A stretch of DNA of 63,350 nucleotides, filler included, from Reclinomonas americana ATCC 50394 (Eukaryota), in the NCBI GenBank assembly GCA_048213135.1. It is 23 parts of 23 records of this genome, joined end to end, with 100 filler letters (N's around TTAATTAATTAA, not from the genome) between each part and the next. Parts side by side here need not be neighbours in the genome. Positions count along the whole stretch, not along the records: positions 1 to 11,062 come from AFZH01022857.1; 22 more parts are not named here. One strand, given 5' to 3'. The notes under the pieces are model-generated. The model had not been told where the DNA came from. It worked only from the letters and a program-made list of their open reading frames with translations, and made no database searches. Made by a program: the position numbers and the translations under genes. This document shows, piece after piece, positions 1 to 63,350 of the stretch (position 1 is its first letter; the number at the start of each line of letters is the position of its first letter).

Positions 1-524
1 ACATGTACACTTGAAATTTCACATCGTCGAAGCCGTAAAAGTCGAGTTCCACGCGCGCGCGCCCCTCTCTATGTAAAAAGACTAGCACTTCCATGAAAGT
101 TTTGCGCGCGGAGCGCGCCGCTATTTTTTTCTCCCCAGAAGGGCTGCGGTGAATTACAGTTCCGTCGATCAGACAGTTTGACTTGCAATTGTGAACTTCG
201 ACGCTTTGTTTCTCCCCAAAGCCAACTTGTCGACTGTCCTCGGACAGCGGGCGCTTGTAGAACCTGGTTACCTACGTAGCTGCTGCGTCAGGTCCCCCAA
301 CACGTTCATGCTAGGCACAAAAAGGCAGCCGCTTCGAATTTGAACCACGTTTCCTGCCGTTTCTAGGCACTTTTCAGCGAGGCATTAATTGTTTTTCTCG
401 ACCAGCATTATTTCTTTTTGCTTCGGAATGCCGGGCATTATTTCTTTTAAAGTATTAATACACCGACCTACACCCCCCCGTGAGAGAGGGGACACACAAA
501 GGACATCTCTTCTTTCGCGATTCG

Positions 525-1600
525 ATGAGCGACGACAGCGACTCTTCTTCGTCTTCCTCCTCCTCCTCCTCTTCTTCTTCGTCCTCTGATGGAGAGACAT
601 CAGCACAGCTGGCGGCCTTTGCTGCGGCCAATGTGGTGGTGGAGGCCGACGTCTTTCGCGGAGGAGTGAGCGAAAAGAAGAAGAAGAAGAAGAGCAAGGA
701 GGAGAAAAAGGCGAAAGAGGAGGTCGAAGAGGATGCCGAGGCGAAGCAGGAACGCAAGGCGGCGAGGAAGAAAAAGAAGAAGGTGACACACACGAGTGTC
801 GCCAACGCATGCATGCATCTGTCAACAGTGTGTTCTCTCTCTTCTCCGCAGTCCGAGGCAGCGGCCGCTGCTGTGTTGAGCAAGCTGGGCATTCAACTGC
901 GTGAGTTGCGTGACTGGCTGCGGTGGTGGGTGGAGAAGAGGAAGGAGAAGTAACAGGTTGGCGCAGTCCGGCCATCGCGTTGCGACCACTGAATGTCGAC
1001 CGGAACAAGCGCAGTCTGCGTGAGGCCATGGAGGCGGAGGCGACGTTGCGTTTTCCTCCTGTCTCTCTCTCCCTCGCTCTGTTTACGTGCTCGCTCATTG
1101 CGCCGTTCGTGGCAGTGGTGGACCGGGCAAGCGACACGGCTTCAATGTGCACCTGACGCAGAAGCTGCATGCGCGGTTGGATCGCGAGTTGGAGTGGTCA
1201 TCTGCGGATGCCGACGATGAGGAAGATGAGGGTGCGTATGGGGGTGCTGGTGGTCGGAGGCTCTTTTATGACTGATGGTGGGAATGCAGAGGATGGCACT
1301 GCAGCACCGCTAAAACTGCTCCGCTCCAGCGCCGTACCACTGTCGACCGCGGAGGCAGCGTCGGTGAGGTCGCCCTGCAAGAGTGTTGCCTTCTCCCGCT
1401 GCTGAATGTACGCCTGCAGTCTGAGCCACCGAGGAAAAAGCGGAGACGGCTGGCGGGCGTTGTGCAAGAGCCCGAAAGTTCAGAGGATGAGGTGTGTGTA
1501 TGTGTTATGTGCCTGCGATCGTGCTACAGTGACTGACACTGTCGTGTGATACAAGGACACACACATGGCCAAGTGCGGATCTGTGGCCGTCTCGTTTTGA
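525..1600 (+). CDS. Multi-exon eukaryotic gene, CUSTOS (C12orf43)-like low-complexity protein
   Basis: ATG at 525 and several short GT..AG introns (e.g. 783-851). Manual splicing gives a Ser-rich N-terminus, a Lys-rich block, FNVHLTQKLHARLD, LKLLRSS, PPRKKRR and EDEDTHMAKCGSVAVSF* (stop at 1598-1600). This motif order resembles CUSTOS as I recall it. Confidence 0.45.
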
Positions 1601-1677
1601 AGCCTCGACATAATACACTTGATAGACATGAATGTACAAGGTGTTTGTACTCCCTTCCCTCTCTCTTTCTAACCCCC

Positions 1678-4178
1678 TCAGAAGAGCACAGTGTGTCCCG
1701 GTCCGAGGGAGGCGTTGGCCACCACCTCGAGCACGTAGTCGGTGATGCGTGGATCGATGCCGGTGAACACGTTGCTCTCGCGCGCTCGGACCACCAGGGT
1801 TCGTGCGCGCTCTGGCGACACTCGTCGTGCCACGGTGGATCTCGTCTTGCGCACAGCCATGTCCTTGGCCAGACGAATGAGCCACGTTTCGGGAGTCTCT
1901 CCGTCGCGGTCATCCGTCACATGCATCTGGTGGATAGGCTGAGTGCTGGTGCTGCCACCACTTCCTGCTGTCGCCGTCGCCTTGCTGGCCCGCTCGGTGT
2001 CCAGTTCCAGGCTGTCGACAAACTTGAAGAACTCGGCAATCGCCGTGGGTGCATTGGGTGACACCTGAAGAAGCGGAATGGGGGGTGAGTGGCAAAAAGG
2101 CACACGCACACACATATTATGTTTGTGCTCAAGACCTCGTCTTCGACATTCTCCTTCGCGAGTTCCACACGCAGACGCTCTGCAGTGGGAAACTCGTCGA
2201 CTGGAATGGAGGCCACCAGAGGCTCCAACGCATCCCACAGCCGACTCCGATAGCACAAACGCAATGTCTCCACTGCCACGCGTTCTGCACAACCAACCAC
2301 ACTGGTGAGAATCGCGACGTCGACTCACACACCATCGCAGGCAACAAACGCACTTGGTACAACGGCACCGTGTCGGAGCAACAACATGACCGTGCCCACG
2401 TGACCAGTGGCCACAGCGAGCAGGACGGGATGCCGGTCGGGGAACTTGTGGTTGTTGACATCGGCACCCTTCTCCAGCAAGTACCTCGCAATGTGTGTGT
2501 AGCCTCGCATGCACGCATCAGCCAGTGGCGAGTTGCCGTCCAGATCGGCGTCGTTGAGTGGGAAGTCGGGTATGGCGGTGAGAATGCGCCGCACCACATC
2601 CGCGTGGCCACTGATGCAGGCATCTGGGCGGGTTGCACAAACGAGAGAGAGGTCGTGAGTTCAGACGACTCACGCAACAGCAGCACGACGGATCGCCACA
2701 CAACATGAGAGTGCCGAGCGTTCGGCAATAATGTCAGTGGCTCGCAATTCAGCGTGATCACTGCATGGCGATGTATGAGACGATGCGGTGAACAGGTGCA
2801 GCAAAGCAGGCACGACGCGCGCGTACGCACCACGTCTCAATCAGATGATTCACCACGTCCAACTTGCCGGCGCCGCACGCCAACATGAAGCTCGTGCGGC
2901 CGTTCAAATCGCCACTCATCACATTGACGCCGTGCTTTTGCAGCACCTTGAGTATCTGCACCCAGACCGATTACGAGTGAGTGACTCCTCTCTTGGATTA
3001 TCACAGTGGCATCAGCAGCACCTCCAGTGCCCCATTGGCTCCCGCAAAGACCGGAGCGAGCTCTGTTATTCCGCCATCCGCAGTCTTCAGTCCGATCCGT
3101 GACGGCAGTGTGAAGGAGAGGTCGCGCTGCACGAGAAGGTGTGTGCGCAGCAGTTCCTGCAACCGTGGTCCGTCGTCGGCCTCGATCAGCTTGACGAGCT
3201 CGCCGCAGCTCAGGACCGGCTTGGACGGAGGAGGACTGGTGATAATGGTCATCATCGAGCCTGCGACGGACGGTCAGTCAGATGCGCGATTCATGACAGC
3301 CGCACACACACACAGCACGCACACACCTTGTCGCTCTACTTCAGGACTGAGCCGCTCATCGTCGTCCTCCACCTTCGGCGCGGGTGTGGTCGGCGTCGCC
3401 GCACTCCCATGTGGCGATGGCGGCAGTGAGGCTGGCGCGTGCGGCTCTGGCGCCTCAAATCTGTCATCACCACCCCACACGTCATCGTCCGAGAAGTCAT
3501 CGTCGCCGGGCTTGATGTCAATGGCGCCCGTGATGGAGTCATCCTCGGCCAGCGACGACTCATCCATCGACTCATCTTCGTGTTCGATCCTGCTGCCGCT
3601 GTCATCGTCATCCTCCTCCTCATCGTCATCATCCTCATCATCCTCACTGGAGCACAAACAACAGCGTCACACGATCAGTGCACACGTGTGTCCGGTGTGA
3701 CGATGGATCGATCACAACCCAACCGCAACTTGATAATGACCGTGTCGTCGCTGTCGTGGTGCACCGGCGACTTTTGCTCCCTCACGATCGAATCGAGCGT
3801 GGGCAGCGCCAGTGTGGCACTCGCCTGCTCTGGCGCCGCGGCCACAGGTGACAGTGGCGCAGGCTCAACGACAGTCGTCGTCGCCGTCATCACGACCTCC
3901 ACAACCGTCCGAGGCTCCACGTGAGCATCTGTTGCTGCTGCTGTTGCTGCTGTTACTGCTATCACACTCTCTTGCTGAGGCCGTCGTTCTGGTGGCGGTG
4001 GCGGCGGTGGTGGTCGTCTCTGCAGGTACATCAACACCGCTCCCGAGCCGACGGCCACCGCACACACTCCTGTGCAGAGAACGACGAAGCTTCATGAGAA
4101 CACACGCGAAACGCACAGAGAGAGATGAGAGAGCGAACCGGCTGCTGTTAGCCACGGGTGTCGGCGGAACCACGACAT
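1678..4178 (-). CDS. Multi-exon ankyrin-repeat protein with N-terminal signal anchor
   Basis: The spliced start reads MSWFRRHPWLTAAG|VCAVAVGSGAVLMYLQRR, followed by a Pro-rich and acidic linker. Ankyrin repeats are visible (DLNGRTSFMLACGAGKLDVVNHLIE; DLDGNSPLADACMRGYTHIARYLLEKGADVN). The last exon ends at the 1678 stop. Confidence 0.75.
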
Positions 4179-4270
4179 GATGCACACACACACGAAGCGA
4201 GAGGCGCGAAATAAGATGATTGGCGGCTCTCCACTCTCCAAATCCGGCAAATTTGACAGGATATTTGAGG

Positions 4271-5472
4271 ATGAGCGCGCATGAAGCATTCGTCGAGGCC
4301 GGTGCCACGGCTCGTCGCCATGTCTTTCGCTGCGTGTATCGTGGCGGGCATGTGGTAGAAGCATCTGGCGACGATGATGAGGGCGATGCCGGAGCATCGG
4401 CCTCGCGATCGGAGGAGGTCGAGGGAGAAGAGTTTGACCAGTGGGAGTTTGTGGAGTACTCGAAGAAGGAGCACACGGTGGTGTACAAGAACAAGCGATT
4501 GCATTCACCGCTGCACACAGTTGCGTCGTTCGCGGAGAGTGCATGCAACTGATGCAATGTTTTTGTGATGAGGAAATGTGACAAGCAGTGGCGGGCGCAT
4601 GGTGTGGTGCCACACACGGTCGAGGTAGGCGAGAGTGTGCGCAGTGCAGCGAGACGCACGCACCTGTGCTGAGCGCATACACAGGAAGTGTTGCGAGTGT
4701 GCACAGTCGTGGAGACGCGACCGGAGTGGGATCCAATTTGCGTGGCTGGCAGGACCATTGAGCGAGTGGATGGTGTGTGTGGAGAAGTGCAGGAGTGTGC
4801 GCACACGGGCCTGACAGGGTTTGCGCAGAGGAGAACGTCATTGCATGGTGGGCATTCAAGGGTGTTCCGCTTCTCATTTCCGAAAGAGACATGTTGCGTC
4901 GCCTGCGTTCTCTTTCTGTCTCTCTCTTTCTCTGCTGACGAGCACCATCGTCTCCGTCCAGTGTGTTGAATGTGCGCGTGGAACGATTGCCGGATGGGCG
5001 GGCCGTGGTGGCATCGGGCTCTGTCGAACATCCGGAGTTTCGTGAGCTGCTACCGCAACAGAGAGTGCCTTCCGCGGTGCCTTGCTGATGTGCTTGTTGG
5101 TGCAGATGTCCGGAAGACGGCTCACGTGTGCGTGCGCTCTCATGCGTGGCCGGGCTGCTGCTGGTACCGGTGCCTGTCACCGTGCAGCCGGCCGACGTGA
5201 ATCGCGAGTGGATCGACAACTGGCTGCAGGAGACCGGCGAGGCTCACATGATTGACGATCCGTCGCAGCCGCATCACACGCTGTTGACGTACGTGGGCTG
5301 CGTGGATCCCCGCGGCCTCATTCCGAAGTGGGTGCGTGACTGTGACGTAGTACACGCGCGAGTGTGCAATGATCGCTCACTCACGTACTTGCAGGCGGTC
5401 AACTTGGGCGCCAAGAAGGGCACCACGACGGTGGATTCGCTGCGCCGATACTTGGCCGCGCACCGTGAATGA
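4271..5472 (+). CDS. Multi-exon START (StAR-related lipid transfer) domain protein
   Basis: Spliced motifs WEFVEY..VVYK, WRAHGVV, RPEWDPICV and TLLTYVGCVDPRGLIPKW|AVN follow the START-domain pattern. Confidence 0.75.
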
Positions 5473-5573
5473 AAAAGCCACTCTACTCTGTTCATCGCCT
5501 CAACTGCGTCTGTACTGTACAACAACAACAACAACAACAACACGGGAGAAGAAAGACACCGCCATCGCGCTAC

Positions 5574-8500
5574 TCACTGTGCGCCTCGACGCTGTCGCTT
5601 GCGCACCGGCGGTGCAGCAGCGGCAGTGTCCAAGTCTCCTGGCGCCGTGGCGTCCTCCTCCATGACCTCGGCCAGCTCGTCGTCGTCGGCCGTACCACCT
5701 TCCTCCAGTGATACGTCCTCTTCGTCGGCGGTGGAGTCGGCGGTGGAAAAAGTTCGCTTGCGCGCAATCTGTGAGCCTCCAGTTGTTCTTGTCGACTGCT
5801 GCATTGCAGGTGGCGTTGTGCTGGTCGCAATGAGCATCGAATCGGCGCTGTGAAGGGATCACAGAACTCGTAAGCACACAATCGCTTGGCCTCTGCACCG
5901 TAATGATCTCACAACGCACATAAAGTCAATGGAGGCGTTCTCGTCCGAGATCGCCGACAGCGGTGGGCGACTGAACGGCTCGTCGTTGTCTTCGTCTTGC
6001 AGCGATGAGGCCAGCGACGGGCGGTGCGGCACCGGAGCACTGAAGGGAAGCGCTGTCGTCGTCGTGGTGGACGTGGTGGTGGTGGAGGTGGAAGACGTGG
6101 CAGTGGGTGCGTTGGCTGCCCACGATGGCGGTCGTGCGGTGGTTGGACGAGACGGGGCCTTGGTGGTCGCCGGCGGCGGCGGCGGTGGTGATGGCGGCGC
6201 CTGTGCTTCTTGCGGCAGCGTGCGAATGAGGTGCTGCTCGATGCGCGCCAACATGGTGTGGTTTAGCTGGTGCAGATCGCGGTAGCGCCACAGCTGCACG
6301 ATGAGGTACACGACAGAGAGCAGTGCAAACGTCTGCGCGTGAAACGACGGTGAGTTGGTGGCTCGGATCGCGCCGCACTGCACGCACATGCGTACCTTGC
6401 GCAGTGACCAGAGAATAACGCGCAGATCCTGAATGGACTTGGTGCTGTCCAGGTGGTGCTGCTCGGAGACCATGCGCTCCAAGCACAGGCAAAAGAGGAG
6501 GCCGCCAAGCAGCGGTAAGCGAGCCGGACGTGCGCGATCCACGGTGGTCACCAAGAAGGCGACGAGCAGCGCAAAAATGTAGTACAGAATGTCCTTGAAG
6601 TCGAGGAACTCGCCTGCGTGTTGCATGCGTCAAACGCATATCTTGTGTTCACAGTAGCAGCATCATCACTCACCAACAAGGAACGACTGCAGTCCGCTCA
6701 CGTGATCCAGCGACGCCATGATTTGCTGACCGAATTCACCAATGCGCCGCTCCTGCTCGGTGAGCTTGCTGATGGTGTCGGCAGCACTCGTTCGCAGTGA
6801 GCGCAGGTGCTCCGAGGCTGCTGTGAAGCTCGCCTGCTGCTCACTGCGCAGCGTCATCAATTCCTCCTGCGCCTGCGCAATCTGGTGGCGCTGCGCCTCC
6901 AACTGCGCCAGCGTCTCATCGGCGCGCTCACGCAGTCCACTCAGGTGTGTGTGCGTCGACTCAAAGCCCACACGTTGAGCCTCCTGCGGGTGGTTGAGAA
7001 CAAAGGCGTGGACAGTTGACGGGGGAAGAAGACGCACCTTTAGCTTCTTCAGCCGCTTCTGCGCCTCCACGAGATGTGCATCCTGCTGCGCCAGTTGCTC
7101 CAGGGTCACGGTGGCCTTGTCCGACAGCGACGACAAGCGATGCTTGGCGTCTTCGAAGCGCTCCGTTTCCTCCACACGCAAACGCGACAACTGCTCCGCC
7201 GTCACTCGGTGCTGCTCCAGCAGTTCCTCCTTGCTCCGCCCAATGGCCGTCAGGACCTCGGCTGACCGCACATGCAGCTCTCCGATGCCCTCGAGTACGC
7301 GATGCTGACCGTGGTGAATCGTGTCGAGTTGTTCACCGGCTTTGTCAAAGGCGGCCTTTTGTGACACCTGTGGCATTCGCAAAGCAATGAGTCGGCAACG
7401 ACTGTGGCGCAGCTGATGACGGCGGGTACCACCTACCGTGAGGTGCTCGATGCCATCCTGAGCGCGATGCACAGACTGCACAGACACACACATTTTCACG
7501 TTAGCAGGGTGACAAAGAAAGCAGCAGTAAAAGGGCACTGCATGCGCACCGAGAGCACATCATCCTGCTTCTGCAGCAACTCCTGCTGTTTCTCCAACGA
7601 GGTTTTGACCAAGGAGACAGTCTCGGCCTGGCGACTGTGCACATCGCGCACTGTACGCAGCGTGGTGTCCTCGGCTGCCTGCAACAAGTTCTGCTGATAG
7701 GCCAGCGTCTTCTGCTCCGTCAGCAACTTCTGCTGCGTCTTGCGACTCGCGGCCAGCGAGCCAGCAATCTGCGCCGAGTCGTTCTTCAACGCTGTCATGC
7801 GCTGCGTCATCTCCGCATGACGCGCATGCTCCTCAGCACTCAGCTCCTGCCGCGCGCACGGGGGTGAGCATCGATCGCGAAAGCACAGCGCTTTTCACAC
7901 GCGAACCTTGAGGTCACTGCGCAGGGCCGTCTGATGCTGCTGAATGTCGGTGACCACCTCGTGACTGGCATGCCTGTGACACAGCGGCTCAGTGAGTGCT
8001 CGCTCAAGGGAGAGAGAGAGGCAACGGGACGCAACACAGCGCGGTGAATGTCGTTTGTCTCGTGCACAACGCGATCCAACTGGCCCATGGCCGCCTGCGA
8101 CACCTTGTGCAACCCAACGACAATATCTGCGGTGCGCCTACAGTGCGAGTGAGCGGGGGAACGGTTGGAGACACAGAGGAAGAGATGATCCGCACCGCTG
8201 AAAGGCGTCGGCCTGCCAGTGATTGCAGATGATGTCCACGTGCGTGACAAAGTTGGTCATCTGCGTCGAGCCGCCAATCGTCTCTTGACACTGCCTCCAC
8301 GTGCTCTCAATGTCCTCGCACTCGACCGGGATCGGCTGGCGCATGGCGCGCCAGTAACACATCAACAAGCTGTGACGCGCATGAGAAAAAAGAAGCAACT
8401 GACCATTGCGCCAAGCAGCAAGACTCACCCTGCCGCATATCGCAGTCGCTCCTGCCCATCAGCCTCCATCGATGCGCATCCATTCTGCAGGCGCTCAGTG

Positions 8501-8812
8501 ACCCGGCTCACGCACTCTCGATCCTCTGCATCACCGCCTGTCAGTTGGCCAACAACAAAAAATCATCGCCATTCAATGTAACCACCACCACCACCTCTGC
8601 TCACCGTCGGTCTTCGACAACTGATCAACCACCCTCAGCGCAGCCTGCAGTGCCTGTGACGAAGACGACGCCTTTTGCATCCGCACATCCCCGAGAGATC
8701 TTGCTGCTTGTGAAGATTCCTCGCTCGCGCTTGCCGATCGCCCTTCCACGGCGATCAACGAGGAGGCGAGAAGAAGGAAGAGAAGCGCCACAACGGCCAC
8801 GTTGCCGCTCAT
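5574..8812 (-). CDS. Multi-exon GEX1/KAR5/Brambleberry-family nuclear envelope fusion protein
   Basis: Signal peptide MSGNVAVVALLFLLLASSLIAVEG. Six-Cys luminal domain (ECVSRVTERLQNGC..LLMCYW..VECEDI..QCQETI..FVTHVDIICNHWQ). Long coiled coil, then three hydrophobic segments (ILYYIFALLVAFLVTT..RARPARLPLLGGLLFCLCLER..LWRYRD..N) and a basic C-terminal tail RKRQRR. Confidence 0.8.
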
Positions 8813-8970
8813 CTTTTCTCGAGAGGATGAGAGCGAGCCGCTGTGGCCAATCACGGAGATTTGTCCTCATTGATTTCGCGTGTGGTGAGTGGAGATATGA
8901 CCGCGCCTCTCTCCCTCTTTGCGCCTCTCTCACACTCACGTGCATGCGTGCGTGCCTCAGGGTAGAGGAG

Positions 8971-11062
8971 ATGGCGACTGTCGAGAAGCACGAAATCGCC
9001 GCTGATGGCAAGAAGGTGTGTGTGCGACATGTGCGTGTGATCTGCACTTCGACAACTCCTCTCTCTCTCTTCCGCTCCGCCTCCCTCCCACCCTCTCTCT
9101 CATGCACGCACGCGCGTTCCCCTACGCCACCTTGTCGAGCATGTCACTCACTGCATCTTGTGTGTGTGTGTGTGTTTCTTTTTTGTCTTGCATGACCCGA
9201 TTGCCACGTGTCGTCGTCGTGTGACCGAATGCAGTCGTCATCATCCTCCTCGGCGCCCTCATCGCCATCGCTGCCTCCGGTGGTGGTTCCGAAGCGCTCC
9301 GCATGGGCGGGCGTGGGCGTCGGAGTGCTGACAGTGCTGGTCGTCGTCGGCTTTGTGATCTTTGCCACACTGCAACGCAAGTGGGAGCGAGAACACTTGC
9401 TCACATCGCCGCTCGGACGCGCGCTCTTCACCGACAGCCACGCCGATGGTGGAGCACAGGTGAGCGGCGAGGAGGGTGTCATTGAGTGGCGATCTGTGTG
9501 TTGACTGTCGTCGACGTGCACAGACGGTGCGCGACATTTTCGCGGCGGTCGAACCGACGGTGGAGGAGCTGAAGCGGCGCCGGTTTGAGGGTGTGGTGAC
9601 GCCCGACGATGAGGCACGCGATGCGCAAGGGTGGCAGTTGACCGAGTCGGCGATCTTGGCGGGTCGGGCGGCCGCCAAGGACGTGCTTCGTGTGCACGCG
9701 CAGGAGGTCGACAAGTCGCGCGATCCGGACGATGCGGCTGAGAAGTCGCTGACGGCGGGCATGCGCGAGCTGCTGGCACCGACGACGCGAGGAGAGGTGT
9801 CGGATCGTGCGGCGCGTCATGCGCGTCGTGAGTTTGCGCTGACCATCCTGGAGCACGGCCGTGCCCTGAAGGCTGTGCAGTGGATGTGGAAGCAGGCGTA
9901 CGGCGAGCAGCCGAAGGAGGAGGAGAACAAGTCGCCGGAGGGCGCAGTGGCTGGCGAGACCAAGAAGCGTCGTGCCAAGGAGAAGGAGAAGGCCGAGGAG
10001 CAGGTCAAGCCCAATGTTCCGCACCTCGACCGCGTGGGCGACGGATCCGGCATTGGTGTGCGCGAGGTGCGTGTGCCGTCGCTCCGTCTGCCTCTCTCTC
10101 TCTCTCTCTCTCCCTCAATCATTGCATCTGACTTTGTGTGTGCGTGCCGCAGATGGCCGTCTACGCGTGTCTGCGAGGCAGCCGACTGGCGCAGCGCACG
10201 CTGGTCACCGAGTACGAAGAGCTTTTCGTGCTGGGCATGCGTGCCGACCACAACCATTGGCTGGCCGACTGGCAGCGCGAGGTTTGCGTCTCTCGTTCAC
10301 TGCCTTGTGTGTGCAAATCTAGTCACTGAATTGTGTGTGTACGTGCAGTTTGAAGACACGGAGGCCAAGCCGCTGGGCGATCGCATCGATCGCTGCGAGT
10401 TCGAAAACGTGCAAATGTCGTACGTGCACCAGCTGCGTAGCGGTCGCCGCCCACGCGATCCATTCGCTCGCAAGGACCCGAACTTGCCCGACAACGCCCC
10501 CCTGACGGTCACCACGCCAATTCTGGTGGCGGCCAGTGTGGAGGAGCGTCGTACGGCGGCCGTTCGCCTGGAGGTTCGCGAGAACAACCCACTGTACGTG
10601 CGCTTCTGGCTGCTGTGCCAGATGCTGGCCGACTTCCCGAACGGCTCGCGCCCGTGCGACAAGCTCACCTACGAGGAGTTCCGCGACGGCTTCCGCCCCG
10701 GTCGCCCCAACATCCTCAACGTCTACGAGGTCTCCTCTGACATGATGTTGCAGTACGGCGGGCACGGCGGTATGGCCATGGAGCCCTCCAACTTTTTCTA
10801 CATGACGCGCTACATGGGCAACCTGATCAACATTGAGTGCAAGGGTTGCGTTGTCTGCTTTTTCTCCGCTTCCGCCCTCTTTGTCTGTGAGAATGTGTCA
10901 CTCAACTGCCATCGCACAGTGCACGGCATTGGTTGCCAGGGCATGGAGCAGATTGGCGACAATCTCATGCACAACCCGCAACTCGTGTCGGTCATGTTCT
11001 CCAGCACCACCTGCAAGTCGTCGTGGTCCATTGGTCACTTCTGCGAGCGCACCAATAGCGTG
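8971..11062 (+). CDS. Multi-exon type II membrane protein of unknown function (3' truncated at spacer)
   Basis: ATG at 8971 and GT..AG introns. One TM segment (AWAGVGVGVLTVLVVVGFVIFATL), then long codon-biased exons in 9476..11062. Confidence 0.6.
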
Positions 11063-11162
11063 NNNNNNNNNNNNNNNNNNNNNNNNNNNNNNNNNNNNNN
11101 NNNNNNTTAATTAATTAANNNNNNNNNNNNNNNNNNNNNNNNNNNNNNNNNNNNNNNNNNNN
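11063..11162. other. Artificial contig spacer (44N-TTAATTAATTAA-44N), first of 22
   Basis: Identical 100-nt units start at 11063, 15397, 17509, 19993, 22109, 26651, 28447, 29739, 32895, 34253, 36097, 37885, 40264, 41608, 44732, 46892, 49512, 52335, 54903, 56026, 59241 and 61745. Confidence 0.98.
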
Positions 11163-12712
11163 AAAATGAAGCCACGATGTGCGGAAGCGCACCGAACCAA
11201 GCTCCTGCAGTTGCGGCCGCCATGTTCACTCCCTTGGCAATGTATGGCAGAGCAATGATGGATGGCACCGTGAAAATGGACATGAGACCTGCACGGGGGG
11301 GCACAGCATTAGCACACACACGATAGAAGTGATAAGTCGCGAAGGGGGTGGCACAGAGACACACCAATGGGAGTCTCGGCCAGCTCCACGGCATTGACGC
11401 TGGCGGCAAGAGCAATGGATGCTGCTGAGCCACTGCAAAGAGAGCACCAAGAAAGGGGAGAGAGAGAGAGTAAGAGACGGAAGGAAAATACCAGAGGCAG
11501 ATGTGCGTAATCTTTTCTGAATCCACAAACGCACCACACCAAGGCACCGCCGGACATGATAATGGAGCTCTGCGTATCGATGCGTAGCAGTCGACGTCCC
11601 ACCCACGTGCACAAGAGCAGCAACAGCGGCGTGTCGATCCAAGACACCACCAAAGCACGCGGGGCGAGCGGGCCCAGGATCGAAAAGTCAATACTGCAGC
11701 ATCGCAAAAGCCTCATGAGTATCAAACTACATCCTTCCCGCAAAGACAGAACCGCGCCACGCACCACAACAGCACAAGCGACACTGAAATGTAGAGCTCG
11801 GTGAGCATGGCCGTGGTGAGCCACCGGGGTAACGTGCGTTCCTTGGGTATGTTGGCGATGATGCAGCCGAATATGATGGCCCAGATGGAGGAGCCGACAC
11901 TGCCTTGCTTGATTTGAATTTGGGCGGCGAGAATCTGCGACACCATCGCCACTCCCAGCACAACGAGATAGCCGAGTGGGAACAGCGACCATCGCAGCTT
12001 CGAATTGTCAACGGCTGCCAGACCGAGCCACACAAAGAGACCCATCAGCACGAAAAGCACCGGGAGTCCGCGGTTCGACGGCAAGTCAAAGGCGGAGAAC
12101 GGATTCGACTGCCACTTTTTCCACGTCGGCACCTGCACGTCTTGCGACACGCAGATGCAGCAAATCGCAAAGCAAATGAAGCCGATCCACACCGACCACC
12201 ACTCGTCCGCATTCCACCACGTGCCGTGTATCTGTCGCCGTAGCCACGACTTCTTCTTCGCTGGTGGCGGTGCGGCGGCGGCATCGGGCGACTTCAGCAC
12301 AATAACTTGGTCCTTGCTCAGCTGTGTGCGTGTGCGGACGAGTGAATCGGGCGGAGATGAGCGAGAGAATGAGGACGTGGGCCAGTGCACGTACCTGTCT
12401 GTCGTGTTCATCGCCGACAGCAGCAGCGGCGGCCGGCTGCACTCCACCCACAACATCCGCTGCGGCGGCGCCCGCAAGACCACCAGGTGGCATTGGATCT
12501 GACGAGCCCGACACCGACGACGATGAGGAAACGTGGCCGCCACCATCCTCACCGCCCTCTTTTTCATCCTCGTGATCGACCATGGGCTCGGGGGCGTGCG
12601 TGCGGTGGCGCCGACGAGGATCAATCTCACCATCATCATCATCTTCACGTGACGCATGATAATGCTCATCCTGATCACGCACATGAGTCGAATGCGAGCA
12701 TCGAGTGACACA

Positions 12713-12746
<34 letters not shown>

Positions 12747-12801
12747 AAGACGGACAAAAGAAGAGTCACACTGTCGATTACACAATGTTGGTGCCACCCA
12801 T
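11163..12801 (-). CDS. Intron-containing YeiH/putative sulfate exporter family membrane protein (3' truncated; start approximate)
   Basis: Family-type motifs DEWWSVWIGF, WAIIFGCIIAN, TELYISVSLVLL, CGSAASIA and AGAWFG are split by GT..AG introns. Confidence 0.7.
12707..12747. repeat. Compound (CA)n(GA)n microsatellite in an intron
   Basis: Directly visible dinucleotide runs. Confidence 0.85.
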
Positions 12802-13138
12802 GCTTGCTGCTTTGAGTGTGCGTGTGTGCGTGTGCGAGGGAGAGAGCGAGAGAATGCGTGCGCGCGTGCGCGAGAGACAGAAAAGAGAGAGATAGAGAGC
12901 GTCTGTGCGTGCAAGGCTTCGTATTCACCGTGCGGTGGTTACCGAGCTCGTCGCCCTCGCGATGCGACGACATGTGTGCGTGTGTGAGTTGTTATGGAAC
13001 AAGGAGACTCCACGAGGGGCGTGCTCACAGTGTGACAGCAACAAGAATCTCCGGATCTGTCCTGAGCCGCCGGCTCCCACTTTTCGCCCTTCCCACCCGG
13101 CTTGCAACACAATGAAAACAACAACACTACAATCATGA

Positions 13139-15181
13139 CTATGGAGTACCGGCGTGCTTACTTGCCGAGCTGGCTGGCGACAGTGCGCTGTCTGCAGAGG
13201 CCGCTTGCAAGTCCTCATCGTTCGTTTGCTCCTCTAATCTTAGCGGCTTCACCGTGATGACGCTCATGTCGCGGTCCCGGATGCCGCCGGCTGGCCGTCT
13301 GAATGCAGGACCGGTAGCCTCTTCGATCGCGACCTTTTCCCGCGCAAAAACAGCCTCCTGCTCGGCGCTGTACTTTCGAGCGTGCTCGACAGACTCGGGC
13401 AGGCCGACCGTGATCAGCCAGTTGACAACATACAGCACTCCAATCGACTGCAGAAGCGGACGGCACATGCGCACGTGAGCTGGCAGCCTTGAGATAGGAC
13501 AGCAATGGAAAGGAAGAGAGAGTGCGCAACGACAAAGGAGACCCACGACAAGTGGTGACGAGCGAGTACCGAGAACATGTAGCCGCCCAGAATGGGACCA
13601 ACAGCACGCGTCAGTGAACTCAACGCTTGCGCCGCGCCCTGCGTGATGCCCTGCGCCGCACACATGCAAACATACACACAAGAGGATGAATAAAACGAGA
13701 AGGTGACGGTGGCAGCATACATTTGCTCACCTGGCGCGTCGGATCGGTGGCGTTGGAGAGCATGGTTTGTGCAATCGGCAATGCCATCATAAAGCCCACA
13801 GCCGACATGGAGATGGTGAACGAGAGCGCCACCGCTGTGATCCACATGCCACCATACCACTGAGCGTGCCACGGGTAGGCGCTGACGGGGAACATGACAC
13901 TGCTGACGGCCATCAGACACAGGCCAATGCGGTACGACATGCGCAGCTTGAACCGCCGAATGGTGCACTTGAAAAACACGAGCTGGTAGACAAAGGCAAT
14001 GGCGCCGAATGCCATGAAACCCATGCCGATGGCAAACGGAGACAGACCAAGACCGCCCGACTCAAACGACTGAGCGCCGTACAACGTGAATAGCAATATG
14101 ATGTAACCGTTAAGTGCGGCGTTGATGCACTGCTCCGACGGCGACGAGGAATGAGAGGAGATGACAATGCGAGAGGAAGCGACCGACCTCCGACTTACCT
14201 GTGCGATGTTGACACGACGAATTACAGGGTCTTGGATGACTAGGTTGAGTCCTTGTAGAAAGCGTCTGAAAAAAGAGCACTTGGCAGCACGGGCGACTTC
14301 CTCCGGCGTTTGCGGACCGGTCAGCAATTTCTTGTTGGCCGCGATGGCGGCGCGAACAGAGGCAGGATATGTCTTTGCAGTACAAACGAGGGTTTAAGGA
14401 TGTCGCGAACAGCGCGAGGGAGTGCAAGCAGAAACATGGGAATGTCGGAGTACGACTCACCTCGCGGAAAAAGAAAATCAGGATACACACAGGCACCACC
14501 ATAAATATGGCGGCCGTTCCACAAACGGTCAAGTACGGCGATCCAAAGAAACTCCACCGAGCCAGAATGCCACCCGCTGCAACAACCATTGATAAGCAAA
14601 GAACGCTAAATACACAAACAACCGACAGTACACACCTCCCGACGAGACAGCGCGTGAAAGGGCGAATGAGGCACCAATGAGCGAAAACATAAACGCCCGA
14701 TTCTCAGTCGACGTCATGTCAGCGAGTGAAGACTTCGCCACGGTAAGGTTGCCAGTGAAGAGGCCGAGACACACCCGCGTTATCATGGCCATGCCAAATG
14801 TGGTCGACAAGCCAAAGCACAAGGTGGTGGCCGCTGTGACGCAAAGGCCGAGGATAAGTGGCAGCTTGCGACCGTACGTATCCGACAAGTGACTGTGCAC
14901 GCGGGTTCGAAGCACGAGCATGGGGTTGAGTGGACACCGAATGCACACGTACACAAAAACGCACGTACCCGATCATCGACTGCGATAAGAACTGAAAGAC
15001 CGAAGGCGTTCCAACCAGCATGCCCACTTGCCAGCCAACATCGCGGTCGGGTGAGCCAAACACTTCGCGCACCATAGTTGGGAGCATGGGGGAGATGATG
15101 GTGATGGCCATGGCGTCGCTTGCCACCGTCAGATACGTGAGAATGCTGGAGAAATGCAGATGTGGAGGCAATGAGACGAAG

Positions 15182-15239
<58 letters not shown>

Positions 15240-15396
15240 CTACACTCGCGCAATAAACACGCAACGCTGCCAACCAGGAGAACTTGGAGAAGGGCGCGAC
15301 GAGAGGCACACCGTCGGGGCTGACGGTCCTCATTGCATTCTGTCGACTACTGCTCTTGCCTGTCTTGGACACTTCGTCTTCCTCTTCCAGATCCTT
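13139..15396 (-). CDS. Multi-exon MFS transporter (DHA1/ZIFL-like; start at or beyond the contig edge)
   Basis: MFS motif A-like G.LSDTYGRK, followed by ITRVCLGLFTGNLTVAKSSLAD, GGLGLSPFAIG and RAVGPILGG across many exons. Confidence 0.8.
15184..15239. repeat. Compound (CA)n(GA)n microsatellite in an intron
   Basis: Directly visible dinucleotide runs. Confidence 0.85.
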
Positions 15397-15496
15397 NNNN
15401 NNNNNNNNNNNNNNNNNNNNNNNNNNNNNNNNNNNNNNNNTTAATTAATTAANNNNNNNNNNNNNNNNNNNNNNNNNNNNNNNNNNNNNNNNNNNN

Positions 15497-17335
15497 GGCC
15501 GGCCAGGTCTGGCGAAGCGCGGCAAAGACTTCCAGGGGGAAACGCAGGCGGTTCTCGAGCGCGCCGCCGTACGCGTCAGAGCGCTGGTTGGTCAGCGGCG
15601 AGAGGAAGCTCGCGAGCAGATAGCCATGGGCACAGTGGAGCTCGAGCATATCGAAGCCGGCGCGCAGGCCGCGCTCGGCGGCCGCGACGAAGTCGGCCTT
15701 GACCCGGTCCATGTCGGCACGGGTCATTTCGCGCGGCACCTGGCTCTCGGGGTAATAGGGCAGCGGCGAGGCCGAGACGATCGGCCAGGCGCCTTCCGCG
15801 AGCGGGCGATCCATCCCATCCCACATCAGCTTGCTCGCGCCCTTGCGCCCGGCATGGCCGAGCTGCAGGCAGATTTTCGCCGCGGAGTTGGCGTGAACGA
15901 AGTCGACGATGCGCGTCCAGGCCGCTTCCTGCGCGTCGTTGTAGAGGCCGGTGCAGCCGGGGGTGATGCGGGCATCGGCCGAGACGCAGGTCATCTCGGT
16001 GAAGACGAGCCCTGCCCCGCCGATGGCGCGCGCGCCGTAATGCATCAGGTGCCAATCGCCGGGCAGGCCATCCTGGGCCGAATATTGGCACATCGGCGAG
16101 ACGACGAAGCGGTTCGCCAGCTTCATCTCGCGGAGGGAGAAGGGCTGGAAGGCCGGCGGCACCGGCGTGCCGTCGCGACGGGTCACCTGGTCGGCGCCGA
16201 GATCGTCGGCGACCAGCTGGTCGATCGCGGCGACGAACTCGGGGGCGCGCAGGGCGAGGTTGTCGTAGGTGATGGCCTTGGAGCGCGTCATCAGGCCGAA
16301 GGCGAAGCGCAGCGGCTCGAAATCCCAGAAGCGCTTGAGCTGCTCGAACCAGACCAGCGAGACATCGGCGGCGTGCTGGGTCTTCTCGACCTCCTCGCGC
16401 CGCCCGGTCTCGAAGGCGGCGAGCGCCGCCTTCACGTCGAGCCCGGCGCGATGGAAGGCGCGATGCAGCGCGATCGAATCCTCCATGGCGAGCTTGGTGC
16501 CGGAGCCGATCGAGAAATGCGCCGTCGCCTTGGCGTCGCCGAGCAGCACGACATTGTCGACGACCCAGTTGCTGCAACGGATCATCGGGAACTGCCGCCA
16601 GAGCGAGCGATTGGTGATCAGCTTGTGACCCTGCAATTCTTCGGCGAAGACCTGCTCCAGGAAAGCGGCCGTGCCGGCTTCGTCCAGTCCCTCCAGGCCG
16701 GCGCGGGCGAAGGTCTCGGGATCGGTCTCCAGCACCCAGGTCGATTGCCCCGGCTCGTACTGGTAGCAATGGGCGATGAAGACGCCGTGCTCAGTCTGCT
16801 TGAAGAAGAAGGTGAAGGCGTCGAAGGGCCGGGTCGAGCCCATCCAGACGAAGCGGTTCGGCCTGAGGTCGACCTGCGGCGCGAAGCGCTCGCGGTCACC
16901 CTCGCGGATGCGGCTGTTGATGCCGTCGGCGGCAACGACGAGATCGTAATCGCGCTTCAATGCCGCGACGTCCTCGATCTCCTGCGAGAAGGTGAGCTTG
17001 ACGCCGACCTGGCGCGCGCGGTCCTGCAGCAACATCAAGAGGGTGCGGCGCGAGCAGCCACAGAAGCCGTTACCGGGCACGCGGCGCACCGTGCCTTTGA
17101 AGTGGATCTCGATATCATCCCAATAGGCGAAGCTGCGGACGATCGCCTCGTAGCTCGGCAGGTCGGCCGCCTTGAACAGGTCAAGCGTCTGGTCGGAGAA
17201 GACGACGCCGAAGCCGAAGGTATCGTCGGGGCGGTTGCGCTCGAAGACGGTGACGTCGAGCTCAGGCCAGTCCCGCTTCATCAGCAGCGCGTAATAGAGA
17301 CCTGCCGGCCCGCCGCCCACCACCGCAATGCGCAT
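15497..17335 (-). CDS. abmA: Bifunctional anthraniloyl/salicylyl-CoA monooxygenase-oxidoreductase (3' truncated)
   Basis: FAD-binding start [14 protein letters not shown] and [21 protein letters not shown], fused to an OYE domain ([18 protein letters not shown]). RBS AAGGAG upstream. Confidence 0.85.
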
Positions 17336-17354
17336 GACGCCCTCCTTGGCTGAG

Positions 17355-17382
17355 AAAATCATTTTAAACCTAAAATAATTTT
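17355..17382. promoter_or_regulatory. AT-rich palindromic operator upstream of the abmA-like gene
   Basis: AAAATCATTTTA-AACC-TAAAATAATTTT: 12-bp arms with one mismatch, 20 nt from the start codon. Confidence 0.6.
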
Positions 17383-17608
17383 GGCTCAAGCCTGCGATGC
17401 GAAGTTGGCATCGAGCCGCCCCTCAAATGAGCCAACAAGGGTAGAAATTAGCCTAAATATCTGATATTTCTTACCATTCAGCACCAACACGCGCACCACT
17501 CCCCGCCTNNNNNNNNNNNNNNNNNNNNNNNNNNNNNNNNNNNNNNNNNNNNTTAATTAATTAANNNNNNNNNNNNNNNNNNNNNNNNNNNNNNNNNNNN
17601 NNNNNNNN

Positions 17609-18064
17609 GCCGCGCGAGGCCGACTGGTCGGCGCGCAGACCGGTGATCCAGGCGGCGGCTCCGGCGAGCGCCCGGCCGAGCGGCTCGACCTTGCGGACAT
17701 TGCAGCAGGCCTTGCGGGCCTCGATCGAATTGTAGAAGCCGTTGATGCCGTGGCCGAGCACGAAGTCCGCGACGGCGTCGTGGCGCGGATAGAACGGCGT
17801 GATCGCGATGCCGTAGCGCGCCTCGGTCTGCGCCCAGAGCGCATGGACCTCGCCGAAGAGCCGGCCGGTATCGAGCGTGACGATCTCGACCGGCAGGTTC
17901 TGGGTGGCGATCAGGTGGGTGACGACCTGATCCTCCAGGCCGAAGCTGGTGGTGAAGACGATACGGCCTGCAACATGCCGCACCAGTCCCGCGAGGCGCT
18001 CGGCTGCATTCGACGTTCCGAACGCAGCATTGAGGTTTTCGGCCTGTTCCTGCAACTCGAACAT
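17609..18064 (-). CDS. cysH: Phosphoadenylyl-sulfate/APS reductase (3' truncated)
   Basis: Motifs TSFGLEDQV, LDTGRLF, CCNVRKVEPL and WITGLRADQS. Confidence 0.9.
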
Positions 18065-18309
18065 GTGCTTGCTCTGCGCAGGCGAGGCCGACGCGGACAG
18101 CTCAATGCTACCCTCGCCTGCCGCCACCCGCCGTATCACCGGTCAGTGGGATGTTCTGTAAATCGAACAATCCACATATAACCTGAATGCCAGCCAATCA
18201 ATTTACATCGAGTAGCGTGAAATTTCTTATTTCGAGCGGGAAGGAGAAGATCCTTCCCGCACTGCCCGGCTTGCATGGCGAACACCAGCGCGGCCGGCCC
18301 TCCGCGAAG

Positions 18310-18335
18310 GGAACTTTCGCTCCGGCCCCCGCGTT
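18310..18335 (+). promoter_or_regulatory. EcfG/RpoE2 general-stress sigma promoter
   Basis: GGAAC-N17-CGTT lies about 40 nt upstream of the small ORF at 18376. Confidence 0.65.
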
Positions 18336-18375
18336 GAGCGGGCACGCAGGCTCGGCCCTGCATTGCAACAGGGGG

Positions 18376-18573
18376 ATGACCATGGCGAATTCCGCGAACC
18401 AGGCGGTGGAAAGCTTGCGCAAGGAGCAGCGCAAGCAGCGCGAGGACGAGAAGAAGGCAGGCGGTTCGGCTGAAAAGCAGCTCGACAAGGCGCTGAAGGA
18501 CACGTTTCCCGCCAGTGATCCGGTCGCCCCGCAAGTGCCGACCAAGCCCGGAGCACCGAAGCGCCGGGGCTGA
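18376..18573 (+). CDS. Small hypothetical protein with a DTFPASDP motif
   Basis: QLDKALKDTFPASDP is a motif typical of small alphaproteobacterial proteins. Purine-rich RBS present. Confidence 0.7.
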   Translation: MTMANSANQAVESLRKEQRKQREDEKKAGGSAEKQLDKALKDTFPASDPVAPQVPTKPGAPKRRG

Positions 18574-18640
18574 TGCTGACACTCTCGGTAGAGAACGCGG
18601 TTATCCTTCCCCATCTCGGCCTGACGAGATGGAGATGACT

Positions 18641-19015
18641 ATGCCTGAGCGCGCCCGAGTGGATGCCTTCGTCGACGCCGTCGTCAGCGGCGACCATGTC
18701 GGCGCGATCCGCGATTTCTATACCGACGACGCCACGATGCAGGAGAACGCCAACGAGCCGCGGCGCGGCCGCGAGGCGCTGATGGCGCATGAGGCGCGGG
18801 CATTGGCCCGGTTGGAGAAGATGCACACCCATCCGCCCGTCGCGGTGCTGGTCGATGGCGACCATGTCGTCGTCCGCTGGATCTTCGACGCCACCGACAA
18901 GGAGGGCGTCACCCGCCGCCTCGAAGAGCTCGCCTTCCAACGCTGGCAGGGCGACCGCATCGCCGAGGAACGCTTCTTCTATGACACCGGCAGCGCCTGG
19001 CAGGTCGTCGGGTAG
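18641..19015 (+). CDS. SnoaL/NTF2-like protein
   Basis: AIRDFYTDDATMQEN..GREAL..VDGDHVVVRW..ERFFYD. Confidence 0.8.
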   Translation: MPERARVDAFVDAVVSGDHVGAIRDFYTDDATMQENANEPRRGREALMAHEARALARLEKMHTHPPVAVLVDGDHVVVRWIFDATDKEGVTRRLEELAFQRWQGDRIAEERFFYDTGSAWQVVG

Positions 19016-19017
19016 CG

Positions 19018-19992
19018 TCAGCGCAACCCGCTCGGCCCGACAGCCAACTTGTCGCCGATCTGGATGAATTTCAGCGGGTTGCGTGCCTCGTCCGACAGGC
19101 GCGTTTCATAGTGCAGATGCGGGCCGGTCGAGCGCCCCGTCGAGCCGATGCGGCCGATCACCTGGCCGGCGGCCACGATTTGGCCGGCCTTTACATCGAA
19201 GGCCGAGAGATGGCCATAGCGCGTCGTCACGCCATTGCCGTGATCGAGTTCGACGAGATTGCCATAGCCGCCCGCGACCTCGGCACGAAGCACCTTCCCT
19301 GCTCCGGCAGCATGCACCGGCGTGCCGGTCTCCCCACGAAAGTCCATGCCGGCATGCATCGCGGTGCCGCCGGTGAACGGATCGGAACGCGGGCCAAAAT
19401 TGCTGGTGGTGGTGTCGTCGGTGGGGACCGGGCGTTGGAACGGCACGATGGCCGCAAGGTCGCGCCAGCGGCTGAAGAACGCCCTCGCCTCGCCGAGCTG
19501 CATCAGCGCATGCTCGAAGGTGCCGGGGCTTCACCGTAATCGGGATGAGCGGGCCGCCCATGCCCGGCCGGCCCGGCGGCAGCTTGACCTTGGCCGGGTC
19601 GAGCCCGATCTCGGTCAGCGCCGTCTTCACCTCCTGCACGCGGCCAACGAGCTGGCGACCGAGCGCCGGAAGCTGCTGGTTCTGGCCGTTCTGCACCCGG
19701 TCGAGCGACTGGCCGAGGATGGCGATGCGCTGGTCGAGCGACATGGTCTCAGCTGCCTTGACCGCTGCCGCGACCTGCCGCCGCTGCTGCGCCAGCACGG
19801 CAGGATTGACGCGGTCGAGGATATTCTGCCCTTCGGCGAACTGGTTGCCGCCCGGCGCCTGCGCGCCGCCCTGCGGCAGGATCGGCCCAACCGCCTGGCC
19901 AGTGAGCGCGCCGAGCAGGGCCTGGCGGGCCTCAAGCTCGATCTGCCGGGTGATCAGGTCGGCGAGCTGGTCGCCGGCCTTGCCGGAGGCGG
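19018..19992 (-). CDS. M23 family metallopeptidase (5' truncated; apparent +1 homopolymer frameshift near 19530)
   Basis: Motifs HAGMDF, GYGNLVELDH, YGHLS and STGPHLHYE. Removing one C from CCCC restores VKPGTFEHALMQL. Confidence 0.85.
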
Positions 19993-20092
19993 NNNNNNNN
20001 NNNNNNNNNNNNNNNNNNNNNNNNNNNNNNNNNNNNTTAATTAATTAANNNNNNNNNNNNNNNNNNNNNNNNNNNNNNNNNNNNNNNNNNNN

Positions 20093-21757
20093 GAGGTCGG
20101 CGAAGAGCGAGAGCATCTCGCGCAGCGCCTCGGCATTCTCGCCGGCCCCGCGCTGGACGAGGCCGAGATGGTTGAGGCTGAGCAGGTTGATCAATCGCCA
20201 GGTGACGACGCCGGTGCTCGCCGTCTCCGAACGGAGACGGAGCTGCGAGACGATCGGCTCGCGCGGCGGGGTCGGCCCGGCGAGACAAGTCACGTCGAGC
20301 ACGACATTGTCGATCAGGCGGAAGTCGGCGCCGCCGACCCCGGTCGGCAGGTGCTCGGTCAAATGACGGTTGGAACAGAGGGCCCGGATGCTGAGCTCTG
20401 CCACGGCAGAGGCATCGGACACCGTCGCCGGCTCGTAGAGCGAGATGAACATCTCGGTGCCGGTATAGTCGGACGCGCGTCCCTCGCGGCGCTCGGCCAC
20501 CGAACGCCGGCGCGGCAAGCGTCTTTGCGTATAGAGCAGGCCATGGGTCGGCGAGGCGCCTTCCGGCGATGAATACAGCGGGTGGACCGGCTGCTTGTCG
20601 CGGCCGCCGCTGTAATGGGCGTAGACGTCAAGGATCGAGTGCGGCTCATAGTCGAGCATCCGGCTGCGATCGGGCACGACATGGTATTCGTGCTCGTTCC
20701 GGCGCACCGGGATGCGGTCGGTGGTCTTCTCGAACAGGTTCACCGCAGGGGCGGCATAGAGCGCGAACATCTCGCGCTGGACGGCCGCCGGCAGACGCGT
20801 ATTGACCTCGTCGAAGACGACGATGATGTCGACCGTCTTGGCCTTGAGCCGGGACATCACCTTGTCGAGGCCCGTCAGCTTGAAGCCGAGGAACTTGCGC
20901 GGGAACCAGAACTGTTCGCGCAGCAGGTCGAAACCGCGGAAGATCCGCGTGTCGGCCGGAAGCAGCGCCTCGTCCTCGCCGAAACCGATCTGCTCCAGCC
21001 CGCATTCCGCTCCGGACAGCACCACGGGATCGCCGAATTCATCGAGATAGCGGAAGTAGAGGCCGAGGCGATCGGCGAAGATCTGCTCATAGAGCGCGAT
21101 CGCATCGGCTTCCGTGCCGAGCAGGTGCACTGTGAGATCGCGCGTCTTGCAGCCGGCAAACCAGCTGTTCGGCAGCTTGCTCGCCTGCTCGGGCGATGGC
21201 TCCTCGGCCGGGTCGCTGGCAATGCGATGAGTCAGCGACAGGCGCAGGCCCGAGAGCACCCGGCCATCGGCGGGAAGCCCGAGCGCCTGCAGCCGCCCGG
21301 GCGCGGCGATGTATTCGGCCGAGGCGACGTCGAACGGCCAGAGCGTCACGGGCGAACCCATCCGGTAGCGGCAGGCGACGCGCCGGTCGCGCTCGACATA
21401 GGTCGCGTCGAGATAGGAGCCGCGCGGCACCTCGACGCCTTCGCGCAGGGCCGGATCGCCAAAGGTCGGCGCGATCCCGGCGAGCAGCGCCGACGGCGTC
21501 GGCGCGAGATAGTTCGGGATCAGTTGCTCGAGCAGGTTGTTGGTGAACTCCGGGAACTCATGCTTGAGCTTGAGCTGCACGCGCGCCGCGAGGAAGGCGG
21601 CGCCTTCGAGCAGGCCCCCGACCATGGGGTCCATGCGCTCGCCGACCAGACCGCCGAGCCTTTCGGCAATCCCGGGATATTCCTCGGCGAACTCCTTCGT
21701 ATGCTCGGTAAAGAGCCTGAGCTCGCGATTGTAGAAGTCGAGGAATTCCTGGTTCAT
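20093..21757 (-). CDS. tssF: T6SS baseplate TssF (3' truncated)
   Basis: MNQEFLDFYNRELR..EFAEEYPGIAERLG..LLEGAAFLAAR; NLFEKTTDRI. Confidence 0.93.
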
Positions 21758-21763
21758 TCCGCG

Positions 21764-22291
21764 CTACCGGTTCTTGATCGCGATCTTGCCGGTGTCGAGC
21801 TCGACATCGGCGACGAACTGCACGGGAATATTGAGCGGCTCGCAATTGAGATCGGCCCGCACGACGAAGCGGATCTTGAGCTCCGCCTTGTCGAGCGCCT
21901 CATCGCGCTCGACCACGATCGACTGCTTCAACAGCCTTGGCTCATAAGCGAGCAGGACCTGTGCCATTTCCGTCTTGATCGCCTCGACCCGGTGTTCGTC
22001 GATCGACTTGTTCTGGATGTCCGGGAAGCCTCGGTTGAGGATGGAGCGGCGGACGTTCTCGAAGCGCGACAGGTCGGTGGAGGAGCCGAAATTGATCGTA
22101 TTGACCAGNNNNNNNNNNNNNNNNNNNNNNNNNNNNNNNNNNNNNNNNNNNNTTAATTAATTAANNNNNNNNNNNNNNNNNNNNNNNNNNNNNNNNNNNN
22201 NNNNNNNNCTCGCGTCCTTGGCGCGATGCGCCTCGCGGAAGGCGAACATCAGCGGCGGCCGCAACCGGTTCTTCGCCTTGGGGTCGAGCAT
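21764..22291 (-). CDS. tssE: T6SS baseplate TssE, split by a spacer gap
   Basis: The N-terminus MLDPKAKNRLRPPLMFAF lies right of the gap. The C-terminal part VRRSILNRGFPD..YEPRL lies left of it. Confidence 0.85.
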
Positions 22292-22465
22292 CTGGACTAT
22301 CCCGGACGAGGCTGTTCAAAACGATGGACCCCTGGCGATCGCTGCCGCGATCACGAGGAGCCCGGGTCGCAACGGAAACGGAACTCGCGTCATTGGCCAA
22401 GGCCGTGGCGCGAAGACCGGTCCCGGTACCGGGGCCACCGCAGCGGACCCGGTACCGGACGCGTT

Positions 22466-22948
22466 TTATTCTGCGTTCTTCTTGAGATCGTAGGTGCCGG
22501 TCACGGTCGAGCCGAGCGAGCCGTCCTTGTTCTGCGGCTTGTACTCGTACTTGATCTTGGCGAAGTTCAGCGAGAACTGGTCGGTCGGAACCGGGTTGCC
22601 ACCGGTGCTGTCGCCCGACTGGTAGCTCGACACGAGCAGGTCCTCGAGGGTGACCGTGTAGAACTCCTGCTGGCCCTTGCCCTGCTTGCGGACATGCAGC
22701 ACGGCCTTCTTGATGTGCTCGCCGGTGGCGCATTTCAGCATCAGCGTGGGCGAGGCCTTGTTGACGTTGGCCGTGCAGTGCAGGTCCTGGTAGCTGGCCT
22801 TGCCAGCACCGCCGCCATGCCCGGCCGCATGCGTGCCGGAATTGCTGACGCCCCAGGAGAAGGACTCGATCTCGATCGTGTCCTTGTGCTTGGCGTCCTG
22901 GCTTTCGCCCTTGATGCCGTCGATCTCAAGCAGGAAGTCGCTTGCCAT
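22466..22948 (-). CDS. hcp: T6SS tube protein Hcp
   Basis: FLLEIDGIKGESQDAKHKDTIEIESFSWG; SLNFAKIKYEY. Confidence 0.95.
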   Translation of the reverse strand: MASDFLLEIDGIKGESQDAKHKDTIEIESFSWGVSNSGTHAAGHGGGAGKASYQDLHCTANVNKASPTLMLKCATGEHIKKAVLHVRKQGKGQQEFYTVTLEDLLVSSYQSGDSTGGNPVPTDQFSLNFAKIKYEYKPQNKDGSLGSTVTGTYDLKKNAE

Positions 22949-23103
22949 GATGCTCTCCAATTGTTGGCTGATTGAGGTGATTTAGGCATAGAACTCGCGT
23001 CGCCTGGAGAGCTCCCCCCATGCGTCGCCACTCTCCCTGCGCGGCAAGCGCAGGGCCAACTATTGTCCTGGGGGGCCGGCGCGCCGTAAGGCGCGCCTGG
23101 GTC

Positions 23104-24606
23104 TCAGGTCTTGGGCGCCGGCAGGCGCGAGACGAGGCTCAAGCCGATATCCATGCCCTCGAGCTGGAAGTGCGGCCGGAGGTAGAACTTGGCCGAATAG
23201 TAGCCAGGGTTCTCCTCGTCCTCGAAGACGTCGATACGCGCATCGGACAGGGGCTTGCGCGCCTTCGTCTCCTCGCTGGAGTTCAGCGGATCGCCGTCGA
23301 CATATTCGGTGATCCACTCCTGCAGCCAGCGACGCAGGGGTTCGCGCTCCTTGTAAGAGCCGATCTTGTCGCGCACCATGCACTTCAGGTAATGCGCGAA
23401 GCGCGACACGGCGAACATGTAGGGCAGACGCGAGGACAGGTTGTCGGAGGCCGTCGCCGCGACGCCATCGGGCCCGAAGAAGGCCTTGGGCTTGTAGAGC
23501 GACTGCGCGCCGATGAATGCCGCCTTGTCCGTGTTCTTGCGGTGGATCAGCGGGATCAGGCCGGACTTGGCCAGTTCCGCCTCGCGGCGGTCGCTGATCG
23601 CGATCTCGGTCGGGCACTTCAGGTCGACGCCGCCATCATCGGTCGGGAAGGTATGGGTCGGCAGGTTCAGCACCTCGCCGCCCGACTGGACGCCGCGGAT
23701 GCGAGTGCACCAACCATACTCCTTGAAGGCCCGGTTGATGTTCACTGCCATCGCATAGGCGGCGTTCATCCAGGCGTATTTCTCGCCCTTGTGACCGTCG
23801 GTGTCCTCCTCGAAAGCGAACTCCTCGACCGGCTCGGACTTGGCCCCGTAGGGAACCCTCGCCAGAACCCGCGGCAGGCACAGGCCGACATAGCGGGAGT
23901 CGGCCGCATCGCGCAGACCCTTCCAGGCCGCGTAGTCGGGCGTGTCGAAGACCTTGCCGAGATCGCGCGGGTTGGAGAGCTCCGTCCAGGAGTCCATGCC
24001 CATCAGGTTCGGGTCGGCCCCGGTGAAGAAGGGCGCGTGAGCGGCGGCCGCGATCTTCGAGAGATCGCGCAGCAACTGCACGTCCGTCGGGGCGTGGCTG
24101 AAGTGATAGTCGCCGACGAGCGCACCGAAAGGCTGGCCACCGAGCTGACCGAACTCCTGCTCGTAGAGTTGCTTGAAGAGCGGGCTCTGGTCCCAGCGGG
24201 CGCCGGGATAGGTCTTGAGATTGCGGTAAAGCTCGGTCTTGCCGACATTCATCACCTTGATCTTCAGCTGCGAGTCAGTCTCGGAGTTGAAGACGAGGTA
24301 GTTGAGGCCGCGCCAGGCACTTTCGAGCTTCTGGAACTCCGGCGCGTGCAGCACCTCGTTCATCTGCTCGCTGAGCTTGGCATCGAGCCGGGCGATCATC
24401 TCCTCGATCGTATCGAGAACATCGCCCTTGATCAGTGTCGAGTCGGCGAGCGCCTGGTTGACCAAGGTCGCGACCGCATTTTCGACCTCGGTCGCCGCTC
24501 GTTCGGTCTTCGGCTTGAAGCTCTGCTTCAGCAGTGCCGAGAAGTCCTCGGCGCCTTGCGTTTCAGCCGCTGCCGCGCCGGGTTGTTGGATCTGTGCTTC
24601 CGCCAT
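23104..24606 (-). CDS. tssC: T6SS sheath large subunit TssC
   Basis: FQKLESAWRGLNYLV, LYEQEFGQLGGQP, LKCPTEIAISDRRE, LRPHFQLE. Confidence 0.96.
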   Translation of the reverse strand: MAEAQIQQPGAAAAETQGAEDFSALLKQSFKPKTERAATEVENAVATLVNQALADSTLIKGDVLDTIEEMIARLDAKLSEQMNEVLHAPEFQKLESAWRGLNYLVFNSETDSQLKIKVMNVGKTELYRNLKTYPGARWDQSPLFKQLYEQEFGQLGGQPFGALVGDYHFSHAPTDVQLLRDLSKIAAAAHAPFFTGADPNLMGMDSWTELSNPRDLGKVFDTPDYAAWKGLRDAADSRYVGLCLPRVLARVPYGAKSEPVEEFAFEEDTDGHKGEKYAWMNAAYAMAVNINRAFKEYGWCTRIRGVQSGGEVLNLPTHTFPTDDGGVDLKCPTEIAISDRREAELAKSGLIPLIHRKNTDKAAFIGAQSLYKPKAFFGPDGVAATASDNLSSRLPYMFAVSRFAHYLKCMVRDKIGSYKEREPLRRWLQEWITEYVDGDPLNSSEETKARKPLSDARIDVFEDEENPGYYSAKFYLRPHFQLEGMDIGLSLVSRLPAPKT

Positions 24607-24617
24607 GGCCGCCTCGC

Positions 24618-25151
24618 TTACCCGTTGCCATCCTGCTTGTCGTCACCAGCCGGCTTTTCGCCGAGCCTGTCCTTCAGCGCCGCCATCAGGTTCGGGTCGG
24701 CGAGAAGGGCCTTGAGCTGGTCGCTGGCCGCGACCTTGCCGTCCATGTAGCGCAGCAGATTGGCGAGCTGCTCGCGCGCCTCCAGCAGCTTGGCCGTAGC
24801 CGGAATCTGGCGGGCGATCGCAGCCGGGTTGAAGTCATCGAATTTCTTGAACTTGAGCGACACGGAGAGCTTGTCGCTTCCGTCGCCGAGCTTGTTCGGC
24901 ACGGCAAAAGCAGCACCGGGCTCGATCGCGGCCATGCGCTGATCGAAATTGTCCATATCGATATCGAGGAACTTGCGTTCGCCGACATCCGGCTTCTCCA
25001 CCGCCGAGGCATTGCCCGAGAGATCGGCGAGCACCCCCATCACGAAAGGCAACTCGACCTTCTGGTCGGCGTTGTAGGGGTCTTCGTAGGTGATGTGGAC
25101 CCGCGGCGGCCTATTGCGGCGAATGAACTTCTGCCCTGAATCTCCGGCCAT
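24618..25151 (-). CDS. tssB: T6SS sheath small subunit TssB
   Basis: QKFIRRNRPPRVHITY..ELPFVMGVLADLSG. Confidence 0.95.
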   Translation of the reverse strand: MAGDSGQKFIRRNRPPRVHITYEDPYNADQKVELPFVMGVLADLSGNASAVEKPDVGERKFLDIDMDNFDQRMAAIEPGAAFAVPNKLGDGSDKLSVSLKFKKFDDFNPAAIARQIPATAKLLEAREQLANLLRYMDGKVAASDQLKALLADPNLMAALKDRLGEKPAGDDKQDGNG

Positions 25152-25373
25152 AACGGCGCCCCTTCCTCTAGAGGCATCACGCAAGGAGAGCGTGATGCCA
25201 CGCTTACGATCCAGCTCGCTATACCATACACATTTGCCGACCGCTTGACAGTTCTCGTCGAACTGCTCGCAGCGGCTGCGCCAGATCCAGCCAGCTCAGC
25301 TTTGCAGGCGGATGACGTCACCGCATCCACCGAACGAATGAGGCGCGGCACTCCTTCGGGGGAGCGTCGCGAC

Positions 25374-26650
25374 TTATTCGCCGCTGCTCTGCCTTATGCC
25401 GACGTCAGGGAGGATATCGCCGAGGAGCGAGAGAAAATCTTGCTGCGCCAGCGCGCAGGCCTTGTCCATCAGCAGGGGCACCGGATTGGACGGCTCGGCA
25501 TGACGGTAGAAGCCGGCGACGGCCCTCATCCGGGCGATCGCTTCCGCCCGGCTGGCGACGGTGATCGCGAGCACGGGCGCAGCCTTTGCCGGGGCCTCCG
25601 GCTTGGGTTCGGCCTCGATCTCCTCTTCCGGCTGATCGCTCTCCGACTGCTCGTCGGCGTCCTGCGCCTGGTCGTCGTCGGGTTCTTCGGCAACGTCCTC
25701 CTCGGCGCTCTCCTCCTCGTCATAGGAGGAACTTTCCTCGTCATCATAGGACGAGCTCTCGTCGTCACTATCGGAGGCGTAGTCGTTGTCGCCGCTGCCC
25801 TCTTCGCCGCCGGAGCCGTCGCCACCTAGGCGTTCGAGGGGCAGCTGGTATTTCGTGTCCTCGCCGATCTCGAGCATCGCCTTGTCGACGTGCTCCGGGA
25901 ACATGATCTGGATGACCTCGATCAGCGACTTGCCGATCAGGCGCTGCGCCTGCCCGATCAACAGCACGGCTGGACTCGACGGCTCGACGCGCCGGAAATA
26001 GGCGAGGCAGCCGGCCAGTGCGGCCTGGGCTTCGTCGACGGAGGCGCAGACACCCGGCGGAAGCGCGGCAACCACCATCGTCCCGGCCACAGCACCACCG
26101 CCCACGGCAGGCGCCTCGGCGACGGCTGCGCCTTGCCCGCTCGGCGACTTCCGTTCGATCGCGGCTTCGAGAAAGGTGATGATCTGCCCGACCAGGCCAG
26201 CGAGCCGCGGGAAGGTCACCGCCTGGTCGGCGCCGAGCCGCTCGCTCCAGATCGCGCGCAATCGGGACTGCGCGTCCCGGATCGCGGTGACATGGCCGAG
26301 CATCGCGGTCAGATCGGAGAATTCCGCCTCCTTCAGCGCCGCATTGATCCCGCCGGCATCTGGATGTTGCTCATCCTCTCCGGGACGCAGCTCGCCCGAG
26401 GCGACGAGCTGGCTGCGGAACATCACCGGACCCAGCCGCTTGCTCATGAACAACGGCGCGTGCTGGAGCGGCAAAGCGATCGTGGCGTTCTCGTCGAGGC
26501 CCTGAAGCGCGACCTCGCGCATGATGAAGTCGCCATCCTCGGCCCTGGGATAGACCTCCTCCCAATAGTCCCCGAGATAGTTCACGATGAGCCCGAGGCA
26601 CCCGGCGAAGCCTGGGATGTCGCGATTGAGCAGGGAAAGCTTAGCCGCCG
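25374..26650 (-). CDS. tssA: T6SS TssA/ImpA (5' truncated) with duplicated C-terminal domain
   Basis: ImpA_N-like YWEEVYP. Two EPSxP helical modules flank an acidic linker. Confidence 0.85.
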
Positions 26651-26750
26651 NNNNNNNNNNNNNNNNNNNNNNNNNNNNNNNNNNNNNNNNNNNNTTAATT
26701 AATTAANNNNNNNNNNNNNNNNNNNNNNNNNNNNNNNNNNNNNNNNNNNN

Positions 26751-28446
26751 AATTGTTTGTTTATCAGATCGAAGCGGTGAGTACTTCTCGTGGCGACGAT
26801 CTTCAAAATTTAATTGGCGAGAAATGTCACATCAAGATGACGCTGAAGAGCGGTGAGGACCGGATCTTCAACGGCGTCCTGGTCGAGGCGCAGTGGCTCG
26901 GCCGCGAGAAGGATCTCGACCATTATCGCTTCGTGCTGCGACCCTGGCTCTGGCTGCTCTCGCAGCGGTCGGATTGCCGCATCTTCAAGAACAAGACGGC
27001 GATCGACATCATCAAGACGATCTTCGGCAAGGAGGACAAGGCGAGCTTCGAGGACCGCGTCAGCGAGCCGCCACCGGAAATCGACTATTGCGTGCAATAC
27101 CGCGAGTCCGATCTCGACTTCGTCCTGCGCCTGATGGAGAAGTACGGCATCTACTACTACTTCAAGCACAGCGAGGGGGATCACAAGCTGGTCCTGTCGG
27201 ATGCACGCAACTCGCATGATGCGGTGACCCCTGCGGCAGAGCCGGCCTTCTCCGGACCGGCCGGCGCCTACCCCTTCATGCCGACGGACGGGGCCCAGCG
27301 GCGGCGCATCGAGCATCTGACGCAATGGACGGCGCAGCGTCGGCTGCGGACCGGCAAGGTCGAGCTGAAGGACTACGATTTCGAGAAATCCGCCTCGGAC
27401 CTGACGGCGCGTGCCGAGGACGGCTTTCCGCGCACCAAGTCCTACGAGGTCTTCGACTATCCGGGTGCCTATCTCGATCGTGGCAAGGGCGAGAAGCTCG
27501 CCCGCATCCAGGTCCAGGCCGAGCAGTCGCAGGACGAGCGGCGCCACGCCGTCGGCGAGGCGCCCAGCCTCACCCCCGGTACATTGATGAAGCTCGCCGA
27601 TCATCCCGTCGGCTCGGAGAATGCCGAGTTCCTGGTGGTGCGGGCGACGCACAGTTACGGCGTGCAGAGCTATCGCTCGTCCAAGCGCGCCGACCAGGGC
27701 ATCTATCACGGCTCCTACGAGCTGCAGAAATCCGACAAGCGCTTCCGCGCTCCACAGGTGACTCCCTCCCCGCTCCATATCGGCCCCGACACCGCCAAGG
27801 TGGTCGGCGAGAAGAACAAGGGCGAGGAAGGCGATATCGACGTCGACAAATACGGCCGGATCTGGCTGCGCTTCCATTGGGACCGCGAGAAGGACTCGAC
27901 CTCCTGCCGTGTGCGCGTGGCGCAGGCCTGGTCAGGCAAGAACTGGGGCGGCCAGATCATCCCGCGCATCGGCCAGGAGGTCGTCGTCTCCTATATCGGC
28001 GGCGATCCCGACCGGCCGATCATCACCGGGGCCGTGGTCAACGACCAGCACATGCCGCCCTACGATCTGCCCGCCAACAAGACCCAGTCGGGCCTCAAGT
28101 CGGAATCGACCGATGGCGGCGGCAAGTCAGGCAAGTTCAACGAGATCAAGTTCGAGGACCTCGCCGGCAAGGAGGTCTTCTCCATGCAGGCCGAGCGCGA
28201 CCACAAGACCGAGGTCTTCAATCTCGAGACCCGCGATGTCGGCAAGAAATTCGAAGGCGGCCCGACCGACTTCGCCCGCACGACCCAGATCCTGAGCGGC
28301 AGCGACAAGCTGCACGTCAAGCAGGGCAAGCGCTATGTCGAGGCCGCTCTGGAGATCAAGCTGGTCTGCGGCCAGAGCGAGATCACGATGACGCCGACCA
28401 ACATCACGATCACCTCGCCGATGATCAAGGTGGAAAGCACCGCGAA
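26751..28446 (+). CDS. vgrG: T6SS spike VgrG (truncated at both ends)
   Basis: YCVQYRESDLDFVLRLME, IDVDKYGRI, IPRIGQEVVV..GGDPDRP, FNEIKFED. Confidence 0.93.
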
Positions 28447-28546
28447 NNNNNNNNNNNNNNNNNNNNNNNNNNNNNNNNNNNNNNNNNNNNTTAATTAATT
28501 AANNNNNNNNNNNNNNNNNNNNNNNNNNNNNNNNNNNNNNNNNNNN

Positions 28547-28994
28547 ACCTGGCGTCGGGGGAGAGCTTCTTGATCGCGACGCGGGTGGTGTAGCTGCCGT
28601 GCATCTGCCCGCCGGACATGTAGTTCCAGTCGCTGACCATCGCGCTGCCGGTGCGATAGCTGTCGCCCCGGTTCAGATTGTCGAGATGGACGGGGTCGTT
28701 GGCGATCCTGCCGATGAAGACGTCGCCTTCGACGGCGGTCAGGTTCATCCAGATGTGCTCGCGCCCGCGGTCATAGGGAATCGCGACCTTGACGGCGTGA
28801 CGCTCGCCCGTGCCGGCGCGATAGAGCGCGACGAAATCCGGCAGCGTCTTGCGTGCCTGCTCGATCGCGCGGTTCATCTCGCGATCAGAAGAACGGAAAT
28901 CGATCACCTGAGCCGCTGCGGGCGCGGCGATGAGCGCAGCGCCCAAAAGCCCAAGGCCACCCAACACCACTTGCCTCTGCCGTTGAACCCGCAT
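28547..28994 (-). CDS. DUF2314/YegJ-like exported protein (3' truncated)
   Basis: Signal peptide, then MNRAIEQARKTLPDF, EHIWM, GRIANDP, VSDWNY and GSYT. Confidence 0.8.
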
Positions 28995-29161
28995 CTCGAC
29001 ACTCCCGTCCCTGCGCGATCGCCCGTTCCGATCACCTCACAAACGAGCCAACCGATCGAACGGTTGCCTTGGTCGCATCAGAGACGGATTCCTCTGCCGC
29101 CTTCCGCCTCAGCCTGCGGTTGAGGCTGACCGGCCCGGTCGCTACCTTCGTCAGGCCGCAA

Positions 29162-29644
29162 TCACTTGACGGGTTTCAATGCCGAATCCCAATGCTCGAC
29201 GATCTTGCCGTCTTTGACGCGGAAGAGGTCGAACCAGTAGCTGTCATAGGTCTTGGTCGCGTCGGCCGGTTCGGGACGCGGACGGCGCATCATCAGCTGA
29301 ACCAGGTCGCCCTCGGCCAGAACGGCGACGAACTGAGTCTCGGCGACGCTTCCCGCCGGCTTGGGAGCCGGCCACAGCTTGGAAAAATAGTCGGTGAACC
29401 CCTTCAGCCCGCTCGCGATGTTGGGATTGTGCTGAATGTAGTCCTCGGACAGGTAGTCCTTGGCTTTCGTCCAGTCCTGCGCATCGAAGACGTTGCGCCA
29501 AAAGGCGAGCACGAGCGCCTTGTTCGCCGCCATATCCGCAGTCGCAGCCGGCTGGGCGGCGACGGGCGTAACGAAGGCGACCGCGAGCGCCATGACGGCG
29601 ATGCGGCCCCCAGCGGGTGAGCGATACGAGCATCGGCGATCCAT
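29162..29644 (-). CDS. Exported SnoaL/NTF2-like protein
   Basis: NKALVLAFW..YLSEDYIQHNP..DLFRVKDGKIVEHWD. Confidence 0.8.
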   Translation of the reverse strand: MDRRCSYRSPAGGRIAVMALAVAFVTPVAAQPAATADMAANKALVLAFWRNVFDAQDWTKAKDYLSEDYIQHNPNIASGLKGFTDYFSKLWPAPKPAGSVAETQFVAVLAEGDLVQLMMRRPRPEPADATKTYDSYWFDLFRVKDGKIVEHWDSALKPVK

Positions 29645-29838
29645 CCTTGCGCATGCAGCAGGCCAGATCGCTTAGCGGAGTGCGGACGACCGCGCGTTCA
29701 CAAGCTGGCGAGCGTCAGCCTTGCTGCTCCGGCTGGCCNNNNNNNNNNNNNNNNNNNNNNNNNNNNNNNNNNNNNNNNNNNNTTAATTAATTAANNNNNN
29801 NNNNNNNNNNNNNNNNNNNNNNNNNNNNNNNNNNNNNN

Positions 29839-30828
29839 CTCGATTTCGTCGAGCTGATGCGGCGCGCCGGCGACTCGCCAACTGCGACAACGCCGAGCAT
29901 CATCCAGCTTGCGCTCTACCGCGCTCCGTCCGTGGCAGAGCAGATCTTTCCGTTCGCGGTGCTGTTCGGCGGCATGTTCGCGCTGCTCACCCTCAGCCGG
30001 AAGCTCGAACTGGTCGTCGCCCGCTCGGTCGGCATCTCCGCCTGGCAATTCCTGCAGCCGGCGGCCCTGGTCGCCGGATTGGTCGGCTTGGTCTCGATCG
30101 GGATCTACAACCCGATCGCCGCCGAGCTGAAACAGCGCGCCACCGCGCTGGAAGCCTCGCTTTTCGTCAGGACGGGCCAGGTCGTCGGCAAGGAGATCTG
30201 GCTTCGCCAGCGCAGTGTCGACGGCCAAGCGATCATCCGGGCCGCCGCCGCACTGGAGGGAGGCGTCGGCCTAGCCCAGGTCGCATTCTTCACCTTCTCG
30301 CCCGATGGCGGCTTCAGGGAGCGCATCGAGGCGAAGCAGGCAGTGCTCTATCGCGGCTATTGGGAATTGTCGGAGGTGCGTGTCACCTCGGCCACGGAAG
30401 AGCCACAGACGTACTCGACATATCTGGTCGCGACGACGCTGGAGCCCGACCAGGTGCGACAAAGTTTCACCCCTCCCGACTCGGTCGGGTTCTGGTCGAT
30501 GCCGGCGGTGCTCGATCGGACCCAGAAGGCGGGTCTCGATACGACGCGCTACGAGTTGCGCTATGAATCCCTCAAGGCACGGCCGCTGCTACTGATCGCC
30601 ATGATCTTGGTGGCGGCATCCGTTTCCTTAAGATTTTTCCGGTTTGGTGGTGTGACCAGATTGGTGGTAGGTGGCGTCGCGGCGGGGTTCGTGCTCTATG
30701 TTGCGACGCAGTTGTCTGAGGAGCTCGGCTCATCGGGGATCGTCAATGCCTCGGTGGCCGCTTGGTTGCCCGCGATCGTGGGCACGCTGCTCGGCGCGCT
30801 TGCCCTCCTCCATCAGGAAGATGGCTGA
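29839..30828 (+). CDS. lptG: LPS export ABC permease LptG (5' truncated)
   Basis: ELVVARSVGISAWQFL and a C-terminal LLHQEDG. Lies directly upstream of lptD. Confidence 0.88.
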   Translation, partial: LDFVELMRRAGDSPTATTPSIIQLALYRAPSVAEQIFPFAVLFGGMFALLTLSRKLELVVARSVGISAWQFLQPAALVAGLVGLVSIGIYNPIAAELKQRATALEASLFVRTGQVVGKEIWLRQRSVDGQAIIRAAAALEGGVGLAQVAFFTFSPDGGFRERIEAKQAVLYRGYWELSEVRVTSATEEPQTYSTYLVATTLEPDQVRQSFTPPDSVGFWSMPAVLDRTQKAGLDTTRYELRYESLKARPLLLIAMILVAASVSLRFFRFGGVTRLVVGGVAAGFVLYVATQLSEELGSSGIVNASVAAWLPAIVGTLLGALALLHQEDG

Positions 30829-30864
30829 GAATACGGTGGCTATGGTTAATTTTGGATTGAGTTC

Positions 30865-32894
30865 ATGGCTTCCGGCGTAAGACGCATCAAGCGCCTTGCG
30901 GCTGCGACCGCGCTGGTGACGACACTCGCCCCGGTTCTCGGCTGGACGAGCCTTGCCTATGCCCAAGCCCCGGCCGGCAGCAAGCCCGGGGAACGCATGG
31001 TCGTCGACGCGCGCGAGCTCGTCTACGACAAGGACAACAACACCGTCTCCGCGGTCGGCGATGTCCAGATTCTCTATCAGGGCCGCACGATCGAAGCCGA
31101 TCGCGTCGTCTACGACCGCCAGAGCAAGCGCGTCGTCGCGACCGGCAATGCCCGCATCACCGAATCCAACGGCACGGTGATCACCGGCGACAGATTCAAC
31201 CTGACCGACGATTTCCGCGACGGCTTTATCGACTCGCTGCGCGTGGTGAACACCGACAAGACCCGCTTCTCGGCGCCGCGTGCCGAGCGGACCGACGGCG
31301 AGGTCTTCGTCTTCGACAAGGGCATCTACACGGCTTGCGAGCCTTGCGTGGACCAGCCCGAGCGCCCGCCCTTCTGGCAGGTGCGCGCGGCTCGGATCAT
31401 CCACAAGAAGGCCGAGCAGATGATCTATTACGAGGAGGCCCGGCTGGAGTTCGCCGGCGTCCCGATCGCCTATATCCCCTATATGTCTGGTCCGGACGCG
31501 ACCGTTAAGCGCAAGACCGGCTTCTTGGCGCCGAAATTCCTCAACACCTCGGCGTTGGGGTACGGCTTCAGCCTGCCCTACTTCATCAACCTCGCGCCGA
31601 ACTACGACCTGACGCTGACACCGACCTATCTGACGCGCCAGGGCTTTCTCGGCCAGGCCGAATGGCGGCACCGTTTCGTCAACGGCTCGTACAACATCCG
31701 CGCCGCCGGTATCTTCCAGCAGGACCAGAAGGCGTTTCTGGCAAGCCCGTTCGGCGCTGGCGACGACAAGTTCCGCGGTTCGGTCGAGACCTCCGGCAAG
31801 GTGTTCCTCAACCCGCGCTGGAATTTCAGCTGGGATGTCGCCGCCGCGACCGACCGGTTCTTCTTCAAGAACTACCGGATCCGCAGCGAGAGCATCACCG
31901 CCTCGACCTATCTGCAGGAATCGACCTCGACCGTCTCGCTCAACGGCCAGACCGCCGATGCCTGGTTCGACATGCGCGGCTATTACTTCCAGCCGCTGAC
32001 CTATTATGACTGGCAGAAGCAGCAGCCGATCGTCGGACCGGTCGTCGACTACAACAAGCGAATCCACAAGCCGTCGATGATCGGCGGCGAGCTGTCATTC
32101 ACTGTCAACATAACCAACCTCACGCGCGAGGCGGCCTCCTACAAGGCGCTTACACCGAACGATCAGAGATATCTGATCGCGACGCCGAGCTACTCGTTGT
32201 TCGACGGTTGCGCGGTCTACCAGAAGAACCAGTGCTTGGTGACGGGCCTTGCCGGCTCGATCGCACGCGCCACCGCCGAGGTCGACTGGCGGCGCAATTT
32301 CATCGACCCGATCGGCCAGGTCTGGACGCCTTACGCCTCGGTCAGGGCGGACGTGTTCTCGATCAACCCGAACACGACTAAATACGCCAACACCAACGTC
32401 GCCACGATCGCGGATCCCTCGGACGAGGTCTTCGGCCGGGCGATGCCGGCGGTCGGCCTGATGTACCGTTTCCCCTTCATCGCCTCGACCTCTTGGGGGA
32501 CGCACATCATCGAGCCGGTCGCGCAGGTCGTGGCCCGCCCGAACGAGACGAACAGCCTGCGGGTCGCCAATGAAGACGCGCAGAGCCTGGTCTTCGACGA
32601 CACCAACCTGTTCGAATGGAACAAGTTCTCCGGCTACGATCGCGTCGAGGGCGGCAGCCGCGCCAATGTCGGCCTGCGCTATAGTGGTACGTTCGGCAAA
32701 GAGGCTTATGCCAATCTACTGGTCGGGCAGTCCTACCATCTCGGCGGTCGCAACTCCTACGCCAGCGGCGATCTGGTGAACACCGGGCTGAATTCGGGAC
32801 TGGATACCCGCCGCTCCGATTATGTCGCCAAGGCGCAGTTCCAGCCGTTCAAGGGCCTGCTCTTGCAGGCCGGCGGGCGTTTCAACGAATCGAC
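30865..32894 (+). CDS. lptD: LPS assembly protein LptD (3' truncated)
   Basis: OstA-like N-domain, YTACEPC, KRKTGFLAP, FSGYDRVEGG. Confidence 0.92.
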
Positions 32895-32994
32895 NNNNNN
32901 NNNNNNNNNNNNNNNNNNNNNNNNNNNNNNNNNNNNNNTTAATTAATTAANNNNNNNNNNNNNNNNNNNNNNNNNNNNNNNNNNNNNNNNNNNN

Positions 32995-33950
32995 AGCGCG
33001 ATGAACAGCAGCACCGGCAGGCTGGCGATCAGGATCGCGCTGGCGGCGACGACGTCGAAGACCCGCTTGAACAGGATCTGGGCGAAGGACAGCGCCGGCC
33101 GCGTCAGCCTCAACGAGGCGAGCGAGCCGATCCGGACGATATGAGGGTTGTCGAAACGGTCCATGACCCGCTCCGGCGTCAGATGGATCGCGACCGGCAG
33201 ATTCATGAAGGCGTCGATGCAGGCATCGATCGTCTCCTGGTCAGACCAGGGCAAAGCGATGAAGACGGCATCCGGCTTGAGATCGCGGGCGCGGGCCGAG
33301 GCGGTGGCGAGGTCCGCGGCGAGCGCGGCCTGCGGATCATTGATCCGGCGTGGGTCGTTGCTGCGCAGGAAGGCGACGTCGACGATCGAGAAGCCGATGT
33401 TCCAGGGCTGGTGGCGGGCGACGAAGGACATCACCTCGCTCTCGCGCCCGATCAGGAAGACCCGCTCGGAGGTGATCCGGCCGGTCTTGGAGGCCATTGA
33501 GATGGTACGTACGATCGCCGAGCGGGCGAGCGCGATCAGCGGGGCGCCGGCGACATAGGTGGCGAACACGACCGCGCGCGAGTACTGGTCGTTGATCTTG
33601 GCCATGAAGACGATGGCGACGAAAGCGACCATCGTCAGGTTCCAGACCGCGAAGGCCGAAGCGATCTGGCCCTTGGTCGAGAGATAGTTCTCCAGGCGGT
33701 AGCGGCCGCGCATCAGATTGGTGAAGACGAAGATCGCAGCGATCATCGAGGCGAGCTCGACGGTGATCTTGTCGTTGCCGAGATGGCGGTAGGCGACGAA
33801 ATGGTAGGCGAGCGAGGTGCTGGCGACCACGGTCGCCACGGTCACCGCGTCGACCAGCGCCGTGATCAGCCCGATCCAGTGGCGCAGCGCATTGGCGCGC
33901 TGGTCTGCTGCTGTTGCGACTTCATAGTCCAGGTCGTTGACGCTCATCAT
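32995..33950 (-). CDS. Undecaprenyl-phosphate glucose phosphotransferase (WcaJ-like, 3' truncated)
   Basis: Four N-terminal TM segments, VFIALPW and KRVFDVV. Confidence 0.82.
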
Positions 33951-34352
33951 GCCGCGCTCACTCGGTCGCAGGCAGTCCGGATTCGGCACAGGAAGATGCG
34001 CCGCAGACCGCCTCTTCGGTCGAAGTGGCAAGGGCGATGCCGCGACGGCACGGCAGCAAAATCGACGAAAACAAGCAGGAATCGATCTGGTCCATCCTCC
34101 TTCGACCAGGACGTGATCGCAGGGCGTGCCATAACGGGACAGCCGACAGGACAAGAGGTCACCGAGGCGCCGAGATCGGCTGTGCGATCAGGGAAAGGCC
34201 GCGTTCATCCTATGGCGGGGTTCCGCTTGACCCGAGCCGGAAACGCAACGAANNNNNNNNNNNNNNNNNNNNNNNNNNNNNNNNNNNNNNNNNNNNTTAA
34301 TTAATTAANNNNNNNNNNNNNNNNNNNNNNNNNNNNNNNNNNNNNNNNNNNN

Positions 34353-34789
34353 GCGTGATGCTTCTCGGCGGTCGGCCGGGCATCGCCGAGCGCGCCGCCG
34401 CGAGGTTGCGGGCCGACCATCCGCAGCATCGCTTCTCGGTGTTGAGCCACGGCTATTTCGGACCGGACGAGGAAGCCGCCCTGCTGGCGCGGCTCGCGCA
34501 TGAGCGGCCCGATCTCCTGCTGGTCGCCTTCGGCAATCCGAAGCAGGAGCAGTGGATCGCCGACCATATCGATGCCCGCCATTGCGCGGTCGCCGCCGGC
34601 ATCGGCGCGCTGTTCGATTTCCTCGCCGGCGAGGTGGCGCGGGCGCCGGAAACCTTCCGGGCCCTCAGGATCGAATGGACCTACCGCCTCTGGCTCGAGC
34701 CGCGCCGACTCTGGCGGCGCTATGTCGTCGGCAATCCCGCCTTCCTCCTGCGCGTGCTGCGCCAGAAGCTGGCAGGACGCGGCGCCTGA
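34353..34789 (+). CDS. WecB/TagA/CpsF glycosyltransferase (5' truncated)
   Basis: HGYF, PDLLLVAFGNPKQEQWI, EPRRLWRRY. Confidence 0.88.
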
Positions 34790-34792
34790 GGG

Positions 34793-35920
34793 TCAGGGCT
34801 TCTTCCCAACGATGGAGCCGAAGAGCGGGCCAGCGCCGATCATCACCAGGAAGACCCGGACGATGTGGTGCGCCGCGACGAATGCGACCTCGGTGTGCAG
34901 CGCCAGCGCGATCAGGCTCATCTCGGCGAGTCCCCCCGGCGAATAAGCCAGGATCAGCGGCACGGGCTTGTAGCTGGAGACATGCGCCACGAGGAAGGCG
35001 AAGATCAGCGTCAGCGCCACCAGGATCACGGTCGATCCGACCGAGATCAGCAGGATGCGCAGGATCGCCTGCGGCGGCGTACCGACGAAGCGGCACCCGA
35101 TGGTGACGCCGAGGATGAGCTGGGCGACGTTGACGATCTCATAGGGCGGCACGGAATCGCTGAAGCCGACGAGATGCACGATGGCTGAGACCAGCATCGG
35201 CCCGAGCAGTTGCTTTGCCGGCAGCCGCAGTGCATGGGCGAGCATCACGCCCGCGAGCGCGCTGGCGACCAGCCAGAACCAGGCCAGCGCCGTGGTCTGG
35301 AACATGGACGGGCCGGTATTGCGGTTGATGCCGAGCGAGACGCCCTCGAGCCATTGCACGATGAAGGGCAGCGTCATCACCACCAGCAGGATGCGGGCGG
35401 AATGGATCAGCGCGATGGTGCGGGCATCGCCGCCCTTCTCCTCGCCGGTGATCACCATCTCGACCAGACCGCCGGGCATGCCGGAGAAGAAGGCGGTCAC
35501 CGGATCATAGCCGGCGACGCGGCGGAAATAGGTGACGCAGCACAGGCCGCAGGCGACCATGAACAGCACGAGGCCGCCGATGGTCGGCAGCCAGTTCGGC
35601 ATCTGCGCGACGATCTCCGGCTTGAAGCCGGAGCCGAGCATCACCCCGATCACCGCCGACATGGGCGGGCGGATCACCGGGGGAGCGGCCACCGGGGCGC
35701 GGGCGATGGCGGCCACGGTGCAGAACACCATCGAGCCGAGCATCCAGGGCAATGGCAGGCGGTAATGCGCGAAGAGCCAGCCGCCCACCGTGCCGAGCGC
35801 AAGGGCGAACAGGAAACGGCGCCAGGGAAATCGTCGCGGCGACAATTCGTTGATGCCATCGACCGCATCCCGCAGCAGATCCCGCATCGCTCCGATCACC
35901 TCCCTGAGACGCATATCCAT
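34793..35920 (-). CDS. AbrB-family (AmoA-like) duplicated membrane protein
   Basis: LPLPWMLGSM, PGGLVEMV and PGGLAEMS repeats. Confidence 0.85.
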   Translation of the reverse strand: MDMRLREVIGAMRDLLRDAVDGINELSPRRFPWRRFLFALALGTVGGWLFAHYRLPLPWMLGSMVFCTVAAIARAPVAAPPVIRPPMSAVIGVMLGSGFKPEIVAQMPNWLPTIGGLVLFMVACGLCCVTYFRRVAGYDPVTAFFSGMPGGLVEMVITGEEKGGDARTIALIHSARILLVVMTLPFIVQWLEGVSLGINRNTGPSMFQTTALAWFWLVASALAGVMLAHALRLPAKQLLGPMLVSAIVHLVGFSDSVPPYEIVNVAQLILGVTIGCRFVGTPPQAILRILLISVGSTVILVALTLIFAFLVAHVSSYKPVPLILAYSPGGLAEMSLIALALHTEVAFVAAHHIVRVFLVMIGAGPLFGSIVGKKP

Positions 35921-36196
35921 AGCAATGCTACGCCGCTGCTATACGCCATTCGCATGGCGATGACAGGGCGCTATCGGCATGTCGGGTTTGCCTTCGTGGC
36001 GGAGCGAAGGAGCGCCGCGGCAAACTCGTCAGGCAACCCCGCCATGCTCGCAAGCCACTGACGAACGGTCGGAAAATCGAAGACAGTTCCGGTCCTNNNN
36101 NNNNNNNNNNNNNNNNNNNNNNNNNNNNNNNNNNNNNNNNTTAATTAATTAANNNNNNNNNNNNNNNNNNNNNNNNNNNNNNNNNNNNNNNNNNNN

Positions 36197-37102
36197 AATC
36201 GCAGCCGCCTGTGGTGGCGCCGGGCGAGCCCGAACCTGCGCGGCACCGTCTACATGATCACCGCGCTGCTGGTGTATGCGGTGATGGTCGGCGCCTTCAA
36301 GCATCTGGGCACCGCGATCCCGCTGGTCGAGACGCTGATGATCCGCCAGATCATCATGAGCACGGTGGTCTGCATCATCGCTGGCCGCAGCCTGCCATTG
36401 GCCTTCAAGACCGACCGGCCGGGACTGCAGATCTTCCGCGGCCTGATCACGCTGGCCTCGATGCTGTGCGGCTTCAGCGCCCTGCTCTACATCCCGCTCG
36501 CCCAGGCGACGGCGATCAGCTTCAGCCAGGTGTTGTTCGTCACCGTCGCCGCGGTGCTGATCCTGAAGGAGCGCGTCGATGCGGCGCGCTGGATTGCGAC
36601 GATCCTCGGCTTCGTCGGCGTGCTGATCATGCTCAATCCCTCGACCGAGGGCTTGAACGTCTGGGCGCTGATGTCGGTCGGCGGGGCGCTGTTCGGTGCC
36701 GGCATCACCGTCAGCGTGCGCATCCTCGGCACCAGCGAACGCACCGAGACGATCCTGATCTATCAGGGCCTGGTGCTGATGATCGTGCTCGCCTGGCCGG
36801 CCTTCGCCTTCTGGGTCTGGCCTACGCCGGAGCAATGGTTCTGGCTGGTGCTGCTCAGCCTGTTCGGCACCGCCGGGCAATGGCTGATCACCAAGGCCTA
36901 CCAGGTCGGCGAGGCCGCCGCCCTGGCCCCCCTCGATTTCAGCCGCCTGATCCTGGCCGGCTTCACCGGCTTCGTCTTCTTCTCGGAGGTGCCGACGGCG
37001 ACGACGCTGATCGGCGCCGCCATCGTCATCGGCGCGACGCTCTATACCATGCGCCGCAATGCCCGCGGCCGGCCCGGCTCCGACCTCTCCTCCCCGCCCT
37101 GA
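36197..37102 (+). CDS. DMT/EamA family transporter (5' truncated)
   Basis: About 10 TM segments; IPLAQATAISF, ILKERV, LAPLDF. Confidence 0.85.
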   Translation, partial: NRSRLWWRRASPNLRGTVYMITALLVYAVMVGAFKHLGTAIPLVETLMIRQIIMSTVVCIIAGRSLPLAFKTDRPGLQIFRGLITLASMLCGFSALLYIPLAQATAISFSQVLFVTVAAVLILKERVDAARWIATILGFVGVLIMLNPSTEGLNVWALMSVGGALFGAGITVSVRILGTSERTETILIYQGLVLMIVLAWPAFAFWVWPTPEQWFWLVLLSLFGTAGQWLITKAYQVGEAAALAPLDFSRLILAGFTGFVFFSEVPTATTLIGAAIVIGATLYTMRRNARGRPGSDLSSPP

Positions 37103-37119
37103 CGACCAACGGACAGACC

Positions 37120-37884
37120 ATGGCGCATCACCAGCTCGACGCTTCCCTCGCCACTTGCCACTGGGGCTATTTCGACGCCGCGCTGAGGCCGGTGCTGGAG
37201 ATCGAGAGCGGCGACAGCGTCACCATCCGCACCGTCACCGGTGGCGCCGCCCATCAGCCCGAGGGCAATGCGACGATCCCGCCCGAGATCCACGAGATCC
37301 ATGAGAAAGCCGAGCGCATGGTGCCCGGCCATATCCTCACCGGCCCGATCGCGGTGAAGGGCGCCAGGCCCGGCCAGGTGCTGGAGGTGCAGATCAGGAG
37401 CGTGAAGCCGCGCACCGATTTCGGCTACACCATGTTCCGCCCGCTCGGCGGCACGCTGCCGGACGAGTTCGATTATCAGGCCTTCCGCTTCATCGATCTC
37501 GACCGCGAGCGCAACGTCGCCAACCTGCCCTGGGGCATGGAGCTGCCGCTCGCGCCGTTCTTCGGGGTGATGGGCACGGCGCCGCCGGCGCATTGGGGCC
37601 GGGTGACCTCGCTGATCCCGCGCGCCTTCGGCGGCAATATCGACAACAAGGAGCTCGGCGCCGGCGCGACGCTCTATCTGCCGGTCTTCGTCGAGGGCGC
37701 GCTGTTCTCTTGCGGCGACGGCCATGGCGCACAAGGCGATGGCGAGGTCTGCATCACCGCGATCGAGACGGCGCTGGAGGGCACTTTCGAATTCCATCTG
37801 CGCGAGGATTTGTCCTTCGCCATGCCGCGAGCGGAAACGAAGAGCCACCACATCACTATGGGCATTGATCCCGATCTCGACATC
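37120..37884 (+). CDS. Acetamidase/formamidase family protein (3' truncated)
   Basis: HILTGPIAVKGARPG, FGGNIDNKEL, GDGHGAQGDGEVC. Confidence 0.9.
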
Positions 37885-37984
37885 NNNNNNNNNNNNNNNN
37901 NNNNNNNNNNNNNNNNNNNNNNNNNNNNTTAATTAATTAANNNNNNNNNNNNNNNNNNNNNNNNNNNNNNNNNNNNNNNNNNNN

Positions 37985-38398
37985 GAGCTCGCGCCTGCCG
38001 GCGCCGAGCTCTGGCTCGACGGCGGCCACAATCCCGATGGCGGACGCGTTCTCGCCCAGGCCATGGCCGATCTCGAAGAGAAGAACCCGGCGCCGCTCGT
38101 GATGATCGCGGGTTTGCTCGCGACCAAGGATGCGCGCGCCACGCTCGGCCATTTCAAGGGGCTGGCGCAGGTCCTATTCGCCGTCTCCATCCAGAACCAG
38201 CTCGCGGCCCGTACGGCGGAGGAGGTCGCGACCCTGGCGCGCGAGGCGGGCCTGAAGGCCGAGGTCGCCGGCTCGGTGGAGCAGGCATTGCGGGAGATCG
38301 CGTCGCGGAATTGGCCAGCCCCGCCGCGCATCCTGATCTGCGGCTCGCTCTATCTCGCGGGCGAGGTGCTGGCGGCCAACGGCACGCCGCCGGTGTAG
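37985..38398 (+). CDS. folC: Folylpolyglutamate synthase, C-terminal part
   Basis: LWLDGGHNPDG and ILICGSLYLAGEVL. Confidence 0.88.
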   Translation, partial: ELAPAGAELWLDGGHNPDGGRVLAQAMADLEEKNPAPLVMIAGLLATKDARATLGHFKGLAQVLFAVSIQNQLAARTAEEVATLAREAGLKAEVAGSVEQALREIASRNWPAPPRILICGSLYLAGEVLAANGTPPV

Positions 38399-38818
38399 TC
38401 AGTCCGCTGCAAGCCAGGGATTGAGCGTACCGACGCCGCAGGAGGCGAAATCCTTCGTATTGCGCGTCACCACTGTCAGCGAATGCACGAGCGCGGTCGC
38501 TGCGATCATAGCATCGCGCTCCGGTCGCGGATCAGGGACATGCAGAGCGGCGCAGCGGAGTGCCGCTGCCGTGTCGAACGCCAGGATGCGCCCTTCGAAC
38601 TGCGGCAGGATGCGTTTGTGCAGCCAATTTGCGAAGAGGCGAGCCTGTTGCGGATCGCGGCGCTCCACCCGCAGGACGCCCTGCTCGATCTCGAGGACGG
38701 TCATTGCCGAAATGTAGAGAAGGTCGGCAGGAACGGCTTGCGACCATGCCCAGACAGCTGCATCGGCCCGATGCATGCGCCGTGTCTCCGAGAGCACATT
38801 GGTGTCGAGCAGATACAT
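38399..38818 (-). CDS. vapC: VapC PIN-domain toxin
   Basis: YLLDTNVLSE, DAMIAATA, VVTRNTKDF. Confidence 0.92.
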   Translation of the reverse strand: MYLLDTNVLSETRRMHRADAAVWAWSQAVPADLLYISAMTVLEIEQGVLRVERRDPQQARLFANWLHKRILPQFEGRILAFDTAAALRCAALHVPDPRPERDAMIAATALVHSLTVVTRNTKDFASCGVGTLNPWLAAD

Positions 38819-39075
38819 CAGTCGAAATCGGCCGGCTTGAAGCCCATCCTGTCGCTCATCCGTGGCGGCTCGAACTCGAAATCGGCGCTGTCGGGATCCC
38901 CGACCGCCTCAGCCAGGCTCAAGCCCTTGCCGGTAAGCTTCCGGTACTCCGTAATGGTCAGCAGCACATGCGAAGGCTGACCGCGATCGGTGATGAAGAC
39001 TGGCCCCTGCTGGGCCGCCTTCTTGGCGCGGCCGACATCCTGGTTGAACTCGCGGCTAGACAAGGTCGTTGGCAT
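38818..39075 (-). CDS. Phd/YefM family antitoxin
   Basis: TTLSSREFNQD..GPVFITDRG. Its stop overlaps the vapC start. Confidence 0.88.
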   Translation of the reverse strand: MPTTLSSREFNQDVGRAKKAAQQGPVFITDRGQPSHVLLTITEYRKLTGKGLSLAEAVGDPDSADFEFEPPRMSDRMGFKPADFD

Positions 39076-39099
39076 TGGCACACTCCTGTCACACCACAC

Positions 39100-39121
39100 A
39101 ATGTAGATATGTTGCTACATT
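39100..39121. promoter_or_regulatory. TA autorepression operator palindrome
   Basis: AATGTAG-N8-CTACATT, 25 nt upstream of the antitoxin ATG. Confidence 0.6.
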
Positions 39122-39155
39122 CTATAAGCAGCGCACGAGCGCAGCAAGGAGCCCC

Positions 39156-39569
39156 ATGCCGATCTCCGAATTGACGACGCTCGGTCTCATCCTTCTCTGC
39201 GGGGCGCTCGGCGGCTGCGTGACGGCGGGCGACAAGGGAGCTGACGGCGTCGATCGAGCCGCCGCCGGCGAGCCGACCTTCATGCAGCAAACCTATATGA
39301 CGATGGACAAACGCTGCCGCGAGGTGAAGCGGCCGACGGCGGTGCTGACGCAGAAGCCGAAGCATGGCAGCGTCCGGATGCTGACGCGCAAGGCGGCGGC
39401 CGTCTATGGCCCAGGCCCCTACGAGCATTGCGACGGCAAGGTCGGCAAGGCGCTCGCCTTCGAATACACCTCCGCGCCCGATTACCGCGGCCGCGACAGC
39501 TTCGAGGTACGCGTGCGCTATTCCGATGGCGAGATCCGCCATGGCCGCTATGAGGTGGATGTCCGCTGA
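39156..39569 (+). CDS. Hypothetical lipoprotein
   Basis: Lipobox-like LGGC, then PKHG..Y..APDYRGRDSF. RBS AAGGAG. Confidence 0.7.
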   Translation: MPISELTTLGLILLCGALGGCVTAGDKGADGVDRAAAGEPTFMQQTYMTMDKRCREVKRPTAVLTQKPKHGSVRMLTRKAAAVYGPGPYEHCDGKVGKALAFEYTSAPDYRGRDSFEVRVRYSDGEIRHGRYEVDVR

Positions 39570-39574
39570 GGCGA

Positions 39575-40263
39575 TCAGCGGCGACCGGTGAAGCCCATCG
39601 TCGCCAGGAAGCCGTCGACCTTGCCCTGCCACTGGTCGATCGCGCGGATATAGCGATGCCCGTCCTCGCCGAAGGGCGGCGCCGCGACGAACTCCGCCCT
39701 GCCGCCTGCATCCTGGAAGGCGCGGTGCAATCGGCCGGCGATCTCCGGGCCGAAGAAGCGGTCATTGCTGCTGTAGAGCCAGAGCTGCGGCACGCGCGAG
39801 CCGCCGCCATAGCGTGCCGCAGCCGAGACCAGCGCATCCGGCGAACAGACCTCGCCGGCCTTCTGCGAGCCGCGGCCGCCCGCGAAATTGACGACGCCGA
39901 GCAGTCCGGGAACGGATTGCGATGCCGCGGCGAGCGAGCCCCAGCCGCCGGCCGACACGCCCATCAGCACCACGCGTCGCCCATCGGCATCCGGCCGGGA
40001 CAGCACTGCATCGAGCGCCGCACGAATGTCGCGGGCGCTGGCCAAGCCGGCGCGATGGAACTCCGCCCGGTCGCAGGCGCCGTAGCCCTCGGCCCAGGCT
40101 CCGCCTTCCGCGCCATAGCCGCGCCGGATCGGCACCGCGACCATGACACCGCGCGCGGTGAAATGGCGCGCGACGGCGGCGAGCGTGCCCTTGCCGAACT
40201 CTGCCCGCCCCGCCGCGTCGCGCAGGCTGCCATGCGACAGCACCAGAACGGGGAAGGGACCTG
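39575..40263 (-). CDS. Dienelactone hydrolase-like alpha/beta hydrolase (5' truncated)
   Basis: Nucleophile motif GVSAGG, NFAGGRG, ND..F, EDGH. Confidence 0.8.
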
Positions 40264-40363
40264 NNNNNNNNNNNNNNNNNNNNNNNNNNNNNNNNNNNNN
40301 NNNNNNNTTAATTAATTAANNNNNNNNNNNNNNNNNNNNNNNNNNNNNNNNNNNNNNNNNNNN

Positions 40364-40498
40364 ATCGACCTGCGGCGCCATGTCGGCGATCGCGTCGCGG
40401 TGGGCGATCCGCTCTTCGCCATCCACGCCAGCGCCTCGAGCGATCTCGACGAGGCGAAGGCGATGGCGGATAGCTGCGACTGCTACGTAATCAGTTAG
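40364..40498 (+). CDS. Thymidine/AMP phosphorylase family, C-terminal fragment
   Basis: IDLRRHVGDRVAVGDPLFAIHA. Confidence 0.6.
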   Translation: MDLRRHVGDRVAVGDPLFAIHASASSDLDEAKAMADSCDCYVIS

Positions 40499-40508
40499 CG
40501 GCAGCGCC

Positions 40509-40964
40509 TCAGCGCAACTGCTTCAGCAGCGCGACCAGCGTCGCGCGCTGGTTGGTCGCGAGCGGCGCCAGCGTCACCTTGGTGACCGTCTCAGCCTTGG
40601 GCAGGAGCTCGCGGGTATAGTCGATGCCGGCCGGGCTGAGCTCGACGATGAGCCGGCGGCCATCCTCCGGATCGGGCTTGGTCTGGACCAGCTTGCGCTT
40701 GAGCAGGCGGTCGACCACGCCCTTGATCGTGGCGGCGTCCATGGCGGTCTGGCGGCCCAGCAGGTTCTGCGAGGAGCCGCCGTCCTGGTAGAGCCGCGCC
40801 AGCACCGCCCATTGCGTCGGGGTCAGGTCGCTGCCCATGATCTCATTGAAGATCGAGACATGGCGCTGCGCCGCCTGGCGCATGATGAAGCCGACCTGCT
40901 CGGCGAGATCGTAGTTCTCGTCGGCGGGTTCGGGCGTCTCGGCCGCAGTGCTCGGTCGCGCCAT
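40509..40964 (-). CDS. MarR family regulator (NicR-like)
   Basis: QVGFIMRQAAQRH..LTPTQW..SQNLLGRQTAMDAATIKGVVDRL. Confidence 0.88.
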   Translation of the reverse strand: MARPSTAAETPEPADENYDLAEQVGFIMRQAAQRHVSIFNEIMGSDLTPTQWAVLARLYQDGGSSQNLLGRQTAMDAATIKGVVDRLLKRKLVQTKPDPEDGRRLIVELSPAGIDYTRELLPKAETVTKVTLAPLATNQRATLVALLKQLR

Positions 40965-40973
40965 CGCTGATCC

Positions 40974-40991
40974 TCGTTCGTATACGAACGA
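40974..40991. promoter_or_regulatory. Perfect 18-bp palindrome, probable MarR autoregulatory operator
   Basis: TCGTTCGTATACGAACGA, 10 nt upstream of the MarR start. Confidence 0.7.
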
Positions 40992-41076
40992 TATTCCTAG
41001 CGCGCTTTCCTGGCGATCGGAACCGGCTAGATCGCCGAGAATCACGCTCCGTCCACCACGTTAGCGAAGCAGGTCC

Positions 41077-41607
41077 TCAGATCGTCGTCCAGCGTCCCTC
41101 GCGGAAACTCCGGGCCGCGGCATCGACCGTGCGCTCGATGCGTAGGCCCGCTTCGAAATCGAGGAGATGCGCCGGCTCGCTGGCGATCGCCCGCAGCAAT
41201 TCGCGGCATTCGATGATCTTGAGCTCGTTGAAGCCGAGGCCGTGGCCGGGCGCCGGGATGAAGCGGCCATAAGGCTCGTGTGCCGGAGCGGTCAGGATGC
41301 GGCGGAAGCCCTGGACGTCAGCAGCACCCTCGGCCGTGTAGAGCTCGATCTCGTTCATCCGCTCCTGATCATAGGCGATCGTGCCCTTCGCGCCGAAGAC
41401 CTGCAGGGCGATCCGGCCCTTGCGGCCCCAGGCCGAGCGGTTGAGCGCGACGAGCCCGGAGGCGCCGGACGACAGGCGCAGCAGCAAGGTCGCGATATCG
41501 TGGGTCTCGACCGCGCGGCTGCCACCGGCAGTGAGCGGGCGCTCGGCATAGGGCCTGGCCATATCGGCCATGACCGCTTCGACCTCGCCGACCAGGACCT
41601 TGATCAG
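41077..41607 (-). CDS. Gfo/Idh/MocA oxidoreductase (5' truncated)
   Basis: GRKGRIALQVFGAKG..DQERMNE..PGHGLGFNELK. Confidence 0.82.
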   Translation of the reverse strand: MIKVLVGEVEAVMADMARPYAERPLTAGGSRAVETHDIATLLLRLSSGASGLVALNRSAWGRKGRIALQVFGAKGTIAYDQERMNEIELYTAEGAADVQGFRRILTAPAHEPYGRFIPAPGHGLGFNELKIIECRELLRAIASEPAHLLDFEAGLRIERTVDAAARSFREGRWTTI

Positions 41608-41707
41608 NNNNNNNNNNNNNNNNNNNNNNNNNNNNNNNNNNNNNNNNNNNNTTAATTAATTAANNNNNNNNNNNNNNNNNNNNNNNNNNNNNNNNNNNNN
41701 NNNNNNN

Positions 41708-42387
41708 TCGACCGGCTCGGAGGCGATCACGACCGCATCGCCGCGATCGCAGACATAGAGCGTCGGCGGCCGCGGGTCGGAGGACCAGCGCACCGCATGG
41801 ACCGTCTCGCCATCGGCGAGCGCGGCAGCACAGCGCAAGGGCTCCCTGACGCCGGCCTCCTGCATCAGCGCGAGGGCGTCGCCGAGGGCTCCCGCCAGCG
41901 CATCGCCAGGCGTAGCGCCCTCGGCGATGCGAGCCAGCGCCAGCAGGAACAGCGCTTCCGAATCGGTGGTGCCGACGCGGGCGTCATAGAGCGCGTCCGG
42001 GATCAGGCTTTCGAGCCGGCGCTTGATCACGGCGTAGCCGCCGATCTGGCCGTTATGCATGAACAGGTGCCGGCCATGGACGAAAGGGTGGCAGTTCGCC
42101 CGCGTCGAGGCGGTGCCGGTGGCGGCGCGCACATGCGCGAAGAAGAGGTGCGAGCGCACCAGGCGCGCGATCGAGAGCAGGTTCTCGTCCGACCAGGCCG
42201 GTCTGATCTCGCGATATTGGCCGGGCTCGGCCCGCTCGCCATACCAGCCCACGCCGAAGCCGTCGCCATTGGTGCCGGTCTTGGCCTCTTCGGCATGCAG
42301 CGACTGGTGGATCAGCGAATGGCAGGGCGAGGCGATGAGGTCCTCGAGGAAGACCGGGACGCCGGTATAGGCGAGGAAACGGCACAT
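41708..42387 (-). CDS. Class II glutamine amidotransferase (3' truncated)
   Basis: N-terminal MCR, NGDGFGVGWY, HVRAAT, NCHPF, MHNG. Confidence 0.9.
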
Positions 42388-42561
42388 GGTGGTCCCGAAT
42401 CAGCTGCGGGCGGGACGCCGCAGGAGAAGATTATTCCATGAGAATGAATGCCGGCATAATGGTGGCGGTCGCCCGGTTGTCGCTCCCATAGCCTTGCTAT
42501 AACCGTCGCAGCGATGGGGTGACGATGTCCCGCGGCAAGCGGGCGGGAAGGGCCGTTTCTG

Positions 42562-43974
42562 ATGCTGACGAAGCTTGCCGGCGCGGCGCTCCTGTTTGCC
42601 CTGCTCCCTGAGGCCGCCTTCGCCGCCGGCGACATTGGCGGCGCGACGATGGGTGCCGCCTGGGCCATGCCCTTCGCCGGCATGCTGCTCTCGATCGCGC
42701 TCGGGCCGATCCTGTTCCCGCATTTCTGGGAGCTGAACTACGGCAAGTTCGCCGCCTTCTGGGCCGTGCTGGTGATGGTGCCGCTCGTCCTGTTCCGCGG
42801 CTTCGACCCGGCGCTCGGCGCGCTGCTGCACACCGCGCTGCTGGAATACATTCCCTTCATCATCCTGCTGTTCGCGCTGTTCACCATCGCCGGCGGCATC
42901 CTGATCACCGGCAATCTGCACGGCACCCCGGCGACGAACACGGTGCTGCTCGCGATCGGCACGCTGATGGCGAGCTTCGTCGGCACCACCGGCGCCTCGA
43001 TCATCATGATCCGCCCGGTCCTGCGGGCGAATGACGACCGGCGCTTCAACGTCCATGTCGTCGTCTTCTTCATCTTCCTGGTCTCGAACATCGGCGGATC
43101 GCTGACGCCGCTCGGCGACCCGCCGCTCTTCCTCGGTTTCCTGCGCGGCGTCTCCTTCTTCTGGACGACGACGCATCTGCTGCCGGAGACGCTGTTCGCG
43201 GTCGCCGTCCTGCTCGCTCTGTTCTACGCGCTCGACAGCTATTTCTTCCGCAAGGAGGAGAACTATCCGCCGCTGCGTGATCCGACGCCCGACCGCGCCA
43301 TCAAGCTGTTCGGCAAGGTCAATATCCTGCTGCTCGGCGGCGTCATCCTCGCCATCCTGATGTCGGCGAACTGGAAGCCGGGCGTCGTCTTCGACATCCA
43401 TGGCGTCCATGTCGAACTGCAGAACGTCGTGCGCGACCTTGTGCTGCTCGGGCTGGCAGGACTGTCGCTCATGCTGACGCCGAAGCCGGTGCGCGCCGGC
43501 AACGAGTTCAGCTGGGGGCCGATCAAGGAGGTCGCCAAGCTCTTCGCCGGCATCTTCGCCTGCATCATCCCGGTGCTGGCGATGCTCCAGGCCGGCCGGA
43601 ACGGTGCCTTCGCCCCGCTGGTCGCCCTCGTCAGCAATTCTGACGGCAGCAACAACAACGTCGCCTATTTCTGGCTGACCGGCGGCCTGTCGTCCTTCCT
43701 CGACAATGCGCCGACCTACCTCGTCTTCTTCGAGCTCGCCGGTGGCAATGCGCAGGCTTTGATGACCACCGGTGCCCTGACGCTGACCGCGATCTCGGCC
43801 GGCGCCGTCTTCATGGGCGCCAACTCCTACATCGGCAACGCCCCCAACTTCATGGTCTATGCCATCGCCAAGGACCGGAAGGTCGCGATGCCGAGCTTCT
43901 TCGGCTACATGCTCTGGTCGGGCGCTATCCTGATCCCGCTCTTCCTATTGCAGACGCTGATCTTCTTCCGCTGA
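42562..43974 (+). CDS. Putative sodium:proton antiporter (IT superfamily)
   Basis: SNIGGSLTPLGDPPLFLGF; SSFLDNAPTY; YIGNAPNFMV. Confidence 0.85.
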   Translation: MLTKLAGAALLFALLPEAAFAAGDIGGATMGAAWAMPFAGMLLSIALGPILFPHFWELNYGKFAAFWAVLVMVPLVLFRGFDPALGALLHTALLEYIPFIILLFALFTIAGGILITGNLHGTPATNTVLLAIGTLMASFVGTTGASIIMIRPVLRANDDRRFNVHVVVFFIFLVSNIGGSLTPLGDPPLFLGFLRGVSFFWTTTHLLPETLFAVAVLLALFYALDSYFFRKEENYPPLRDPTPDRAIKLFGKVNILLLGGVILAILMSANWKPGVVFDIHGVHVELQNVVRDLVLLGLAGLSLMLTPKPVRAGNEFSWGPIKEVAKLFAGIFACIIPVLAMLQAGRNGAFAPLVALVSNSDGSNNNVAYFWLTGGLSSFLDNAPTYLVFFELAGGNAQALMTTGALTLTAISAGAVFMGANSYIGNAPNFMVYAIAKDRKVAMPSFFGYMLWSGAILIPLFLLQTLIFFR

Positions 43975-43979
43975 GGCGT

Positions 43980-44124
43980 GTCGTTCCGGGACGCCGCGCA
44001 GCGGCGGGCCCGGAACCCAGAACCGATGCCCTTAGTCACGAGGGCTGGGAAAGCGAAGCACTCCGTCCGGGACCGGTATCGGCTCTGGGTTCCGGGCTCG
44101 GCCTTCGGCCGCCCCGGAATGACG
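43980..44124. repeat. CGTC-type palindromic REP/MITE-like element
   Basis: Termini GTCGTTCCGGG...CCCGGAATGAC with nested inverted arms (CCCGGAACCCAGA / TCTGGGTTCCGGG). Confidence 0.75.
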
Positions 44125-44181
44125 GCGCGGTTCCTTCACGGGCCGAGTTAGTCTAGACCGCGGCTTCCGAAGGAAACCCCG

Positions 44182-44731
44182 ATGCCCCTGCGCACCGACA
44201 CGCTGGCGATGACCGCCGTCCTCGCCATGCTGACGGCGCTCGGTCCGCTCTCGACCGATTTCTATTTGCCCTCCCTGCCCGAGATCGCCCGCGTGATGGG
44301 TACCGATTTCGCCGGCGCGCAGGCGACGCTCTCGGCCTTCCTGTTCGGCTATGCCGCCGGCCAGATCATCTGGGGTCCGCTCTCGGACCGACTCGGCCGC
44401 CGTCCGGTGCTGATGATCGGCCTTGGCCTGTTCATCGCGACCACGCTCGCCTGCGCCTTCGCGCCCTCGATCGAGGCGTTGATCGGTGCCCGCTTCGCCC
44501 AAGCGGTCGGGGCGTCCGGGCCGATCGTGCTCGGCCGTGCCATGGTGCGCGACCTCTATGAGGGGCCGCGCGCGGGCAGCGAGCTCGCCCGGATGGGCAT
44601 GATCATGGGCCTCGTTCCGGCGATCGCGCCCGTCCTCGGCGGCCTGCTACAGAACGCCTTCGGCTGGCGCTCGACCTTCCTGGCCTCGCTCGTCTTCGCG
44701 CTCACCATGCTCGCCATCATCGTGACGATCA
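44182..44731 (+). CDS. Bcr/CflA MFS efflux transporter (3' truncated)
   Basis: GPLSTDFYLPSLP; GPLSDRLGRRPV. Confidence 0.9.
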
Positions 44732-44831
44732 NNNNNNNNNNNNNNNNNNNNNNNNNNNNNNNNNNNNNNNNNNNNTTAATTAATTAANNNNNNNNNNNNN
44801 NNNNNNNNNNNNNNNNNNNNNNNNNNNNNNN

Positions 44832-45007
44832 CGACGCCGGCCGCTCGGCCGAGCCGAGCGGTCCTATACCTCACGCCGCGGCCGGTGGTACGCAAGGTCG
44901 CCCGCGGCGCCGTCGTCACCTGCGCCGACATCGCGCTCGACGAGACCACCACGCTGGTTCGCCTGCGCCGCGAGCAGGACGCGCTGTTCAACCCCGGCGC
45001 GCTTTGA
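44832..45007 (+). CDS. SAF-domain C-terminus of an oxidoreductase (fragment)
   Basis: RKVARGAVVTCADIALDETTTLVRLRREQD. Confidence 0.55.
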
Positions 45008-45170
45008 CTTTGCGGCAACATTCTGTATGCAGTATACAATAATTGCCTGAACCTAATCGGACAGGCGACGCTGAGGAAACGATCGGGAGGCAGGGATGAC
45101 GGGCGCAAGCACCGAACCGGCCGGGCGCAGCCCGAACCACACCTGCCTTCCGCCGCAGCGGAGCTAGGCC

Positions 45171-46136
45171 ATGGTGGCAAGCCCCGACCAACGCGCCCGC
45201 TTCCTCGCCTCCAGCGCCGATGACGATCTGCCGATCATCGACGCCCACCACCACTTCTTCGATCTCGCGCGCAATTATCACCCCTGGCTGACCGACCACC
45301 CGGTCACCTTCCGCTATGGCGACTACAGCGCGATCAAGCGCGACTTCATGCCGGCCGACTACCAACGCGCGATCGACGGACATCTCGTCGTCGGCAGCGT
45401 GCTGATGGAAGGCGAATGGGATCCGCGCGATCCGATCGGTGAGATGCGCTGGGCGGCCGAGCTTGCGCACGAATATGGCCTGCCGAGCGCCGCGATCGGC
45501 CAGATCTGGCTCGATCGCGAGGATGTCGGCGAGGTCGTCGCAGCCTATCGCGACATGCCGCTGGTCCGCAGCGTCCGACACAAGCCCAAGGCCGTCGCCC
45601 GCGCGGATCACAGCCCGGATTTCGTCGCGCCCGGCTCGATGCGCGACCGCACCTGGCGCGATGGCTATGCGCGGCTGGCCGGAGCCGGGCTCAGTTTTGA
45701 TCTGCAGACGCCGTGGTGGCACCTCGATGAGGCGGCCGAGCTCGCCCGCGATTTCCGTGAGACCACCATCATCCTGAATCATGCTGGCCTGCCGGCCGAT
45801 CGCAGCGCCGAGGGGCTCAAAGCCTGGCATGCGGCGCTGGACCGGCTGGCGCGAGAGCCGAACGTCGTCGCCAAGATATCCGGCATCGGCGTGCCCGGGC
45901 AGGCCTGGACGCTTAAGCTGCAGGCGCCGGTGATCGACGGTGTGATCGCGGCCTTCGGCATCGAGCGCTGCGCCTTCGCCAGCAATTTCCCGGTCGACAG
46001 CCTCTGCGCCTCGTTCGGCACGATCTTCGACGTGTTCAAGGCGGCGGTCCGTAAGCGGCCCGCGGCCGAGCGTCTCGCGCTTTTCCACGACAACGCCGCG
46101 CGCTGGTACGGGCTCGCCGCCAACGGAGCCGCCTGA
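45171..46136 (+). CDS. Amidohydrolase_2 family protein (lactonase-like)
   Basis: IIDAHHH, ILNHAGLP, VAKISG, FASNFPVD. Confidence 0.87.
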   Translation: MVASPDQRARFLASSADDDLPIIDAHHHFFDLARNYHPWLTDHPVTFRYGDYSAIKRDFMPADYQRAIDGHLVVGSVLMEGEWDPRDPIGEMRWAAELAHEYGLPSAAIGQIWLDREDVGEVVAAYRDMPLVRSVRHKPKAVARADHSPDFVAPGSMRDRTWRDGYARLAGAGLSFDLQTPWWHLDEAAELARDFRETTIILNHAGLPADRSAEGLKAWHAALDRLAREPNVVAKISGIGVPGQAWTLKLQAPVIDGVIAAFGIERCAFASNFPVDSLCASFGTIFDVFKAAVRKRPAAERLALFHDNAARWYGLAANGAA

Positions 46137-46678
46137 TGAAACTACGCGCTCTGCTCCTGCGCCTGACCGAGGATGTGCTGATCGCCGGCTTCGTCGTGAT
46201 GATCGCCATGGTCTTCGGCAATGTCGTGCTGCGCTATGCCTTCAGCTCCGGCATCATCTCCTCGGAGGAATTGTCGCGGCTGATCTTCGTCTGGCTGACT
46301 TTCGGCGGCGCCTTCCTGGTGGCGAAGGATGGCCAGCATCTCGGCATGACCACCTTCGTCACCATGCTCGGCCGCAATGGCCGCTGGTGGTGCCGGCTCG
46401 CGGTCGAGGCGTTGTCCTTGCTCTGCATGGGCATGCTGGTCGTCGGCTGCTGGCAGCAGGGCGTGATCAATATCGAGAACCACCAGCCGGTCACCGGCGT
46501 GCCCGTCGCGGTGACCTATCTCGCCGGCTTTGTCGGCGGCCTCGGCATCGGCGCGCTCAATCTGATCGCACTCGCACGGCTGCTGACCGGCCGCATGCCC
46601 GATGACGAGCTCGTCGTCGGGGCGGAATCGGAAGAGCTCACCGCCTTCGAGAACCAGCAGGCGGCGGAGAAGCGCTGA
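46136..46678 (+). CDS. dctQ: TRAP transporter small permease
   Basis: NVVLRY..SEELSRLIFVWLTF.GA. Confidence 0.9.
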   Translation: MKLRALLLRLTEDVLIAGFVVMIAMVFGNVVLRYAFSSGIISSEELSRLIFVWLTFGGAFLVAKDGQHLGMTTFVTMLGRNGRWWCRLAVEALSLLCMGMLVVGCWQQGVINIENHQPVTGVPVAVTYLAGFVGGLGIGALNLIALARLLTGRMPDDELVVGAESEELTAFENQQAAEKR

Positions 46679-46891
46679 TGACCGTCTTCATCTTCCTGGG
46701 CTCGCTGATCGGGGCGATGGCGCTCGGCATGCCGATCGCGATGGCGCTGCTGGTCTGCGGCGTCGCGCTGATGCTGCAGCTCGGCACGTTCGACTCGCAG
46801 ATCCTGGCGCAGAACCTGATCGGCGGCGCCGATTCCTTCCCGCTGATGGCGGTGCCCTTCTTCATGCTCGCCGGCGAACTGATGAATGCCG
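46678..46891 (+). CDS. dctM: TRAP transporter large permease (3' truncated)
   Basis: LGMPIAMAL..SFPLMAVPFFMLAGELMN. Confidence 0.9.
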
Positions 46892-46991
46892 NNNNNNNNN
46901 NNNNNNNNNNNNNNNNNNNNNNNNNNNNNNNNNNNTTAATTAATTAANNNNNNNNNNNNNNNNNNNNNNNNNNNNNNNNNNNNNNNNNNNN

Positions 46992-48049
46992 AGCTCTTCA
47001 TCTTCGAGCAGGCGGTGGGCGAAGCGCTTTACGCCCAGCAGCCGCCGCTCGAATACGCCGCGGCCGTGCTCGCGGCGGCCCTGCGCGAAGGCCACACCGG
47101 CCCGGTCTTCCTGCAGGCGGACCACGACCAGATCAACGCCAAGGCCTATCTCGCCGACCCGAAGGCCGAGATCCGCAAGCTCGAGAACATCATGCGCGAG
47201 CAGGTCGCGGCCGGCATGTACAGCATCGACATCGACGCCTCGACGGTGGTCGACCTGTCGCAGCCGACGGTCGAGGACCAGCAGCGCGTCAATGCCGAGC
47301 TGACCGCGCATTTCACCGAGTTCGTCCGTGGCATCGAGCCCAACGGCGTTTCGATCTCGCTCGGCGCCGAGATCGGCGAGGTCGGCCACGAGAACACCAC
47401 GCCGGAGGAGTTGCGCGCCTTCATGAAGGTCTATCTCGAGGAGATGGCCAAGCGCGGCCCCAAGCTGCCGATCGTCAGCAAGATCTCGATCAATTCCGGC
47501 ACCTATCACGGCGGCAAGGTGCTGCCGGACGGCACGCTTGCCGAGGTCAATGTCGACTACGATCTTTTGAAGACGATCTCGACGATCTGCCGCAAGGAGT
47601 ACAACATGGCCGGCGCGGTCCAGCACGGCGCCTCGACCCTGCCCGGCACGCAGCTCGCCAAGCTGCCGCAGGCCGAGGCGGTCGAGGTCCATCTCGCGCT
47701 CGGCTTCAACAACCTGATCTTCGACCACCCGGCCCTGCCGCAGGCCTTGAGGGACCAGATCCGCGAGTACACCTTCGCCAATCACCTCTCGGAGAAGGGT
47801 GCGGGCGAAACCGATGCGCAGTTCTTCTACAATACCCGCAAGAAGTCCTGGAAGGTGATGAAGAAGCCGTTCTGGGAGATGCCGAAGGAGGCCGAGACGG
47901 CGATCATGGCCTCGCTGCAGGAGATGTTCCGCAACATGTTCACCTGGATGAACGTCGGCGGGACGAGCAAGCTGGTCGACGACAACACGACGCTGGTCAA
48001 GGTCGCCCCGCCGGTGCCGGAAGCCCTGCGCAAGGCACGCGCGGCCTAG
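46992..48049 (+). CDS. Class II fructose-bisphosphate aldolase family protein (5' truncated)
   Basis: PVFLQADH, IDIDAS, GAEIGEVG, GTYHGG, VQHGASTLP. Confidence 0.8.
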
Positions 48050-48135
48050 AGACTGGCCTCGCGACTACGGCGCGCCCGCAACGACGGGCGCGCCGCCCAA
48101 GCCCAAGAACGACAATCAACCGGGAGGAAACGCAT

Positions 48136-49416
48136 ATGGATCAGCACCGCAGGTCTTCCTTGCTGACGCTCGCGGCGGTGGCGCTCGCCTCGGCGATCAG
48201 CCTGCCGACGCTCGCCCTCGCCCAGCAGAAGGAGGTGCGCTGGGGCCAGTGGAAGGGCACCGAGGTCGGCGAGAAGTTCATGGGCGAGCTCAAGGCCGCC
48301 TTCGAGAAGGACCATCCCGACATCAAGCTGACGCCGGTCGACTCGCCCTTCACCGGCTTCCATGATCGCGCCATCGTGCTGCACCAGGCCAAGAAGCTGC
48401 CGGACGTGCTGCTGGTCCAGGTCGACTGGGTGGCGGAGTTCGCCGATCTCGGCATGATCGAGCCTATCGACGAGCGCATCGCCAAGGAGCCGAAGGAGTT
48501 CTTCTCGAACATCCCGGAGACCTTCCATGCCAAGTGGAAAGGCAAGCAGTACTATCTGCCGATCGAAAGCGGCGCGGTGGCGCTGTTCTGGAACACCGAC
48601 CGGTTCAAGGAAGCCGGTCTTTCCGGCCCGCCGAAGACCTGGGACGAGTTCGCCGAATATTCGCGCAAGCTGACCAATCCCGACAAGCGCCAGTTCGCGA
48701 TCACCGGCACGCTCCAGGCCGAGCCGCCGACCAACATGACCTATGACATCTACCCGCTGCTGCTGCAGGGCGGCGCGACGCTCATGGATCCGGCGACCAA
48801 CAAGGCCGTGTTCAACAGCCCCGAGGGCGTCGCGGCGATCGAATGGTATATCGACCGGGTCAACAAGGACAAAATCTCGGTGCCGGGCGTGCTGAGCAAT
48901 GGCGAGAAGGAAAAGCGCGCCAACTTCGCCTCCGGCAATGTCGCGATGATGTTCGAGGGACCCTGGGGCGTCGCCATCCAGAAGCAGCTCAACCCGAACC
49001 TCAACTACGACATCGCCCCGCTGCCGAAGGGCAAGAGCACCGGCACAATGGTGCGCGGCTCGCTCAACACCATCAGCAGCCAGGCGCAGGACAAGGACGC
49101 CGCCTGGACCTTCATGAAGTGGCTCTCAGGCCCGAAGGGCATCGAGATGTGGGCGAAGGGCACTGGTGGCTTCCCGGCCCGCACCGACGTCGCCAACCAG
49201 GACTGGTTCAAGGAGCGCAAGCTCTTCCAGGCCTTCGTCACGCAGATGGCGCAGCCGAACGCGCAGTCGCCGTTCCTGTCGATGCCGAACGCCGTGCAGA
49301 TGAACAAGGTGATGACCACCGAGATCCAGAACGCGGTGCAGGGCAAGAAGACCGCCAAGCCGGCGCTGGATGACGCTGCGGCCGAGTGGAACAAGGTCCT
49401 GGCCGCGGCGAAGTGA
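48136..49416 (+). CDS. Sugar ABC transporter substrate-binding protein
   Basis: Signal peptide, LPDVL, PPKTWDEF, FASGNVAMMFEGPW. Confidence 0.88.
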   Translation: MDQHRRSSLLTLAAVALASAISLPTLALAQQKEVRWGQWKGTEVGEKFMGELKAAFEKDHPDIKLTPVDSPFTGFHDRAIVLHQAKKLPDVLLVQVDWVAEFADLGMIEPIDERIAKEPKEFFSNIPETFHAKWKGKQYYLPIESGAVALFWNTDRFKEAGLSGPPKTWDEFAEYSRKLTNPDKRQFAITGTLQAEPPTNMTYDIYPLLLQGGATLMDPATNKAVFNSPEGVAAIEWYIDRVNKDKISVPGVLSNGEKEKRANFASGNVAMMFEGPWGVAIQKQLNPNLNYDIAPLPKGKSTGTMVRGSLNTISSQAQDKDAAWTFMKWLSGPKGIEMWAKGTGGFPARTDVANQDWFKERKLFQAFVTQMAQPNAQSPFLSMPNAVQMNKVMTTEIQNAVQGKKTAKPALDDAAAEWNKVLAAAK

Positions 49417-49625
49417 TCGCCTGACATTATCATTCCCGGCCGGAGCTCTGTTCCGGCCGGTCCCTCTCCCCTCGCTCAGAGTCTGATGCCTGCAAACCAG
49501 GCGTCCGGTTCNNNNNNNNNNNNNNNNNNNNNNNNNNNNNNNNNNNNNNNNNNNNTTAATTAATTAANNNNNNNNNNNNNNNNNNNNNNNNNNNNNNNNN
49601 NNNNNNNNNNNACGATCGGCGAGTC

Positions 49626-50519
49626 ATGCTGCTGACGCTCAAACGCAAATACCGCGAGGAAGTCCTGGCCGCGTCCTTCCTGTGGCCGTCCCTTCTCATC
49701 CTCGTCGCGCTCCTGATCTACCCGCTGATCGACGTGGTCCGGCTGAGCTTCCACGACAGCAACCTCCAGCGCGAGGTCTGGGTCGGCTTCGGCAACTACA
49801 TCGCACTCGCCAACGACCCGCTGTTCTGGCGCGCCTTCTGGCAGACCGTGGTCTTCACCTTTTTCAGCGTGGTGCTGCACCTGGTGATCGGGCTCGGTCT
49901 CGCGCTGCTGCTCAACATGAATCTCGATCCGGCGTTCCGCACCCTCGCGCGCGGCCTGCTGATCGTGCCCTGGCTATTGGCGCCGACCGTCGCCGGCATG
50001 ATCTGGGTGCTGATGCTGCAGCCCTTCGGCGTGCTCAACGGCCTGCTCGCCTCGCTCGGCCTCATCGACGCCAACTTCACCATCTCCTGGCTCGGCGATC
50101 CCTCGACGGCGCTCGGGTCGGTGACGGCGATGAATGTCTGGCGCGCCTTCCCCTTCTTCATGGTGATGCTGCTCGCCGGCCTGCAGGCGATTCCGAAGCA
50201 GCTCTATGAGGCCGCCGAGATCGACGGCGCCTCGCTGTTCCGGCAGTTCTGGCACATCACCTTGCCGCAGCTGCGCGGCGTCATCACCACGATCGTGCTG
50301 CTGGACTCGATCTGGACCTTCCGCGCCTTCGACCCGGTCTATGTCATGACCGGCGGCGGCCCGGCGCATAGTTCGGAAGTGCTGGCGACCGCGATCTATT
50401 TCGACGGCTTCCAGAAGCTGAAATTCGGCTACGCCTCGGCCGAGGCCGTGGTCATGTTCATCGTGCTCTTCATCGTGAGCGCCATCTATGTCCGCCGCAC
50501 CATGAGCAATCAGCAATGA
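49626..50519 (+). CDS. Carbohydrate ABC permease
   Basis: EAA loop LYEAAEIDGAS. Confidence 0.9.
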   Translation: MLLTLKRKYREEVLAASFLWPSLLILVALLIYPLIDVVRLSFHDSNLQREVWVGFGNYIALANDPLFWRAFWQTVVFTFFSVVLHLVIGLGLALLLNMNLDPAFRTLARGLLIVPWLLAPTVAGMIWVLMLQPFGVLNGLLASLGLIDANFTISWLGDPSTALGSVTAMNVWRAFPFFMVMLLAGLQAIPKQLYEAAEIDGASLFRQFWHITLPQLRGVITTIVLLDSIWTFRAFDPVYVMTGGGPAHSSEVLATAIYFDGFQKLKFGYASAEAVVMFIVLFIVSAIYVRRTMSNQQ

Positions 50520-51409
50520 CCGTGGCCCAGTACGGCGCTGCAGCGCATACACGTCCCTATCTCGGCAAGATCGGCATTCGGGGGCGCGAGCGCCTGATCA
50601 ACGCCGCCTCCTATCTCCTGCTGCTGGTCGCGATCGCGATCGTGTTCTTTCCGCTCGCCTGGATGCTGACAGTCTCGGTGCGCCCGAACATCGAGGTGAT
50701 GCGGATGCCGCCTACATGGCTGCCGCAGGTGTTCACACTGGAGGGCTACCGCAAGATCTTCGCGAGCCCGCGCTACCTCCTCGTCTTCGCCAACACGATG
50801 CTGATCTCGCTGCTGGTGACCGTGCTCTCGCTGATCCTCGGGGCGATGGCGGCCTATGCGTTGGCGCGCTTCAAGTTCGCCGGGCAGCGGGCGGTGCTGA
50901 TGTTCCTCATCACCACGCAGATGTTCCCGCTGGTGCTGCTCTGCATCCCCTATTTCCGGATCTTCATCACGCTCGGGCTCTACGACACCCGGACATCGCT
51001 GGTGGTGGTCTACCTGACCTTCACCCTGCCCTTCTGCATCCTGATGCTGCGCAGCTACTTCATCAACATTCCCCGCGACATCGAGGAAGCGGCGATGGTC
51101 GACGGCTGCTCGCGGCTGGGTGCGATCTTCCGGACGCTGGTGCCGATGTCCTATCCCGCCTTCATCGGCGCCGGGCTCTACACCTTCCTGCTCGCCTGGA
51201 ACGAGTTCCTGTTCGCGGTGGTGCTGATCGAATCCTGGGAGAACCGGGTGCTGACCATGGCGATCTACAGCCTGATGGCCGAGTTCGTCACCGACTGGAA
51301 CACGATGATGGCCTTCTCGGTGCTGGCGAGCCTGCCTCTGGTGATGGCCTTCATCTTCCTGCAGAAGTTCATGGTCCAGGGCATGACGGCAGGTGCTCTC
51401 ACATCGTGA
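50516..51409 (+). CDS. Carbohydrate ABC permease
   Basis: IEEAAMVDGCS; AWNEFLFA. Confidence 0.9.
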   Translation: MTVAQYGAAAHTRPYLGKIGIRGRERLINAASYLLLLVAIAIVFFPLAWMLTVSVRPNIEVMRMPPTWLPQVFTLEGYRKIFASPRYLLVFANTMLISLLVTVLSLILGAMAAYALARFKFAGQRAVLMFLITTQMFPLVLLCIPYFRIFITLGLYDTRTSLVVVYLTFTLPFCILMLRSYFINIPRDIEEAAMVDGCSRLGAIFRTLVPMSYPAFIGAGLYTFLLAWNEFLFAVVLIESWENRVLTMAIYSLMAEFVTDWNTMMAFSVLASLPLVMAFIFLQKFMVQGMTAGALTS

Positions 51410-51438
51410 GGCGGCGCCTCAACCCACCGGCACCGTCT

Positions 51439-51526
51439 CCGTCATTGCGAGCGCAGCGAAGCAATCCAGTCTCGTAGAGTTCTGCCGCCCTGGATTGCTT
51501 CGTCGCTTTGCTCCTCGCAATGACGG
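51439..51526. repeat. CGTC-type palindromic REP element
   Basis: CCGTCATTGCGAG..GAAGCAATCCAG / CTGGATTGCTTC..CTCGCAATGACGG. Confidence 0.8.
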
Positions 51527-51538
51527 TAGAAGCACTCG

Positions 51539-52030
51539 TCACCCCACCGGTACCGCCAGCCCCGCCTTGACCCGGTCCATCGCGACGAAGGTGCGGAACT
51601 TGCGGATGTTCGCGTCGGCGAAGAAGAGCCGGCGGGTCAGCGCCTCATAGGCCGTCATGCTCGGCACCAGCACGACGAGCATGAAATCGACCTCGCCGGT
51701 GACGTAGTAGCATTGCTGCACCTCAGGCGCGGCGAGGAAGGCACGCTTGGCGGCGTCGATATCCCTGGCCGTCTCGCTGACCAGCTCGATCTCGACAAAG
51801 ATGGTGATCGGGTGGCCAAGCGCCGCCGGCTCGACGACCGCGACATTGGCGGTGATGACGCCGTCCTTCTCCATCCGGCGGATGCGGCGCTGCACGGCCG
51901 GCGCCGACAGGTTGACCTTCTCGCCGATCACGCGCTGCGGCGTCGTGTTGTCCCGCTGCAGGATGGCGAGGATCGCCCGGTCGAAGGCGTCGAGAGTAGA
52001 AGCAGACGGTTCGCTCAAGCGCGGCTCCAT
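51539..52030 (-). CDS. Lrp/AsnC regulator
   Basis: LDAFDRAIL..VNLSAPAVQRRIRRM; QQCYYVTGE. Confidence 0.92.
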   Translation of the reverse strand: MEPRLSEPSASTLDAFDRAILAILQRDNTTPQRVIGEKVNLSAPAVQRRIRRMEKDGVITANVAVVEPAALGHPITIFVEIELVSETARDIDAAKRAFLAAPEVQQCYYVTGEVDFMLVVLVPSMTAYEALTRRLFFADANIRKFRTFVAMDRVKAGLAVPVG

Positions 52031-52110
52031 GAAACAAACTTGCAGCGGAAGCGGATGATTGCAGCGCCTTTTTCATAGCGCTTGCAATATCTCTTCACCT
52101 GGACATCTCA

Positions 52111-52334
52111 ATGAGGCAAGTCGTGCTCCTGCTCAACCAGCTCCCGGACTTCCGCCAGCCGCTCCACCCGGTCGATGCGCAGACGCTCGGCTCAAGCGGA
52201 GCCGACGCGATCGAGCGGCATCTCGCAGGCAGAGCCGAGCACGTGCCGACACCGCTGCGCACCCTGCCCAGCCTCGCCGCCGCGCTCGGCATCGGCGCGC
52301 TGCATCTCAAGGACGAAGGCCAGCGGCTCGGCCT
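52111..52334 (+). CDS. Diaminopropionate ammonia-lyase family, N-terminal fragment
   Basis: PTPLRTLPSLAAALGIGALHLKDEGQRLG. Divergent from the Lrp gene. Confidence 0.75.
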
Positions 52335-52439
52335 NNNNNNNNNNNNNNNNNNNNNNNNNNNNNNNNNNNNNNNNNNNNTTAATTAATTAANNNNNNNNNN
52401 NNNNNNNNNNNNNNNNNNNNNNNNNNNNNNNNNNGAGGG

Positions 52440-52551
52440 CGTCATGCCCGGGCTTGCCTCGGGCATCTCCGGACAGGTGACATAGCTTCGACGAAGCCAT
52501 ATCCGGCATGAGACTCCCGGGTCGACGCATCTGCGCCGCCCGGGAATGACG
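52440..52551. repeat. CGTC-type palindromic REP element
   Basis: CGTCATGCCCGGGC...GCCCGGGAATGACG. Confidence 0.7.
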
Positions 52552-52557
52552 GATCCG

Positions 52558-53895
52558 CTACTTCGCCGCCTTGAGAGCTTCCTCCGCCTTGGCCTTGGCC
52601 TTGGCGTAGTTGTCGCGGGCGAAGCTCGCCCACTGGCTCTCGATCTCGGCCTGGCGGGCGCCCTTCTCCTTGGCGCCAGTGAAGGCGCCGCGCAGCTCGG
52701 CGCTTCCAGCCTGCACCTGGGTGATCGGCAGCGCCGCGATCAGCGTCCGCGCCTCGTCGGCGAGCGCCTTGGCCTGGGCATTCGGCTTCTTGGCCAGCGC
52801 CGCATCGACCTCGTGCAGAGTCTTGGTGACGCCCTTCAGCGCGTCGAGCTGGAAGGAGATCAGCTGGTCGAACAGCGTATCGACGACGGCGGTGCGCGCT
52901 TCGGACTTGTCGACGTCGAAGCCGATCATCTTCTGGAAGCGCGGGTCGGTGAAGGGGTTGGGATAGTCGGCTCCGGCCTTGGCATAGACCGCCGGGTTGA
53001 CCGGCAGGCGGCGGATGCCGGGGTCGAGCAGAACCTCCTGGCCAGTCGGCGAGAGCAGGAACTCGATGAAAGCCTCGGCGGCGGCCTTGTTCGGCGGATT
53101 GGCGATGATGCCGACATTGGCGGGAACGACCGTGGTCACCGTCGGATAGACGAATTTCACCGGGAATCCCGAGGCTTGCGCCGAGAAAGCAAAGAAATCG
53201 ATGACGATGCCGACGCCGACCTGGCCGGAATTGACCGCTTCCGGCACGCCGAAGGAGCGTTCGGTGATCGAGCGCAAATTGCCCGACATCTCCTTCAGGA
53301 TCCGCCAGCCCTTCTCCCAACCCTCGCCCTGCAGGATTGTCTCGACCGTCAGGTGCGTGGTGCCCGAGCGGGCGGGCGATGCGATCGAGACATGGTCGTA
53401 GAAGGCCGGCTTGGCGAGATCCTGCCAGTCCTTCGGCTCAGGCAGCTTGTTGGCCTTGGCATAGCGGTCATTCCACATGATGCCGTAGCCAGATGCCGCG
53501 AAGCCGAAATAGAAGCCCTGCGGGTCGTTGATCGGGTAGGAGCCGATCTTCTCGGGGATGCCGGTCGCCTTCGGCTTGTAGGCGAGGAGCAGCTTCTTGG
53601 CCTTCAGGACCTCGAAGGCGTCGGGAGCCGAGGCCCAGAACAGGTCGACCTGGTTGTTCGCCTTGGTCTCCTCGACATATTTCACGCCAGCATTGGTGTT
53701 GCGGTTCTGGACCTCCAGCGTGACGCCCGGCACGGCCTTCTCGAAGGCCTTCTTGATCGGGTCGGTGACGTCCTTGGAGAAGGAGGTTACCACCGTGACC
53801 TTGCCGGAGGGCGCCTGTGCCAGGGCGATGGTCGCGAGCGATGTGCTCAGCGACAGGCCGAGGGTGACCGCGAGCGCGATCCTGCGATTGAGCAT
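52558..53895 (-). CDS. PgtC-like ABC substrate-binding protein
   Basis: VVTSFS, DLFWASAPDAFEVLK, SPARSGTTHLTVETILQGEGWEKGW, ERSFGVP. Confidence 0.85.
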   Translation of the reverse strand: MLNRRIALAVTLGLSLSTSLATIALAQAPSGKVTVVTSFSKDVTDPIKKAFEKAVPGVTLEVQNRNTNAGVKYVEETKANNQVDLFWASAPDAFEVLKAKKLLLAYKPKATGIPEKIGSYPINDPQGFYFGFAASGYGIMWNDRYAKANKLPEPKDWQDLAKPAFYDHVSIASPARSGTTHLTVETILQGEGWEKGWRILKEMSGNLRSITERSFGVPEAVNSGQVGVGIVIDFFAFSAQASGFPVKFVYPTVTTVVPANVGIIANPPNKAAAEAFIEFLLSPTGQEVLLDPGIRRLPVNPAVYAKAGADYPNPFTDPRFQKMIGFDVDKSEARTAVVDTLFDQLISFQLDALKGVTKTLHEVDAALAKKPNAQAKALADEARTLIAALPITQVQAGSAELRGAFTGAKEKGARQAEIESQWASFARDNYAKAKAKAEEALKAAK

Positions 53896-53950
53896 GACTT
53901 CCTCCCGAATGATCTCTTCAGTTCGGCGTCGAGGCCGATGCTTCCCGGTC

Positions 53951-53967
53951 AGCAACTACGGTGCCAA
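53951..53967 (-). promoter_or_regulatory. Sigma54 -24/-12 promoter
   Basis: The minus strand reads TTGGCACCGTAGTTGCT (TGGCAC-N5-TTGC), about 55 nt upstream of the SBP start and just downstream of a sigma54 activator gene. Confidence 0.85.
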
Positions 53968-54088
53968 CCCGATCAACTGTTGATTCAATTCGGAAATTCG
54001 TCGTTTCGGCGCGAGTGCCGCACGGTTCAGGAGGCGTAGCGGTAACCCTTCGCAGCCCCCGATGGGTCAGCACGGTAACATCGCCGTC

Positions 54089-54902
54089 TTAGTCGGCGAG
54101 CGCGCCGGTCCCACTCAGCCCGTATCGACGCATCTTGAGATAGAGCGTCTTGCGGGTGATCCCGAGAGCCGATGCGGTGACGCCGATGCGCCCGCTATGG
54201 CGTTTCAGCGCGGCACCGATCGCCTCGGCCTCGGCCAGCGCGACCTCCTCCTCCAGCGTCCGCTCGATACCCCGCGACGCCGACTTGCTGATGTCGATCT
54301 CCTCGAAATCCTCGTCCATGCCGAGCAGGCTGCGCTCGGCGGCATTGCGCAGCTCGCGGACATTGCCGGGCCAGTCCTGGCGCATCAGGCGCTGCAGAAG
54401 GTCACGCTCGAGCGGCGGAGCGGAGCGTCCGACACGCGCCGCCGCCAGCGCCAGGAAGTGCTGGAACAGCATCGGAATGTCCTCGCGCCGATCGCGCAGG
54501 GGCGGCAGGCGCAGGGTCACGACATTAAGCCGATAGACCAGATCCTCGCGGAAGCCGCCCGCCTTGGCGAGCGCGGCGAGATCGGTCTTGGTCGCGGCGA
54601 CGATCCGGATGTCGACAGGGATCTCCTTGTTGGAGCCAAGCCGCTCGATGCGGCGCTCCTGCAAGGCGCGCAGCAGGCGGACCTGCGCCGCCATCGGCAT
54701 CGATTCGATCTCGTCGAGGAACAGCGTGCCGCCGCTGGCGTGCTCGATCTTGCCGATCCGGCGCTCGCGCGCGCCGGTGAAGGCGCCGGCCTCGTGACCG
54801 AAGAGCTCGCTCTCGATCATCGTCTCGGGAATCGCCCCGCAATTCACTGCGACGAAGCGCCCGCCGCGGCGATTGCCGAGATCGTGGAGAGCGCGAGCCG
54901 CG
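54089..54902 (-). CDS. Sigma54-dependent response regulator (DctD/PgtA-like; 5' truncated)
   Basis: ESELFGHEAGAFTGA, GGTLFLDEIE, WPGNVRELRN and a Fis-type HTH. Confidence 0.92.
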
Positions 54903-55002
54903 NNNNNNNNNNNNNNNNNNNNNNNNNNNNNNNNNNNNNNNNNNNNTTAATTAATTAANNNNNNNNNNNNNNNNNNNNNNNNNNNNNNNNNNNNNNNNNN
55001 NN

Positions 55003-56025
55003 CCTCGGCATGCACGTAGAGCCGGCCAGTCGGCAGGTCGCGGCGCAATGTCACGCGCTCCGCATCGACTCGCGGGGCGAACAGCGACAAGGCGGTATCG
55101 ACGATCTCGCCTACCTCGACGGGGGAGAGCACGACACCGGGCTTGCGGGCGAAACGCCGGAGATGGGCGATCAGCTCGGCCGCGCGCGTCGTCAGCGCCT
55201 GGATACGCGTCATCGCCTGGCGCGCCTCCTCCGGACGGCCACGCTCCAGCAGCAGCGCGCCGTTGTGGGCGTGGGAGCGGATCGCGGCGAGCGGCTGGCT
55301 GAGCTCATGGCTCAGGCCGGCCGCCATCTGCCCAAGCGCAGCGAGCTTGGCCGCCTGGATCAGATCGTCGCGCGTCTGTCGGAAGACGGCGAGCGCCCGC
55401 GCCAGATCGCCGAGCTCGTCATTGCCCGCCTTGGGCAGGACAGCGGAGGACTGGCCGCTGGCGATGCTGGTAGCAGCTTCGGTCAGGACGCGAAGCCGCG
55501 CCACGAGATGACGGCGGACATAGAACCAGCCGATCAGCAACGCCCCGAGGAGCGAGGCGGCCGCGATCGCCAGGAGCAGGTTGCGACCGAGCAGGATCGC
55601 TTCGGCCGAGCGGTCGGCGGCGGCTTTCGCGACGACCTCCGTCCTCTGCACCTCCTGCGAGACCAGCGTGCCGAGCTCGGTGACGAGGCGGCGGCTTTTG
55701 GAGATAAGGCGCTGGGCGTCGGCCATGGCGGCGAGTTCGGCCCGCTTGATGCCGGGTAATCCGACTTTGGTATCGGCAATGCTGATCAGGCGCTGCGTGA
55801 TCTGTCGGACCGTGATCGTGTCGGGCCAGCCGGCCAGCGCCTTCGCCTCGACCTCGAGCTGGTCGACGGCTTCGCCGATGACATGGCCGGTCTGCTCCAT
55901 GTCTTCGCGCGTCTGGACGGTGCCCAGCCGGCCGAACAGGCCGACGATCAGGTTCGACTGAGCATTCAGGGTCATGAGCGCTTCGCTCTTGCGCATCTCC
56001 TCGCGGATCGCATTGGGCTTGCCGG
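55003..56025 (-). CDS. Sensor histidine kinase (PgtB/DctB-like; internal fragment)
   Basis: TM and HAMP segments, then AKLAALGQMAAGLSHELSQPL. Confidence 0.88.
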
Positions 56026-56125
56026 NNNNNNNNNNNNNNNNNNNNNNNNNNNNNNNNNNNNNNNNNNNNTTAATTAATTAANNNNNNNNNNNNNNNNNNN
56101 NNNNNNNNNNNNNNNNNNNNNNNNN

Positions 56126-57484
56126 GCCAGCCCGCCCTCGGTGCCAGCCCAGCCCGCGGCGACCAATCGCTCCGCCGCCTGTCGCAAGCTGGCAGCGGCT
56201 TCGGTCGCGTTGGTCGCGATCACGCTGCGGATCCCGGTCTCGATCCGAGACTGCTCTTCCGGCACGGCGAGGCCTCGCGGCACGCGCACAAGCTTGCGGA
56301 AGCGTTCCGGTCTTTCCAGCTCCGCCGCGGCGATTGGAGGCCGGGTCAGGGGACGCGCGGGCTTGCGTCAGCAAGTGCGCCGCCTGCTCGTCAGGGTGGC
56401 TCAGGAGCGCCGCCTCCATGACCTGGAGGCCCCGCCAGAGCCTGGCATGCTCAGCGCGGCGGAAGGTGATCCACTCGTCGAAGACAATGTTGACCAGCTC
56501 ATAGCGGCCGGCCGAAAGGGCTGCGTCGAAGCGCGCCTTGTTGAACAGGCCTGCAGTCTCCGACAGATGCGGCGGCGTCTCGTCCGGGCCATAGGCCGCG
56601 GGCGAAACCGCGAGACGGCCTATTCGCGGCTCGCGCAGCAGCTTCTGCCCCTCGGACGAAAGCACGAAGTCGATGAAGAGCTCGGCCTCCTTCGGGTTGG
56701 GAGAGGTCGCCAGCCGCGCGATGTTGGCAGGCGCGAACAGCGTTTCCTCGGGCAGGACGAATCGGTTGGCTTCGCCTTCGGCCGAACCCGCCTCGGTCAG
56801 GAAGTCGATCGAGATGCCGATGCCGAAACGCCCGCGCGCGACACCGGTCGTCACGCCGAAGCTGCGCGCCGTGATGGTCGCGAGATTGCCGCCGATCGCC
56901 GACCACAGCGCCCAGCCTCGCTCCCAGCCGAGCGATTGCAGGAGGGCCTCGACCATCAGATGGGCTGTGCCCGAGCGGGCGGGCGAGGTCAGGCCGATAT
57001 GGCCGGCATAGGCGGGCGCGGCGAGATCGGCCCAATTGCGCGGCACCGGCAGGCCGCGCGCCGCAAGATAGTGGGGATTGTAGACCAGGCCGTAGCCGGA
57101 GATGGCGAAGCCGAGATAGCGGCCGGCCGGATCGTTGACCGAGTAGCCGGCCATGGTTTCGGGTGCGCCCGTCGCACGTGGCTGGAGCTGCGCCAACAGG
57201 CCGGCCTGTTTCAGGAGTTCGAAGGCATCGGGCGCCGAGGCCCAGAGCAGATCCGTGTCATGCCGCTTGCCGGCATGGATGTCGGCGACCGCGGCGGTGG
57301 TCTTGCGCTGCACGACCTCGACGAGGATGTCGGGGTACCGGGCCCGGAACGCGGTGCGGAAAGGCTCGAAGAAGGAAGGTGGGAACGAGGTGACGATCTG
57401 GACGCTGCGCGTCTGCGCCTGTCCGGCGCTCTGCCAGCCGAAGATCAAAATGACAAGCCAGAGGCAAAGGGCGCGACGGTTCAT
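56126..57484 (-). CDS. Second PgtC-like periplasmic binding/sensor protein (apparent +1 homopolymer frameshift near 56350)
   Basis: IVTSFP, LWASAPDAFELLK, SPARSGTAHLMVE. The reading frame resumes after removing one base from a G4/C4 run. Confidence 0.82.
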
Positions 57485-57703
57485 GAAACCGTCATATATC
57501 CGGCGATAGGGCCCGCATAGACCGCGAGACGCGACTTGTCGGGCGACACCGAGCGGCCGCGAGCAGGCTCGTCGGGCTCCAGCCTAGGCTGTACTCGGCA
57601 GGTTTTGGATGCCGCGGCCGCATCGGTATTGGGGAGTGTCGGTCGCCGTCGGATGGCAAGGCCACTTTAGTTGTAAAACCAAGGCGTCTCGCCCGGCTGG
57701 AAT

Positions 57704-57721
57704 GTGACAGTTTTATGTCAC
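57704..57721. promoter_or_regulatory. Pho-box-like site
   Basis: The minus strand reads GTGACATAAAACTGTCAC, close to the CTGTCAT-A4-CTGTCAC consensus. It sits in an 8-bp inverted repeat upstream of phnD. Confidence 0.65.
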
Positions 57722-57768
57722 ATACTCTAGCCGGCTTACAACAACATCGCCCGGGAGAAACGCCGCAA

Positions 57769-58815
57769 ATGACCAAGCTTCTGACTTGCCTGTCCGCCAC
57801 GACCTCGCTGCTCTTCAGCCTCGGGCTCGCCGGTCCGGCACAGGCGCAGGACGCCTGCCCCAATCGCGGCCAGCTCGACACGATGTATTGCGACGCCAAC
57901 AAGGATCTGGTCGCCGACGTGCCGACCGATCCGTCGAAGCTGAAGGACCCGTCGGCGCTGGTCTGGGCTTACACCCCGGTCGAGGACCCCGCCGTCTATG
58001 CCAACATCTTCAAGCCGCTGACCGACCATCTCGCCGCCTGCACCGGCAAGCGCATTGTCTATTACCCCGTCCAGTCGAACTCGGCCGAGATCGAGGCGAT
58101 GCGCTCCGGCCGCCTGCATTTCGCCGGCTTCTCGACCGGCCCGACCGGCTTTGCCGTCAACCTCGCCGGCGCAATTCCCTTCGCGGCCAAGGGCTCGGCG
58201 GAGGGCGTGCGCGGCTACAACCTCGTCGCCGTGGTCAAGGCCTCCAGCCCCTATCAGAAGCTGTCGGACCTCAAGGACAAGAAGGTCGCCCACACCTCGC
58301 CCTCCTCCAATTCCGGCAATCTCGCCCCGCGCGTGCTCTTCCCCGAGCATGGGCTCGAGGCCGACAAGGACTACAAGCCACTGATGTCGGGCGGCCACGA
58401 CAAGTCGATCCTCGGCGTCGTCTCGGGCGACTACGACATGGGCGCCGTCGCCGGCGACGTCTACGAGCGCATGATCGTGCGCGGCACGATCAAGAAGGAC
58501 GACACCCGCGAGATCTATCGCAGCGCGATCTTCCCGACCTCGTCGTTCGCCTATGCGCACGACCTCAAGCCCGAGCTCGCCAAGAAGCTGACCGACTGCT
58601 TCTTCTCCTTCCGCTTCACCCCGGAGATGACCAAGGAGTTCAACGGCGACGATCGCTTCCTGCCGATCACCTACCAGAAGGACTGGGCGATCGTGCGCGA
58701 CGTCGCCGAGAAGTCGGGCACGCCCTACAACAAGTCGGCCTATGACGCGGAGGCCAAGCGCGAGGCGGAAGCTGCCGCGAAGAAGGCGCAGCAGCCCGCG
58801 CCGGCCAAGCCCTGA
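57769..58815 (+). CDS. phnD: Phosphate/phosphite/phosphonate ABC substrate-binding protein
   Basis: [25 protein letters not shown]. First gene of the phnDCE run. Confidence 0.82.
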
Positions 58816-58835
58816 CCGAAAGCCTTTCGCAGCCC

Positions 58836-59519
58836 ATGAGCGCCCTTCCCGTCGCAGAGGCGCCCGGCCATGGCCGGGCGCTCGTCATCCGCAACCTCGT
58901 CAAGGAGTACCGCAAGGGCCAGCCGGTCCTGCGCGACATCTCGCTCAGCGTCTCCGAGCCCGGCATCGTCGCGATCATCGGCCCGTCCGGGACGGGCAAG
59001 TCGACGCTGATCCGCTGCATCAACCGGCTGGTCGACCCGACCTCCGGCTCGATCATGCTCGGCGGGACCGACCTGGCGAATCTGCAGGGCGAGCCTCTCA
59101 GGGCGGCGCGGCGCCGCCTCGGCATGGTCTTCCAGGAGTACAACCTGGTGGAGCGGCTGACGGTGATCGAGAACGTGCTCTGCGGCCGGCTCGGCTATGT
59201 CCCGGTCTGGCGCGCCTGGACGCGGCGCTTCCCCGAGGAGNNNNNNNNNNNNNNNNNNNNNNNNNNNNNNNNNNNNNNNNNNNNTTAATTAATTAANNNN
59301 NNNNNNNNNNNNNNNNNNNNNNNNNNNNNNNNNNNNNNNNGTCGGCCGCGAACGCAATATCCGGTGCTGGTCAACATCCACAACGTGGCGCTGGCGCGAC
59401 GCTACGCGTTGCGGATGATCGGCATGTCCAAGGGCCTCGTCATCTATGACGGCCCGCCAGCCGGGCTGCAGGACAGCCATCTCGCCGAGATCTATGGCGG
59501 CGAAGGCTGGATGGAATGA
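58836..59519 (+). CDS. phnC: Phosphonate ABC ATPase, split by a spacer gap
   Basis: [17 protein letters not shown] and ENVLCGRLG lie left of the gap; [13 protein letters not shown] lies right of it. Confidence 0.87.
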
Positions 59520-61147
59520 GCGCCCCTCCCCTCAGCGCCGGCGGCAGCCTGCGCGCCCGCGCCTTCCCGCCGAACTGGCCGCTGCGCCTCGGCGCGGTGC
59601 TGTTCGTCGCTTATGTCATCTACGCCGCCGGCATCGTCGACATCCGCTGGGAGCGCTTCGTCCAGGGCCTCGGCAACGGCGCGCGCTTCCTCGGCCGGAT
59701 GTTCCCGCCGAACCTGGCGCACGACAAGCTGCAGCTGCTCGCGCAGGGCATGCTGGAATCGCTGCAGATCGCCATCATCGCGACCGGCGCCGGCGTGCTC
59801 CTCGCTTTGCCCATCGGCCTCTGCGCCGCGCGCAACCTGATGCCTCTGCCGGTGACGATCCTGGCGCGCGGCTTGATCGCGCTCTGCCGGACCTTCCACC
59901 CGGTCATCGTCGCCATCCTCTTCGTCAAGGCCGTCGGCTTCGGCGCACTCGCCGGCATTCTGGCGCTGATCGTCGCCACCATCGGCTTCATCGCCAAGCT
60001 GATCGCCGAGGCCATCGAAGAAATGTCGATGAAGCCGATCGAGGCTTTGCGCGCCGCCGGCTCGCCCTTCCTCTCGGTGGTGACCATGGGCGTGGTGCCG
60101 CAGGTGCTGCCGCGCTTCATCGGTTTTGCCGCCTACCAGCTCGATTCGAACCTGCGCAATTCCGCCCTGGTCGGCCTCGTTGGCGGCGGCGGCATCGGCG
60201 CCACCCTGTTCACCGCCTTCCAGCGCTTCGACTACGACTTCGTGCTGACCATCATCATCGCGATCATCCTGGCGGTGATGGCCGGCGAGATCCTCTCCGC
60301 CTTCATGCGCCGGGTCTACCAGGACGAGGCGCCGAGCGGCGAGGTCAAGCAAGGCGCCTCCGGCCCGGTCTGGCATCGCTTCACCGCCGCCGAACGCGGC
60401 ATGCGGCTCGCCTTCTGGGCCGTAGCGGCGCTGGCGCTGGGCTGGTCGGTCCAGACCATCGAGGTGATCCCGGAATTCCTCTATGACGCGCCGGCGCAGA
60501 CGGTCGACCTCTTCGCCAGGATGTGGCCGATCGACTGGGCCTATTTCCTCAAGACCGTGCAGCAGGCGCTGATCGAGACGCTGCACACCGCGACGCTCGG
60601 CACGGTGCTGGCGATCCTCATGGCGACGCCGGTCGCGCTGATGTGCGCCCGCAACATCTCGTCCTCGGTCTGGGTCAACACGCTCGGCCGCTTCATCCTG
60701 GTCGCGACCCGCTCGGTGCACACGCTGGTCTGGGCGCTGCTCTTCGTCGCCGTCTTCGGCCCGGGCGCGCTCGCAGGCGTGATGGCGGTGGCGGTGCATT
60801 CGATCGGCTTCACCGGCAAGTTCCTGGCCGAGGCGATCGAGGAAGCCAAGCCCGGCCCGATCGAGGCGCTGCGGGCAGCCGGCGCGCCCTGGCGCTCTGT
60901 GCTCATCAAGGGCTTCTGGCCGCAGGTGAAGCCGGCTTTCCTCGCGGTCAGCCTGTTCCGCTGGGACATCAATGTGCGCGAAAGCGCAGTGCTCGGCCTG
61001 GTCGGCGCCGGCGGCTTGGGCGTCGCCCTGCAGGCGGCGATGGACAATCTCTACTGGGATCAGGTCGGGCTTGTGCTCGTCGTGATCTTCGCGGTGGTGG
61101 TCGTTACCGAGATCGTCACCGCGACGCTGCGCGCCAAGGTGATCTGA
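59516..61147 (+). CDS. phnE: Fused double PhnE permease
   Basis: Two PhnE-type domains ([24 protein letters not shown]). Confidence 0.87.
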
Positions 61148-61171
61148 AACGAGAGGCAGGCGCCTCTCGTC

Positions 61172-61744
61172 TCAGTTCCGCAGCAAGGGCAGGAGCTGGT
61201 CGCCCTGCCGCCTGATCTCGGGCAGATAGGGCGTGTCCGACAGGACGAAATGGCTGATGCCGAGGTCACGATATTTGCGCAAGGAACGCGCAACGTCCTC
61301 GGCCGAGCCGACCAGCCAGGTCGTGCCGGCCCCGCCGCCACCGAACTTGCCCGGCGTGGTGTAGAGATTGTCGTCGAGCACCTCGCCGCGGCCCTGCAAG
61401 TCGAACAAACGCTGCTGGCCGACGGCGACACCGCGCCGGTGGTCGTTCCAGCCGCCACCCTTGCCCTGCGCCATCTCGGCGACCTTGGCCTGCGCTTCGG
61501 CCCAGGCCTGTTCCGTGGTGTCGCGGACGAAGGTGGTGACCCGCAGTCCGAATTCGAGCGGCGGCAGGTCGCGGTCGAGATCGCGGCTCAAGGCCTTCAG
61601 CCGCTCGATGCGCTGACGGACATCGTCGAGCGGCTCGCCCCAGAAGAGCTGGACGTCGGCCTCGGTCGCAGCCACCCGCTCGGCCGCATCAGAGGCGCCG
61701 CCGAAATAGAGCCGGGGATGGCGCCGCGCGCCGCGCTGTTCGAT
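61172..61744 (-). CDS. LLM-class flavin-dependent monooxygenase (SsuD-like; 5' truncated)
   Basis: YFGGASDAA, WGEPL, LVGSAEDVA..YRDLGISHFVLSDTP. Confidence 0.85.
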   Translation of the reverse strand: MEQRGARRHPRLYFGGASDAAERVAATEADVQLFWGEPLDDVRQRIERLKALSRDLDRDLPPLEFGLRVTTFVRDTTEQAWAEAQAKVAEMAQGKGGGWNDHRRGVAVGQQRLFDLQGRGEVLDDNLYTTPGKFGGGGAGTTWLVGSAEDVARSLRKYRDLGISHFVLSDTPYLPEIRRQGDQLLPLLRN

Positions 61745-61844
61745 NNNNNNNNNNNNNNNNNNNNNNNNNNNNNNNNNNNNNNNNNNNNTTAATTAATTAA
61801 NNNNNNNNNNNNNNNNNNNNNNNNNNNNNNNNNNNNNNNNNNNN

Positions 61845-63350
61845 CTACTATGCTGCGCGACGGCAGCAGCGAATGCATGGTGAGCTTGACTTTGGCTGCG
61901 TGTGGGACAACTTGTTTCACTGATCAGATGTGCTGATGCATGCGTGCAGAATCGCGAAAGGCCCGGCGAACACTTCTTTCTGTGCTGGCGAATCTCCGCT
62001 CGTCGATGAACGCAGCACAGCCGAAAGTGCGGCGGCGTGCACGCCACAAGGGACGATGTCGCAAACGGAGGCGCGCGAAACCACCCGACATTCACAGCGG
62101 CGGTGGTGCAGGAGGTAGAGGTGGAGGTGGAGGTGGAGATGACCAGGGCAGTGGAAGTGGAAGTGGAAGTGGAGGTGGAGGTGGCGGCGATGCGGAGCCG
62201 GCGGTGGAGGCCGATGCATCTGACAGCGATGAAATGTGCTTTGCGTTTTTTGTCGACGCTAAAGGCAACGTATCGCGGTGTTTGGTGTGTGGATCGCCGC
62301 CTCACCGGTGCGGCGGTAGCCATCGAGCGTGCGACGTGGGTTCAGCGATCTGGAAAGCACTCACACTCTGTGCGTCGGGCGTCGACTATGGTGTGCGGAG
62401 ATTTGCCACAGTGGCTACCATAGGTATGTTGTTCTCATGAGGCAGGGAGGCAAGAGTGGATGTGGGAGTGTGTGCCAGAGTGGTTTCATGCTCTCTTGCG
62501 TGTGTACGTGTATCAGGATTGACTGCATGAATGACGTCCTTTTTCCTCTCTTCATTCCTCTCATCGTTCACTCCTCTCCTCCCCTTTTCTCATTTCATCT
62601 CTCCTTACTCTCTCTCATCTATTAATACGCTTTCTTTCTCTTTCTGTTCTCTTTCTATCTCTCTCATCTCTTCTTCATCTTTCTCTTCTTGTTGCTAACT
62701 CCGCCGCTCATCACTTTTCTCCTCTCCTACTCTCTTCCCTTGCCTTACCTCCGTTCCGTTTCTTCTCATAGCATCGATCATTTCTTCCCTCTTCTCCTCT
62801 CATCTCCCCTCTTCTTCTTCATGCTGTTCTCTCCTCATCTCCTTTCCCCTTGGCCTGTCCCCTCCCTCCCTCCCCCTCCCCGTTCTCCACCATTTCTCAC
62901 GCCATGTCACGCGCACAGGTGCTGGCGTGAACTGGGCCATCGACGAGCATGGAAAGGACTGGGCGGCACGTGTCATTTTTCCGCTACTCCAGCAAAAGTC
63001 CGTGTTGCAGCGGAAGCTTGCGTCGTATGGTCGTATTGTGGACGCGCGTGCACGCAAGTCGATTGAGCAGCGTCTGGCGAACATCACGCGCCGTTTGCGG
63101 GCCGCTGCCTACAACAACGCAGTCTCCTTTGTGCGCAAGTGAGTGCATGAGCACGGTGTGGTGATTGCAAGCGGTGGTGTCTCATTCACTTGTGCTTATC
63201 AACCACGCAGAGCGGCCATTATCAATGCGGTTCTCATTCTGCCACCATTTTCAAAGGAGATGGCGCACATGATGCAGAAACGACAGTGGGTCGACTATCG
63301 CAAAGAGTGGCAGAACAGATGCATTGGACGCGACACTGTGCTCAAGATGC
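61845..63350 (+). CDS. Intron-containing Fanzor2/IS607-TnpB-like RuvC nuclease (truncated at both ends)
   Basis: Exons 61845-61879, 61950-62423, 62919-63138 and 63211-63350 join via GT..AG introns in one open frame. The product contains SGVDYGVRRFATV (RuvC-I), IDEHGKD, LQRKLAS, a basic helix RLANITRRLR, VLILPPF and RCIGRDTVLKM. Confidence 0.7.
62535..62900 (+). repeat. Polypyrimidine (CT-rich) low-complexity tract within intron 62424-62918
   Basis: Almost entirely C/T on the + strand. Confidence 0.85.

What the first reader, a model, noticed from the sequence alone, without database searches (positions are those of the whole stretch)
5574..8812. GEX1/KAR5/Brambleberry karyogamy gene in a microbial eukaryote
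The spliced product has a signal peptide, a six-cysteine luminal domain, a long coiled coil, three TM segments and a basic tail. This is the established architecture of the GEX1/KAR5/Brambleberry nuclear-membrane-fusion family, which is used as a marker of sexual capacity. It suggests cryptic sex or nuclear fusion in this protist (inference). It is easy to miss because the Cys domain is split over short exons (about 8197-8540).
Basis: partly seen in the sequence, partly recalled or inferred. Interest (0 to 1): 0.7.

Follow-up and report, generated by a model that had tools for sequence, protein, structure and literature searches.

The report
GEX1-type nuclear fusion gene, stray contig
An intact 12-exon eukaryotic gene encodes a membrane protein whose shape and six-cysteine domain match the GEX1/KAR5 nuclear-fusion family, an ordinary widespread family, and it lies on a short eukaryotic contig of unknown origin in an assembly that is otherwise mostly bacterial.

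Summary
On the minus strand, 8812 to 5574, 12 exons joined by 11 GT..AG introns of 54-74 nt give an open 846-codon frame.

The product has:
- an N-terminal hydrophobic signal;
- exactly six cysteines in the part before the membrane segments, aa 78-154, split over exons 2 and 3;
- a stretch of about 450 residues without proline, rich in Leu, Ala, Gln and Glu;
- two strong and one weak membrane segment;
- a 213-residue tail.

The tail is net acidic. Only the part next to the membrane and the last residues are basic.

No profile search could confirm family membership. Pfam Tht1 did not hit any exon piece, and all homology searches came back empty or spurious. A published alignment of nine land-plant GEX1 cysteine-rich domains (PMC7586128 supplement) does support it. 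It shows the same cysteine spacing (x11, x19, x12, then x9/x20 here against x8/x22 in plants), and by eye 9 of 19 conserved non-cysteine columns agree.

I read it as a GEX1-type member (about 0.8).

The claim about sex in "this protist" is weak. The organism is unidentified, and 20 of the window's 23 joined pieces are bacterial. The family is reported in most eukaryotic lineages. Interest is low.

The parts
5574..8812 (-). Whole coding region, ATG 8812 to TGA 5576-5574. Exons: 8812-8605, 8537-8429, 8369-8196, 8137-8036 (alternative end 8038), 7973 (alternative start 7987)-7907, 7846-7550, 7475-7437, 7367-7038, 6983-6674, 6613-6396, 6332-5920, 5847-5574.
   Evidence: open 846-codon frame, GT..AG at all 11 introns, GC3 0.741 in exons against GC 0.559 in introns.
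8741..8812 (-). Signal peptide region, aa 1-24. The hydrophobic core is aa 4-22.
   Evidence: Kyte-Doolittle 19-residue window 2.58. No dedicated signal-peptide predictor was available.
8196..8514 (-). Cysteine-rich domain, C1 codon 8514-8512 to the end of exon 3, aa 78-163, interrupted by intron 2 (8428-8370). C6 codon is 8227-8225.
   Evidence: Cys at aa 78, 90, 110, 123, 133, 154, spacing 11, 19, 12, 9, 20. Compared with the plant GEX1 alignment and Kar5p cysteine positions.
6674..8137 (-). Long helical, coiled-coil-like region, exons 4-9, aa 165-545. A Gly/His-rich break at about aa 349-362 lies near its midpoint.
   Evidence: no proline between aa 121 and 574; composition L59, A46, Q41, E41 of 435 residues; heptad a/d counts are high along the region. 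The hairpin turn is inference.
6531..6593 (-). Membrane segment 1, aa 553-573.
   Evidence: hydropathy peak 1.84. It is followed by a short Arg-rich loop.
6474..6518 (-). Membrane segment 2, aa 578-592. It is weak and short.
   Evidence: hydropathy peak 1.44 over aa 576-594.
6288..6419 (-). Membrane segment 3, aa 611-633, split by intron 10 (6395-6333). Intron 10 is 63 nt, stop-free, and could be retained.
   Evidence: hydropathy peak 1.70; the intron-10 read-through is open, with GC3 0.81.
5577..6287 (-). C-terminal tail, aa 634-846, with intron 11 at 5919-5848. It runs from a basic part next to the membrane, through Pro/Thr/Ser low complexity and an acidic stretch, to an Arg/Lys-rich extreme end.
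   Evidence: K+R 18, D+E 29, P 26, S+T 52. Plant GEX1 tails also end in an Arg-rich stretch after acidic residues (Suppl Fig 5).
8813..8970 (.). Short region (about 158 nt) between this gene's start and a putative neighbour on the plus strand that points the other way, with its ATG at 8971.
   Evidence: sequence read directly. The neighbour's model was not verified.

Best explanation
This is an intact eukaryotic gene for a GEX1-type member of the GEX1/KAR5/Brambleberry family of nuclear-envelope proteins.

Inferred working, by analogy with the family:
- The signal peptide puts the N-terminal 530 residues into the ER and perinuclear lumen.
- There the six-cysteine domain folds as a small disulfide-bonded globule.
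- The long helical region forms a coiled coil, probably an antiparallel hairpin that brings the cysteine domain back towards the membrane.
- Three membrane segments anchor the protein.
- The acidic tail with its Arg/Lys-rich end faces the cytoplasm or nucleoplasm and may serve retention or targeting.

In the family's studied members such a protein is made in gametes or mating cells and is needed for fusion of the nuclear membranes of two nuclei.

Shown here: the gene model, the domain order, the cysteine spacing and the residue matches. Inferred: topology, localisation, timing of expression and function.
For: Gene model:
- Searches give 12 exons, 11 canonical introns, an open 846-codon frame and strong codon periodicity.

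Architecture:
- Searches show the signal-like N-terminus, exactly six cysteines before the first membrane segment, a proline-free stretch of about 450 residues, and 2-3 C-terminal membrane segments.
- The loops fit the positive-inside rule.
- This is the family architecture as described in passages of PMC7586128, PMC4291462 and PMC10609895.

Cysteine spacing:
- Here it is 11, 19, 12, 9, 20.
- Eight of nine land-plant GEX1 have 11, 19, 12, 8, 22. I counted this by eye in Suppl Fig 6A of PMC7586128.
- Kar5p has 11, 22, 13, 10, 24, from the cysteine positions C56 to C141 given in PMC4291462.
- With C1 and C6 fixed, 30 of 1,215,450 random placements of the four inner cysteines give 11, 19, 12. A total of 365 fall within 2 of all five plant spacings.

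Residues:
- Anchored on the cysteines alone, 9 of 19 non-cysteine columns conserved in the nine plant sequences carry a plant residue here, and 3 more are conservative.
- The best block runs from 8 residues before C6 to 8 after it. There 9 of 17 positions equal the Amborella sequence.
- All of this is my by-eye count. The binomial tail for 9 of 19 is 5e-7 to 1.5e-4 for per-column chance 0.06-0.12. This count is post hoc.

Tail:
- An acidic stretch is followed by an Arg-rich end, as in the plant tails.

Context:
- The literature states that the family is so divergent that BLAST and HMMER miss known orthologues (PMC5892394; PMC6263441). The empty searches therefore weigh little.
Against: - No profile or pairwise search tool linked the protein to the family. 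Pfam PF04163 hit 0 of 9 exon pieces even at E up to 10.
- phmmer of exon 3 against 1.84 billion representatives gave only 16 hits. All 16 matched in 3-17 separate stretches. Of the 11 that I scanned, 10 were thrombospondin type 1 repeat proteins.
- Word-index searches with the coil ORF and the membrane ORF gave nothing.
- The ESM Atlas gave no usable hit.
- Seven of the 19 plant-conserved columns do not match. These include the invariant Trp, Ala and Tyr after C1 and the Ser-Gly after C3.
- The residue comparison was made by eye, after seeing the sequence, and against land plants only.
- The second membrane segment is weak.
- There is no evidence on expression or localisation.
Confidence: 0.8

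Rival explanations
1. It is an unrelated secretory-pathway or cell-surface membrane protein with an extracellular or luminal coiled coil. Its six cysteines resemble the GEX1 pattern by chance.
For: No database search recovered any family member. Seven of 19 plant-conserved columns mismatch. Signal peptide plus coiled coil plus C-terminal anchor is not unique to one family (my own knowledge).
Against: The first three spacings are identical to plant GEX1 (30 of 1,215,450 random placements). Matches cluster at the plant-invariant columns. There are no other cysteines in the 530 residues before the membrane segments. Three membrane segments and an acidic tail with an Arg-rich end also occur in plant GEX1.
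Confidence: 0.12
2. It is a fungal-type KAR5/Tht1 orthologue from a GC-rich, intron-rich fungus, not a GEX1-type protein.
For: GC of about 60%, many introns of 54-74 nt and tight gene spacing would fit some basidiomycete yeasts (recalled). The Kar5p spacing of 11, 22, 13, 10, 24 is also close. Kar5 proteins of basidiomycetes are said to be very divergent (PMC5720818).
Against: Pfam Tht1 hit 0 of 9 pieces. The spacing equals the plant type, not the yeast type, in intervals 2 and 3. Three hydrophobic segments fit GEX1, whereas Kar5 and Brambleberry have two. This is a subtype question within the same family.
Confidence: 0.06
3. Exon 3 encodes a thrombospondin type 1 repeat, so the protein is an adhesion-type protein.
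For: phmmer of exon 3 gave 16 hits at E up to 0.001 (best 1.8e-15). Of the 11 scanned with Pfam, 10 are multi-repeat TSP1 proteins.
Against: Each hit is the sum of 3-17 short stretches that all align to query residues 5-46, so the score comes from repetition in the target. Pfam TSP_1 and its relatives did not hit exon 3 even at E up to 10. The CSxxCG core seen in the hits is absent here, and there is only one copy.
Confidence: 0.02

Closest known systems
Land-plant GEX1 (GAMETE EXPRESSED 1), e.g. Arabidopsis At5g55490
   Same: The order of parts is the same: signal peptide, six-Cys CRD, coiled coils, three membrane segments, cytoplasmic tail with an Arg-rich end. The cysteine spacing is identical for the first three intervals. 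Residues are shared at the R-x-A site before C3, at Phe 8 residues before C6, and in the H-x-Q-x-x-A-F stretch after C6 (by eye).
   Different: This protein has 846 aa, against 593 for AtGEX1 (end number). Its helical region is far longer and its tail is long, low-complexity and rich in Pro/Thr/Ser. The last two spacings are 9 and 20, against 8 and 22. It lacks the invariant plant W, A and Y after C1 and the S-G after C3. Overall CRD identity to the best plant sequence is about 24%, by eye.
Saccharomyces cerevisiae Kar5p (Pfam PF04163 Tht1)
   Same: Signal peptide, six conserved cysteines in the N-terminal luminal part, coiled coils and C-terminal membrane anchors. The first spacing, x11, is identical.
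   Different: Kar5p has 504 aa, two membrane segments and almost no tail. Its spacing is 11, 22, 13, 10, 24. Pfam Tht1 does not match any exon piece here.
Zebrafish Brambleberry
   Same: Same family architecture according to passages of PMC10609895 and PMC4291462.
   Different: It has two membrane segments. It acts in karyomere and pronuclear fusion in embryos. I had no sequence for comparison.
Chlamydomonas and Plasmodium GEX1 (Ning et al. 2013)
   Same: These are protist members with a shown role in sexual reproduction at the nuclear envelope. I know this only second-hand.
   Different: Not compared. The paper (PMC3672651) is not held, and no sequence of these proteins reached the session.

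Membership tests
GEX1/KAR5/Brambleberry | N-terminal signal sequence | tested here: met
   hydrophobic core at aa 4-22, Kyte-Doolittle 2.58, followed by small residues. Judged by hydropathy only; no SignalP-type tool was available.
GEX1/KAR5/Brambleberry | Six conserved cysteines in an N-terminal cysteine-rich domain, with the family's spacing | tested here: met
   spacing 11, 19, 12, 9, 20. Plant GEX1 has 11, 19, 12, 8, 22 (by eye) and Kar5p 11, 22, 13, 10, 24.
GEX1/KAR5/Brambleberry | Non-cysteine residues conserved within the CRD | tested here: inconclusive
   By eye: 9 of 19 plant-conserved columns match, 3 are conservative and 7 mismatch. The comparison was with land plants only and is post hoc.
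GEX1/KAR5/Brambleberry | Coiled-coil region after the CRD | tested here: met
   no proline from aa 121 to 574, a Leu/Ala/Gln/Glu-rich composition and high heptad a/d counts. No COILS-type program was available.
GEX1/KAR5/Brambleberry | Two or three C-terminal membrane segments (three in GEX1) | tested here: met
   peaks at aa 553-571 (1.84), 576-594 (1.44, weak) and 611-629 (1.70).
GEX1/KAR5/Brambleberry | Match to a family profile (Ning et al. CRD HMM, PANTHER or InterPro GEX1/Brambleberry) | not testable with these tools
   These profiles are not held. The spliced protein is a joined sequence that could not be handed to the profile tools, and the CRD is split over two frames.
GEX1/KAR5/Brambleberry | Nuclear-envelope localisation, expression in gametes or mating cells, requirement for nuclear fusion | not testable with these tools
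   No RNA or DNA run was listed for the locus, and the organism is unknown.
Pfam PF04163 Tht1 (yeast Kar5/Tht1 family) | HMM match above the 21-bit cut-off | tested here: not met
   0 of 9 exon or ORF pieces matched at E up to 10. The test is weak, because the pieces are 33-256 aa and the CRD is split.
Thrombospondin type 1 repeat | Pfam TSP_1 or TSP1_spondin match and the CSxxCG core | tested here: not met
   One search gave no TSP1 family on exon 3. One search shows the core is absent. The phmmer hits are sums over repeats.

The most novel reading that the evidence does not exclude
The three window pieces with no bacterial match come from a eukaryote with no close sequenced relative that lives with, or hosts, the bacterium making up the rest of the assembly. 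Its intact GEX1-type gene, with plant-type cysteine spacing, an unusually long luminal coil of about 380 residues and a 213-residue tail, would mark nuclear-fusion capacity in an unsampled lineage and a long-armed variant of the family.
Probability: 0.2. Interest if true: 0.4.

Novelty: new member of a known kind. Interest (0 to 1): 0.22.

Why it matters
GEX1/KAR5 is used together with HAP2 as a marker of sexual capacity in protists (passages of PMC6263441, PMC5892394 and bioRxiv 10.1101/2024.07.02.601653). An intact copy says that the source organism probably keeps karyogamy machinery.

Two practical points are more useful:
- The assembly mixes bacterial and eukaryotic contigs.
- This divergent family escaped every generic search here and was recognised only through its cysteine spacing and a printed alignment.

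Tried and rejected
- Pfam on 9 exon or ORF pieces gave no Tht1 and only sub-threshold coiled-coil noise.
- The window's own assembly is not held, so no search for HAP2, SPO11 or DMC1 was possible.
- PF04163 in the nearest genome G001 gave no match. The control genomes are prokaryotes.
- The search for homologous proteins, longer proteins only, found nothing with the coil ORF 6666-7559, the membrane ORF residues 5-150 or the transporter ORF of piece 2. The last was tried for a hint on the organism.
- phmmer of exon 3 (57 aa) against 1.84 billion representatives gave only hits matched in several stretches each; 10 of the 11 scanned are TSP1-repeat proteins. I rejected these as repeat-sum artefacts.
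- The ESM Atlas scored 0.88 for exon 3, to unnamed clusters and below the 0.9 lead level. The membrane region gave no usable hit.
- The PDB sequence search with exon 3 gave nothing below E 1.3.
- The search for related loci with the coil ORF found no relative in metagenome contigs or genome contigs.
- Sequencing runs: none was listed and no RNA holder was listed.
- Rfam and tRNA scans of 1-15396 found nothing.
- Earlier findings of this scan: nothing by place, words or sequence.
- Ning et al. 2013 and Speijer et al. 2015 are not held. In the supplement of PMC9324357 the full-length alignment is a picture without letters.
- No structure or complex was predicted. The CRD and the first coil arm lie in several reading frames, so no informative single-frame piece existed.
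Full report
**What the window is.**
The window is not one stretch of a chromosome. It holds 22 linkers, each of 44 N, the twelve bases TTAATTAATTAA, and 44 N again. These join 23 separate pieces.

The finding lies in the first piece, 1-11062.
- Twenty pieces, from 15497 to 61744, match contigs C9, C72, C33 and C15 of a held prokaryote genome, G001, at 92-100% identity.
- Three pieces have no such match: the first, the second (11163-15396) and the last (61845-63350).
- The window's own assembly is not held.

So the gene sits on a short eukaryote-like contig in a mixed assembly. I cannot tell which partner is the intended organism.

**The gene.**
On the minus strand an ATG at 8812 opens a frame that stays open to the TGA at 5576-5574. 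This requires removing 11 introns, which are 54-74 nt long and all GT..AG. The result is 12 exons and 846 codons.

The model is far beyond chance:
- At this composition, 846 open codons have a probability of about 3e-12.
- GC at codon positions 1, 2 and 3 is 0.649, 0.452 and 0.741. The introns have GC 0.559.
- Most introns carry a CTNAC-like motif shortly before the acceptor.
- Eight introns contain stops or shift the frame, so they must be spliced out. Introns 7, 8 and 10 are multiples of three without stops and could be retained without breaking the protein.

Intron 4 has two in-frame solutions that differ by four residues.

The gene is tightly packed. Its stop lies 101 nt from the stop of a plus-strand neighbour that runs towards it and ends at 5472. 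Its start lies about 158 nt from a putative neighbour that points the other way, with its ATG at 8971.

**The product**.
- Residues 4-22 are strongly hydrophobic, consistent with a signal peptide.
- The 530 residues that follow contain exactly six cysteines, at 78, 90, 110, 123, 133 and 154.
- From residue 121 to 574 there is no proline, and the composition is dominated by Leu, Ala, Gln and Glu. This indicates a long helical, coiled-coil-like rod. A Gly/His-rich break lies near its middle.
- Three hydrophobic segments follow, at 553-571, 576-594 (weak) and 611-629. The loop after the first and the stretch after the third are Arg-rich. This fits a topology with a luminal N-terminus and a cytoplasmic or nucleoplasmic tail.
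- The tail (634-846) has K+R 18 and D+E 29. It is rich in Pro, Thr and Ser and ends in a short Arg/Lys cluster. "Basic tail" is therefore only partly right.

**Searches that found nothing.**
- Pfam on nine exon or ORF pieces gave no hit to PF04163 (Tht1, the Kar5 family), even at E up to 10.
- Word-index searches for longer proteins with the coil ORF and the membrane ORF found nothing.
- phmmer of exon 3 (57 aa) against 1.84 billion representatives listed 16 proteins at E up to 0.001. Each matched through 3-17 short stretches. Of the 11 I scanned with Pfam, 10 are thrombospondin type 1 repeat proteins and one has no family. Pfam's own TSP1 models do not hit exon 3, so these hits are sums over repeats, not homology.
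- The ESM Atlas, the PDB sequence search, metagenome and genome contig scans, and the sequencing-run index gave nothing usable.

These blanks weigh little. Passages of PMC5892394 and PMC6263441 state that GEX1 orthologues can share as little as 20% identity, that BLAST and HMMER miss known orthologues, and that a special profile is needed.

**Evidence that links it to the family.**
Passages of PMC7586128, PMC4291462, PMC10609895 and PMC9324357 define the family as follows:
- a signal sequence;
- an N-terminal cysteine-rich domain with six conserved cysteines;
- coiled coils;
- two (Kar5, Brambleberry) or three (GEX1) C-terminal membrane segments.

The cysteine domain is the only part conserved in sequence.

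PMC4291462 gives the Kar5p cysteines as C56, C68, C91, C105, C116 and C141. That is a spacing of 11, 22, 13, 10, 24.

The supplement of PMC7586128, which I read whole, prints the domain of nine land-plant GEX1 proteins. By my count eight have spacing 11, 19, 12, 8, 22, and the Physcomitrium sequence has 11 in the third interval.

The protein here has 11, 19, 12, 9, 20. With C1 and C6 fixed, 30 of 1,215,450 placements of the four inner cysteines give 11, 19, 12. A total of 365 fall within two residues of all five plant values.

I then anchored the comparison on the cysteines alone and looked at 19 non-cysteine columns that are conserved among the nine plant sequences.
- Nine carry a plant residue here:
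  - Leu 8 residues after C1;
  - Arg and Ala 12 and 14 residues after C2;
  - Leu 17 residues after C2;
  - Ile 4 residues after C5;
  - Phe 8 residues before C6;
  - Gln, Ala and Phe 4, 7 and 8 residues after C6.
- Three more are conservative changes.
- Seven differ, among them the invariant Trp, Ala and Tyr after C1.

In the block from 8 residues before C6 to 8 after it, 9 of 17 residues equal the Amborella sequence.

These counts are by eye and were made after seeing the sequence. The binomial tail (5e-7 to 1.5e-4) should be read with that in mind.

The tail also parallels the plant proteins, with acidic residues followed by an Arg-rich end. The authors of PMC7586128 suggest this may act as an RXR-type ER retention signal.

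**Reading.**
I conclude, at about 0.8, that this is a GEX1-type member of the GEX1/KAR5/Brambleberry family. The supposed working is inferred from the family:
- The N-terminal part is luminal.
- The CRD is disulfide-bonded.
- The helical rod probably folds back as a hairpin, as in the AlphaFold models described in PMC9324357.
- The protein is anchored by three segments in the nuclear envelope.
- It acts when two nuclei fuse.

Nothing on localisation, expression or function was or could be tested here.

The rivals are a chance resemblance in an unrelated secretory coiled-coil protein (0.12), a fungal KAR5-type member (0.06, a subtype question) and a TSP1-type protein (0.02).

**Novelty and interest.**
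Passages of PMC6263441 and PMC5892394, citing Speijer et al. 2015 (which I could not read), report the family in most eukaryotic lineages. It is routinely inventoried as a marker of sex.

A further member in an unidentified eukaryote is therefore expected. The inference of cryptic sex cannot be attached to any organism. The companion genes could not be sought, because the assembly is not held.

The points worth keeping are the mixed nature of the assembly and the fact that only cysteine spacing and a printed alignment recognised the gene.

Noticed in passing
window 11063-11162, 15397-15496 and 20 further sites (list): The window is 23 contig-like pieces joined by artificial linkers, each N44-TTAATTAATTAA-N44. 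Twenty pieces (15497-61744) match the prokaryote genome G001 at 92-100%, in the same order as its contigs C9, C72, C33 and C15. Pieces 1, 2 and 23 have no such match.
   Followed up: yes
window 11163-15396, minus strand: The second unmatched piece also looks eukaryotic, with split ORFs and GT and CT microsatellites. The ORF 14529-14972 matches Pfam MFS_1 (E 1.1e-10), so this is probably an intron-bearing major-facilitator transporter gene. A search for longer homologues of ORF 13620-14393 found nothing.
   Followed up: partly
window 61845-63350: The last piece has no strong match in G001. It is lower in GC, has Ser/Thr and Glu/Val microsatellite-like ORFs and shows no clear gene. It may be a third eukaryotic fragment.
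   Followed up: partly
window about 4800-5472, plus strand: A neighbouring gene runs towards this one and ends at the TGA at 5470-5472, 101 nt from this gene's stop. Its last exons recall the C-terminal end of START lipid-transfer domains. That resemblance is recalled only; Pfam gave no hit on ORF 5089-5472.
   Followed up: partly
window 8971-11062, plus strand: A putative neighbour points the other way and starts about 158 nt upstream of this gene. It has a short first exon, then a single-pass membrane stretch (about 9300-9370) and a long open frame at 9464-11062 that runs into the linker. Pfam gave no hit.
   Followed up: partly
window 38395-39146: Inside a bacterial piece, about 752 nt have no match in G001. 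The flanks map to G001 C72 positions only 6 nt apart (283961-284370 and 284377-285493). This looks like an insertion specific to this strain.
   Followed up: no
window 43980-44134 and 51439-51527: Two short bacterial stretches match many places in G001. The first, about 150 nt, matches at 70-77% with more than 20 hits. The second, about 90 nt, matches at 80-94% with more than 25 hits on both strands. They look like dispersed short repeats of the bacterium.
   Followed up: no
window 8243-8341, minus strand (exon 3, residues 10-42): A local likeness to the thrombospondin type 1 repeat core (P-V-D/E-C ... W ... C ... G-G ... Q) is enough to pull multi-repeat TSP1 proteins to E 1.8e-15 in phmmer through summed stretches. 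This is a trap for automatic annotation.
   Followed up: yes
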